Of a DNA stretch of 64,000 nt, positions 1 to 64,000 are shown in pieces; within the stretch, counting starts at the first letter, position 1; each line of letters begins with the position of its first letter. Both the position numbers and the translations under genes were made by a program. Below the pieces are notes generated by a model that searched no databases, was not told the DNA's origin, and saw only the letters and a list, made by a program, of their open reading frames with translations. The stretch is from Guillardia theta CCMP2712 (taxonomy: Eukaryota; Protista; Cryptophyta), in assembly GCF_000315625.1 (NCBI RefSeq), contig NW_005434672.1, forward strand, positions 488,006 through 552,005, written 5' to 3'.

Positions 1-446
1 TGATTTTGAGCATGGCCTCGTCCTCGGTAGAATTCTTTTTCGGGCCTGCCTCAGATACAATTTGAAGGACATTGATAATACATATACCAAAATATGATGC
101 ATAAACTTACTGTCTTGCGAGACATTGCCGAATGTGCCCGGGGGCAAATGCGCGCCAAATATTTTCAGGCGCAAAATGAGCGAGAGAGGGGAGGGAGAGG
201 GGAGGGAGAGGGGAGGGAGAGGGGAGGGAGAGGGGAGCAAGGAGAGGAGAGAGGCGATTGAGTTGCCTGAGAGATAGGATGAACACAGACAGGAAGAGAC
301 AAGTGAAATTATCGGACCGGAGGCAGCAACGAAAAGCAGCAATGATAATCTGTCGTCGATATCCCACAGTTGAGGTGACTGGGATTTTCCATCGTTGAAA
401 CGTTGCTGCTGCATCCCCCGTCTCCTTCTCCTCTTCTTTTGCACAG

Positions 447-3400
447 ATGACATCTCTAGAGCTCGCGCAGTCCAACTACGAGCAGGCATTCATGCTGCTA
501 GACGAGGACCAGCGTCGAGCTACGGTTGCGGATATTGAGGGCCCTTGCCTCGTCGTGGCAGGACCTGGATCAGGGAAGACTCGTGTCCTGACACTGCGCA
601 TAGCGATGATGATCGTCAAGCATAAGATACCGCCTCATTCCATCCTTGCGTTGACGTTCACCAGGAAGGCATGTCAGGAGATGCAGGACAGGGTAGCGAA
701 ATTGTGCCATGGTCGAGATTGCGGTCTGCTGATACAGACGTTCCATTCTTATTGCCTGGCATGCGTGAAAGAATTCCATGCTGAGCTCGGGTTTCGTTTC
801 GAGCCCATGGTCCTGGACTCCTCAGCTCAGATCGATCTTGTGAAAGAATGTTTCGGCAAGCTGAATAGCTTCCAAGCTCAGCAGATCAAGACATGGCGAG
901 CAGACAACCGGATCGATTCAGACTATGGCGATGAAGAGCTCAATCAGGTGGTGAATGCTGGGCCGTCCAACCAGGACAAGGGCACCCACCAGGCAGCGCT
1001 CTACTTTGTTGAATGGATGAGAAGGACAAAGTCGTCAGGAAGCGTACCGAAGCCGCAGTTTGCACTGGAGTCAGAAGTTTTTGGTCACTATGAGAGAGAG
1101 AAGAAAAGAAGAAACTGTGTTGACTTTGATGATCTGATTCCGCTTGCGACCAGGTTGAGCATATCTCATGTTGACATGTTCTGATCGGGTGTTGACAGTC
1201 TGCTGGACGCTGAGCGAACGCGAAAAATCATCCAGGCAAAGTCGAGATACGTATTGATAGACGAATTTCAAGATGTTTCTCACAATCAGATTCAACTTGT
1301 CAAAGTTTTGATGCAAGGGAAGCCATCGAGCATCACTGCCTTCGGAGATCCGAACCAGTCGATTTACAACTTTCTCCATGGTAAGGTGCAGGATAACTTT
1401 GGAATCTTTCTGAAAACGTGGCCATCAACCAAAGTCACGAGACTTGAGAGAAATTTTCGCTCATCTAGATATATAGTTGAAGCCAGCGCTTCCTTGATTT
1501 CCAAAAATCCTACGCAAGGCACTGAATATGGCATTAAGCCTTTCACCACCAACGATATTGGCGACAGAATTGTGATCACGAGCCATACAACTGAAGAAAA
1601 GGAAATCACCTGGGTGACCAATGAAATAGAATACTGGAGACGTGCCGGAGTTCCACTTTCACAGATGGCAATCTTGTACCGGTATGCTGTGTTTTTGTGT
1701 AGTAATGCTTTATCTGATGTTACACAGTTTGAGATCGATCGGCAAGTTATTCGAGAATGCACTCAAGAAGAGGAATATTCCGGTGGTCAATGTCTCACCT
1801 GACGATGAGAATGTCTATCGAAAGGCGCTGTCGATGGACCTGCTTGCGTACCTCAAAGCTGCTCTCTTTGAAAATGACGATGCGATGCGAAGGATTATCA
1901 ACAAGCCAAAACGAGGCCTCGGTGAATCAGCTGTCGGCAAGATCATCGCAACTGCACAGAGACATAAATGTAAGTTTTTGCAGGCGTGTAGAATTCTCTG
2001 TAACAGCAACTACGATTCGCTTCCGCAAAAACAAACGAAGGGCCTTTCTGACTTTTTGCACGTGATCCAATCAATCCAAGAGGATATCAAAAATGAGACA
2101 GAAAGCATTGTGCTTGAAAACTTGCAGCGACACATCTTTGGACGTCCATCAAAGCATGATAGTGAGCTTGGAAAAATCATCAAACACATGCAAAAAGATG
2201 TTCTGCTGGAGTCAGATGATTTTGGACTGGGTTCCAAAAGTCGAACTTCGGCTGGCAACACAACTTCGTCCAAGCTTGCTTCCTTCGTCTACATGGTCAG
2301 TAATTCGCAAATCAAAGCTGCGAGGCAGAAAGAAGTCGTAACTCTCACAACCATACATCAATCCAAAGGTCTTGAGTTCTCTCACGTATGGTTGGTGAGG
2401 TTTTCAGACAGTATTTGCCCACTGATACAGCGAATCGATGATGATAATCATGATGATGATATCGACAAGGAAACTCAATGGCGAACTATGTCACTAGAAG
2501 AGGAACGACGGCTTGCGTTTGTCGCGTTTTCACGAGCAAAGAGCATGCTTCAAGTTTCCTGGTTGGTCTCTTGCCATGTTTGATCCTGTTGTGAGATTGA
2601 TGGCAGGGTATCGACGGACTCTGAAACCGGCCTCAGCCAAGAGCCCTCCAGATATCTTCAAGAGATTCCAGAATCTTACAAACAAGGCGGAAGGGAAATG
2701 ATATCAGCCAGGAATGGAGCAAAGCCTCTTCCCATTCGAGTTGCCCCTCTGCCTGATGATTCAAAGTGCTCGAGCTCTTCAGATGCGAGATGCGCGACCT
2801 CGTCGAGCTCAGTGCCAAACTCCTTTCCCATCAAGTCAGAGCCATCCATCAGATCAGATATTCCCATCCAATCAGAGGCTCCAACGTCTTGTCCGAGCTC
2901 GATGACAAATGGTAAGACCCCTCATGCCGCACAGGAGAAAGCAGGCAACTGGAGTTGGCGACCAGACGACTTGCCATCTCGACGATGGTCGGGAGGGTCC
3001 ATGTCAGATTCTTCGTCAACCCTGTTGGATGACCTTGACCCTGGTGATCCTGACTGCGCGACTTCATGCCGGGCGGGGACAAGGAACTTCAACTTCAGCC
3101 ATGAGAATCAGCTGGATGAAGTGTCAGTAGCATCTCCTTCGGATTGGAGAAACTCTTCCTCGGCCAACTTGCCGCCTGCATATGCCCGGCAAGGGTTGAG
3201 AGAACTTCAAGTGTCGACTCCTCCTACTGTTAGGCTCAAGGAGAGTCACACCGTTCAGCGAGCGATTGACTCGATCCCGTCCCTGTTTGGCAAGCGAAGA
3301 GATCCAGAGCCTTGCGCTGACTCTCCCAGAGACGCAGATCGTTCAAACCCTTCGTCTGGCTCACGTCGAAAGAAGTTGCTTGGCTTTAGGTCGGTAGCTG

Positions 3401-3463
3401 TGCAGTTCTTGTCATGACGATGCTGATTGTTGCAAAACCAGTTGGGGCAGGGGCTGCGGATGA
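447..3463 (+). CDS. UvrD/PcrA/Srs2-family SF1 3'-5' DNA helicase, multi-exon, with disordered C-terminal tail
   Basis: Motifs AGPGSGKT, LALTFTRKA, TFHS, VLIDEFQD, GDPNQSIY, LERNFRS, TIHQSKGLEF, EEERRLAFVAFSRAK, PSRYLQEIP. Introns 1154-1198, 1682-1727 and ~2562-2616 join the ORF pieces. The 3' end is either the stop at 3417 or, via a last intron, ~3463. Confidence 0.93.
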
Positions 3464-3927
3464 GGCTGTTTGAAGTCTTCTAGACCCTTGTCTTAGTCTT
3501 GCTCAAGTTTCATGATCTCCCTAAGTCCTCGTCTCCTCTGTGTAACTTGTATCTCCTCCCAATGAAACTCAAATCCTGACAATGTTCATCGGGTTATTGT
3601 GGTGCCTTCCACTGATGGTTCCTTTCACGTCGAACTATTAGACAAGCTTCTCCCTCTATGATCTTGACTTCACGGCAGAAGGGTTGGTATCAGGGTCAGT
3701 GCAGGCCGAGCAAGTTCTTCGTCGAAGAACTTGCATGACAAGTGCCGCACATGCAAGATGAGTTGGGACAGTGCTCTTGCGCTTTGAGCACATGTAGAGG
3801 AAGGTAGATGTGGACGGTAGATGTGGACGAGGAGAAAACGAGGTAATGTGTATGAGGAGGAAAGGAGGAGAAAACGCAAAACAACCGGAAACTTGTGGGT
3901 CAACAAAATTCTTCAAGTTCTTCTCAT

Positions 3928-6531
3928 CTACTTGGGCAAAACCGAGTTGGGGTCGTAGGGGTAGGTGCTGGAGTTCTCGAGCTCCTTGAGCTTCTGCTCC
4001 TGCTTCTTCTGGTTGTAAGCCCTGCAAAGGAGGACAAAGGCGAGAAACAAGGAGGAGGAGGAGGAGGAGGAGGAGGAGGAATGTTAGTGTCCGGCTGCAA
4101 CATTGGACATGCGGGAAGCACCTGATAGTCGCCTCGGAGGCTCCCTCCTTGGGCCTTCCCCAGTTGTCAACCTCGAGGGAGGGCTCCCACTGGGGGACAA
4201 GGCCGTCCTTGAGGATGCCCTCGCCGAAGAAGATAGAGTCTCCGAAGACGTTGATGCCCTCGATCGACTTGGGGGGAGCAGAAGGGAGGCCAGCGCCGCC
4301 AGCAGCAGCCTGCAGGGCATGTCCTCAGAAATGAGGAGGGCAAGGGGGAGATGATGGGGAAGAGAAGTGGACGATGGTGGAAATGGCGCGATGGTATACC
4401 TTGGGGGCGGCACGAGGGGCAGGAGCAGCGCGAGGGGCAGGAGCAGCAGCCGCCGGGGGAGTGCTCACGCGCTGAAAGCAAGTAAGCAAGGGGAAATCTG
4501 ATGTCACAGAAGGATGCAAGGGAAGGAGGAGGAGCAGGAGGAGGAGGAGCGAGCGAGCGACAGGAAGCATCGTCACCTGAGTTCCAGGGAAGGAGGGAAG
4601 GCTGATGGCCTGAGTGCGACCGAAGAATCCTCCCGACTTGGGGACGGGCTGAGAGAACGTGAGGGGTGGAGGAGGAGAACCACAACGTCCTACCTGGGTG
4701 CCAAGGCCAACCTTGGACTGGACAGCAGGCTGGTAGAACGCGAGTCAGCTTCTTCTCGTTGCCCTCCACCTTGTCTCCTTACCTGTCTGGCAGCAGCAGC
4801 CTTGGCAGCGGCAGCAGCGGCCTGCTGCTGCTGGCGAGCCTTAGCCTGCAGGAGGCGTCAATGACCCGCCCATCCTCATCTTGCCTTCTCCACCTGGGCG
4901 GCAGCGGCGGCGGCAGCCTCAGCTCTGGCAGCAGCAGCAGCCTGAGCCTGTACAGGATGAGCGACAAGCGCAAGAGAGAAGCCAATGCTTCACCTTCTTC
5001 GCAGCCTCCTCAGCGGCAGCCTTGGCCCTGCACGAAGAGCGTCAACTGACCTGCACCCTCTGCCAGCCTTTCTTACTTGGCAGCAGCAGCGCTGAAGGGA
5101 GAAGGAGCAGCCGCGCGGGGGGCAGGGGCCGCGCGGGGAGCCGGGGCAGCACGGGGGGCAGGGGCCGCACGGGGAGCCGGGGCAGCACGGGGGGCAGGCT
5201 GTTAAACCGAAAGTAAGCATGAGGAAGAGGATGGGGAGGGTCAACCTTAGGAGCAGCCCTCACAACAGGCTTGGGCGCAGGCTTGGCGACGGCCTTGGGG
5301 GCAGAGGAGCTCTTGCCAGAGGCAGCAGCTCTGAGGGCCTGAAGGCAAAGGGATAAGCAAATGCAGAGAAGGCTAAGGAAAGGTGAAGCAAAGAGAAGGA
5401 AGGGAGATGAAGTAAACAGGAAGGACTTGGCAGCAGGATAGCAGGTTGAGAGCAGAACGTCCTTCGCAGGGCAAGGTATCTCAGGACAAGGGGGAGGAGG
5501 GTGTAGTTTCCGTAACGCGCGACTGCACTCACCGCAAGCTCGGCGGCATCGATGTTGACAGTCTTCTCAGAGAAAGAGACGCTCTGGGACAGAGCAATCA
5601 GCGGTGGAAAGAGTGGAGGAAGAAGCAGGAGGAGGCGACAGGATATCGTGCAGAGTATGAGAGAATTAGAGAGAGGAAGGGAGAGAGACAGGGAGAGGGA
5701 GCGAGACGGGGGAGGGGGGAGGGAAAGGAAAGAAGCTTCACCTTGCCGCTTCTCTTGGAGATCTCAAGCAGGGACATACCGAAGTTGTCATCATCAACAA
5801 GGAGTCCTGGCAGGAGAGAAAAGTCAGAGGTATCATCCATGAAGCAAAGCACATAGATTCTCCACAGTCATTCCACCCTCCTCCTGTACACTCCATCCTG
5901 TCCCCCGACCGTGCCCAACCATCTGTCCCAACTGCGTCCCCTCTAAACAGCTGCCTCCTTTCCCTCTCACCTGACTTGCGGGCGAGGTCGTCACGGCGTC
6001 TGCCGAGGGCAGTCTCCTCGATCTCAGGGATGTCCGAGAGGATGAGAAGCTTCGCAACCAGTCAGCCGTCCCCCTTTCCAGCATCTCCCGCCTTCACCTG
6101 ATCCTCCTCATCGTAGACAGCAGTCTTGTCGAGAGCTCCTCCAAGACTCTTGTAGCTACAGACCGACAGTCAAGACCCCGTGCTTCCTCCTCCTTCTCAA
6201 CACACAGGGAAGAGACGACGGTGTCACGGGCCGGATCCATAGAATCGCGGTCAAGATCCTTCACAGGGTATCGTCAGGTGGAGCAGGCGAGGTCACGAAG
6301 GCCACTCACGCTTCTTGGGCGCCAGGCGATGAGGATGGGAGGCTTCCAGAGGAAGGACAGCACATACTCGAGACCCTCGCCTGACCCATCGACGTCAACA
6401 TGCAGCGCATCATCATATCTCCTCCCTCAGCCGCAGCGATCAGTTTGACCACCCGATCATCCCCACCATGCTCGTGAACCAAAAACACCTCCAACTCCCC
6501 CCTTCCTTCTCTCTCCCCACCCCAATCTCGG

Positions 6532-6565
<34 letters not shown>

Positions 6566-7293
6566 GTCTCACGGAATGAGGGTCCATCGTAGGCCGGGGC
6601 AGCCTTGGCCACAGCTCCGATGCCAGGAGCCTCCTCGCTAACTTGGGAGACACCGAACCAGGAGGGGGTGTCGCACCCGGCCTGCTTGTAGGCAGCAGAC
6701 CAGACGGGGAGGGCAAAGAGAACCTGCGAACCCTCGTCAGCCGCATGTAAAGGAGAACCCCCGAGGCTGACCCAGAGTCCGATCACGGAGCCGAAGTGGG
6801 AGATGGGAGCAGTGAACCCCTGTGGCTCGCCAGTGATCTCGTCCACGAAGGGGACGGTGTTGAGAGCAGAGAGGAGGTTCTGAGCTCCCTCGATCTCCGC
6901 GGACATGCGGAGACCGCCGGCGGCCGGTCGTGAGCGGCAGACGGCGCCGGCACGAGCCAATCTTCCGCATGATGCAGGAAGAGCAGTGGGGGCAAAAGCC
7001 TCCACAACCTGCGAGACAGAAACTCTCAGTAACCTATAAGACCATGAGGAAGATGCCGATGGCACGAGGAGCACCACGACACCTCGAACCTCGCCCCGCC
7101 TCCCCCTCCACCTGCTCGTTCCTTTCCCCCTTGTCTACACACTCTCCTTCAGGACCACTACCAGTTGATCCCCCAGCACAGCAACTCTCCTATTCTCTCA
7201 GCATCTTGATGTATGGATTCCTCCCCCTCTCCTCCTCTCCTTCCTCCTCCTTACCGCCGGGATAAGCGCGAGCGCTGCAGTTCGCGTGAGCAT
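3928..7293 (-). CDS. Plastid-targeted thylakoid protein resembling the cryptophyte PSII-antenna linker (CCPII-S / Psb-gamma / CAL-II), with long Ala/Pro-rich C-terminal extension; ~19 exons, ~540 aa
   Basis: Spliced product starts MLTRTAALALIPA|VVEAFAP (bipartite presequence). It continues PFVDEITGEPQGFTAPISHFGSVIGLW|VLFALPVWSAAYK...FR|EGLEYVLSFLWKPPILIAWRPRS|DLDRDSMDPARDTVVSSL|YKSLGGALDKTAVYDEEDQ|LLILSD, matching my recollection of the linker chain in cryptophyte PSII-ACPII structures. It ends ...YPYDPNSVLPK* (stop 3928-3930). Confidence 0.75.
5108..5199 (-). repeat. Coding 18-bp tandem repeat encoding (PAPRAA)x5
   Basis: Reverse complement of the gggggcaggggccgc/gggagccggggcagc units reads PAPRAA five times; two more copies lie in the exon at ~4400-4470. 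Confidence 0.85.
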
Positions 7294-8410
7294 GGCAGCG
7301 GCGGGGGTCGGCTTGAGTGTGCCTCTACCCCCAAACTCACGTGCCGAGACTCCTATGAGGTACCCACCCACTACCCTGATTATTTCAGTCAACATAATCT
7401 ATTGATTTACTCAAGTCAAGAGGTTTCTCATAGGTGATCGAATCATTTTCAGTTTGTTAAGTAAATATTTGTAATCACCCACCCCCTGTATGTACCCCCT
7501 TCGATAATCCTCGGTCACTCAGAAACTCATCACTTTTTGAGGATCGGGACAACCCAAACGCAAACACCACCCACCCCCTCAGAAGCTGCCACCTACCACC
7601 TACCCGCCGTTCGAACAAAACCACCACTACCCCCATGATCTTCAATATGCCCCAGTTGTTGAAAATTCAAGGACCCCCTGGAGAAATTGGTTCACCCCTG
7701 CTTTTCACCAGTACCCACCCTACAAAACAAATTTTACAGTACCCTACCCATCTCACTCTCTGAATTTTTCACTACAATCTTAGCATGTCCTCTCACCCAA
7801 GTAGTACCCCACCCCATCCTCTTTTACCATGGAATCTACGTACCCACAGTCCCCTCCCACCGACTACCCCACGTATACTCTAATAGTACCCACCATCCAT
7901 GCTTCTAATGATCATTTCAGTCCACCCCTCCTACCCTCCACCATCTCTTATATCTCTGCCCCTACCCCTTCCTAGCACCCCCTGGGCAGGAGGACAACCT
8001 CTTGACCGTACCCTAGAGATAGGGAATCGTTTCGACCTACGACCCCTTCTTCAATACCCTCACCCCATATTTTTTCTATATGGACCCCCGTCTTAGCAGA
8101 ACGGTAACCCGCCTGAAAGGAAAAAAATTCTCCCACCGACCACCCCCCAGTGATTCACCCCACCCCTTCGACATCGAACCCCCCTGTTCTCTCATGGGGG
8201 AATGGAGGTGGGTGAAGATGGTAGACCATGACTCATCAATTCTGAGGCGGGTCTGATGGTACGCCTCCGGGGGGTATCGAACGGGTTCACTGGGGGGTAG
8301 GGGTATCAAGATGCTCGAAGTGGGGGGTGAAAATCAAGGAGTTTGGGGGGTGGGGGTACTTGTGCTCTTTTTTTTTTTTAGGGCAGGCAGGACGCGCGTG
8401 CAGTAGCAGC

Positions 8411-9287
8411 ATGGGCTTCGAGACAGTCTGGTACGCCCGCAAGGGGCCAAGGACGGACGGCAAGGTCGCCGATGGCAAGGGGAAGGTGATCAGCGGCAAG
8501 GGAACCAGAGCATGCAGGTGAGCTGATCAGAACTGGGTGGAAATACGGGAAGGAGAGGAGGAAGTGGGTGAAGAGAGAGGTTGGGAAGGGACGCGTGTGT
8601 TAAGATGCATGCTGTTGGCTTGATGTGTGCGAATGTAGTGTTTAAATGATTGCTGGACGTTTTCTTTGCTGTAAGGAGGTTGTTTTTCCCATTCTCTCCC
8701 TCTTGTCGTTGCTTTCTTTTTGTACAAATGTTTGTCATGCCTGTCAGGTTCACACAAATGGTGTCAATCTCTGCGCGCGCTCTTGCAATTTGAGTGATGG
8801 TGGCTGTGGCTTTGAACGTCTCTTATCCTCAAACATCATTTTCTATTATAGTTATCGCTCGTTTATTTTCTCGCTCAATCTCCCACATAACAAGTCTCTG
8901 TTGACTTACAGCACTTTCTTGTTGTGTGAAAGAAAGTCCTCTCACCCTCTCGTCGCACGTCTGTTTCCAGCATCCACTTTGACTACAATTCTGAATGTTG
9001 ATATTTCGTTTGCTCGCTCTCGTTCATTTGATCTCCGATCATGTTGTTCGATCGATGTTGTAGCATTTCACCAACTTCAATAGCGGTTGATTACTCAGAT
9101 GACTCATTGCTGACGCGTGCTGTGCAGATGCTCCGGCAACCAGCACGGTATCATCAGAAAGTACGACATTAACATGACCCGCCGTGACTTCCGCGAGAAG
9201 GCTGAGACCATGGGATGGAGAAAGGTGAGATGGGCATTCGCGTGATGAAACAAGTGTTTGACTTCGGTTTCTTTGCAGTACCGGTAA
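8411..9287 (+). CDS. RPS29: Cytosolic 40S ribosomal protein S29 (uS14), 3 exons
   Basis: Exons 8411-8517, 9128-9224 and 9279-9287 give MGFETVWYARKGPRTDGKVADGKGKVISGKGTRACRCSGNQHGIIRKYDINMTRRDFREKAETMGWRKYR*. The GxRxC, HGxIRKY and FRExA signature of uS14 is present. Confidence 0.92.
8884..8990 (+). ncRNA. Candidate intronic box H/ACA snoRNA
   Basis: Hairpin CACATAACAAG/CTTGTTGTGTG with an internal loop and upper stem CTGT/ACAG, then an ANANNA box (AAAGAA, 8929-8934). A second, weaker hairpin closed by AGTC/GACT is followed by ACA-ATT (8985-8990). It lies in an unusually long (610 nt) ribosomal-protein intron. Confidence 0.4.
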
Positions 9288-9381
9288 ATGTCTGGGCTAG
9301 TAAGTTTGGTAGATAATAAACTTTGAAAAGCCATTTTGGTGTGTAGTTGGTTTGTGTTGGCGTCCTCGTATATGGGGGTTG

Positions 9382-11613
9382 CTATTTATTCCTGCCAAAA
9401 ACCTTGATCGTCTTGGATATCCTTGACTGGGGTTGGCACACACGTTAGAACGTGCACTTGTCACAATGAATTCGCACGAACCTCTAACGGAATGTGTGTA
9501 TGGAAGATCTCTTTCCTGAGCATGTAGTGATGAGAAGTCAAAAAACCCTCCACTTGCTCCTGAGAAAGTTGTCAAATCTCGACATCACCTCTTGAGAGTG
9601 CACACACCTCTAGATTTGCAAACATGACAATGTGCGAGGGCAGAACACGAGCTGTTCGATCGCCATCGAAAGCACATTCCAAGAACGTCTGTGGCGACTG
9701 AAAGAACCTTGCAGCCGCTTTCAAGGACACGACTCGTCTTCACTTCCATTGCACCTGTCTGCCTCGTCCAGCTCCGGCGAGGTGAGACACGAGCGGTCCA
9801 ACGGATCACTGCGAGCATCTCGTACACATGGCGGAGAAGCGTGAAGCATCCTACCTGGGGCGGTGGGGAGGAGGAGAGCAGTCGAGAAACGTGAGGGAGA
9901 TGTTCCTGTGCAGAACGCTGTTGCGCGTGTCAATTGGGTCCCAAATCGAGCCCGCTCGTCATGAAATTGAGCATCATCAATCATCATCACCGCACAAGCA
10001 CCAGCACCATCTTGAGCAGATGAGAGTGACTGACCTGTAGAAAGGAGTCGAGTGGCATGGCATCAGGAACAGAACGCTAGTCACGTCGTCATGCCTCAGC
10101 CACCTCACGACGTCCACCTGCTCCAGCAGCAGAACATCATCGCAAAAGAGGCTGAAGAAAGAGGCTAAGGTAAAACACCCACCACTCCTCTCTGATGCAC
10201 TAGGGACAAGTAGAGGGCCGGGGCCAGGTTGGTCGCCAGCAAGCCGACGGATGCGAGGAGCCATAGTCTCTGCGCCTCCTGTCAGACTCTCGACGGGGAG
10301 ACGCCATGCCGTCAACTAACGGGCGACTTGCTCAGCTCGTGGAGCCCTGCACCGGCAAAACACATGCAGACAGGAACGATCGGGAGCAGAAACCTGAACT
10401 CCTTATGAGCTAGCAAACTGACCCAAGTCAACATGTCATTGAACACAGAAAGACGACGACGGGAGTACAACCTGTGCATGACTGTTGTGACGATTACACA
10501 TTCCAGGAGCTCACGATGAAAACGTTTTCTCATGCCGTAGAAAACCAGAGGAATCGAAGTCATCAGAAGCGTCGGGATGCCCTGCAATCATCGGAGAGGA
10601 AACAGAACGTGAATTTTCTTACTCAGTGATGCCCGTCTTTGAGCTCACCTCTGAAAAATACCACCACCAAACGTGTGAGCCATAGATGGATCCTCCACCT
10701 TGGACAGCATTGAAATAGAAAAAGTTCCAAGCTGAAAGTACAAATCTCCCATAGAAGTATGAGTCTATTCCTATGATCACTGCAGCTGCGATCAGGAAGC
10801 TTGTGATCGAACCAACCAGGTGTCTGTGCACCTCTCTTCTTGCAGCAGCAGCACGCAAGGCGACAGCTCCTCTACACAACAGCGGCAGCAGCATGGCGAC
10901 GCTTGTCGGCCGGATCAAGAAGCAGACAGCCATGAGCCAACTCAGCGCAACCATCGACCCCGCGGGTTTATCTTTGAGACCTGACCATGGCCAAAGTGCA
11001 AGGATTGAGGTGATCAAACAGGCTTCGACTGAGTTGACCAGCGAGCGTGACATGCAGTAGAAGAAGAAGCACGACGAGACCTGGCAGAGGATCGCGTTGA
11101 AGGCAACCTCGACTCCGAACAGCTTGCGAGCTAGCTCTACCATGGCCAGATCCGTCAAGATGGCTATGGATCCCGACCAGAGCTTGGGAATGAGCTCTAA
11201 TACATCACCGTTGTCTAGAGACAGAGCCCTTGCGATGTCGTAGAGCAGCGACATCACGAATGGCATCGCGTAGCTTCGTATCCCCTGCCTCCACTCCCAT
11301 GTGAGGTATCCATACCCGTATGCCATCCTGTGCGCAACCTCTGGCGCCTGCCAGTACTCGTCCGGGACGAAGTATGTCTGCTGGCACAGGCAGGCGAGCA
11401 GCCTGTACGCACATAGGAAGAGGACGAGAAGGCGCCGACGTCTTCCTAGGATGAACGAGTGAACCAGATCCTTCCGAGGAAACATCCGCCTGTGGGCTAC
11501 AACAAGAGAGGATAGTAGGATGAGACATGAGCAAGTAGCAGGCAAGCTTCAACTTCCTTCATCCCACCGTCTTCCTCCTTTCGCCGTCCCAGACTTCGCT
11601 CGCCATCCTTCAT
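9382..11613 (-). CDS. PIGB: GPI mannosyltransferase 3 (PIG-B/Gpi10, GT22)
   Basis: TYFVPDEYWQAPEVAH, GYGYLTWEW, IRPTS, IDSYFYG, YGSHVWWWYF, HKEFRFLLP, FLMPCHSTPFY, LTFLDCSPP. Last exon SRISKTIKVFGRNK*. The start is either 11613 or 11485. Confidence 0.92.
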
Positions 11614-12217
11614 GCCTTCCTGGGATCGGAGCTGCGTCCTCCCGTCATCAGCCCCCCGTCGTAAACTTCGGGCCCAGTGGGGCTCCGGGCCTGCCAATCC
11701 GACTTGCCAAGTTGAACTCAGTCACTATAACGCAATGCTGACTCACCCGCTAACAGTGAAGCGCGCCCGGCGCCGCCCTGCGAGGCATGCGAGAGTCCGG
11801 CGGACTCCTGAATAGCCTGGAAGTTTCAACTTTGGCTGGACGTGCTGAGCCGCATGATGGCACGGTACCACCGCACGGTGACGCGATGACTTAGCGGCAT
11901 TCAAGTATGATTACATGATGCCCTCGGAGCCTGGAGGCTCGCCGATCCCGGCGGTGACCGGATCTTCCTTCCGGTGAGGCGAGTGTAAAACAGTGAAAGT
12001 CGGCCGCGGGCCGGGTCGGGTGATGGTCGCCGACCGTACGGTGGGCCGGTGCCGTGCCCGGGCGGCGCTTGACTCAGTGAAGTTCACCCGGCATGATCAC
12101 GGGACCACGGTACTGCCGAGGACAATCACTCAGGAGGCTTGACCCCCAAGGACTTCCAGTCGGACGGAAATCTCCTGACTCTACTAGGCTGGCCTAGGCT
12201 AGGCTAGTATCCCTTTG

Positions 12218-12274
12218 AAAAAACCTCCTCTTTTCGTGATAGTCGTACTATCTTTAACTTAACATTGAGTAAAG
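12218..12274 (+). repeat. Dispersed conserved non-coding element, copy 1
   Basis: tcgtactatctttaacttaacattgagtaaag, near-identical to 36187-36224 (+) and to the reverse complement of 58663-58700. Confidence 0.7.
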
Positions 12275-12424
12275 CCTTAAGACCAGCGGCAGCAGATATG
12301 CGCCAAACGTTCCGTTGTGAGTCGCAGCCTTTAGTCCTTGAGATGTACCTCCGCTACTTGAAGCGAACTGAAGATACGTCTCAAGCCTGTTCACACTGTC
12401 AGTACCCGACTGACTAGCACGCAC

Positions 12425-13147
12425 ATGTCGCATACCGTCACGGTGAGAGGACGAGCTGGCTCTACTAAGGGAGCCCGTGCCAGGCCTGTCGAGCTGACCC
12501 TGGCCAAGCTTGAGCTGTTGTATGAGCTCCGTCAAGAGGAGGCCGCCAACTGCCTGGTATGAATGCTGGCCTCCCCTTGCTTGGTCTCCCGTAGTAGCTC
12601 GATGTCCTTGCTCGATGTTGTTGCTTGATCGTCTTGCTCGATCTCCTTGCTGACTTGCGCCTTGCTCGTGCAGGGTATCTCGCTCACGAGCCTCAAAAGC
12701 GCCTGCCGACGTCTCGGGCTGACGCGATGGCCATACACAAGATCGATCCGCTCCTCCTCCTCCTTCCTCCAGCAGACGGCGCAGGTGGCAGCAACTTATG
12801 ACAGAAGCAACGGACCTCGAGCAACAACACCAACACCTCATCACGATGCTCCTGCCTCCTCTCCGATGCTGACTGGCTGCCCCCATGAACTCGCCCAGGC
12901 TCCAGACGCTCATCACGCCCATGGCGCTTCGGTCCAGCCAGAGGAGCACTCTTTGACCGCCAGAGTGACGCTGGAGGAGTTGAGGATTCTGGGAGAGTGG
13001 GACGAGGAGCATAGCCAGCTGCTTGTCAACAACGAGTGGATCGACTACATTCTCAGCTCCGGCGAGTCAACAGACGTCGACATGAGCCCTGGAGGGGCAA
13101 GCTCGAGCTCTCGATCAGAGCGGACGTTGGATGGACCTGCAACGTGA
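12425..13147 (+). CDS. RWP-RK domain transcription factor
   Basis: Exon 1 ...LTLAKLELLYELRQEEAANCL is spliced (intron ~12557-12673) to GISLTSLKSACRRLGLTRWPYTR, the RWP-RK signature. Confidence 0.88.
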
Positions 13148-13552
13148 TCCACCGCAGGAGAGAGGCAGCGGTTCACACTTGGTGCTCAGCAAGCAGGACT
13201 GCTGGCTGCGATGCGCTCGCTCACAGAGTCCGGCCATCGAGCAGGACGACGAGGCAGCAGCTGATGCCGCGGCAGGAGGAGCTTGAGGGCGGAGGTTTCG
13301 GCGAGATAGTGACGGGGGGTGGGGGGGATAAAGCAAGGGGGTGCTGGCAAGTAAACGACTCGAATCACGAGAGAGGTCCGAGGCTGTCAGCCATGAATCG
13401 GAAGTCCACCAGCTCTGTAGTTGGCCATGATGGTGCATTCCAGTCACGTGGAAGGTAATCCCTAGCATCACCCGGTAACCGTGTGAGACGAAATCACTTG
13501 GATGGATAAGATCGCTAAGTTTTAGGCAGCGTCAAGGACAGTTTCGCTAATT

Positions 13553-14387
13553 TACATGAGAGCAGGGAAAGTCTGTCGGAGAGCATCGCGGCACACAAAC
13601 ATCTTGCCGAATCCCTGCTGAGACCTCAGCTGTCACGTCAAGGTTGAAAGGCAACTCGACCTCTTCCTCCCTTGGCTGCTGAAAGCTTTGCGCAAATTTC
13701 CGTACGATACCTGCCGATGGCTTGTTAAGAGCTGCAAGCGTGCACTAAGAAAGGCTACCCAGGCTCTTCTTGTTCGGGCCGAGAGTCGGGTGGCCCCGTC
13801 GCGACATGACGCGATCACAGCAGACGTCAGGGTGAGCTTGAAACAGCATAACCTGTTCTAGGGTGTCATTTCGCTGATCAAGCGCAGACAGTGTGGGCTC
13901 CATGTGACACTTCACCGCGATTTGTTGCCTTGAGAGTCCTCGTTGCTTCCCTAGTCGAATCCAGTGCGCTCGTTGATATTCATCTATCTGCATCGATGTC
14001 AAACTCCGGCCTCTAGCCGATGTTTCCAACGGATCAGCAATCCAAGAATACATTCGTCCTGTCGATCGCTACTCTCCTCTTATCCCCAAGGGCTGCTGCT
14101 GCTGCATCAATGCATGCTTCGCGGCTTCCAAGCGTGTCCTGCGAGATGATAACCCATCCGTTCTGCCTCAATCTGTCCGCCAATGTAGTCTTGCCGGACC
14201 CTGGGATGCCACAGAAGACCAAGAGCATGATTCTTTCTACAGGCTGGGCCACCTGGACCTCTGCTGATGCCCCTCCATCTGCGTGTTGAGGTCTTGCTTC
14301 AGCGCCTCTTTCAGCAGGAGCTTCAGATATAGTGGTTTCAACAGTGCTGCATGACAGCTTGCTGAAATTCTTTTCAAGATCTTCCAT
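13553..14387 (-). CDS. P-loop (AAA_33 / polynucleotide-kinase-like) protein
   Basis: LVFCGIPGSGKTT, ISQDTLGSR, VAIDRTN, QRAHW, CDRVMSRRGHPTL, FQQPREEEGF. The 3' end is approximate. Confidence 0.8.
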
Positions 14388-14769
14388 GACCTGCAGACAA
14401 GCTCTTCAGAAGTTAAACAGCACAATCGTAGAAGCAGAACACAAGTCAAATGTCTGTTAGCCCATGAGCTCACATTCTAGACTGTTCATGTAATTTCCAC
14501 CAACAACAGTTTTCAACATTCCTTATTTGTACATGTTTACATGCAAATGGAGCAGCTTCGTTAATATCAATTTACACCAACTTGTTGGTCACACACTTGT
14601 CTTTGATCGTGCACCTTTTACTAGCATGAGTGCCTCATCGCGCCAACGATAAAAACGAGGATTCAATTGGCAAGATGCTGGAAATATCCAAGAGTGCAGG
14701 AGTAACAAAAGGAAGGCGAGTTGAAAGGTGATTGTGATGCCTGTACAGAGAGGAGCGACAAGTCAAGGA

Positions 14770-14889
14770 GAGGAGAGGAGGACAACATGCTCTCTTCAAG
14801 ATGAGGAGAGGAGGACAACATGCTCTCTTCAAGATGAGGAGAGGAGGACAACATGCTCTCTTCAAGATGAGGAGAGGAGGAGAACATGG
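14770..14889. repeat. 33-bp tandem repeat, 3 full copies plus a partial
   Basis: Unit GAGGAGAGGAGGACAACATGCTCTCTTCAAGAT repeated head-to-tail with no spacers. Confidence 0.9.
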
Positions 14890-15399
14890 TCTCGCTATTC
14901 TCAGCTCCTGCCATGGTGTCTTTGTCAGAGTCTACATGCATGGTTGATGAATGCGAACGAGGCCATTATTTTTGTCGGAGGGTTGCAGTGGTACTCCAGG
15001 GTGGGTGGGGTATGACTTGGACCCCTGGGTTTGATATCTGATTCCAGAAACGTGGGTGATGGATATTAAATATAGTTGGGTCTTAGCATGGTAGGGTACT
15101 TAACCCCCACCCATCTTTGAAGTATTGTTCGGGTTCCTGGGGGTGCTCTCTTTGCTGGGAACACCAGATGTGAGGCGGGCCAGTCTGCTCAATCCCGGAG
15201 TCCGATCGCTCCGACGTAGCGGGCCGCCGGGCCGGGCCCACTGCCAGGGCGCCCACTGGCGGCCAGCCCGGCCCTGATACCGGCGGGGCCCTGGTGAGCC
15301 TCAAGTTCTCACTGTCCGATCACCGTGCCGTACCGTACGGTACTTGAAGGGCCCCGAGTCACGGCGGTTCCCGGAGTCCACTCGGACTCTCAGTGACTC

Positions 15400-18142
15400 T
15401 CGCGACTCACTGCGGCACAGAACTTGGCAATAAGCAGCAGATGCCGAGCGCCACCGAACATTTCAATCAACTTCTCCACATGCTAGTCCCGACCTCACTG
15501 ACACCCTTCAAGGCTTCCTCCCCCCCCCCCCCCCCAACCACCACTTCTCCCTCGACCTTCGTTCCCTCCCTGCCTCCCTCCCCTCCACCAAGAGGTGACT
15601 CGCTCAGAGCACTTCAGGTTGTCATGCTGCTCCTACAAGCAGTAGCCCGTAGCTTTCTTCCCCTTCATACGCGGCAGAGTGGGAGCCTGCTGGAACACCG
15701 CTGAGGAGGAAGGAGTGAGACTGACATACGGAGAGGGAGGAGGAGGACGAGGCTTACACGCGGGGCGAGGGATCAGAGGCGCTCCAGTCTGAGGCCGGAC
15801 GGCAGCAGAGAGAGGACGGGCACTAAGACCGCTCCACTGCTGCACGAGGACCTGGCCGAGCATGTCTGCAGCAGGGTCAGAAGCCCCTCTCCTCTAGCTC
15901 CAGCAACCTTCGTCCTTGCTCTTCACAGCCAGGGAAAGCGCGTTCCTGCCCGAGCTCGAGGACGCGAAAGCTCCTGCCCAGAGGGTCTGAGGTTGAGAGG
16001 AGAAGGCAATGGTGGGATGGCAGGTGCCAGTGAAGCGAAGGTCAAGCAGGGGGAAGGAGATGCTGGAGAGGAGATCGAAGTCGGAGGAGTAGGAAGAGGA
16101 AGGCAAGGAAATGGAGGACACAGAGGGTCATTACCTGCATTCATCAGGTACGAAGCAAGCTCACTGTCCCCGTCCTCCACAGCGATCATGAGTGCGGTAT
16201 ACCCCCTTGAGTCTTGCGCCTGAGGTGAAATGAGGAGGAGGAGGAGAGTCGAGCTAGCGTTTCACGTCAATCAGCAGGCGAGGAGCGAAGAGAATCCGTG
16301 AGATGGCATGGAAGGAGCCGAGGAACGTTGCGACGTGCAGCGGCGAACGACCCTTCTTGTCCTTGGCATTGATGTCTGCAGAGAAGTTGACGAGCAGATC
16401 GATCACCTGGAAACAAGAAGGTGAGGAGAGGGAAAGAGACGAAGTGAGGAGGCAGGAAGGGGAGGGGGGAGGAGGCAGAGGTGGATGGGATTGGAGAGGG
16501 GCACAGGGGGGTCAGCGAGACCTTGGTCTGTTCCGGTTGCCGAAAGACAGCGAGGTGGAGAGCAGATAAACCGTGAGCATCCTGCGCGTTCGGGTTGACA
16601 TCGGTGGAGAGGATGGCCTCAACAGTCTCAGCGGATCCCTCAAGAGCTGCATGGTGCAGAAGCGTCCAGTCTTGATGCTGCTCCTCCTCCTTCACAAGCT
16701 TGGGAGGGGAGCCAGAGGACAAGAGCGAGCGCCAGTCGGAAGCAGCGACCTCCTTGCTCTTCACTCGCTTGTTGAGCTCAGCAACACAGAACTGAAACAG
16801 CTGGGCGTTTGAAGAGCGAGCAGCGTAGACGATGGGCGTCTGACCGTTGGCATCCTTGAGCTGCAGCATCGGCCAGGCCTTGTGAGCGAGCATGCTCTCT
16901 ACCATGTCGTTCCTGCCCGACAGGACGGCGATGTGCAGCAAGTTCCTCCCTCCGGCGTCTTGTCGAGGGTAGACCTGCATGATGTCCAAGTCGTCGGCGA
17001 GGCGATCACGATGCCACTGCGAAGAGAAGCTGCGTAGGAAGAGATAAGTGGGAGAGGAGCAAGACACAGGGCTCTCTCAATGGAGAGCTAACGAACATCA
17101 CCTGCTCTGCAAGGGATGGCGGTGAGGCTGGACGAGCGTGGAAGAAGCCAAGACCCCTTCCTCCTCCCCGTGTCTCATCCTGGCGTACGACGACGAGGGC
17201 CTGCAGCTCCTTAGCTGCAGTGCATGAGGGGCTTGCAAGCTCGCGGGAGTCTGTAGCTCTAGCTTCTTGCCCTTCGAGGGCTTCAGGGCGAGGAGGAGGA
17301 AGAGCAGCGTCTCCCACTGGCCGCAGCAGCATGCGATCTCGATCGCAGTCCACCCTAGACTCTTCCTCCCCTTGGAAGACTCCTTCTCCTCCTCCTCCTC
17401 CTCCTCCTCATATCTCCTCCTCCTCCTCCTCCTCGTAGGTTGTTCGCCCTTCTTGGTACTCGGCTCCGCATTGAGAGGGCTGATGGGTGAGTCAACTGAC
17501 AGGATCTGAGCCCCGGCGTCCAGCAGCATCTTCACACAGGCGATGTTGCCGACCATGGCGGCGCTGTGGAGTGGCCGCATGCGCATCTTCAATCGAGAAA
17601 TGAAGCGACTCATGCGCAGGTAGGGAGACATGGATGGAGGAGCCGCGTGGAGGAGGAAGACGGGGCCCTCGGGGAGTTCGACATTAGCCTTGGCGTCAAG
17701 GAGGAGCCTGCAGCAGTCGAGGCCTGCAAGAGGAGTGAGGTCATAGGACAGGAGGAGGGAGAGAGCGCAGGTCTTAGAGTGAACGAAGGAAGAGTCCAAC
17801 AGCAAGCAGCTACGAAGTAGGGGGCAGCGGGAGGGAAGAAGGATCCCAGGAGCAGGGATACAGGAAGAGGAGGAAAGAGGAAGGTTTGGGAGAGAGTGAG
17901 AGCAGAGTGTTGGGGATGCGTCACCCTGAGGTCCGTTCAGTCTGCAGGCCTCTCCGAGGAGAGACACCCCCTCCTTCATCAGGATGTTGACGTCATGCCC
18001 GGCCGCAAACAAGGACGACCGGAGAGCATGCTTGTCGCCATGCCGGACAGCTCTGATCCATCATAGGTCAGCCACCCTGCGCTCTTCTCTCCTCTCCTCT
18101 CTCAACGCACGAGAGGATCGACAAGTGCTTGTGCAGCGACAT
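15400..18142 (-). CDS. Ankyrin-repeat protein, multi-exon
   Basis: MSLHK|AVRHGD (GC-AG intron), RPLHSAAMVGN, GWTAIEIACCCG, GRNLLHIAVLSG, GQTPIVYAA, WTLLHHAALEG, GLSALHLA, GYTALMIAVEDG, GRNALSLA. The 3' end is uncertain. Confidence 0.82.
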
Positions 18143-18227
18143 GGCCTGAACCTGCGCGCGGGTCCAGGCAGAGATTCCCTTGGAAGCCTGCGCGGAGTCA
18201 TGGGGGAGCATGGAAATCTCTTTCAGC

Positions 18228-19076
18228 TCATCGCACAATCTGACGGGCTGCATCCACGAACTGCTTGCGATGAGCTTCGGTCACAGGGACCAGATCCTTG
18301 AGCTCGAGCTGCAACTTGGAGGGAGGAAACGGCATGGCGCTGCCGACGGTCGGACGACAAGTCTTTGGGTCGACATCCACCTGCATTGTGAAGGATCAGG
18401 ACGAGGCAATGGCTGCATGCTCTCACCTCGCACATGATCCGGACATCGACTTTTCCCCTCCTCTGCTCATGGTAGATCGTGTCAGACAGATCTTTGCGCG
18501 TCTCTCGCTTGTTGATCAAGACGTATGTCCGAACGATGGTTCCTCGCACCGTTGTCGCCTCCACCTCTTTCGTTGCGTTCTTTCTCGCCAGCTCCTTGAT
18601 CTCTTCCAATGTCTTCACCCTCACGCTCCTATCCTTTGGCCGTATGAGATCTGCGTAAGGATCTTTCTGTACAGTCCGCGCGGCGTCCAGCAGCGTCTTG
18701 TCGAAGAGGACTCTCTCCCCGCTACGCAACGCCTCCCTAACAAGCTTCACATCCTCGTTGTTCTCTACTGAGTCGTAGAGACCATCGGATGTCAGCACAA
18801 GCAGCGGCCGTCGAGACCCTGCCCTTCCCTCCAGCAGGAAACAATCGCCGAGGTTTCCGGCCTTGAGGAACGCCCCTGACTTCCACAACTTTGGGTCCAA
18901 CATCACCGCTGTTTCATGCACCTGATACGGATGCCTGCCTACTGATGACGATGATGCTACGGTTGTTGATGTTGATGTTGATGTTGATGATGACGCGACT
19001 TGTTGTTACTGCTGATGTTTTTGCGTTCGTCACGTCCTTTCTTCACCTTGTATACTCTTGCTCCTCCGACCGCCAT
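18228..19076 (-). CDS. Hypothetical protein (~235 aa, 3 exons) with PP2C-like short motifs
   Basis: MAVGGARVYK|VHETAVML...GNLGDC...LVLTSDGLYD...IMCE|VDVDPKTC...ARQIVR*, with canonical splice sites. Confidence 0.6.
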
Positions 19077-19233
19077 GGTCGACCGTTGAAACCCGGGAAA
19101 CTAAAAGAGCTAATCTACTTTTTCTGCCCCGGCCCAGCGGCGACGGCCGCCGGGCCGCGGCAGGACAGTAGCACAGTTAACTAAATAATTCATCAACGTC
19201 GGTTACAATCGTAACGGCAGAGCGGAAGCAGCG

Positions 19234-22200
19234 ATGGCGGGGCAGGTGAAGGAACTCGAGCGGTTCATGCGGACGACCAAGGAGCTGCGGGGGCTGGTGG
19301 GGGAGCTGGTGGGGGAGAGGCTGAAGACAGGCAAGTCCAGCCCGGGCCTGAAGGAGGCGGCAAAGATGTGCGTGGTGAAGATGGCCGAGGTGCGGAAGGC
19401 GAACAGAGACGCGCACGAGGCTGCGGACAGCATGCTGTGCGCGGCCGAGGCGGAGAGGAATAAGACGGATCAAGTCAGCCAGCAGGTAAGGTCCTTCTGC
19501 ATGCCGAGGAGAGCATGCAGTTCATCCGCCCCCTTCCCTTTTTTGCCGTGTTTTGTTCATGGCGTCGGTGTGGAACACAGTTGGGGGGTGCAGGATCCCT
19601 GTAGGGAAGGGGGTGTCAAACCTGTGTTTGATGGCATGCTGTGGGTATCAAGAGATCTCTTGTCTGACATGCATGCCAGCTTCAAAACTTGCAATACCAG
19701 AAGATTCACCTCAGCAGAGAGCTGCAGTTATGCTTGAACTACAAGGGCCACGTTGGTAGGACACCTGCCCCTCTCCACCTGCTTTCCAGTCTGACTTGGA
19801 TCTACAGTTGATGACTTGATTCCTGAAGAAGAGTATGAGAGTATGACAACCCCAGAGGAGCGTGGAGGCCCGCGCGGGTACTCCCCTCGCTCGCTGTTGG
19901 GGAGCGTTTTTGACACGGATACCAGATCGCACGAGTATGAGCTGAATCGTCTGAACAAGGAGCACAAGCAGAGAGAAGCGATGATCAAGTCCTTGAAACA
20001 GCAAGGTTGATCTCTCGTGCCACAAACCTTGAATGCAACTAACGTGCCACTTGCAAGAACTCCGCAAGCAGCTGTACGAGGGCAAGCTCACATCACAGAG
20101 GAAGTTTCTCGACGGGCTGCAAGGTTATCTGAAATCCAGTTGAATCTCGTATTGTGATACTGATCTATGACTCAGCTCATCTCGATGCCATCTACAATGC
20201 AGCGGAGCCCGTGAGGAAGGAGTTCTCAAAGTCTGCTCCTCTCCCCTCCCTGCATTCGGAGTTGGCAGCCACTGCGTCTTTGCTCCCTAGCCCCCTTTAC
20301 TCGATCTACTATCAGGTAGCTCTAGCACCTTGTGTCCTTCCATGACCTGTGACGTGCTTGTTTGCAAGGCTCACTCGTACGAAGTCGCTTTCGGAGAAGA
20401 CGTGGCAGTGAGCATCGAGGGCGACATAACGGAGGCACAAACTTTCATGAAAGCACAAGTGAGACAAGTCTCGTCTGAGAGTGAATGCTTTCTTTTGACC
20501 ATGCGTGCAGGCAACTGCTGTCCCTCCGACACCTGGAGCAGACGCAAAGAAAAGAAGGTCATTCCGCCTTGATGCGAGGCGTCAGCGGCTGACACCAATT
20601 TGTTGCAGGAAGAGGAAGAACAAGGACATGGAGGAAGATGAAGAGGAATCTTTGACAAAGCCGCATCCATTGTTCTTGAAGCTTAAGATCCCTCCGCAAC
20701 CCGAAGATCCACCATCGACTGCTCCAACGATCACTCTCACCTTCTCCTACTTGACAAAACTACAGGTTGCGAACCTTAATTTCCCCCTTTTGTATGATGG
20801 CGTCTTCAGCGTTATGCTCTTGTCTACCCCGAACCTAGAATCCCTATCTCCTCACGTTGTCACAACAGATCGTAGTCGTCCAGCACGAGCTCAGCTCTAA
20901 GGAGAAAGAGCCTTCTTTTCTTCAAGATCTCTTCCCGAATGATGTAACTCTATCAGACTGTTTTCCTTCTTGGCTTACACAGCTTTCAGTCGGGAATTTT
21001 TTCTCCCCTGGTGGCAAACGACTATTTGTACATTAACATAAATACTCGACGCCCTCGCGCGTTCAACGACACCAACAGTCCTGGACGTCCTTACAAGTGG
21101 GCGCAGGCAAGACTCGGACCCTGTTTCGTTCTATCCTCTGCTGACTGATGACCATCTCGTCCTCCTCCAGACCGTGGGCTGCATGACCTTCCCTGCAAGA
21201 GACTCGGGAGACGCGAGCAACATCAAGGCGCCAATGGCAAGACAGAGCTGAGCTGCTGGCGATCTCTCCTGACTAGATTTCACAGCTCCGAGACTCAGGG
21301 ATCACATTCTCCAAGCTCGTGAAAGCCTTGCGCGAGCGATGTTTGGTGTGGACTCAGGTGCGTCAGACGAAGCAGAAGCCGCCATGATCACACCAGAGCG
21401 ACAGGTGAAACAGATGATGCAAGAACTTTCCAAGATGAACACCAAGGAGCTGCCAAAAGTTCCTGGTTGCGAAGCTCTTACTGGTTCAGGGGCTGTACTG
21501 CATGGCTGGAAGGAGGTCTGTGCGGAAGTAGCCCTGTCCTTGCAGTCATGCGTCTCATCCAGGTGACATCCGAGTTCTTGGAGAACTTTGCGGAGAACGA
21601 TGAGGTGCGGGCTCGTTCCTGAAGCGGGGGAGGTGTAGAGGCTGACTGGGTCGGCAGGAGGAGAAGGAGCCCGAGAAGATGGTGCTCGAGGGGGTCAACG
21701 AAGAAGGAGAAGTGATGCCGTCTCAGGTGAGGAGCGGGTGGAAGGATGAGTTGGACTCTAGAAATGACGCTTGTTCTTCAGGCTGACGCAGCAGAAGATG
21801 TAGGGGCAGACAGTTGAAATGATCACTTCAATTCCTGATGATTGTGATGCAGGAGGTCTACCACACAACCGAAAAGGAGGACCGCAACATCTCCCGCAAG
21901 GTCTCTCGCTCCTCCCTCTAGTCCTCGTCGCTCATCGTTGCGCAGGAGCACAGATTTTTCCAGCTCACTGTCAAGAAGGGCGAGTGGCAGGCGCTGGTGA
22001 GAGGAGCGCGCCTGCCATGCTGATCGGATGACGGTTCTGCAGGCGGAGATCGAGCTGCCCCGCGGCTATCCCAAGAAAGCGCCATCCTTTACCTTGAAGA
22101 TGCTTCAGGAAGGGGCGAGGAAGACTGTGAGATGACCAGCCATCGCTCCTTCTTCTCCTCACTCGCTTTGTTCCCAGGCACCCTCCTTCTCTCTCACTAG

Positions 22201-22603
22201 CGTGGATCCGAACGCGCTTGCTGTTGTCGATGCTGCTAGGTGGGTTGACATTTCTTGCCGGGCACAGTCTGAATGTCTCGTTCAAGGAAAAATGGCGAAG
22301 CGACGGACAACGCTCTGCGGAGCATCGAAGAGGAGCTCAACACTCATGCAGCTGCTGAAGCTGCGGCTGCTGGCTGCCCTGGTGAGACGAGCTTGCCTGC
22401 AGTGTGTGTGAGAAAGGTAACACGATGTTTCAGCTTCTCGCCTCCTCATCTACCAACTATGGACGCTCAAGCATTGCTTCGCCATCTACATCGACGTGGT
22501 GACCGGTCAGCCTCTGCACGCTCTCCGAGAGCATCGGGGGCGCGACCGCAGGCTTCCCTTCCTCTACAACCCCGACACGCACTCGCTGGACCAGAGGGCA
22601 TGA
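19234..22603 (+). CDS. THOC5: THO complex subunit 5 (FMIP), multi-exon
   Basis: LQNLQYQKIHLSRELQLCLNYK, HEYELNRLNKEHKQR, LPSPLYSIYYQ, HPLFLKLKI, LTFSYLTKL, GRPYKWAQ, and the C-terminal RGRDRRLPFLYN. Confidence 0.85.
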
Positions 22604-22988
22604 AGGAAGCAGGGGCACAAGTTGTAGCTTGGGGGGAGGGGGGGAAGGGGGGATGAGCTCGACTGTCTTTAAAACCTCAAATAAAGAAATGTGTACGAGA
22701 CATACAATATTCTTACTACTGTAAAGGAAATAAATTACATACTAGCTACTAAACTACCTCCTATATTCGCAATATTGTTACTTAAATTGTTTTAGTTTTG
22801 TACTTTTGTTCAGGATAGGCCCTTTCTTAAAATAGGTATCTAAACAATGGTATTAATTAAAACAATTCATAGTACAGAAAATTCTGCCAGTACTGTATGT
22901 TGATTGTATTGTTTCATTCTGTTCCGTTCAATCAGCAGAATTATGGTACAGTTTGAAAAACAATTTTAACCTTCGCCGCATTTCCGCG

Positions 22989-23925
22989 ATGCTTCGCCGC
23001 CTCCTTCAGCGAACAAGCGCCGTGCGCTTGGCTGCCTCCTCCTTCTCCTCCTCCTCCTCCTCCTCCTCCTCCTTCTCTCGTAGCTTCTCTACTCATCTCA
23101 CTCCTTCTGCTGCATGCGCGAAGTGCATCGTCCCAGCAACTGCCATCGCTCGCCAGAAGTTGAACTGTGCTGTCCAGCGCGGTAAGCACTCAGATGGCTA
23201 CGTGTATGCCATTTCCGGCATCGACCCGCAGCTCTGGAAGGGCAGGACAGTCAGGGTGATGAAAGAGACCAGACCTGTGCACATGAACGGACCTGGATTG
23301 CACTATGGATGGAGATTGGTGTAAGATTTCACTGCCATTTGCGTTGATGCATCTTTGTGCAACCGCCCTCCCTTTTGCTCTTCATTATTCGTGAACTCAA
23401 CGACTGATTCATACTTTTGTTTCCATCGGGGAACCTTCTTCTGTGTCTCATCCTCAACAATCTGCCTCTCACCACCCAAACTCGTCATCCTCCCGTCCTT
23501 GTGTTCGCCGCTGGCGCATGGCAGATAGTTGACGAGAATGGTCGTGCCCAGGTTTGACGTCAAGGAGAAATGGGCGAACCCCCTCATGGGCTGGACCTCA
23601 GGACGAGATCCTCTTGCTCAGCTCGTGTACCAGCTCAAGTTCGACACCAAGTGCGTGCTGAGGTCCATTGGTTGAACTGCCTCTCAACGTGTTTGCAGGG
23701 AACAAGCGGTCCGGTACTGCGAGGAGCACAATGTCGACTACACAGTCGAGGAAGAGACTGTCATGACCGAGGACATGATTGAGCAGAAGTCCTACGCTGA
23801 CAACTTCCAGTGAGGTCTGCTCGTGGGGTTGCTGGAGCTGACAAGGGCGCAGGTGGGATGGAGACGATGAGACGGATGCCACGGGCCACAGCATGTGGGC
23901 CACCCGCCGGCTTGGATGCAAGTGA
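22989..23925 (+). CDS. NDUFS4: Mitochondrial complex I subunit NDUFS4 (18 kDa)
   Basis: Arg/Ser-rich mitochondrial presequence, [22 protein letters not shown]|[16 protein letters not shown]|W. Confidence 0.88.
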
Positions 23926-24112
23926 GCGACGCCGATGTAGATCTACGACAGAGACATCGCTCCCTGCTGTCTTCTCAGCTCCGTTCTTGATTTGTATGTG
24001 AGGTCATGTTGGTGCAAGCCGCATGAACTTGTCTTTAAAGAATACTCCTTCCCCTGCATATACACCATCCAAGCATGCGGCACGTCTGTGAATATCCTTA
24101 GAGGATAGGACT

Positions 24113-27093
24113 TCAGGCCTTGTTGTCATGATGCTCCTTCTCTTTGGATTTCCAATATTCGTAGTTGCGGTCGATTCCTGCAGTGCATCAGCACGAGGGG
24201 AGAGGGAGAGGGGCGAGGCTCACGTTCGAGCAAGACTTTGCTCTCGGGGAAGCAAGCACACCAGGTGTCGAAGAGCGGGCGGACAACAAAGTCTACGAAC
24301 CCAGGCTGAGACTTGGTCACTCCGGGTTTCTCTCGGTCCATGAGGAAGGAGATCTGCTCAACAAGTCAGCACACCCATCGCTCCTGATCTGCACGCTCTG
24401 CCTTCATCTCCCGCTGCTTCTCGACGTCTCCCTGTCGCCACATCTCCTCTTCCAGTCGCTCCGACCACTGGATGTGAACCTCGTGGTCCGCGTACAGATG
24501 CCCAATGTCCGCAACTTTGATGGCGCCCTGAGCAGGAGAAGTCAGAGATGCTCCGAGGACAGGCGGGCGGCAAGCACCTGCAAGATGAGGGTCTTGAGCG
24601 CATCGGGCGGGTCACTCCCGATGTCATCATCAGGGTTTTCGAGTCGTTTCTGCAGATCTGATTTGAGTTTCGAGACAATCGCCTGCCACACGCTTGAGGG
24701 GTGTAAAAGACCGGCCAGCGTCACCATGTGCTCGCCCATGTCAGTGGCCATGACCATGTCGATGACCAGCTTTCTCAGGTGCGCCTGTTGAGCTTGCGGC
24801 ATTTGGTGGAGGAAATTACACTCTGGTTGCCGGAGGATTCGGAAACTGGAGGGGATTTGACATGAGCATCAAGATTCAACGGAGCCATGGGTCAAACCTA
24901 GAAGAGAGGTGATGACTTTCATTGGGCGACTTGTCGTTGCTGTCTATCGCCCAGTCATCTTGCGTCTTGACCAGGAAGTCATTGTTGAATCCTGCCATCG
25001 GGCTCAGAGGAAACGCTCAACGACTCCCTCCTTGTCCTCACCTCGATGCTCGAAGTCATGGATGCAACTTGCCAGAAGTCCAGCAAGTATCTCAAGTTTG
25101 CCTACAAATTTTCCTACGCCGCCTTTCACAAGCTACACCAACGGTCATTTCCGCACGGAGATTGAGGCAGAAAGTGGAACTGACCAGGCAATGCATTGAC
25201 TGAACGACGTCAGCAACGTGTGTCGCATTGTGATAAGGGTTGTCTGAGTGTCCACTCTCGATCGTCCGGAGGAAGTTGACAAATTTCACTTGGTCAAGGT
25301 GGAATTCTTCGATCAGGTTGTGCTTCATGAAAACGTGCCAGCAGAGAACCTGACGAGAAAGAATGTGACAACACTGCAAACAAGAAGCTGTTCACTTACT
25401 TGCAACGGAAGCCCATCAGCTTCGCGCTCGAGGTCAAACACCTGAAATACAGTCATCAGGAGAAGAATCCCTTATTTCAAAGTGAATACGTTGAAGTCCC
25501 AATCGTCAGCCCTTTCAAGACATGCACGAAGTCCCTGGAGCTGCATAGGCTTCGAGCTCAACCCCGCTGAGTTGGCTGAGACAGTGCTCTCCAAGGACCT
25601 CGGAGTTCCATCGCCTTCAAAACAAATCAAGATATGAGAACAAAAGAATGTTTGCATACCGTCGCCTTCACCGTCAGATCTTGCATCTGACATAGTACCT
25701 TCGCGTCCTTTGTGTCACATCGAGAACAACGTAGAGAGGCCAGATTGAACAATGGAAATGTCACAAGCTAGGCAGAAAAGCGTATTGAACAAAATAAATG
25801 CGGAGATATTCGCTACGATCATGAAATCAAGGGCAGCGGCTGCTATCCCATACCTCCATCATATAGGAAGTTCCAGTCTTCTCCCAGCAGCACCATCAGA
25901 GAGCCGGCCACATCACTGTCAACGTTGCATTCAACTCATCATACAAGTCTCTTGATCGGCAATCACCTGTCGTGCTGCTTGACAATATGCTGCCGGGTGT
26001 GCTCTGACATCTCAAGGCGCCCGAGCTCACATTCAACTTTGCGCAAGTTGGTCACATCCTGGTGTGAAATCATAATGATAGGTTCTCCTGCACGAGCCAA
26101 CAGTTACGAAGGCAAAAGACTCTCGATCGGAGCAATCCACCAGTGAAGGGGTCCTTCTGCCGTTGCGCGAAGATACGACAGTACCATAGTTCGCTCGTCC
26201 CATCCTCATTTTCACGCTTGATCGGTAGGTCAACCTACCAAACATCGGCTCAGACGCGGACCTGACAAGCTTCAGCTCGCACACCTCATAGCTGGAACCT
26301 TCTTCGGACAAAGCCTCCATCATGTTCTCATACGCTGTTCTCCGCTCTGTGCGTTCGATACTGAACGAGCCCGAGCTCGAGATTGCAGGAACTTGGTCAT
26401 TCAGGCCCCGCCTCTCACGCTCACTCATCCCAAATATGTCACTTTGAAGCCAGATCGTCTTGCCGAACACGCCAACCGCGGCTGGATTGCACGTGATCAA
26501 GTGCCCATCGAACGTGAAGAAGCACAAGGGGTAGGGCGAGCACTCAAGGAGTGACGTCATGTACTTGGTGTTTTCTTCGAGCTGCCGTCGGATGTCCAGC
26601 GGCCATCTGACGGTCATGACACACTCAATGGTCTCTCCTGCTTGTCCGTCCTTCGCGATCCTCTTCACAGACGCAGGTCCGTAGATGGCTTCCACAGAGA
26701 TGTTCTCTTTCCCAGCAGGAACAATGTCTTTTTCGATCAACTGGAAAAGCCCGAGTGAGTGCAGTTCATCTTTTCTCGAGATAAATCACCATCTGACGTT
26801 CAACTTGTACTTTTTGATATCTGGCTTTCCATCTCTCCTTCTCTTCAGCATCAAGCCTTGACAAGACATCCTGCTCAACACCGCTCAGCAACCAAGACTC
26901 TACCTAGGAGCTGAATCACCTGTGACACGAAAGCATCAAAGCTCACGCCAACAGTGCTCAAGTAGCTGGCGTTGGCCCATATATTCTTAGGAGGTTCACT
27001 GTAATCAGTGATAGTGACGCAAAGAGGGACGGCATCGAGCGCCTTGAGGTGGCAGTCTTCGAGGATAAGAGTCTCGGTTTCAAGCGACGGCAT
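24113..27093 (-). CDS. Class I cyclic-nucleotide phosphodiesterase with N-terminal PAS-like domains
   Basis: [67 protein letters not shown]. The N-terminal [12 protein letters not shown]...WANASY and [19 protein letters not shown] segments are PAS-like. Confidence 0.9.
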
Positions 27094-28599
27094 CTTACAA
27101 CAGGAAGCAGTGCATGAATATGTCCAACTCAAGGTTTTGCTTGGATTGCTGAGCTTATCCTACAGCTCAAGCAAAGATCATCAATTGAGAACCTCCTTCA
27201 CCGACCCCCTGTGATATGCGCTCCCTTGACTGCTAGAAGTCTACGAAGTGCTTCCTCTCGAGCTCCAATTGGCAGTCTCACAGCTAGAGGAATCGGGGGG
27301 TCGACCTTCAGTGTGCCGCTTGATCAACGAGGTCTCCGTGAAGCAAGAATCAAGGAATGAAGGAATATGACGGACCCTCTACTGAGATGAGGCGGAGAAT
27401 GAAACTAGCCACCTTCTCCTGCAGGTATGACTCTTCGGCAAGGAGAGTATCCTCCTCCACCTGCTCTCCCCTCGTCTCCCTGCTGTACGGGTCCTCCACC
27501 TCTTCTACTTCACTGTCCTGACGACGCGGACTGGCCCCAACCTTTTTTCCTGCTGCACAAGGTTCTAGGGCCTCCTAGCGGGAGGTATGATGGTCCTAGA
27601 GAGGTCATAGTTCTCTTCAATTGGTCCTACTTACCCTAGGGTACATTGAGGTCGGTCCTAGCAAATCTCACAAGGATTTTTAAGGTAGCTCACCGTAGGA
27701 GGGGGGTCATAGCAAGGTCATATGAACATTCTTATCACATACAACCTGGTCCTACATAATGTGGGCAACATGAGATCGTTACAATCCGTTACACTGTCTC
27801 CCCGTGGTGAAGGTTTCGCCTTCTTTGGATCTCGAGGTGTGCGGCCGACAAGAAGGGGTGCTAACTAGGAGGGTAGGGGGGGTAGGGGTGAAAGGGGTAG
27901 TAAACAAGGATACGAGATCGAGTCATACTGTGCGTGTAAATTAGGAGGGTGGGGTAATTCAAGCTCTCCACTAGGGGTAGGGGTGCATGGTGAAGGATGG
28001 GTCCACCTACCCCTCTGCGATTGAGCACACAAAGAGCATTTAAAGGAACAGGTTGGTGGTTGAGGGGTAGTATTCCTTCCTGATAGGGGTGTGGAGATCA
28101 CTGGAGAGGGACAGGGGTGGATGGACTCGGCCGCGTTTTCATGTGGGGGTGGGTGGGGTGTCACGTTCAAAATTGTTTTTAACATAAAAATGATATAATC
28201 GATGGAGTTACCTCCAACTGTACTTGACTTGAGTAAACTATAAAACGTATTTAATTTTAAAACATTTTGGGCTCCAAAGAGTCAGCTGGCTGACCGTTTT
28301 GTGTCAGCCGTTTTCTCAACGGTTTTGACCCGTCACTCCCCTTAGGGGGCACTTCTCAGTGACTTCACCGGACAGGCCCGGTGGGCCCCGGGCGCCGCCA
28401 CCGAAACATCGGGGCATGCCGTCACCGTGCAGCGCTATCATGGCAGTACTGCTTCCCAGTCCGAAAGACGTGATGGCATGATGGGAGCTGAAGGAGGGAG
28501 GGAGGACCAGTGAAGAACCTGTCTCTGTCAAGTTGTAGAGACCTGAGGATCCATCGCCCTGAGTTGCCCTTGTCGAAGCTACACGTCGAGTCAGTCAGG

Positions 28600-29141
28600 A
28601 TGGCTTCGGGCGCCCTTGCTAGACGAGTTCGGAGGGTGAGCAGGAAGCTAAGGAACTATGTCTTCTTTATTCTGATTCTTGCCGTCTCCTCCTCGTTCTC
28701 CTTGCTCCACTTCTTCTTCCGCAAGATGTCGACTCAGAGACATGTCCACATCGATATCAGCAGCCTCGACGAGGATTCGTACGACGGCGATCAAAACAAG
28801 CATGTCATCTCGTTTGATGCCATCAGCCTTCCCGACTGCGCGCTTTCGAATCAAACGCTGATACGCAAAAGGATCTCTGCCCTGGAAAGATCCATCCAAC
28901 CAACCGTCAAAGGAGAAGGAGCGGGCGCCAGAGCTCACAGCAAGATGATAGATATGATGAGGAGCAACGAGTTTGCTTCGAACCCTGAGCATCTCCTGCA
29001 GAATGAAGTCGAGAATCTCAGGGCGATCCTAAGGTAGCCCCCATGTTGCTTCATGCCTCTGTTCTCATCGTCTTAGGTGTGAATCTGTGTGGTTGCAGGT
29101 CCTGCCAGATATATTTCGGATCCAAGGGCTGGGTCGGGTGA
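28600..29141 (+). CDS. Hypothetical type II membrane protein
   Basis: Basic N-terminus followed by a hydrophobic segment (YVFFILILAVSSSFSLLHFFF). One intron (~29034-29098) precedes SCQIYFGSKGWVG*. Confidence 0.55.
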
Positions 29142-29481
29142 AGGCATGCATGGCAATCGGTCAGATGAGCATGAGAGAGCAGACAAGGGTGTGATGGATC
29201 AGGACTGTACACCTTGGACTAGAAAAGTGTTGAGATATGGATGGATTGCTGTCAAACAACTTTCTCGTATCAAAGCTCACACAGGATTACTTGTTACGTA
29301 AACTCCAAGTTGAATCATATTAGCCAGCCTCGTTCATTATCATTCTGAAGAAGACCGTGTTTGTGCCTTGCTCTGTTTACAAGGATAAAGCATACAACAG
29401 GGAGAAAACACAATCTTAAAGCAGATCGCTGATCGTTGAGCAACGGATGTAGGAGGAAAGGTTACAGTCAAGAAGACGAGT

Positions 29482-31092
29482 CTAGATTGACACTGGCTCC
29501 TTGGTTTGGGCAAAATTGATCTTCTTAGCCTCATCAACAAAGGCGGCAACCTGTGTGGTTTGCCGTTAGTGCTGAAGAAGCGGGATGAGATGTGCAAGCT
29601 CACAGCAGATTCTGGGGTCGGCTGGATGACTCCATGACCCAGGTTGAGGATATGAGGGACCCCTCGTGCCTTGTGGACACAGTCTCTGACAGCCTCGCGA
29701 ATCTGTGAAGGAGGAAGAATCAGCAGGAGCAACTCCAAGCCATGCCAAGCAACCTTGGACTCTTTCCCCATGAGGATGAGGGGATCGACGTTGCCGGAGA
29801 TGGGCTTGTCTCCCAGCGTCTTTCTTGCAGTCGCCATGTCAATCTGTGGATTAGAACATCAGTAAAGCTTCAAGTCGCTGTGCTCGTGTGCAATGCCTTC
29901 CAGTCGACGCAGATCATGTCGGCCTAGTTGTTCATTATCAATATTTTGGTCTTGAAAGGAACAACATTTCCTCACCTTCATGTCGCGCTGAAGTTCAAGG
30001 TATGATGATCCTCCATTGGCGAAGTAGATGATGGGAACGTTGGGGTGCTGTAAACTGGCAATCAGCCAACGATTTCTAGTTCCACCAATTTCGCATGCCT
30101 TCTGCTTGATGAGAGAGATAGCCTTGTCCGCGTAGGGCTTCCCGAAGATCAGGAAGTCCTCAGGGCTGAGGTGATGGGCCCAGGACTCAAAGACTTGAAG
30201 AACTTGTGCGCCGCAATCGATCTTGTCACTCTTAGTCAGCATGTCGGAGCACGTTTTACAGCTAGACCTGATGGATGGCATACGCAGCAATGTTCTCAGC
30301 AATGTGGTCCAAGAAGGCATGCAAGATCTCAGGCTGATTGTACATCATCTTCTTGGTCTGAGTTTTCTGTTAGAGATTCTGAAACTTGACACAACTCTAA
30401 GGCACCTGGAAACAGTTCTTGTCCGCCTTGCCTTCCACCGAGTACGCCGCCAAGGTGAAAGGAGAGCCAACAAACCCTAGCAGCGTGGTCTTTCCATCCG
30501 TCTCCTACACACAGCTGGTCAGTCCCTCTTCACCCTACTCGATGCTGACCTTTCTCAGGGACTGGAGGATCTCTCGGAGGAAGGGCACACTGGCGTCAGG
30601 GTCGTCGATTGGCTTCAAGCTCTTGATCTGATCCATGGAGCGGATTGGGTCGAAGATGACAGGACCAGATCCCTTGACGACATCGAACTCGATGCCCATG
30701 GAAGGAAGCGGCGTGAGGATGTCAGAGAACATGATGACGCCATCTGTGCCGAAGGCCTTCCACGGCTGCAAGGAGAGCTCGATGGCAATCTCTGGCGTCT
30801 CTGATCGCTGTCTGAAGGGATACTTGTCACTGTACTCTCTGAACGCCTTCATGTATCGCCCTGCCTGCCTCATGAGCCACACTGGCGCGCGGTTTGCCTC
30901 CTCCCCACGAGCAACTCTTAAAAGGATGTCGTGATCCGAGGCCTGCATCTTCAGCTTAAGGCCTGCCCTGGAGGCCTTCTGGGAGGAGGCGATCTGTCTC
31001 ATCAGCAAGGATGAGGACGAGGAAGGAGCAAAGGCCTCAGCCTGGAGGGCGCAGACGGACAGCAGCGCCGCTGCAGTCCAGGCGGCCGCCAT
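29482..31092 (-). CDS. hemE: Uroporphyrinogen III decarboxylase, plastid-targeted
   Basis: Signal + AEAFAP presequence; [46 protein letters not shown]. Confidence 0.96.
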
Positions 31093-32735
31093 GGCAGGGA
31101 CCTTACAACTTATAGCCGCAAGCGACTCTAACCAGGTAATTAGGTTCTTTGAAACCCGGAATCCAATTAGCTGAGCGAATTACCGGCTGACTACCGGCGG
31201 GCCCGGCCGGCGGGCCTCACTGCCCGGCCCGGCCGGGCCAGTGGGGCCGCGCCGCGCCGCAGACTCGGACCATCGCCGTGACGGTCACACGAGTCCGGCG
31301 GTGCCAGCCGCTGATGCCGCAGTACTATGATTAGCGGCTTCAAGTTGCCGAGGCTGGCCCGGGCCCGGGCGGTCACCGGAGTCCGTCACTGAGTCAGTGC
31401 CGGGCCCGGCCCGGCGGCCGGCCCGGCAACGGACCGTCTCCCGGCCCGGCCCGGCCGGGCCGCCGCCGCCCGAGGACACGGCACGGTATCCGAGTCCGAC
31501 TGCCAGTGACTCCCGTCACGGCGTGGCCGCACCCGGAGTCACGGTCCGATCCGACGGCGCCCGGCCCGGCCGCCGGGCCGGCCCCGCTTCAATCAGCGGC
31601 AGTGCAGTCCGTCACGTGACGGTCGCGGGCAGTGCTTTGAAGCCTAAGTTGAGAGTCACGGGGCGGCGGCCCGGTCCGAGGCTCCGAGTCCCGCGGCCCG
31701 GCGGCCGCGGGGTGACTGCGAGTGCCAGTCACGAGTCGCCGCCGGGGCAACTTGGCCCCGCGCGCCCGGGGCCGGGCCCCCCGGCGGCGGCCCGGCGCCG
31801 CCCGGCCGGGCGCCTACTAGGCTAGTCACTGAGTCACGGTACGGTACGGTAACTCGGTAAAGACAGGGCGACCCGCCTGACCCACTGCCAGGGACCACCC
31901 CACCCTCTCTCAGTGCCGAGAAAGTTGACCCGCCTCACGCTACCGTGGTGTCACTATAAACTAATCCCGGAGATCAAGTCCACCCCCACCCCCGCCCCCT
32001 TGCGATTGGCCGTCGGTTTTTGACATGCGGCGGCAAGCCGCTGGCCCACAGGGAGTTGCGGCAGGGGAGAGGAGGAGGGAGAGGAGGAAATGAGAAGCCT
32101 GAGAGGAGGGAGAAGATAGAAGTAGGAAGACTCACAGCAGAATGAGGGGAGGGAGGAGAGACTGAGAAGTGACGGTGAGAGAGAATTTTCAGTGATGTTG
32201 AAGTTGGAGCCCCGGGATCATGCAATGAAGAAGAGAATGGATGTTAGAGGTTCAAGGAGAGAGGATAGATAGCTGCTGATAAGCGAAATGTCGGAGGAGT
32301 GAAGGACAAAGGGAGAGGGGGGGGGGGTTAGTATGAGACTCAGAGCGCAAGGCACTCAGTGACTGCTGAGGGAGCCACGATACAGCAGGCAGGAGTTTAG
32401 TTTATCTCGAGGGTCTGAATATGCCTAGAAAGATGTATAGTATACACACATGCACGTTCCACTGCAGTATAGAAAAATCTGTCGCTCTTCTCTGCCTGCA
32501 TTCACACAAACGGAGGCTCAATGGTTGGTTCTGAGGGAAGGCTGAGTACAAACCTTGAAACTGTTGAACTGTTACTTTGCCATCTCAAGATGCTGGACGG
32601 TTTCAGGGAAGGATGCATCAGCAGACCTTGATGCTTAGTTGAAGAAGAACACAGCTTGATTGAAGGACATAACTTCCGAATATCACGTCTAACTCTATCG
32701 AAGATGACTCTGTTGCTGACGCATAGCATTCTCAG

Positions 32736-34321
32736 GATTGTCAAGTGCTGAACACAAACAAGCAGTTGTGGGCTGCCAAATCTCTGCCAGAGTGAGCTGT
32801 GGCAATTGTCGGAGGAAATGCAAAGAGTCGGGATGAACGGTAAGGATTGATTTCACCATTTCCCCAACAAACAAGGCTGAATTCAAAATTTAGCTTTTGC
32901 CTTTGTGCTGTACTTGTCACTCCCGGGAGCAAGCGCGTACATGTCACGGTAGTCCACAGTCGGAGGTGCCAAGTTGTTGGGCTCACTATCTGAGGTCAGG
33001 TATTCCTGCAACACGACTGCAGACCTGTTCAAGAGGCAGGGTCTGACGTCAGAAACCTTCTTGTGTGCCCCCTACGTCAACTACACAGGTCAAACCACTT
33101 GACATCCTCCCGCTCATGATCGCCTGACCCTTGGACTTGCAGTGGCGTGCGACCTCGATGACGACCCTGCTCTTGGCTTCAACCCTGTGAGCCTGAAGAC
33201 CTGATCCGGCCCAGTCGTGACCTCAGTCGCAGAGCTGCAACAACACGTTCGCCGTCCAGGTTTATGCCAACTTTGAGAGGGCCCTCAGTGTCTACAGGTT
33301 CGCACTACTGTCACAGTCGCTGCAGTCATGACAACCTTGTTCTGCCCTTCAGCTGCAGAGACTACAGCAGGATCTGGACTTGTGACAACTGCACTGTAAG
33401 GAGAATCACGACGGCCAGGTCATGGGGCTCACTGCAGCTGGCAGGTGGCGTACAAGAGATGGCTCTGTTCGGCGTTGTTCCGAAAGTGATGACATCGCTC
33501 TTTCACATGCTACGTGCAACAAACCTCTGAATTGTTTTCCACTTCTTCGAATTCTTTCTGGCCTCAGGTGCAATCAAGACTACGAGTGCCCCGAAAACTT
33601 TACAAGTGAAACATTAATGCAAGATTTCGGGTCGTTGGCTGACGCGGACTCTGCAGGAACAAACGCAAGGGCTATCCCCGACTGCGTCATGAAGACTTGC
33701 CAGGTAGCTTCCTGCCCCGCAGAGCAGCCGCTGGAGGCATCTTGTGTGCTTCACCTCCTCTTCTCACGCAGCCCCCGCCAGGATGTCTGCTACGACGTGG
33801 TCCGGAAGTGCCCCGTCCATCTCGAGTTCCGGTGCCCTCCGGTCAAAGGTAGCCAACACTTGGAGGAGTGGGGGGAGGAGGAGGAAGTCGCTAAAGTGTG
33901 AGACAGATCTTCGAGAGTACGACATCCGGACCTGCAACAACTTGGAGAGGCCGTCGACAGACAACGTGAATGCTCTTTCCTCTGCCTCCAGTCCCGCATG
34001 CCCCAGATGCTAGTTGTTGTGGCCCTTTCATGGGAAAGAAGATTTTTCTCCTCCTCCTCCTCCTCCTCCTCCTCCTCCTCCTCCTCAAATCCTCTATCCT
34101 CCATTCTCCTCCTCCTCCTCCTCCAATACTCTTTCCTCCTCCTCCTCCTCCAATACTCTGTCCTCCTCCTCCTCCTCCAATACTCTGTCCTCCTCCTCAG
34201 CCTCCCTCAGCCGCTGACGGGATTCACGCAGGGGCGAATGCTTCGGGCTCACAATTTTTTATACGTTGTTTGCGCTGCCCTTACTCTGATTTTGTCTAGA
34301 GCCGTCAAGGTTGATATCTAG
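32736..34321 (+). CDS. Mid1/NLF-1/FAM155(NALF)-like cysteine-rich membrane-anchored protein, many small exons
   Basis: Spliced YANFERALSVYS|CRDYSRIWTCDNCT|VAYKRWLCSALFRK|C...KTCQ|DVCYDVVRKCPVHLEFRCPP...TCN matches the Mid1 C1/C2 cysteine pattern. The last exon (FLYVVCAALTLIL) is hydrophobic. The 5' end is not resolved. Confidence 0.7.
34047..34200. repeat. (TCC)n microsatellite and ~27-bp TCC-rich tandem units (intronic)
   Basis: (TCC) run followed by three ...cctcctccaatactct.. units. Confidence 0.85.
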
Positions 34322-34468
34322 ACGCTCATGAAGACCTGTTCCATGGATTTTGACATTGACAACCTGTTGCGCTCGTTGCTGACGAATGCATCTATTCATG
34401 CCTTGGTTTTACTTTAGTTTGCTGTTTGTTATTGTAAAAGATTAATACAACCGATCTTGACCCGAGGG

Positions 34469-35973
34469 CTACATGATACTGAACTTTTTCCCGTTGCTCT
34501 CGATGATGTCGCGCGGTTGTCCATAGAAGAGGTTTATGTACAGCTTTGATTGGTTCCCCTGCTCATTGTACATGGGTCGACCGCCGGCATCTTGCAGGTC
34601 GAACCATCCACTGATCTCATCCCCCGCCGAGACCGATCGAACGATCGCCTGACCGCAGAAGACAAAGGGAGAGTTGCTCGAGGTCAGACGGATAGAAACG
34701 ATCAACGTCACTGCTTGCCCGTCCAGGCTCGTGCTGACCATATCGCATCCAGCGAGGGGAATGTCTGTACTCTCGCCATCCCGCGACGATCTAGGGCGGT
34801 AGGCTGACTTTATGCTCACTATCTGATGCCATTGAACGCTGTTGGAGTCGTTGGGGATGTCGACCAGGTGGGTCTGAGGTTTCAGCGCCTGATTCCGACT
34901 GATCGGCGACATGGCTCCGTTTTGTAGGCCAGCATCCATCGAGTTGGGGGAGTTTGAGTGAGGAGGAGAAGGGATCATGTCGCCTGGGACGTGTCCGGCG
35001 TCCTCCTCCCCCTGGATTGTCAGGATACTCGCGGAAATCTTGGAGTGTCCTCTACCTGCCAGGAGAGCAAGTCAGCCGTGCAACTCAAGTCAAGGCCAGG
35101 AGAGCACCTGCCAACAAGTTTCGAGCCTCGAAGAGCTCGACCAGGATCTTCCAGTCAGGGGTGGGAGAAGGAGCGTGCTGCCCTTCATTGTTGTGCTCCA
35201 GGTTGAGCTTATTGGAGCTGCGATGGGAGGGAGAGGTGAGGGGCAGAATTGCTAGCGGCTTGTAACGGGAGATGGTCAGCTCGGAGATGAAAGCGTCGAG
35301 AGACTCTGGCGGCACCGCAGACTTGGTGTTGGCCAGCTTATGATGTTGATCATCGTGGCAAGACGTCGGATCCTCCTGCCTCTTCTGAAACCCCTCTGGC
35401 AGGGCCTTCTCCTGCTCCTTCTCTGGTATTCTCTCCCGCGCCAAACAAACGCAGATAGTTCGTGACGATTCACCTGGAGTCAGCATCAGCTGCCCCTTCT
35501 CTCCTCTACTGCACAGACCTCGTCGGAACCCCAAGTTCACAGTCGTCTGGCTCAATCCCGTCACCTTGGCACTAACCAACTGCAAGGGCAGCCCCATAAT
35601 GCTCTGCCCATCCACCATCACGAGGACATCTCCAGGCTGTATTGCCCTGCATCTATCTGCTGGTCCTGCAAGCAAGTCACGAGAAAGGAGCGCGCTATCA
35701 CAAGCCCAAGGCAGCAGTGATGCAAATCCTTCGAAGATCATCGGAGAATTCTATCGACATCATGGAGAACATGCACAAAAATACAAACAGACACACATCA
35801 CAGCTCGAGCACGAGCTCATCTCTTCATGAGGGGCTTCCATCGCAAGTTACTGTCACTTACCTCCAGGCTTGAGGGATTTGACTCGCATGCTACCATTTT
35901 CATCGATATGAAAGTTTATCCCAACTCCGCACGGCCCACCGCTGTGGACATCCTTGTGCCTGGGGTCGCACAT
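34469..35973 (-). CDS. PDZ + C2 domain protein
   Basis: PDZ: CGVGINF...VKSLKPG|GPADRCRAIQPGDVLVMVDG...TVNLGFRR. C2: WKILVELFEARNL...FCGQAIV...GWFDLQD. Confidence 0.78.
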
Positions 35974-36186
35974 GCATTGTTCTTCTGCGCATGAAAGCTC
36001 GTTCCCCATCTCCGCTCGCTCTGACGGCTAGCTCATCCTCCGTGTGGGGTGCATAAGAGATGGACTCCGGCGCTTGGAGGGCCTGGGGTAAACGAGGGAC
36101 CCACCCCACAGAAGACGATACTTTCTCCTAGGAGAATGGTTTGATCATGGGGGTGTTTGGAAGGCTCTCAGTGACTGGAAGGGTGT

Positions 36187-36224
36187 CTCGTACTGATTTT
36201 TAACTTAACTTTGAGTAAAAGGAA
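36187..36224 (+). repeat. Dispersed conserved non-coding element, copy 2
   Basis: ctcgtactgatttttaacttaactttgagtaaaaggaa. Confidence 0.75.
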
Positions 36225-37002
36225 GGGTGTATTGTGCTCCACTAGGGGGAAAGATGGGGTGGGTGGTACCACACAGTATCACTCTGGGAACAACCTGACC
36301 GGCAGCCATCGGAGGTTTCCGAAGCCCCGACACTCGTTACCGCCGCCTGCATGCCCGGCCGTGGAAGGAGTAGGGGGAGGGTGGGGTGGGGGTCCTGACC
36401 GGCAGTCCCGTAGTAACATATAAAAAGTTGCTTCCGCATTGGCTGGAACCCCCGGGGGGGCCAGGAGAAAGGGGGTGGGTAGATCATTGAGCGCCGCTGA
36501 TTTGTAGGCGTAGGGTCCCTACCGGTACCCTTGAGATGGCTCGGCCTCCACTATCGGACCCCTTGTTCACCCACCGTCAGTGGGGCCGGCGACTACCCCA
36601 CCCCTACCTGGTTGCCCTTGAGGGCGCTGCCTGCTCACTGCGAGTTAACCGTTGACCCCTCCCTGTTACTACCGAATCGGATGAGTAAAATTATGTACCA
36701 CTGTACCGAATCGGAGCGGTGTCGGGCTCGCCTCGTTACTACTAAGTGAAATTAAGTTAAAGCCGGGCGGGGCACCATCGTGAAATGGCAACGGAAACGC
36801 GGAGGACAGCGCATCTTCATGGCGTCATGGCAGATGATGAAGAAGAAGCGATGGATGCTTGAAAGGAGGGAGAAGAGCCTCTGACACACGAGAGGAGCAG
36901 GACCTGCAGGCAGCTCGGACGGTCCTCTAGGTCAGGGGGAGGCTAAAAGTTGTTCAAGCTGCAGCCGGCAGGGAGCAGGAAAGGGGGAGTGGGGGAGCAA
37001 GG

Positions 37003-39133
37003 ATGGAAAGAGCTGACGTGAGTCAGTCAGAGCGACCTGGAACAAGAGGGAAGGGCGGGAAGGAAAAGCCCTCGGGCACAGAGCCAAGGCCGAACAGGCT
37101 CTCTAAGAAGAAGAATACGATAGGAATTGCACAAGTAGATGAAGAAGCGAAAAGTGCGGCAGGCAGAGAGCGGGGACTGAGGTGGAGGCCTCTGCTGGTG
37201 GGGGGGGACAACCTCTACAGGTTGGATGAGAGCTGCGTGGGGCGAACGTGGGAGCACGATCAGATCATCGTTGCTGAGGTGACCAAGTTGCTGTGGCTGA
37301 GTCTGGAGCCCGTTCAGAAGGAGCTTGACACCAGCTACATCCTGAAGCACGAGTTCCAGCAGCTGGGACAATGCCTGGTGGCCGTGGTGAAGAACGTGCC
37401 GCTGGAGGAAGCGCAGAGGGAGGTGGACCAGCACTTCAAGGAGGTGATTCCCAGCTTCCTCCTCGTGTCGCAGAAGATGGACTTCCTTATGTTCACGGAG
37501 GCACTTTCCAACTTGGCGAGCCGTTATGTCCCCGATGAAGTAGCGGAGGGACAGGCTATGTGGATCGCTAAGGTTGGGAGAGGAGGCACCGAAGGGCTGC
37601 TGACGCCTTCCTTGCAGGTGGGCAACCGGATCATGAGGAAGGAGGAGAAGGAGGAGGAGGAGGAGGAGGAGGAGCGCGTCAACGTCTTTGATCTCATGCG
37701 GACATGGACGAGCAAGCACAGGTCAAGCAAGCAGGTTGACTACGGGGCCTCAATCGACATCTGCAAGATGTTCGACGAGGCCGCTGAGCTTGCCCACCAT
37801 GTCGGAAGGTACTCGCTGAAGGCGTTCTCGGAAATTGAGGCCGACCCTCAGTTCTTGAGGTACCAGGACGACTGCATGTTTGGGGAGGAGCCCGGGTACT
37901 TCACGAGGTTCGACAGGGAGCATGATGACGAGTGGAGGTCGACGACTCTCGCGCGGTGGAAGCCTGGAGTTTGCATCGTGGAGGAAGAAGACGGCTCGCT
38001 CTCCGTGAAGCCCAGGAAAGGGAGGAAGAGAGTAGGACCCAACGGAGAGTTGCTTGATGACAGTGATGAGTCTGAGAGAGGGGAGGAGGAGGCGAAGATG
38101 CTCATGCTGAAGAGGTCAAAGTCGTTTCGTCGTCGACCTCTGATCAAGATGCCCTCCATTCGGCCCACCACAGCCTACTGGGTCTGCCACTTCACCCGAA
38201 AGGTGTTCCAAAAGAATCAGTTCTACTCTGCCTGCTCCCCCGGCTCCCCGGCCCGCAGTGAAAGGAACAGCTCCTCCTCCAGCTCTCTAGGAAGGAGGCG
38301 GAGCAGCAGGAAGGAGTCGGTGGTTTCGAGGGACTCCTCCTCTCACTTCCTCTACTTGGACGGCAAGGACAGCCTCGAAGTCGACAAGTTCAGCGCTGCT
38401 CTCTCCCGCTCCAGCTCGCACAACCGCGGGCATCGAGGGTCAGTATCGTCCTCGGGCCCGGATCGGGAGCAGGAGGAGGAGATTGTGTCGGCGTCAGCAC
38501 AAGAGGAGCTGCTGCAAGACTACGAGGAGGCGTACAAGCAGGACCTGCACAACCTGTTCTCTCCTACTTCCATCGATCAACCGAAGCCTGAGGCCGATGC
38601 CGGGGAGGCAGAGGAAAGTGCGATGAAGCAGGAGACGCCGGAGGAGGAGATGAGGAAGGAAAAGATGCCGGAGGAAGAGACGAGGAGAGCCAGGAAGGGT
38701 AGTGCGCCTCTTGTACGCGAGTTGCTTCGCCCGACTCGGGTGATGTTTGACACGTCGCAGCGCGAGAGCGCACGAGGATGCAGAGTTACGTGGCGAGTTG
38801 CCGGCACAAGAGGGGAGCAGAGGAGAGACCCGCTGCGACCGAGAACCAGAAGCGTCGTGATGGCAAGAAGCATGAGCAAGAAGGAAGGAGAGTCCGTTGA
38901 CGACCTCATCACCCTGTACGCTCAGCTCAAGAAGGATGAAGAAGCCCGTCAGCGTCGAGGCCTCGTGGCGTCTGGTACATGTAAAACTTCCGAGGATGGA
39001 GGGAGCATGTAGTGTATGTACAGTAGCGAGAGTTCAGAGCTCAACTCTGACCTTCCTCGCATCGGAAAGCTTCTTCCTCCTCTCCTCCTCTGCTCTTGAT
39101 ACCCCAGCAGATGCCTCCTGCCAACTCGCTCTA
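37003..39133 (+). CDS. Hypothetical protein (>650 aa), largely low-complexity; possible degenerate EF-hand-like region near aa 110-175
   Basis: 669-aa ORF 37003-39012 with coding-like composition. Both termini are uncertain. Confidence 0.6.
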
Positions 39134-39146
39134 AGATCCTCATCCC

Positions 39147-41847
39147 TCAGCTGAGGATCGCGGTGGACGTGGAGCAGAGCCAGCCGCTTCCTGACCTCCC
39201 TGCACAACCTGCGGACCCCTCAGCTCCGCCCGGTCCCTCCCCGCCTCCTGACCTGCACCGCACAGACGAGCCTTCGATCGACCTCATCGTTCTCCTCCAC
39301 TCCACCCAGCCGGGCATGGAGGAGTTGTAGATCCACTCGCGCATCCCCTCTCGCATCTCCTCACTCTGATCAACCTGCGCTCTTGTCACGGGGAGGGAAG
39401 AGGCGGCAGGCGGCAGACCTCGAGGATCGCGTCTGCGAGCTCCTGCGCTGAGGAGAAGTCTTGCACGAAGATGGAGCTGTTGGGAGGCGCAAACTGGCGA
39501 ACGTGCGAGCCGGCGGAGACGACAGGGATGGAGCCCTGGGAGAGAGATGAGAGGAAGAGAAGAGAGGATGGCAAACTGACGGCTCGGAGACAATCAAAGA
39601 GCTTTTCTGTGACGTAGTCTTGGTCGAGGCTGTTTTCAAAGGCAAGGCAAAAGCTGGGAGGAAGAACAAAGTACGAGATGGCGGGAGAAAGAGAGCAAGT
39701 CGAGGTCAAGGGAATGAGGATGGAGAGATAAAGAGAGGAAGAACCAGATAGGATGAGAAAGAATTCAAGCCAGTCAAGGCAGGAAGAGAAAGGGACTAGT
39801 CAGAGTTGGAAAGGCAGGTGAAGTATGGGGAGGATGGGAGGAAGAAGGAGGAGGAGGACAAAGAGGAAGGAGGAGGTGGAGGAAGAGGAGGAGGAGAGGG
39901 CTGCGTGGAGAAGCAAAAAGTCGAGATGACGTACCGTGAGTTGCTACTCACATGCCGCTTGTCCCTGTAATGATCCTTCGGCCACTCAGCGTTGTTGGCG
40001 CACTGGCCATATGACCGCAGCTCAATGAGGCCCGAGAGCTCCTCCACGAGCCTCCTCCTCTGCTCCCTCCGATCCCCGGCGTCGCTTCGGTTGCCGCAGC
40101 GGAGGACGACGGCAGACATCAGGACGGGGCGGAGGAGGAGGGGAGGAGATCGCCTGGCGTCAGCCAGCAGGCTCTCCACATCGTCGAGGTAGCCGTAGGA
40201 GACGTGAGGGACGGCAGGGTCAAGGCCTCCGGCCCTCCTGTAGTCGATGAACAAGTCGTACTTGCCCGCTGCCCTCCGGGGGAACTTGGAAAGAGCCTCG
40301 CGGAACACAACAGCGTTCAGGGGCCCCGCGCCCTCCTCCTCGGACCCTGCTGCCTCCCCCTTCCGGCGTCCCTGCCCCCCCTCCTGCCCCCCCCTCCTCT
40401 CAATCCTCCTCCCCCCGACATCCTTGCGGTAGACCTCAGCGTCCCCCAGGTAGACCACAACGTGCGCGTCGCTGGTCGCCCGGGGAGCCAGGAAGACGCA
40501 CGGGACATCGCACGCCTGCGGGCCGAGCACGGAGAGATGAGGATGATACATCTCGACGTCATCGGCAAACCCCACCCTCACCACCTCCGACAGGTTCGCT
40601 GCCCGAGCAGCCGCCCTGCTCCTTACATGCGCAACCCAGTCCTCCCTCGCTCTTCTTCCCTCGCGCAGGAGAGCCTCCTCTGCTGATCGCTGAGTTCGCT
40701 CTCCTCCTCCGGGGAAGAGGTTCTCCCAGAACTTGGGAGGATGGGCCCTGCCCCTGCCCCTCCGCGCCTCTCTGGCGGAATGAAGCCATGGAGCACAATC
40801 TTTCACCTCCCGCGGGTTCCCGAGAGACGAGGAGCAAGCGATTCTCCCCTCCACGTCAGATCGCAGAGTGCCAGGGGGACAGAAGAACTCATCAGCCTCG
40901 AGAGGAGCAGCAGGAGCAGAAGGCGAGGTCGTGGCGTTGAGCGAGGACTCACGCTCGGAGGCTGAGAGAGCAAGCATGGCCTGCAGCAGGTCCTGATCTT
41001 GAAACAGGAGGGGCCTCCCGCCCTCGAGGAGGATCGACAGGGCCCAGGGCTCGCAGAACCTTCCCTTGTGAAACTTGCGGTCGTCATGCAGGTGAACCTT
41101 CATCGACCTCGACAGCTGGTCCACTGACAGGGCGGTCGCGATGTCCTCGAGGTGTACCGACCTCGCCATCTCCTCCTCCCCACCCTCCTCCAGCAGCTTC
41201 TTGTTCATCCCAACGATCCTCCTCGCCAGCGGCAGCGTCAGTGCATAGGTTGGCCCGGACGCGTATGCCGGGTAGACATCCGCCGCATGCTGCCTCTTGC
41301 TTACCGCCCACTTGCCGTTGCGATGCACCTTAGCTCCTCTCACGATCCATCCTGCGTAGACTCTTGACCGGGGCGGGTACATGGACGCGACGGCCTGCAG
41401 GTGGAGGAGGAGCGAGTTGGCCCGGATGAAGACGTCGTCGTCCGTCTTGACGATCCATGGGACCGACACATTGAGGGAGAAGAAGCTCAGCATGGCGAGG
41501 GTCTGCAGGGGGAGCGACGAGTAGCTCTCCTGGCATGGGACGAGCACGATGTCCCGATGCTCCTCCATCTCTCGCAGTAGCCTCTTCCTCCTCTTCTCCT
41601 TCGATGGGGTGGCGATGAAGAACCGGGCGACCATCGCTCCCCTCGTCACCCCCTCCAGTTGGAACCAAGATTGGCGGATAGCCTCCCTCCTCCTTCTGTG
41701 GGAGCTCTTGCTAAGGATCCCTATCCCCACCTGAGCTCGTTGAGCTCCTCCGCCCTTCTCATGCTCGTCGCTGCTTCCTGCACAACCCACCTGGCCATGC
41801 ACAGACAGAGCGGCAAAGAGGAGCCCGAGGAAGAGCAGGCGAGCCAT
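39147..41847 (-). CDS. Bifunctional glycosyltransferase: N-terminal GT31 beta-1,3-galactosyltransferase + C-terminal GT10 alpha-1,3/4-fucosyltransferase
   Basis: GT31: RREAIRQSW, DIVLV...ESYSSLPLQT, KTDDDVF, YPAYASGPTYAL, HLEDIA. GT10: CDVPC, SAVVLRC, RRRLVEELS, SYGQC, FCLAFENSLDQDYVTEKLFDCL, GSIPVV, SIFVQDFSSAQELA. There is an N-terminal hydrophobic signal/anchor. Confidence 0.88.
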
Positions 41848-42504
41848 GCGCAGCGATGCTCCTTCACCTCTCCCCACAGCTTTCCTCCTCTACTGCTCCC
41901 TCTCTCGAGTCATGGCAGGCAGGGTCAGGCAGGTTGTGAGGAGCGAGGCGAGCAGGGCAGCCATGCAAGGAAAGGGGATGTACAGAGGTATTTTTTTTCT
42001 AATGAAAACTTTTGCCGGGAGCTAGGGGGACCGAGGGAGGACGATGGGGAGGAGACGGGAGAAGGGAGGAGGAGACGAGCAAGGGAGGAGATGAAGACAA
42101 CCATGTCTGCGATCGCAAGCATGCCTCATAGAACGGACGTGAATGGCTGCAGAGGAGTGGACGGAGAGGACAAGGGAGCGAGGGGCTAGTGACGACCTCG
42201 TGGGAGAGATGCCTCGGAGGTTTTCATGCAGGTCGAGGACGAGGAAGGGAGGCTGGAGGAAGTGCATTCTACGTTTATCTGTGCTTCATTTTTAATCTTA
42301 ACATCCTTGGATCTCATCTCCTCTGGCTCGATTCGAATGTTCCCTACCCCTCCTCCCCCTCCAACAGCCGAACATTAACATCGCTGCCTTCCTCCAAGTC
42401 CCCCTCCCCCTTCCTTCCCCCTTCCCACCCCAGTTTTCCTTTCCTCCTCCTTTCTACTTCCTACAGCCCCCAACCCTCCCCCCCCGGCAGCTTCAAACTC
42501 CATC

Positions 42505-43800
42505 CTAGACGTCTTGAACCTGGAAGAAGAGAGCGGTGAACCTGCAGCTTGTCATTCACCAGGCGAGCGCGAGCGCGAGCACTGACCAGATGCCGAGGTT
42601 GAACATGGTGGTGACGATAGCATCCCCTACGAAGAATGCAGGAAGGGCGACGTTGGCCATGAGCACATTGGCGAGCATGAAGCCCAGACCGCCGCCCAGC
42701 ATGCACAGCACAACAGTCTGCAGCGAGTCAGTATGCGTCGTTGTGGGCGGATTGAGGCAGCCACCTTGCCAAGAGCTCCATAATTCGCCGGCCTCATCTC
42801 ACCAGGGTTGCCCGCGTCGTCCCTGCGGATCTGCGTGGGGGTCAACAGGCAAGACGGCATTGGGGCAACGCGAGGTTTCACCTCAGGGGTTCCACGGTTG
42901 TACAAGAATCCCATGCCCTGACGGACAGTCAGATCGCCTGCTCGTCCTCAGGGTTCCAATCGCCTCCTCACTCACCGAAAGGAATCCAAAGCCCATGGTG
43001 GTAGAAGCAAGCTGAGGAGCGGCGATGCCTGGCAGAGCATTAGACGCTGTCAGCGCTGGCAGAGGAGAGGTCACCGGCAAGGATGAAGACACCCATGAGG
43101 GCAGACACTTGGATGGCATACTTCTTCTCTGGCATTTTCACCAAGTTCTTCAACCAAGAGACTTTGGTCCACCAGGGCTCCTTCTTCACAATGAGTTTGG
43201 CCTCGAAGGGCGAGTCCTTGACTTTGCTCTTCAAGGCTCCACTCATGCGCGCCTTGAGGCGATCATCGAAGATGGCTTCCTTCATCATCTCAAGCTTGAT
43301 AAGGTACTTGTCGTTGCCTTCGTTCTCAGCACAGAGCTCTTTGTAAGCAGCCTCGACCTCCTCATAAGGGGCGTCTTCAGTTACACCGAACACACGATAA
43401 GGGTTCTCATTCCCCCAAGGCTTCTTCTGTGCCTGATCGTCTTTCTTGCCCTTTCCAAAAGGGAATGAAATCATCTGTACCTTGGTCACGGACGCTCTGC
43501 TACCAGGTCACTCCCACAAAATCCTAGGCAAATCCGTCCAACCTGAGGGGGCGAGCAGAGCAGGTTGAAGGGAGAGCCCTTGACTGGAGTCCACCTACGC
43601 ATCGGAGTCACGAAAAGGTGACTACGCGATAGAAACATGAATGCGAGAAGACAACAAATTGAAACGCGACCATGTTGCAAGGAACTGAAGCTTCTGCTCA
43701 TATAATGGAGGCCGAGGTACTTACAGGGCGCGGAGGGTTGCAGCGCAGGGGCGAACGCAGCTGAGACCGCCAAGGCGGAAGCGAAGATGATGGAGCGCAT
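42505..43800 (-). CDS. CPP1-like (chaperone-like protein of POR1, DUF3353) plastid membrane protein
   Basis: SAAFAP presequence; NPYRVFGVTEDAPYEEVEAAY...AIFDDRLKARMSG J-like domain; GFLYNRG and C-terminal TM helices. Confidence 0.8.
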
Positions 43801-44462
43801 GACTGGCGGTGGGAGGGGACAGGAGTGTACAAGCTCAGAGGAGACGAGGCGAGATGACGAGCAGGGACGGGAAGCTGTCCTAGCGGAACGAAGGAGGATG
43901 GATAGGAAGACTCTCTTTTTCAACCAGGGGTACTCAGGCTTCAATGGAATGAAGTGATTGAAATATGTATGGGCAGTTTTCAAATTTAGCCATACATTTA
44001 TTGTATGTTTCTGAACAATCTTCAACCAAGAACCACATTCAAAAATTTCAGTAACTTGTACTATGTGCTGAAAACGTGGGTGGCCGTACGATCCTCCCTG
44101 GTGGGTCATCACCCCTACCCCCCAAGTCAATATTCTCTGTTTCAACTGGAGCCATCACGGGTTGTCGCAAATTTGTACGCTGGCAACGAGTGGGTAGGGG
44201 TGGTTTCACATGCGTCTGATGGAGCTATGGAGCACCCGTCGCTCAGCGCCAGTCCGGTAGCCACCGCCGGGCGGGCCCCGGGCAAGGTTTCCCTGAGGTG
44301 AGCCTGCCAGCGATTGCGCAGCATGGGGGTGTGCCGTCGCAATGGTGGGGAGGGGGGACGAGGAGCGACCGAGGAAGTGACTTGATCTCCTTGCTCCCCT
44401 ACTGCCTATCTCTTGAGAGTGCATCTCGAGCAGAGCTCATCTGCCTACACTGCTACAGGGCC

Positions 44463-45521
44463 ATGCTGCCCAAGTTCCTGAGTTCTAAGGGGCTGAGAAG
44501 GGGGGCTGCAATTTTGCAGCCTTACAAGGAGTACTTGAACATTTTCTCCTTCATCAGCTGCCTGCAGGCGACCCTGCTTCTGAGTGAATATGTTTATGCC
44601 GAACATGTTGGGAGCGTCCTGTTGAAGGCGCATTCCTTCCATGTTGCCATCGAATTCATCGAAGGAGCATCAAGGATATTGTCATCCTTCTATCAGCGGA
44701 AGCCGGCAGACACGGTCTTCACGTACGGGTATGGCCGATTCCCGATCCTCCTGGAATATTGCTGTGCTACCGTGATCGTCATGCTGTGCTCAACCCTTGC
44801 GATCGACGCGTTGGTGCGGTTGAAATATACGACACCTGCACGAGACAACGCCCCTTGTGATTTCGAACAGAATCACCTTCACACCACTGATCTTACTGTG
44901 CCGTCCTGCCTGTTTGCCACTTTCTTCCTTGCTATCGTCACTATGGCACACAGGGCAAAACAGTTTTCAAACCGTTACAACTATGTGTATCAAACCAACA
45001 CGGACACTGGTTCCAAGTCGCTGCTCGCAGTGTTGGGAAGGAGGCGCTTGATCTTGAACTTTCTCACATCCTTGATGATTGTTGCTTCATCGTTCATGCT
45101 GAGATGGACCAAGCTGAATGCTGTGGACTCGATTGCTGGATTTTTCCTAATCCTCATGGTCATCCCAGCATTGCATCAGATTGTCACCCGCACTTGTCCC
45201 ATCTTGCTTCAAAAAGCCCCAGCTGGACCGAGAGCAGCCTTCGACAAGGCCACGAGGGAGATAGCTACGTTCGAAGAAGTCGTCGAGTGCTCTAGCGAGC
45301 ATTTCTGGGTGCAATCGCCCGGAGTCAGTGTGGGGACTGTCGCTGTCCGACTTCGCAGTCAGGTCGACACACAAGAAATCTTGAACCGGATTCGCAACCG
45401 ATTTGCAGGGGCCGTGACAGAACTTACTGTGCAGATTGAGACGGCAGACTCGTTCGGCTCAGCCCCGCGAGTTTACACAAACAGGCCTTACGATGATACC
45501 AATCTGACAGCAAGAATTTAG
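44463..45521 (+). CDS. Cation diffusion facilitator (ZnT6/Zrg17-like, degenerate metal site), intronless
   Basis: FTYGYGRFPIL, DSIAG, ILLQKAP, EHFW...VGTVAVR, ELTVQIE: CDF TM region plus cytosolic domain. Confidence 0.85.
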   Translation: MLPKFLSSKGLRRGAAILQPYKEYLNIFSFISCLQATLLLSEYVYAEHVGSVLLKAHSFHVAIEFIEGASRILSSFYQRKPADTVFTYGYGRFPILLEYCCATVIVMLCSTLAIDALVRLKYTTPARDNAPCDFEQNHLHTTDLTVPSCLFATFFLAIVTMAHRAKQFSNRYNYVYQTNTDTGSKSLLAVLGRRRLILNFLTSLMIVASSFMLRWTKLNAVDSIAGFFLILMVIPALHQIVTRTCPILLQKAPAGPRAAFDKATREIATFEEVVECSSEHFWVQSPGVSVGTVAVRLRSQVDTQEILNRIRNRFAGAVTELTVQIETADSFGSAPRVYTNRPYDDTNLTARI

Positions 45522-45549
45522 GTGGACTATTTTAAAAAACAATACGATT

Positions 45550-47964
45550 TCAATATGTTTGTAGCTGATACGTTCGGTTCCCTTTCATCAAGAGAACCAT
45601 GTTCAGGTTCAATGTCTCAATGATTTCATCTGCTCTCCTTATTCCTATCTCTAGAGCTATCTTTCGCAATTCTTCAACAGTGAACAAAGTTTTACAGTCT
45701 CGCTCAGCTGTTCTGTGAATAGCTTTCAACATCTTCTGGACCTCCTTGTTCCTGCCCATCCCGCTGGTCCTGCCGAAATCTATTTTTCCAAGATCATCTG
45801 TCAATGTATCCATCTATTTGAAGAAATGTGTTAGAGCTTCTTGAAAGCCAGGTGGTATTACTCACCAAACTTTCTCTCAATAAATTTACAACATCCATAG
45901 CGTGTTCCGCTGAAACCGTTTCTTGCAATTCAAGTTTAGCTCGTGCTTCAGCTAATCTGATCAGAGCTTCCAACTGTCTCGTCGTTATAGGCGTACTGTC
46001 CATTTGATTTTTTCTCTTGCGAAGTTCCAAGTAAAACGATTGAATGACAGACTTTGCACCTTCACTTAACCTTGGTCTGCAGTATTTTCTTGCATAGGCT
46101 ATATATTTTCGAAAAATCACTGGTGGCAATGGATCCCAAACCTCACCCGGTTGAATTTGTAAACGCTGTGACAAAGATGGGGACACTTGCGAGCTGCTAC
46201 TTTCCAAACCATACTTTCTTGGGTTGTTTGAGTTTTCAGTCTTTGGGCCCCGATGCATTGCCATGACATGTTCGGAGAGCATTTGATCTCTTTCCATATC
46301 AGGATTGTCCAACAAGATAAATATCACATCAAATCTTGACATGATTGCCCTACTCATTTTCAGGTTTTCGCAAACCGTTTTCGCCCGATTGTAATGTCCC
46401 CCGATTGGATTGGCAGCTGCAATAACCGCAGATCTTGCAGACAAGCTACAAACAATACCCGCTTTAGCCACAGATATACTCTGTTGCTCCATTGCTTCAA
46501 GGAGAGCTTGTTGTTCTCCTCCCATCTTGTCGAATTCATCGATACAACAAACACCTTGATCCCCTAGTACCAGAGCACCAGCCTCCAGCGAAAAGTCTCC
46601 TGATCCAGAGTCCTTGCCCACTGTCACCGTAAGTCCGGCCGTTGATGTTGTGTTGCCACATACATAAACACCTCGAGGAGCTAGCACTGAAACAGCCTGC
46701 AGCATTTGACTTTTACCAAGGCCTGGTTCACCAACTATCAGAATGTGAGGGTCGCCGCGAACCGCCAATTTGTTCTTTTCTTCGCCGTTTTTCTGGCATC
46801 CACCAAACAAAGCAAGCGCTAGGGCCATCTTCACAACCTCATGCCCATAGATACTTGGGCAAATCGAGTTCACTATCAACTTAAATGTATCCGAGTCGTT
46901 GGCGATTTCCTTCACTGCCTTCAAGTCTTTTGAAGTGAACACGAGTGTGTCACTCTGTAATCAACAATTAGAAGATATCAAACTACACAAATTTTGTGAA
47001 ACCTTATCTCCTGAGGCCTTCTTAGAATTTGAAATCGAGTTTGCCTCAATATACAAAAGGAAGAGGCATTTGTTCTTTCCCCGGTGCCCTCCATCGCCAT
47101 CCGTACTAACAACCTTGACGATTCCAGATATTGCTATTTCATCGCCAGGGATACATTTGTCAACCAAATCATCTGTAAGCTCACACTCTATTGTTCTTGG
47201 CATCCTGCCGTCCTCCCTGCTCTCATCTGTAACGATTTCTTGAAGTCTCACCTTTTGCCAGTCTGTAGTGATGGCAGAGTTTCGATCTGGGATCATCGAC
47301 TTGTTCTTGCAGACGAAACAAGAACCCGGGCAGTCAAACTTCCCATCGCTCATTGCAACACTTTTTTCTCCTCCACATTTTGCACAAAGAAAATTCATCG
47401 ACAGCAATATCGGCTTGATGGTGCTGACACGGATAACTGTTCCGCGCACGCAGACAAATTTTCCGATGCAGTTGGACTTGAGAAACTTCATCGGTGTGAC
47501 TGGTTCGTAGTTTACGAATCGGACTGCGATTTTTCTCGATGGAGCAGGGTACAGATCTTGACTGTCCTCGACTCCTCGTTCACTTACAAAGAGTGCTTCA
47601 AACACTGCCAGTCCCAGCGCGGCAATCGCTTCTTGCGGCCGTTCATTAATGGCCCAAGACAAACCTTCGACAGGGCATTGGAGCAGCTCGTTATATTCAA
47701 ATGAAACCGAGGTCAGGTTGTCGGGATCAATCTACATGTATCCGTCAAAAGATCGGAACATGTGCCGAACCAGCAAAGATCTTGTGCACCTGCTTTAAGA
47801 TTCTTCTTCCAGGGCCGCGGAACCATCTAGACAGACCTTGTATAATCGGAACTAGGTGATGGTCCTGCGCAGATGATTAAAAGCTGAGCTTCCATGCATC
47901 TGAGTCAAACCCTGGAGTAGCTCTCTTGCGGAAGATACAAATCCCATCCTCGGGGCGCTGTCAT
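45550..47964 (-). CDS. MCM8: DNA helicase MCM8
   Basis: N-terminal GWDLYLP, zinc finger CAKCG...CFVC, GRMPRTIECEL, RGDPHILIVGEPGLGKSQ, CCIDEFDKM, GGHYNRAKTV, SRFD, TTRQLEALIRL, LLMKG. Confidence 0.93.
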
Positions 47965-48811
47965 GCTCTGGATGAAATAATACAGTTATCTTCAGAGACA
48001 GCAACTCGAACGACCAAACAGAAAGATCTATATTGTGCTTTGAGCTACATCTACGAATGTACTGAAGTTTCAATGGTTGGTACGATAACCAAGCAACATC
48101 ATCAGATTTGCTGCACAGAAGAAAGAACGCAGTGTTGAATCTTTCTCGTGAGGTTGATATCCATATGCAGACACTTCACTGTCATTGAAATTCTTTCCTT
48201 TTTCAACCTAGGTATCCCTTCCCTCGACCTCACTCCCTCCCTCCCTCCATTTCCCAGTCTGGGGCTCCCTCCATTCCGCACAAGCCATTTGGCGGGAAAT
48301 AGCCTGGTTTGTGGCCTGCCAGGCTCGAAGCCTTGAAGCCGGCCCGGCGGGCTTCGGAAACTTGAAACCTGGCCTGATGGCATAGACGGCGGCCGGGAGC
48401 CCGGCGACCCGAGAGTCCGAGTCCGAGCCGCCGCCGCTGGCCCGGCGACGCCGGGACGCGCGCCGCGCTCAGCTGCCAACGGGACTCATGATCATGCATA
48501 GGCTATCCGGGCCGAGGCGGATCCGATCAGTGCCAGTGATCGGATCATACTATGATCGGATAGCGGTGCCGGCGGGGCGTCCGACTCACAGTCAGTCGCC
48601 GAGTCACTGTCCGACGGTACCGTACAGTCAGTGTGACGCGGCCGCACAGCGGCTGAGTCGGTCACTAGTACCACTGAGCCTCGGAGCCCCGCTCCGGCTG
48701 AGTACGGTAGTGCCTAACAAAGTAAGAGTGTCGGAAATAGTCTCAGTCCTTGATTAAAAATTTAATGAAAATACAAGAAAGACGAATGAATGAATAAACA
48801 TATGTACATCT

Positions 48812-50211
48812 CTAATTATCCTGTGGCTTCACCAATCCAATCCATTTCACCAATTGTGACATTCCAGTCAAACAGTTCTCACGCTGCACAAACCCGTGGG
48901 ATTGAAGCTTCCGTGCCGATGGCCGCAAGTCAGGGTCTCGTTCCATGCACTTGTCAACAAAATCGACAAGCTTGGAGTTCTCGGAGATCCTTGCAATCTT
49001 TTCTGCGGGAGTAGGTCCCGATATAACGAGGTCCAGAAGATCCCAGAACTGCAGATCTTTGCTCTTGCGCAAAATCGCACCATTGTCTTCTACTTCGATG
49101 GTGTACGGATAATGCGACATCGCACACTCTGCGATCACAAGACCAACACTCCAAATGTCAGATTCCATTGAGTAGGATTCACCCGTCATCCGCTCTGGAG
49201 ACATGTAGGTCACAGTCCCAACCCATTCAGACAAGGAACTTGTGTTCTCGACAGTTGCACTGACGCCAAGGTCTCCAAGCTTGACGCAACCATCGCGTGA
49301 CAAAAGCACGTTACCTGGCTTGATATCACGATGAATGACTCTTAATTCATCATGCAGGTAGCCAATCGCTTGCAACATGCACTTGCCGACGTGGGCCAAG
49401 GCCAACTCAGGGATCCTCCTTCCATTCGCCGCCTTGAGCAAGTCCAACAGGGAGCCAGCATCCATGTACTCCATGAGCAGGTGAAAACAATTATCAACGT
49501 AACGAACTGCATGGCACTTCACGATCATCGGGTGCGCGATTCGATAGTTGACTTTGGCCTCGTGAGCAATCAATTTCATGCGATCCTCACCGCAATCAGT
49601 TGGAATTTCCTTCAAAGCAAGCACAGATCCTTTGCTTTGCAATTTGTTCACACATTTCCATACTTCTCCGCCACATCCACGACCAATTGGTTGAACCTTT
49701 ACAATATCATCAAAGTTCGCGTTGTTATCAAACCTTCGGTTCCAGTCTGTTGCATTGTGGGAGATGATCGAATGCGAAAATGCAGACCCATGCAAGTTCT
49801 GATTATCACGTAACCTCATCTTTTGATCAAAATTGCGAAGCTCCAAGACATCACATGAGTCATGCATCCCAGTTGAAGCCTCGGAAAGCGCATCGTCGTC
49901 GAATTTAGGTGCATTCTTGGCAGATCCTGACGGCGAAGAGTACTGCAAACCGTTCCCGTCGACAACAATGTCATCGTCCTCATACCGATGCCTAAAAGCC
50001 CTGTAAAAATGTGTAAGAGATCTATGTATTGCAAACATGCAACAGAATCACCTTTTCCTCTGTCCAGAACAGATGTCGTTGAGATCCAGTTTGACGGGGT
50101 TGGGCTTTCTTGCGCACGTGATCCAGCGAAATCCAAAAAACTCACGCGACACCATTTCTTCAAACATGATGTTGCTGGTTTAATACGCAAGGATTTCTTG
50201 CCTGGATGCAC
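48812..50211 (-). CDS. MAP kinase kinase (STE7/MEK family)
   Basis: IGRGCGGEV, LALKEI, MEYMDAGSL, IHRDIKPGN, DLGVS, WVGTVTYMSPER, SDIWSVG. The 5' end is uncertain. Confidence 0.9.
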
Positions 50212-52225
50212 CCAAAAGACCCGTGCTTCACGTGCTTAAACAGGTAGGAACGCAAACTGCAAACTGAGGAGGCCTTGCTGTAACGCTGAATACGGCACTG
50301 ACCAGGGAGAGAACAACAAGGCAAGACTAAAAGGTCGGATTCGAGAGCGTCGATACTTCAGGGACAGGCTGCTGGTCCCCTTTCCCCTCTTTCCAGGTTC
50401 CTCTGCTGCGCACGCTTGCTTGTGTCGTTCCCTGCTTCCGTGCAAATCTTGCCTCAACCTGGGACACCTCAGTCGACGACAGCTTCAGTACGGCTACGAT
50501 TCAACGAAGATCTTTTGAAATAGCCCACCTAATACCCATCAATATACCATCCTGAGACTGAAACATTATAGTAATATATTACTCAATATAATGATGTCAT
50601 TTTGTATATTCTAAATTTTGTACCTCAACCTGGACTCTCGCTCTCTGCAGGAAATCCCTGCGGAATTTTGGTGGTCATGCTCTCGTCCGGCGTCGACGAC
50701 GTTAACTAAAGTAAGCTATACGACTGTCTATTAAGACCTGCAGTCCCGAAATGTTCTGGATAGTCGACCATTTGTACCAGAAATAGTCGATAATTTGCTA
50801 AGTTACCTGATTATTTGCGTATTTGAGGTTAACTACACAGCTCAGTGTGGTCTGATCGTTTCGTTTGTCAGGCTGTCTTAAAAACTTTGTAGAGTGTAAC
50901 GTTGTTTTAAAAGATCCTTTCGCTATACAAGTGTTTTCCGTCCATCTGGCAGTCTTCCCGAAACGCTGTGGTTTCTACTCTTGCTTTACAACACATTTGA
51001 CTAAAAGGTGTAACGCCCCGTCCCCCGTGCCGTACCCACCCATGGAGAGCCCCTTCAATCACCCGAGACATGAATTGCCTCATCGCGGACCCTGTATGTC
51101 CAACCATCATACGAATAGATTGGATCTCGATATAATAAATATCTCCTCTTGGCACAAGGCCATTTGCTACCGCTCACCAGTTCAACATTCCACCGGTGCA
51201 AGGCAGGATGAACTTCCTTCATGTACCCTGGTGAGAAAATTCCTTTGATCTGGTACAAATGTCACCACCCCTACCTTATATTGGAGGACCCCACCCTCCC
51301 CGAAAAGTTTCCAAATTGTCAACATTAATACCCCCCTCCCCCCACCTTCAAATCACTAATCTACCCACCCACATATAAGAGTCTCAATCACAGTACCGGG
51401 GATATCCTCCCACTATACCGCTTCACAGCACCCCGTACCCGTCTACACTACTGTGTCTATTCCTCCTAAACACTGGGGTGGTCACCAACGTACGTTGATA
51501 TCCTTCCACCGGTCCCTTTCGGGTTGTTTGATCTCGATTCCCGGGGAACCAGCTGCTGGGGTGGTGAACTCACCAGTACCCCATGGTTTCATACTTTGTC
51601 TGCTGTGAATATGGTGGGTGGGTCAAAAAGATTTGATAACTTCGAGCACCTGAGGGTCCCCTGTACCCCACCCCATTTTGCCGTTCGGTACAAATCTTGG
51701 TAGAATATTGGTAACCTGTCGGTCGGTACAAATTATGGTTCAATCACTACCCCGCCCCCCCCTCCACCCCCTTTCAAGTCACCCCCATCCTACCACCCCT
51801 CATGAAGTGGGTGAAAGTTGCATCGACCATGGGTAGTCCCATGGTGACCTCAGTTGTCAACCCCCACCCCCATGGTGCCTGTGCGAAGAACGATCATTAC
51901 AACCCTATAGGGTCTACCTCACCAAAATCATACTTGAATCATTATGCTGATATCATCAAGGTAGATTTCTCATCGCTGAGGAGTGCCTTGTGACTACACC
52001 CCTTGACTTGGACCCTAGAGTGATAGAATCTTCTCTCGTCACCAGCATGGAAGTGAACAGAACGGAAAGTGGTCGGTGCGGAACGGTTACAAAACAGTTA
52101 CCGTTATCTGGCATCGGATCATGAAAGGGTGGGCCGGGGCCCGGTCGTCGGCCGCCCGGCAACAATCCGGCCCAGTCCTGTAACCGGCCGTAACGATCTT
52201 TGTGCCAGAATTAGAGACCGCGGCG

Positions 52226-55200
52226 ATGGCGGGAATGGAGGGGGGGGAAGGGTGCGTCTTCCGCTATGAAGGGCACGAAGACGACCAGCCTCTGTTATGG
52301 CGAGATCCTCTCAATGATCTCGTCGGTGCTCTCAACGAGGTGAGTCACGGGCCTCCTCTTTACTTGCTGCACTCTGACGCCACGATGCGTCGTGACTTCG
52401 CGCGACGAGTGCGTTGCGCCCCTGAAGTTCTCGCAGTTGATGGTCAAGAGGAAGAAGAAACTCGGCCCGGTGCTGAGCCAGGTGATACTTGGATGCCTGG
52501 GATGTCTCCTCGGACGGAAATCATTGAGCGACAGGCTGCCAACATGGAGGACATCCCCCTGGACGACGAAGAGGATTACCGGCCGAGATCTGTGCGCTCG
52601 CGCCGCCCGCGCTCAACGGGTCTGGAATTGAAGACTTGTGTGCTATGCTCATGAGTCTGATGACTTGGCAAAACAGGAAGAGACCGGCCGTCCTCAATCG
52701 GAGTGAGATCCATCACCCCCGAGGGCCGCGCCTCCAGGGGATCGACAAGCCCGAGACGGGTTTCATCTCGCACGAAGCTGGGTGAGCGTCTGCCGTCAGG
52801 GCCTCGTCCTCCTGATTCATCTCGTCTGTCCCCAGGTGCGGGTGGGCCCTCCTATCAAGACCGGCCCAGGAGCGACAGGCCGTACCTTGCTGGATCCAAT
52901 GCGCTGGGAGGGTCTCGACCAGGTTTGAAGGTTCTGGAGCGTTCCTCTGCAGCTGAGCTGCTTGCTGCAAGTAGATGATGATGATGACATCGAAGACTGG
53001 GAAGACATCGACTCTGACGATGAAGAGACCCCCATGGTACGCCAGTTCTGACGGCGAGGATCAGGATGACCTCGGGTTGAGCAGGACGAGGAATGGGAGG
53101 CTCCTCCTGCTCTTGGCGAGGATGGCGATGAGTATGCCCCCCAGGAGCCACAAGGAGCCATTCTTCGCTCACAGGTGTGGAGGCATGGAGTGCACCTGTT
53201 GGATATTGACATCTCTACAGCCGAAAGAAGACGCTAAGATGGCAAGGAGGGAGCAAAGGAAAAAACTAAAGCAGGAACTGATAGAAAAAGAGAAAGAGCT
53301 TCAAGAAGTTCGATCTAGGATCTCTGCTGACGAGGTTTTGCTGCGCCTGAGGAAGCAGCAGAGCAGCGAGCTTGGCTCCTCCATGTCGGAATGCCATGAA
53401 GGAGAAGAGCAAGCAAACACCTGGATCAAAGCACTCGAGGAAGTGTTTCACAAAAGAACAGCAAAGGTGAACAATCTCCTCGATGATATCGTGCCCTCAC
53501 TCTCTGTCTGTCTTATAGCTGCAAGAGCATGATGGAAAGATTTCCCTTACGAAAAATCACATTGAACAGTGCGAGCACATGCTCTCAGACCTTGACCTGG
53601 AGAGACGCGCTGCCGTCTCAAAGTACATCTCGGATGAGCAGACTTTCAGCAATACGGTCAAGGTGGAAAACAAAACGAGCGATATCTGGCGAGCTCTTGA
53701 GGAAGAGATTCGTACTTCACACAAGAAGGTCCTTCCAAACTGTATCCTCGTGTTTTTTCGTGACTCGCTTCTTCCCCGCCCAGTCGGAGGAATCTGTAAG
53801 CAAGCGACAGCGAGAGCATCTGAGGCTTAGCAAACACTTGCAAGATCTCGTTGTTGGTGAGGTAGAAGTTACAAAACGTGTGTCCACCATGGAGAAGGTC
53901 GCTTCATGATTTCAACCGATGGTTCTCGTGAGACACAATATTGCAGACTTTGAAAGAAGTGCAAGACGAGGGGAAGGATCTCAATAAGTACTGGAAGCGC
54001 ATCTCCATCGATCAAGAGATGCTTGTGGGAGGGGCGGTAGCCCAGGTGGATGCAGAAGAAAGGGCGAGAAGGTCTGGAGGATGGTGGTATGGAGGAATAA
54101 GGATGTGACTATTTCTGCCAGTCATCTTGTGGGTCATGGGGAGAGAATCCGATCAAAGCTCGAGATTGCCAACGGCAACCTGAACGCGCAGAAATCGGTC
54201 ATTGAAGATCAGAACAACATGGACGAGGTGTGGGCGAGGACGAGGGTGAAGAGCGAAGGGGGTTGTGAACCTAGTGGCTGTTACAGGAGCTCAAGGAGAA
54301 GACAGACGAGGTTGAGTCGAAGATCCGGACGATACAGATCGAGATCGACGAGCTGGAGGAGGCAAAGGCTTCGCTTGAGCGGCAACGCGACGAAGTGCAT
54401 CAAGTCTGTCAAGACAAGGTCTTCCCCCTTGCCCCCCGTGTTCCCTTTCTTCTTCAATCATTTCCGGGGCTGTCCATGCGATTTTCTACCGGTGAAACTT
54501 GTCGCAGGTTGACAATCTGAACTCCAGCCTGAGAGCCATCGAGACATCAGCAAATGCTGTGGCGACCGAGCAGGTTCGCGAGAGGAGGAGTCAAAGGACG
54601 CTTGCACGGGAAGTGCTGATCCCGCCGTAGGTCATCGCTCAGAGAACTCTGGCGAGCAGCGAGGAAGCTCTTGAGACGTTGGAGGAGAGCGAAGCGCGAG
54701 CTCGCCTCGAGGAGGACATTGAAGCCCTCAGACAATCACTGCACTCCATCGAGTCTAGGTAAGCTCATCACATGCAACTGCTCAATCCCCACACCTCTCA
54801 AACCTTCTCCCGCTGTACTCACCTCCTCCTCATTTTCACTTGTTCTCTCAGGCTGCACGAGGTGCAAAAAGAACGAGCAGCAGTGAGAGACACACGAGGG
54901 AAGACTCAGCGGGAAGCGATGAACGAAGCTGCTCGTCTCAACTCCAAGGTCTCCTCTGCTGCCGCCTTGCGCCAATGCCCCATTTGACGATGGCCATGCT
55001 CTTTGTGTGCTCCTGCAGGTCAAGGAGATCGATGAGAAGGTTGAGGTCCTCCTAGCTAAGAGGGTGAAGCTCGAAGGCGAACAGAGACAGTTGGACGGGC
55101 AGCGGGTGGTCGTCCATGCACGTGTGAAGCAGGTGCCCACCAGCTGGAATGAGAGCGATGCTGATGTGTCTGGCTGCAGTCGAAGAAGTCTGTCACCCCC

Positions 55201-56362
55201 CTCGAGCAAGAGCGCAAACTTTATGAGGCCGAGCTGGAGTGGGTGAGGGAGTTCGAGGAGCACTCCTTCATGCGCCTACAGGTGAGGCAGCGAGTCGGCG
55301 ATCCCGCTGATGATGACTTGGCTGCCGTGTAGGAGAAGCACGAGGAGAAGCTCCAGCTGGAGGAAGAGCTGGCGGAGCTGAAGAAGAAAGGGTCGCAGCA
55401 GCTCAACGAGCAGAGCGAGGATGAGAGCATCGTGCAGGATGGGCTGAAGGCTGTCATCGAGCTCAAGGACAAGGTCTTGCTAACTCTCTCAGCGTCTCCC
55501 CAGCTGACTCCTATGCATGACAGATCGTCCTCCATAAGCAGCACGTGGAGAAGAAGCTCAGGGATGTGCAAGAGAAGCTGGCGAGCAGTGAAGCCGAGGT
55601 TGCGAGCCTAGCTGCCACCATGCAGGCGCTGGACGGCAAGATCTTGGAAGCAGACGACGCGGCATCAGAGTTTGAGGAGAAGTCTGTCACTCTCAAGGCT
55701 GACTGGGAGGTTCGAAGGACTGGCTCCTTTTAATCGAACTGATGAGATGGCGCAGACAAAAGATCTTGACTGGAGGAGCAGACGCAAAGAGTGCCAGGCT
55801 AAGTTGAAGAAGGAGGAGAGAGCTCTTTCTGCTCTCATGGAAAGCCGCCAAGTCCTCCAGGAAGAGCTCGATGAAGTGATCCAGCAGCTCTCCGACCAGG
55901 TCCCCAACAGCCTCGTGCTCTACTTGTCTCCCTCGTGATATCAGTCGCAGAGGCACGCCGCCAGCAACGCCCGGGAGCAACAGGGAGTCCTGAGAGCAGA
56001 GAAGTCAGAGTTTGACAAGCTGATCGCTGGCATGGAGGTGAACTCACTGACTCTAGCACTCTTGCCCTCTCCTCTCGCTCCCTTCACTTTTCTTGTCTTG
56101 CTTCCTCGCCGACCTGCCTGCAAACCACGAGCTTGGCATTTTTTCCTCTATCGTGAACATTCGGGTGACATAAAGTTGTCTCTACAGGCTTCCATCAACA
56201 AGAACTGCGACAGGGAGGACGTTCTTGTCCGGCAGATCAAGGCTCTCCGCAAGTCCATCGTCCAGTCGCGCGTCGGCAACAGGTGCTGTCACCATGCTCC
56301 TCTGCTTCGTTGAGCCATGTTTGCACAGATATCGAGAGAAGATTGGGGAGACTCGGCACTGA
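52226..56362 (+). CDS. Long coiled-coil protein of unknown function, many exons
   Basis: A series of E/K/Q/L heptad-rich exons separated by ~50-nt GT-AG introns. First exon MAGMEGGEG...DPLNDLVGALNE; last ...REKIGETRH*. Confidence 0.7.
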
Positions 56363-56546
56363 TCTCGAACGCGCGCCACATCAAATCAAGCACAGCAAGA
56401 GAGATAGTGATGGATGGATGGATGGATGGATGGATGGATGGATAGGAGTGAGATGCCTGACGTTGCTGATGTTCTATGTTTCATTTTTGTCAAGGCGCAT
56501 GTATGAAGTCATGTCACCAAGTCTTTATCTCAAACGAGCCTAAACC

Positions 56547-57303
56547 CTACATCTGCACTAGCAACAGGTTGCCATTGATCTGCAGCCTCGCCGGCTCGTC
56601 TTTGGCCTCCAACTGAGGCTTCCTGGAATGGATCATCCCTCTGGTCTGGCTCAGCTGCACCCGCAGATATCGCAATGGGGGTATGAACGTCTTGTCCAAG
56701 TGCAGGCAGCCCGGCAGGACCCCGATGACACCCTGCCGCTCGATCCTCGCGATCATCCTGGACATGCGCTGGTCCACCTCCTCCAGCAGCTCCTGGTGCA
56801 GGAGAGCTTTGCTCGTCAGGAGGAGGATCTCGAACTCGATCTTGGAGTAATCGACCTCAGCGGGCTCGGGGCTGCCCGTTCCCTTGCACGCGAGCATCGT
56901 CTTGATCAGGCACTCCAGGAAGCTTCGGCTGTCCCTTATCTTCCTCGCCACCAGACTTTCAATCAGCTTCTTGACGAGCAGGCAGGAAACCCTCGGCCCA
57001 TCCTTGAGCCTCGTCTGCTCTGAGAAATCCAAGCGCGCCCTGCGCATCGGGAGCTCGTCGTCCGAGCCCTCGTCCGCGGCGACCTCTTGGTAGGTGTCTT
57101 CTCGGTAGGGATGGTACCGGTACTTCCGTATCGAGCATGTGTGGCTAAACTGAACCTCCTTGCCGTCAAGCTTCCTCTTCCGTCCTGGTGAAGCTGCTGA
57201 GACTGCCTTGTGGTTGTCAATCATCCCTGGACTCTCACTGCATCTGAGAGCGATCGTGTCGTGTGCAAGGAAAGAATGGTTCCAGATCTTAGAAGCACAC
57301 ATG
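56547..57303 (-). CDS. Hypothetical intronless protein (~250 aa)
   Basis: Open 266-aa ORF with coding-like GC3 bias and an NLS-like PGRKRKL. Confidence 0.65.
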
Positions 57304-58662
57304 TTCACTGCTTTATCGACTCGTGAGGAAAAGAGAGACGCACGCAAGAGAGAGGATGTTCGATATCGAGAGGAACCTGATCTGTGAACGAAGGAGAGAA
57401 ATTAAATGGAGAGACAGGAAGGATGAACAAAGAGTGAGAAAACGCGGGAAGAGAGGGATATATATCAACACAAGATTGCTAGGTTTATGTACAGGCAGGA
57501 GGGATGGACTAGTCGAGGTCTGACCGGTGCTGATTCCAGGTCAGGAAGGGGTGGGGGGAGAGGAGGGGGTGCTGCATGAAGAAGTTTGATGACTCAACAC
57601 GAAAGACATAGGTATAGGCAGAAGGGGGAGCGGGGAGGGAAGGGAGGGGGTGGGGTGGGGGTGGGGTAGGCGGATGTGAGGATGGAAGGAGATAGGAGCA
57701 GGAGTAGGCGGAAGAGATGAGAAAAACTCAGGGGGGTAAAGTAGTGGTAGGGGTAGTAAAGGAGGGGGTTATGATTGTATGATTTTATGGGAGTATAAGG
57801 GGTAGGGGATTTAAGACTGAAGAAGGAATAGCAGGGGGTGGGGTGACTCCTTTCTGTGTGATTTCTGGTAGGCAACAGCACCCTGTCACGTTTCAGCTGA
57901 AGATCCGAGGAGGGTGGGGTACTTACAATAGGTTTAGAGGGGTCCGTCAAGATTTGTGAGGGTGGGGTGGACTTGGGGGTCGAAAAGTAATAGATTTTTT
58001 ACGTGGGAGACTGGGAACATAACCGGTTGAATCTAGGGGTAGGGGTGAAAATACGAGGGGTAATGCTCTTTTATGAGGGGTAGGGGGTATATGCTGGATG
58101 TGATTGTGTCAGGGTAGGTACCATGATCAGGGGTACTTCGACACTCGGGCCGCTCTTTTACTGTATATTTGCTGGGTGGTGAACAAGTGTACGCAAGTAA
58201 ATCAATGTGACTAAGTTGAAGGAGGGGTCATGAGCGAAAAATTGGGGTACGTGGTGTTAAAAGGGTTAAGAATGAGGGTGGGGTGGTGGCTACGGTTGAT
58301 GGAGTGTTTGATATTATTGCAACGTTCCAGCGGCTGACCGCAAGAGAGCCTACGGGACCACCCACCCTCCACTTTCACCGGATGACCGTGGTATACCAAG
58401 GGGTGGTCAGACACCGGGAAGGCAAATTGAACGGAGGAACTTCCGAAGTCAAGGCAGCGTAACGCGAGCGAGTCGATTCTCGTCAGCCGCTCTCAAGTCA
58501 GCCGACGGCCTCCCACTTGACTCTGACCTTAGTAACAGATAAGCCTCTTGACTCGGTGATGCCGGGCACGTTCGGAGTGCCGCTCAGCGGCTGACTCAGT
58601 GAATTCTTTGACTCAAACGTTTAGCGGGCCCGGTTGAGTAAAGGCCGTAGTGTTCGTAGTGT

Positions 58663-58728
58663 TTCCTCTTTACTCAAAGTGAAGTTAAAATCAGTACGAG
58701 GACAATCAGGAGAGTCGAGGAGTGTTTA
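58663..58728 (-). repeat. Dispersed conserved non-coding element, copy 3 (inverted)
   Basis: Reverse complement reads ctcgtactgattttaacttcactttgagtaaagaggaa. Looser similarity to copy 1 extends about 25 bp further. Confidence 0.75.
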
Positions 58729-59666
58729 GTATGACTCAGTGATCCGATCCGATCCGACCGGGCCGCGGCCCGCCGCCACTGGCCCGGGTGTGCAGCTGGC
58801 AGCGCGGCGTCCGATCACGGATCGGGCGTCCGACCGGGGGCAGATAGTGCGGCTGGCGATGATGCCAGACAAAGGCTCCGTGAACTTGCCAGTTGCCAAG
58901 TTGTTTGGCAGGCCGCGGCTCGCCGCCACCGTGCCCCCCGCCGGGCGCCGGGCCGGGCTCAGCGGCCAGCCTCAGTGAGTACTAGTCACGGTCACCGGGC
59001 CGGGTGCCCGGCCCGGCCGGCGAAGGCAAAACTTTCTAGAAGATCAGAAGATCAAAAGTTCCAAATGAACCTCAAAAGTTCAGAGAACAGGATGACTCAT
59101 CCAGGAGGACACCGGTTCATCGGTTAACCCCTACCCTCTTACACGAGTCACTCTGGTGCATGACCCCCATCAGATTGAAATGGATTGACTTGGTGCTCTA
59201 AGATAAGAGATTTCTCTCTGATAAAAGATTAAAATCGCACCTAGATAGTTCCCTACTCATTCTGCAGGCTGTTATTATGTACCCCTACCCCTCAATTTGG
59301 TTCAGCTCGCTACACAACCCCTATTTTCAGTACCCCACCTCCTTGAAATCCTTGTACACACAAAAGCAGCCTCATCATCCTTTCCCCGTTCCCTTCGATC
59401 CTTGCCCTCCTGTATCTCCCCTTCCTCTCTCCCTCCTCTACCTGCTTCTCCTCCTGCCTGTCTCCGTCCTCGTCCTCCCTCCTCCCTCCTCCCGATCCCA
59501 AGATCATCCACAGCTTCCTCCTCCTCCCTGGTGTCCCGATCCACCGCCGCTTGCTCCCCTTTCTCTCCTCACCTCGCAAGATCTGGTGAAGTTACCTCCT
59601 GCGGGCGACAGAGAGGCGTTTCAATCCTGAACAATGCTTCGTCGTGGGCACCGAGGAGAAGTTGAC

Positions 59667-62600
59667 ATGGAGGGCGGGGCCGCGAAGCCATTCCACGATG
59701 ACGAGGGGGGTGGCCTTGACATGAACGCGCCGACAAGTTTTGGAATGCCGAGCATGTCCAGTGGAATTCAGGTTGCACTGATGAACATTCTCATTCTCAT
59801 CTCTTCCTCCCCTCCCCTTCTGCACCTTCGCATTTCAACCAGTGCGAGCCTTACTTGCCCTCACACTTTCTCCTGCATCCCTTGCCGCTGACTTCAACTC
59901 TCTTCAGTCTCTCAACGAACCTGACCCAGCCACGTTCGAGTCGCTCAAGCAGGTCATCTTGGTCGCAGGGGCGGCTGGCTCCTTGCTCGTGCTCTTCATC
60001 GCAGGGTTCACCATATCCTTCGTCTTCCTCGTGTGCATGGCATCCTTGTGGTACGCAGCCGACATGACAAGGCAAGGCCTGCTCGCGTACTGCAAGACGC
60101 TTGCTGACTCTTCTCTCCTGTAGTTGGATCCTCTCCTCCCCGTCAGGCACGCGGGACATGAAGGTCGTGGCAGACGCCATTCGGGAGGGAGCAGAAGGTT
60201 TTCTATCCACTCAGTACGGGACCGTAGGTAGGTGGTCGCTGGTGGTTGCAGGAGCTCTTTTCTTCATCTACCTCATCCGGCCTGTCGGGGAGGGCGCGCA
60301 CGTCAGCAGCTTCAGCCTTGCGCTGCTCACCGTCCTCGGGTTCCTCCTTGGGGCTGCCTGCTCGGGCCTTGCTGGGTGGGTCGGGGTCTGGATCTCGGTT
60401 CGGTGCAACCTGCGGGTGGCAGGAGCGGCGGCGAACAACCAGGCGGGGCTCGCGCTGAAGCTTGCCTTCTGCGGAGGAGCCGTCTCTTCCATCATCTCTG
60501 CCGCCATGTGCATCCTTGGGATCTCGCTGCTCTACTCTCTCCTGTACGCGAGCTTCGTGCTGGGTGGAGGTATGAAGGTTCACGTAATCCCCCTCCTGCT
60601 CGTCGGGTACGGCTTCGGCGCCTCCTTCGTCGCGCTGTTCATGCAGCTGGGGGGAGGCATCTACACGAAGGCTGCGGATGTAGGGGCCGATATGTGCGGC
60701 AAGGTGAGTGTGAGGGGAGACAAGGTGGCAGGCAGGAGGGGGGAGAAGGGAGGAGGGAAGAGAAAGATCATTCAAGGAGGAAAGAGCAATGAAGAAGACA
60801 AGGGTCAGGGGAAGGATGAGGCAGAGGGAGCAGGGAGCAGGGAGAATGGCAAGATGTTGACCATCGTTCCTCCTGTAGATCGAGAGCAATATTCCCGAGG
60901 ACGATCATCGGAACCCTGCAGTCATCGCGGACCTCGTGGGCGACAACGTGGGCGACTGCGCGGGGAGCATGGCGGACGTGTTCGAGTCCATCGCAGCAGA
61001 GATCATAGGGACCATGATTCATGCGGGAGTGATCATGAAGCATGTCGGAGCTGCTGATATGGAGGTAAGGACCCTCCTCCTCCTCCTCCTCCCCCCCCCT
61101 CCCCCCTCCACCCCCCACGCTCTTCTCCTCCTCCTCCTCCTCATCCTCATCCTCTCCCTCTCTCCCTGGCCCCTCCTCCTCACCGTGTCTCTCTCCCTCT
61201 CTCCCTCTCTCCTCCTCCTCCATCAGCTGCTGTGCCATGTCGACTTTCTCCCCTGCTCCACCTGCCTGTTCCTCTCCTCTTCTGCTCTTCGACCCGCTAT
61301 CATTCTGTCATCGTGGCCCTCCCTGCCAGCCACCTCCAGCATGTCTGAGTACTGACGAGGAGGGCAGGGCTACATGTTCTTCCCCTTGGTCGTGCATGCC
61401 TTTGACCTGATCGTCTCCACCATCGGCATTGTCATTGTCAGGACAGCAGAGGAGAGAGAATGTCAACAACTTTTCGCTGCTGCGCCTTCCCCTCACGCTA
61501 TCTCAGGTGACCAGCCGCTACAAGTCATGCGACGAGCATACGTCGTGAGTGCAGGTACACGCGCGAGCTGTTGAGAGGAGGGAAGGAAGGAAGCGTCATG
61601 GGGAGGTGGAGGGATGCAGAGAGCAGGAGGGAGGAGCAGGAGGCGTTCTAAGCTGGACATGGCAGCGCTTGCCCTCGGCAGCTATTTCTTCATCACCTGG
61701 AGCATGTTGTCGACAAGTGCAGCCCCCTGGGCATGGTGGAAGGTAAAACCAGGAGGCGGACGGGAAAGGGGAGAGGGAAGGGGAGGGGTTGGGGCTCAGT
61801 GGCAAAGGAAAGGACTGTAAAGACACGGACGCAGACATGACAAAGGGGGGAGGGAGGCAGGCAGGGTGACTGTTCCTTCAGTTCTTTCTTTGTGGTCTGC
61901 TGGGGATTTTCTCAGCCTACGCGCTTATCTTTATCACCCAATACTACACGGACTATGAAAACCCTCCCGTGAAGGGCATCGCCAGGGCGAGCACGACGGG
62001 ACATGGTGAGTCCTCCACCACCCTCGACCCGTCCTCCCTCCTCTTGCCCTCCGATGCCTGTCCCATCTCATGTCCAGCGCTCCTGCTCTTCCTCCGCTTC
62101 CTATCCTTTCCAGTCAAGTCCAATTCATTCTCATTTGCGCTCCTCTTTTCTTGTTAGTCCTGCCTTTCTCCTCCTCCTCTCTTACAGTTCTCCTCCGTAT
62201 CTCCGTCTCTCCTCCTTCTCACCCGCTCCTTCCTGTCTCCAGGCACCAACATCATCGCCGGTCTTGCGGTCGGCTACGAGAGCACAGCAGGACCAGCCGT
62301 CGTCATCGCCCTCACCCTCCTCCTCTCCTTCCACCTCGGCGAGTCCTCGGGCCTCGGCTCCGGCTCCGGTCTCTTCGGCACCGCAGCCGCGACCATGGGC
62401 ATGCTCGGCACTGCCGTCTTCATCCTTGCCATGAACAACTTTGGGCCCATCGCCGACAATGCGGGAGGAATCGTCGAGATGTCCGAGCAGCCTGAGAACG
62501 TCAGGATGGTGACTGACAAGCTTGACGCGGTGCCGTCCTGACCTCTCCCTCCGTCCATACTTCCCTCCCTCCCTCCCTCCCTCCCTCCCTCCCTCCCTCC

Positions 62601-64000
62601 CTCCCTCCCTCCCTCCCTCTTCCTTTCTCTCGCTTACTTGCTCCTGGTCGTGATGTTGTTCCTTACAGGTCGGCAATGTCACTAAAGCTGCCACTAAAGG
62701 GTATGCAGTGGGAGGTTCAGCCCTTGCAACTTTCATCCTCTTCCGCGCGTACCTGGATGAGGTCTCCTCCTCCTCCTCCTCCTCCTCCTCCTCCTCCTCC
62801 TCCTCCTCCTCCTCCTTACTTTCTCCCGAAGGTGTCTGAATTTTCGGGTCACGACTTCGAAGTTGTCAACATTGCCAAGGTCAGACTTGTCGTCCCTCTC
62901 GCTGCTCACAGCGCGACAGGTGGAGGTTCTCGTCGGGGGCCTGCTGGGCATCGCCATGATCTTCCTGTTTGTTGGCTGGGCCATCGACGCCGTCGGCAAG
63001 ACTGCGCAGGAAGTTGTGAGGGAGGTCAGGAGGCAGTTCGAGATCTACCCAGGTGACTCCACCTTCCCCCTCCTCTCTCCTCCTCTGTCCACCTCGCTCC
63101 TCCTCCTTCCTTTCCTCTGTCCTTCTCTCTCCTCTCTTGTCAACAACCAGTCTCCTACTACCTCTTCCGCCTTTGATCTCGTCTTCCTCTCCCTCCTTCC
63201 CTCTCTTCCTCCCTCTCACATCATCACATCGCCCTGTCTTCCCCTTCATCGCTCCCCTCTCCTCCTCTCCTCTCTCCTCCTCTCACTCCCGCGCAGGCAT
63301 CCTCGAGGGTTCGCAGAAACCCGAGTACAACACCTGCGTCGCCATTGTCACCCGGGCAGCGCTCAAGGAGATGACGAGACCAGCCCTGCTTGCGCTGGGA
63401 ACTCCCGTGTTCATCGGCTTCCTGTTCAAGTTCATCGGCTCCTACCGGTACCCTCCTCTTGCCTCCTAGATCAAACTGATCCTCTCCTCTTCCTTCCTCT
63501 CCCTCCCTCCCTCCCCTCCCTTCTCTCTCCTCTTCCTCCTCTCCCTCTGTTTCCTCCGCTCTTCTTCCATCTTGGCCGACTCATCACGTAAGAGGAGAGC
63601 CCAATCTCGCGCCTGAAGTTCTCGCCTGCTTCATGATGTTCGGGTCTCTTACTGGCCTCCTCGTCGCCGTCCTCCTCGACAACGCGGTCTAGTCACGTGA
63701 CAGCGTTTCTCCTTCCTCACCTTCTCTTCCTTGTCGCAGGGAGGAGCATGGGACAATGCTAAGAAGTACATCGAGACTGGCATGCACGGAGGAAAGGGAA
63801 GCGACGCACACAAGGCGGCTGTCACGGTGATGCTTGTCACATGCTCCTCCTTACCTTCTCTCTCCTTTCCTTCCCTTCCCCCTTGTCCTTCCTCTTCCCC
63901 TCCCTTCGTCCTCATCCTTCACCTCTTTCCTTTACTCCGTCCTCTTCTATCTCCTCTTCGTCCTCTTCATCGTCCAGCCTCCTGCCACCCTTCGCTAACC
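59667..64000 (+). CDS. Membrane H+-translocating pyrophosphatase, K+-independent (type II, AVP2/VHP2-like); truncated by the window end
   Basis: [18 protein letters not shown]|[75 protein letters not shown]. Confidence 0.95.

Follow-up and report, generated by a model that had tools for sequence, protein, structure and literature searches.

The window, that is the whole stretch of 64,000 nucleotides of the Guillardia theta CCMP2712 genome analysed here (contig NW_005434672.1, positions 488,006 to 552,005), carries on its minus strand, between positions 7293 and 3928, a gene of 19 exons with 1632 nt of coding sequence, translated into a protein of 543 amino acids. This protein is further referred to as the long paralogue. 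The reading frame starts with the ATG at 7293-7291, and the 18 introns, 45-246 nt in length, all possess GT..AG borders and leave the frame open across every joint. The 19-exon structure had been proposed in an earlier note, and all of its exons were found in their predicted places (Table 1), as were all the peptide strings quoted there, which could be located in the translated exons.

Table 1. Exons of the long paralogue and the protein segments encoded by them (window coordinates)
Feature	Position	Strand	Description
Exon 1	7255..7293	-	Start codon, followed by the signal peptide belonging to the bipartite plastid presequence (MLTRTAALALIPA); start identical to public model P0012; RNA contig depth present
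Exon 2	6772..7008	-	...VEA|FAP cleavage-type motif, transit peptide, lumenal N-terminal loop, first half of the TM helix; His matching CCPII-S His93 (Chl a601)
Exon 3	6573..6723	-	Second half of the TM helix (VLFALPVWSAAYK) and stromal loop of the ACPII-binding motif
Exon 4	6310..6380	-	EGLEYVLSFLWKPPILIAWRPRS; Trp matching CCPII-S Trp163 (Chl a602 ligand) and Leu matching Leu168
Exons 5-7	6258-6206, 6155-6098, 6049-5971	-	ACPII-1/2, PsbH and CP47 contact region (DPARDTVVSS, YDEEDQLLILSD); junctions in RNA contigs
Exons 8-9	5806-5742, 5583-5533	-	Long-type C-terminal domain that binds the core (NFGMSLLEIS..., SFSEKTVNIDAAELA); reaches the ELAxLRA helix, the end point of short members
Exon 10	5246..5338	-	Last part of the ELAALRAA helix, then a Pro/Ala/Lys-rich spacer opening the extension; RNA contigs span junctions 5337/5532 and 5198/5246
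Exon 11	5077..5198	-	Five PAPRAA repeats; DNA tandem array 5110-5198, 18-nt period x4.9 or 36-nt unit at 97% match
Exons 12-14	5027-4994, 4947-4894, 4845-4783	-	About 50 aa, Ala/Gln/Lys-rich, probably helical
Exons 15-16	4729-4694, 4648-4577	-	Gly/Pro/Val-rich, motif VGLGT..PVPK..FFGRTQ (FFGRTQ at 4627-4610)
Exon 17	4400..4471	-	Second Pro/Ala/Arg spacer, two perfect PAPRAA units (DNA repeat 4413-4447)
Exons 18-19	4309-4122, 4021-3931	-	Conserved C-terminal module (LP..N.FGD..FFGEG.LK....P.W...LE.DNWG.P...AS.AT ... KEL.N.STYP....PK)
Stop codon TAG	3928..3930	-	RNA contigs run about 30 nt beyond, to 3893-3897

The gene model is confirmed at the transcript level. At least 15 of the 18 predicted junctions (introns 4-18) are reproduced exactly in transcriptome contigs and two further joints were also seen; the contigs originate from three runs labelled as probable RNA, with two species labels and from three studies. 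A single contig of 1673 nt (run X2) extends from position 3897 in the 3' UTR through exon 2, its last aligned piece ending at 7006, and the 51 remaining letters are enough for exon 1 and a short 5' UTR. Splicing of intron 18 was also observed in raw RNA-seq reads (X14). The core and the tail are thus carried by one mRNA, as they are joined within single contigs in several studies and no in-frame stop is present; on the same grounds the possibility of a chimeric transcript, read through from one gene into a second, was rejected.

The earlier note regarded the gene as missing from the open reading frames. This is correct for the full-length gene, which is not annotated, but a truncated public model of 214 amino acids (GUITHDRAFT_149878; P0012) does exist; its exons 1-6 are correct, after which it reads through the donor site of intron 6. 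Because the public model ends at 214 aa, earlier proteomics was unable to detect the tail. A literature search with both G. theta locus tags and accessions returned nothing relevant.

Sequence comparison indicates that exons 1-9 encode a clear homologue of the cryptophyte photosystem II (PSII) linker known as CCPII-S, Psb-gamma or CAL-II (8WB4 chain S, 8XR6 chain N, 8XLP chain g, 9L5V chains g and G; PMC11133340, PMC11169493, PMC11316039, PMC12695738), in agreement with the assignment made in the earlier note. The long paralogue matches the solved chains 8wb4_S, 8xr6_N, 8xlp_g and 9l5v_g/G with E values of 1e-16 to 1e-24. Considered exon by exon, E values were 5e-17 to 3e-16 for exon 2 (phmmer; 8wb4_S, 8xr6_N, 9l5v_g, 8xlp_g), 4e-24 for exon 3 (8xlp_g and 9l5v_g), 2e-9 for exon 4 (8wb4_S residues 153-174) and 4e-3 for exon 7 (CAL-II residues 212-235 of 284), and these matches are collinear with chain residues 23-235. 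The features common to the long paralogue and the solved linkers are: (i) a bipartite presequence with the ...A|FAP motif; (ii) a lumenal N-terminal loop followed by one transmembrane helix; (iii) the His and Trp sites for Chl a; (iv) an ACPII-binding and a core-binding motif, with collinearity up to the ELAxLRA helix.

The residues responsible for binding are retained almost completely, with 19 of the 21 mapped CCPII-S ligand and contact positions being identical. His93, Trp163 and Leu168, which take part in Chl a binding of CCPII-S (PMC11133340), are all three preserved in exons 2 and 4. Among the contacts not involving chlorophyll (ACPII-1 to -5, PsbH, CP47, D1), identity was found at 16 of 18 mapped positions, the two changes being T130S and L138A; the contact residues P184, R186, D187, T188, D208, E210, Q212 and L216 are all identical in exons 5-7, and the equivalents of S250 and E253, which contact D1, are retained in exons 8-9. 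The Arg of the ALR motif in exon 10 probably corresponds to R279 of CCPII-S. The first 270 or so residues of the long paralogue therefore comprise a plastid presequence, a single transmembrane helix, two Chl a sites and nearly all of the published contact residues.

The differences concern the C-terminal part. Members of the family are typically about 280-297 aa long and stop a few residues past the ELAxLRA helix. The solved and published members have 284-297 aa, carry no tail and end about 6 residues past this helix; P0035, for example, terminates right after it (...ELAALRAEAAKK), and the last contact residue of CCPII-S is K285 (PMC11133340), which agrees with the end point given for the known linkers in the earlier note. 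The long paralogue, with its 543 aa, continues for about 275 residues beyond the helix and is therefore a variant rather than a typical linker. Its core-binding C-terminal domain (exons 7-9) is also of a distinct type, unlike that of the short forms, and thus its fit to the PSII core could differ; exon 8 gave no match among PDB sequences at E values up to 10. In the published structures the C-terminus of the linker lies on the stromal side, where the two halves of the PSII dimer meet (PMC11133340, PMC11169493, PMC11316039).

A second linker gene, GUITHDRAFT_164016 (XP_005829753.1), encoding a protein of 283 aa with no tail, is located on another contig and has been described as the sole G. theta homologue (PMC11169493). 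The 543-aa gene is consequently a separate paralogue and not a longer form of the known linker; of the two alternatives offered by the earlier note, the long-armed paralogue is retained and the full-length form of the known linker is dropped. The two proteins are 88-95% identical in the core from the helix to YDEEDQ (46 of 49 residues in exon 3, at 84% nucleotide identity) and about 50% identical in the N-terminal region. The pair is not a recent copy, because DNA identity amounts to only 79-84%, with many synonymous differences. Their gene organization also differs, the core being interrupted by nine introns in the long paralogue versus four in GUITHDRAFT_164016, with two intron positions shifted. 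A contig of the short gene, which partly maps to exon 3, is far deeper (in X1 about 2771 versus 161), and contig depth suggests that the long form is the minor transcript. In run X5 a 5-fold difference in depth was noted between the contigs of its core and its tail.

The extension past the family core was given in the earlier note as an Ala/Pro-rich tail of about 270 aa. An extension of that size (about 275 aa) is real, but its Ala/Pro-rich part covers only about 181 aa, while the remaining 92 or so residues form a separate end module. The 181-aa tail is composed of 41% Ala and 16% Pro and is strongly basic, with 27 Lys and Arg against 3 Asp and Glu (net charge +24). The FFGRTQ motif is absent from other real genes of G. 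theta; three further DNA matches to FFG[RK]TQ lie in unrelated, stop-ridden contexts and were rejected as chance.

The tail is not unique to G. theta: a partial version of it is present in homologues from Rhodomonas abbreviata and Hemiselmis rufescens. These partly tailed relatives, P0028 of R. abbreviata (EP00286...P009787), P0043 of H. rufescens (EP00283...P027152) and also P0044, are known from unpublished transcriptomes. Each of the three is a second paralogue alongside a short one, H. rufescens possessing a tailed protein (P0043, 373 aa) as well as a short one (P0056, 280 aa). With tailed forms in both species, the tail cannot be put down to chance in a single genome. Exons 8-9 are matched in tblastn by P0028, with no match there from the short forms P0082 and P0035. 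P0028 contains the same long-type C-terminal domain followed by Ala/Pro sequence, its last 36 residues are 53% identical to exon 10, and it groups with the long paralogue in the tree (support 87/78). The tailed forms of the Guillardia and Hemiselmis lineages do not group together in this tree.

All three tailed relatives resemble the long paralogue in being extended past the ELAxLRA helix by a Pro/Ala/Lys spacer. In the Hemiselmis-type tails (P0043, P0044) this is followed, in the same order as in exons 10-16, by an Ala/Gln helix and, at the end, a ..PK..FFGKTQ motif; unlike the long paralogue, however, these tails have only about 90 aa and end directly after FFGKTQR, whereas P0028 ends, possibly by truncation, within the spacer. 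The second PAPRAA spacer and the end module are found in none of the three. Comparison of exon 16 with the Hemiselmis tail motif gave p values of about 0.02-0.08 in a shuffle test, and homology of the Guillardia and Hemiselmis tails, resting on this short collinear motif, is regarded as only suggestive. An AF2 model of the tailed Hemiselmis protein had a pLDDT of 50, the sole confident helix of the model being formed by the Ala/Gln residues 307-334 of the tail (pLDDT about 81), the counterpart of exons 12-14. Two other candidate long forms were rejected: P0013 (359 aa) continues with unrelated sequence after the core, and P0057 (367 aa) appears to combine, through misassembly, the short and the tailed H. 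rufescens paralogue. Apart from the long paralogue, no member of the linker family exceeding 373 aa was found in the whole protein collection.

The end module (exons 18-19) had been described in the earlier note as aromatic and structured-looking. It is better described as a conserved segment, and AF2 gives no fold for the module alone (pLDDT 58). Against 1.84 billion representative sequences, HMMER returned eight matches, all to small proteins of 76-213 aa, and phmmer aligned the module with seven small module proteins, most of them bearing a WW domain, at E values of 1.5e-10 to 5e-4. The proteins combining WW domain and module are P0005 of Baffinella frigidus and P0004, P0010, P0011 and P0063 from marine metatranscriptomes, while P0003 consists of the module only. 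All share a C-terminal module of 90-95 residues, which in the aligned part is 41-57% identical to exons 18-19, and the alignment A2, which includes exon 18, contains the invariant residues F, G, E, L, K, W, W, G, P, A, S and T. The WW-bearing proteins possess a cryptophyte-style presequence, with the ...A|FAP motif in P0005, P0004, P0010 and P0011, and are predicted to reside in the plastid stroma, the side on which the linker tail emerges. In contrast to the long paralogue, they are 148-213 aa long, apparently soluble, and have a WW domain (PF00397) instead of the linker core.

The profile built from A2 recovers exons 18-19 in the G. theta genome with an E value of 8e-27 and elsewhere only a partial copy of 24 residues; contig C33 was rejected as a second full module or WW-module gene, since only 21-24 residues (NFFGDSVFFGEAFLKDQLVP) match. 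WW domains of G. theta lie on other contigs and none is linked to a module, and the nine exons of the long paralogue searched against Pfam gave no match at all, to WW or any other family. The module itself has no sequence match in Pfam or PDB (exon 18 and the P0011 module against PDB, E up to 10), exon 16 has none in PDB at E values up to 10, and a feature search of the ESM Atlas with the end module produced no usable match. A literature search on WW-domain thylakoid proteins gave nothing relevant, and no paper on the WW-module proteins was found. On the basis of these comparisons the end module appears to be a previously undescribed conserved plastid module. The whole protein collection contains no other protein joining the linker core to the end module; as there is also none longer than 373 aa, the full core-tail-module architecture may be confined to Guillardia.

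The long paralogue is an expressed second copy of the PSII linker gene product. The explanation favoured here, and considered rather probable, is that it carries a flexible stromal arm by which a partner is tethered to some of the PSII complexes. The long paralogue would thread into a PSII-ACPII monomer where the short linker does, so that either could occupy this site, the long one, judging by contig depth, being the minor form. From the linker C-terminus at the stromal dimer interface the chain would continue for the additional 275 or so residues, successively as a basic Pro/Ala PAPRAA spacer, a helix of about 50 Ala/Gln-rich residues, the FFG(R/K)TQ motif, a second PAPRAA spacer and the acidic, aromatic module of about 92 residues. 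Such an extension is expected to form a flexible stromal arm, not resolvable by cryo-EM, which may place one or two docking segments at least several nanometres away from PSII and thereby link some PSII complexes to a partner in the stroma or on the thylakoid surface. The end module is probably ordered only on the surface of its partner, like the linker core on PSII, because it has no AF2 fold alone.

A more specific version of this explanation, held to be unlikely, treats the long paralogue as a fusion of the Rosetta-stone kind. The WW domain of a stromal WW-module protein would, in other cryptophytes, bind the Pro-rich arm of a tailed linker, and in Guillardia, where a separate WW-module gene is absent, the module would have become fused to the arm; arm and module would then constitute a cryptophyte-specific device coupling the stromal centre of the PSII dimer either to the membrane opposite or to another complex, e.g. 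for thylakoid pairing or lateral organisation of PSII and PSI. No canonical PPxY or PPLP motifs are present in the Pro-rich arms of the tailed linkers.

Four rival explanations were also considered. Cryptophyte thylakoids are typically paired, and in plants the basic N-termini of LHCII hold the grana together. By analogy, the cationic tail, instead of tethering a specific partner, could adhere electrostatically to lipids or acidic stromal surfaces, whether of the membrane opposite or of adjacent supercomplexes, and so help to hold thylakoid pairs, an unlikely reading but one consistent with the 27 basic against 3 acidic residues over 181 aa and with an arm that leaves the PSII dimer in the middle of its stromal face. 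The tailed Hemiselmis forms have no end module, and therefore the basic arm alone may be functional; yet adhesion leaves the conservation of two non-basic motifs, FFG[RK]TQ and the DNWG module, unexplained, and contig depth suggests that the long form is sub-stoichiometric. It is similarly improbable that the long form serves a particular stage or condition (PSII assembly or repair, a light or nutrient regime), its tail recruiting factors transiently or being cut off, which would yield a subunit of about 30 kDa resembling CAL-II. The sequence shows no obvious cleavage site, and such processing would be unneeded to obtain a short protein, since a dedicated short gene exists. In favour of this reading, the long and the short linker agree in nearly all binding residues and would be rivals for the single site on each PSII monomer, they differ widely in contig depth, and only short forms are seen in the structures from R. 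salina (N-limited stationary cells) and C. placoidea (log phase).

Little credence is given to an extension with little or no function, acquired by lineage-specific loss of a stop codon, repeat expansion and fusion with a downstream module gene, and tolerated as the protein is rare. The PAPRAA arrays are near-perfect tandem repeats at the DNA level and thus young, no other core-plus-module protein occurs in the collection, and the lack of a separate WW-module gene in G. theta would fit capture by fusion. Against this stand the 18 of 18 introns that keep the frame open over ten tail exons, the mRNA assembled in several independent studies, the 12 of 12 A2-invariant residues kept by the module (A2 itself including exon 18), and the tails that Rhodomonas and Hemiselmis also keep on a second paralogue. 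The least probable reading, and a very improbable one, is that the long paralogue no longer acts at PSII and has been redeployed, e.g. to PSI-ACPI or free ACP assemblies, with the tail giving a new specificity: the conserved PsbH, CP47 and D1 contact residues speak against it, even if exons 7-9 are the part most diverged from the short forms and cryptophyte ACPs are common to PSI and PSII (PMC11133340).

Psb-gamma has been compared with the red-algal phycobilisome-PSII linkers LPP1 and LRC3 (PMC11169493). For the tethering linker proposed here the likeness is by analogy only, namely a thread binding the PSII core at the stromal face and continuing into a membrane-extrinsic part that binds something else; neither the tail nor the module showed sequence similarity to any PDB chain, these linkers included, in searches with exon 16, exon 18 and the P0011 module at E up to 10. 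The phycobiliproteins of cryptophytes are lumenal, i.e. located on the side opposite to the tail of the long paralogue.

The cryptophyte PSII-antenna linker was discovered in 2024, and the four structural papers concern one short protein of about 285 aa (PMC11133340, PMC11169493, PMC11316039, PMC12695738). The present analysis adds that G. theta has two linker paralogues, the second of which had been concealed by a truncated gene model, is transcribed and keeps the PSII-binding residues, and that a tailed second paralogue exists in at least three cryptophyte genera. The corrected 543-aa gene model makes the tail testable in existing mass-spectrometry data. Taken together, the data suggest that some PSII complexes carry a long stromal arm unseen in the published structures. 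If the long form sits in PSII, some dimers would bear a basic stromal arm of more than 180 residues together with a conserved docking module, and such an arm, if real, would bear on thylakoid pairing and on the organisation of PSII relative to PSI and stromal factors.

The long gene runs on the minus strand of the window from an ATG at 7293 to a TAG at 3928 and consists of 19 exons separated by GT..AG introns of 45-246 nt, with a reading frame open across 1632 nt (543 aa). Fifteen of the 18 predicted junctions (introns 4-18) have been recovered exactly in contigs from three probable-RNA runs, representing three studies and two species labels (two further joints were detected, unlisted), and the splicing of intron 18 was seen independently in the raw RNA-seq reads of run X14; the 19-exon gene read from the sequence in the earlier note is thereby real. 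A single 1673-nt contig of run X2 extends from position 3897 into exon 2 (piece end 7006) and leaves 51 letters over, in which exon 1 would fit together with a short 5' UTR, and in run X1 the 3' UTR is linked to exon 3 by a 1376-nt contig. One mRNA therefore carries both the linker core and the Ala/Pro exons, with no in-frame stop ahead of the latter.

The PAPRAA stretches are true DNA tandem repeats with an 18-nt period (4.9 copies at 5110-5198; 1.9 copies at 4413-4447). In run X5 (window 3922-5337) the contig depth was 2696 over exons 4-10 versus 537 over exons 11-19, the contig break falling within a PAPRAA repeat; this drop could reflect GC/repeat coverage bias or an isoform not yet seen. 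Perfect microsatellites are present in intron 3, (CAT)11 at window 6532-6565, in-frame on the gene strand as a poly-Met run, and in intron 18, (AGG)10 at window 4050-4080. The helicase gene and the long gene are convergent, with 3' ends about 500 nt apart, and both neighbouring genes are unrelated to photosynthesis.

Features of the long gene tail, of its neighbours and of related loci in G. theta
Feature	Location	Strand	Description
UvrD/REP-type helicase gene	window 447-3417	+	neighbour; PF00580, PF13361
Alg9-like mannosyltransferase gene	window 10619-11545	-	neighbour; PF03901
Short paralogue GUITHDRAFT_164016	L005:3594-4848 = G000:C50 ~137.6-138.8 kb	+	5 exons, 283 aa
Partial module copy	L006:5405-5509 = G000:C33 ~649.4 kb	-	exon encoding ...EINFFGDSVFFGEAFLKDQLVP
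Exon 10	after the ELAALRAA helix		Pro/Ala/Lys spacer
Exon 11			five PAPRAA units
Exons 12-14			about 50 residues, Ala/Gln/Lys-rich
Exons 15-16			Gly/Pro/Val segment with VGLGT..PVPK..FFGRTQ
Exon 17			two further PAPRAA units
Exons 18-19			end module

Similarity searches were run exon by exon and with the contiguous stretch 6460-7134 (minus strand), open through the 48-nt intron 2; database proteins (P-numbers), among them P0012, P0082, P0028 and P0043, stood in for the joined 543-aa protein in searches and folds. Exons 2, 3, 4 and 7 match the solved linker chains 8WB4_S, 8XR6_N, 8XLP_g and 9L5V_g/G (284-297 aa; named CCPII-S, Psb-gamma linker or NCP/CAL-II) at E-values of 5e-17, 4e-24, 2e-9 and 4e-3, respectively, collinear with chain residues 23-235. 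This comparison, suggested in the earlier note, confirms its identification of a CCPII-S/Psb-gamma-like protein. When the exons are mapped onto CCPII-S from C. placoidea (P0035), 19 of 21 ligand or contact positions are identical, including the residues corresponding to H93, W163 and L168; the mapped positions either bind chlorophyll as ligands or contact ACPII-1 to -5, PsbH, CP47 and D1 (PMC11133340). The presequence carries the cryptophyte signature ...VEA/FAP. Family members usually end a few residues past the ELAxLRA helix, about 30 of some 40 clusters closing with an ...ELxxLRAEAAKK-like sequence at 270-290 aa, and published structures place the linker C-terminus at the interface of the PSII dimer on its stromal face, in contact with CP47', PsbL' or PsbM'. 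Chains g and G of PDB 9L5V (Rhodomonas sp. NIES-2332) are two differing 292-aa Psb-gamma sequences, one in each monomer; in this species, too, the linker therefore exists in two or more variants, and the two known ones are short.

In the G. theta assembly (87.1 Mb in 669 contigs) a second family gene has been rebuilt on another contig; it ends ...EELQRLRAEAAKMK and is GUITHDRAFT_164016 (P0082), equal in length and presented as the sole G. theta homologue (PMC11169493). Of the two readings offered earlier, a long-armed paralogue or a full-length form, this separate 283-aa gene upholds the former and dismisses the latter. In the public annotation the window gene is GUITHDRAFT_149878 / XP_005841816.1 (P0012, 214 aa), a model correct for exons 1-6 that then reads through the intron 6 donor (VKAGDAGKGDG, then stop; window 5971-6098) and lacks 13 exons. 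Across the helix-to-YDEEDQ core the paralogues share 88-95% protein identity but only 79-84% DNA identity; about one third of the codons for identical residues differ and no 31-mer is shared, so the duplication is old and the core is under purifying selection. In the short paralogue the TM-helix intron (HFAS/VIGLW) falls five codons earlier than in the long gene (VIGLW/VLF), the next is shifted by 5 nt (PSFRE/GLE, phase 0, versus a split PSF-R, phase 1), and introns 4, 5 and 6 of the long gene have no counterpart in the short one. The contig of the short paralogue was partly placed on exon 3 and is far deeper (about 2771 versus 161 in X1); judged by contig depth, a poor gauge of expression, the long form is probably a minor transcript.

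Of the 181 aa encoded by exons 10-17, 41% are Ala and 16% are Pro, and Lys+Arg number 27 versus 3 Asp+Glu; the final 92 aa are aromatic and mildly acidic. The R. abbreviata protein P0028 (309 aa) possesses a C-terminal domain of the long type (..NFG.SL.EIS.., SFSEKTVNI..ELAALRAAA), then runs into Ala/Pro/Lys sequence and ends there, possibly truncated; exons 8-10 gave no match to the short family forms. A maximum-likelihood tree built from the shared core pairs the long gene with P0028 (support 87/78) within Rhodomonas/Guillardia-type sequences; fragments below 203 aa, P0013, P0017 and P0023 (off-family C-terminal sequence) and five rows without anchoring motifs were excluded. In H. rufescens (MMETSP1357) the short form is P0056 (280 aa) and the tailed one P0043 (373 aa), which P0044 (360 aa, tailed) resembles. 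The tails of P0043 and P0044 follow the segment order of exons 10-16: Pro/Ala/Lys spacer, Ala/Gln helix, Gly/Pro/Val segment, ..IPK..G.IPFFGKTQR and stop. The match of the exon 16 motif to them is suggestive only (p about 0.02-0.08 by shuffling), and the Hemiselmis tailed forms cluster with the Hemiselmis short forms. At least two genera, and probably three, thus have a short-plus-tailed pair; no family member above 373 aa other than the long gene was found in the protein collection. P0057 (367 aa, also from H. rufescens) combines the N-terminal two thirds of P0056 with the C-terminal third and tail of P0043; rather than a third gene, it is probably a chimera created during transcript assembly, joined across the conserved core.

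The separate search proposed for the last ~90 aa was run in full with HMMER against 1.84 billion representatives, using 49 residues of exon 18, and gave eight matches, all to small proteins of 76-213 aa, one of which (P0008) is a low-complexity repeat protein. The aligned relatives have a common C-terminal domain of 90-95 residues spanning exons 18 and 19, with 12 invariant columns. A WW domain (PF00397) is present in P0004, P0005, P0010, P0011 and P0063 (E 6e-8 to 7e-12 for P0004, P0005 and P0010; P0005 being a protein of the cryptophyte Baffinella frigidus), and in complete WW-module proteins it is preceded by a signal ending ...A/FAP. In P0003 the module is preceded by a hydrophobic segment followed by a stretch rich in Pro, Ala and Arg, which could be read as a membrane anchor plus spacer or as a presequence of the bipartite type. 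Searching the genome of G. theta with the module profile detected the long gene (E 8e-27) and only a 24-residue partial copy, an exon with the first module sub-motif alone (76% over 21 aa); no DNWG part, STYP part or WW domain was found close to it, WW and module searches revealed no WW-module gene in this genome, and no module relatives were found in Pfam, PDB or Atlas. In AlphaFold2 the module is mostly unfolded (pLDDT 58, single helix), and the Ala/Gln helix is the only confident tail part of the tailed Hemiselmis protein (pLDDT about 81). The linker core shows the same behaviour, with order on the PSII surface only.

With linker identity, expression, kept binding residues and tail architecture established, it is proposed that the long paralogue would occupy the linker site in a minority of PSII-ACPII monomers. 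Its basic arm, part PPII-like and part helical, would project from the PSII dimer interface and may offer a stromal-side partner two elements, the FFGRTQ segment and the module. Several other explanations have been weighed. That the arm provides non-specific electrostatic adhesion between paired thylakoids is unlikely, and confinement of the long form to a stage or condition slightly more so. That the Pro-rich arm stands in a Rosetta-stone relation to WW-module proteins in other cryptophytes is a little more doubtful again; a largely neutral fusion as the origin of the tail is improbable, and re-deployment of the long paralogue away from PSII very improbable indeed.

The long gene is a variant within a family described very recently. 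It corrects both the published single-homologue statement (PMC11169493) and the public gene model GUITHDRAFT_149878, and it defines a conserved module without prior description.
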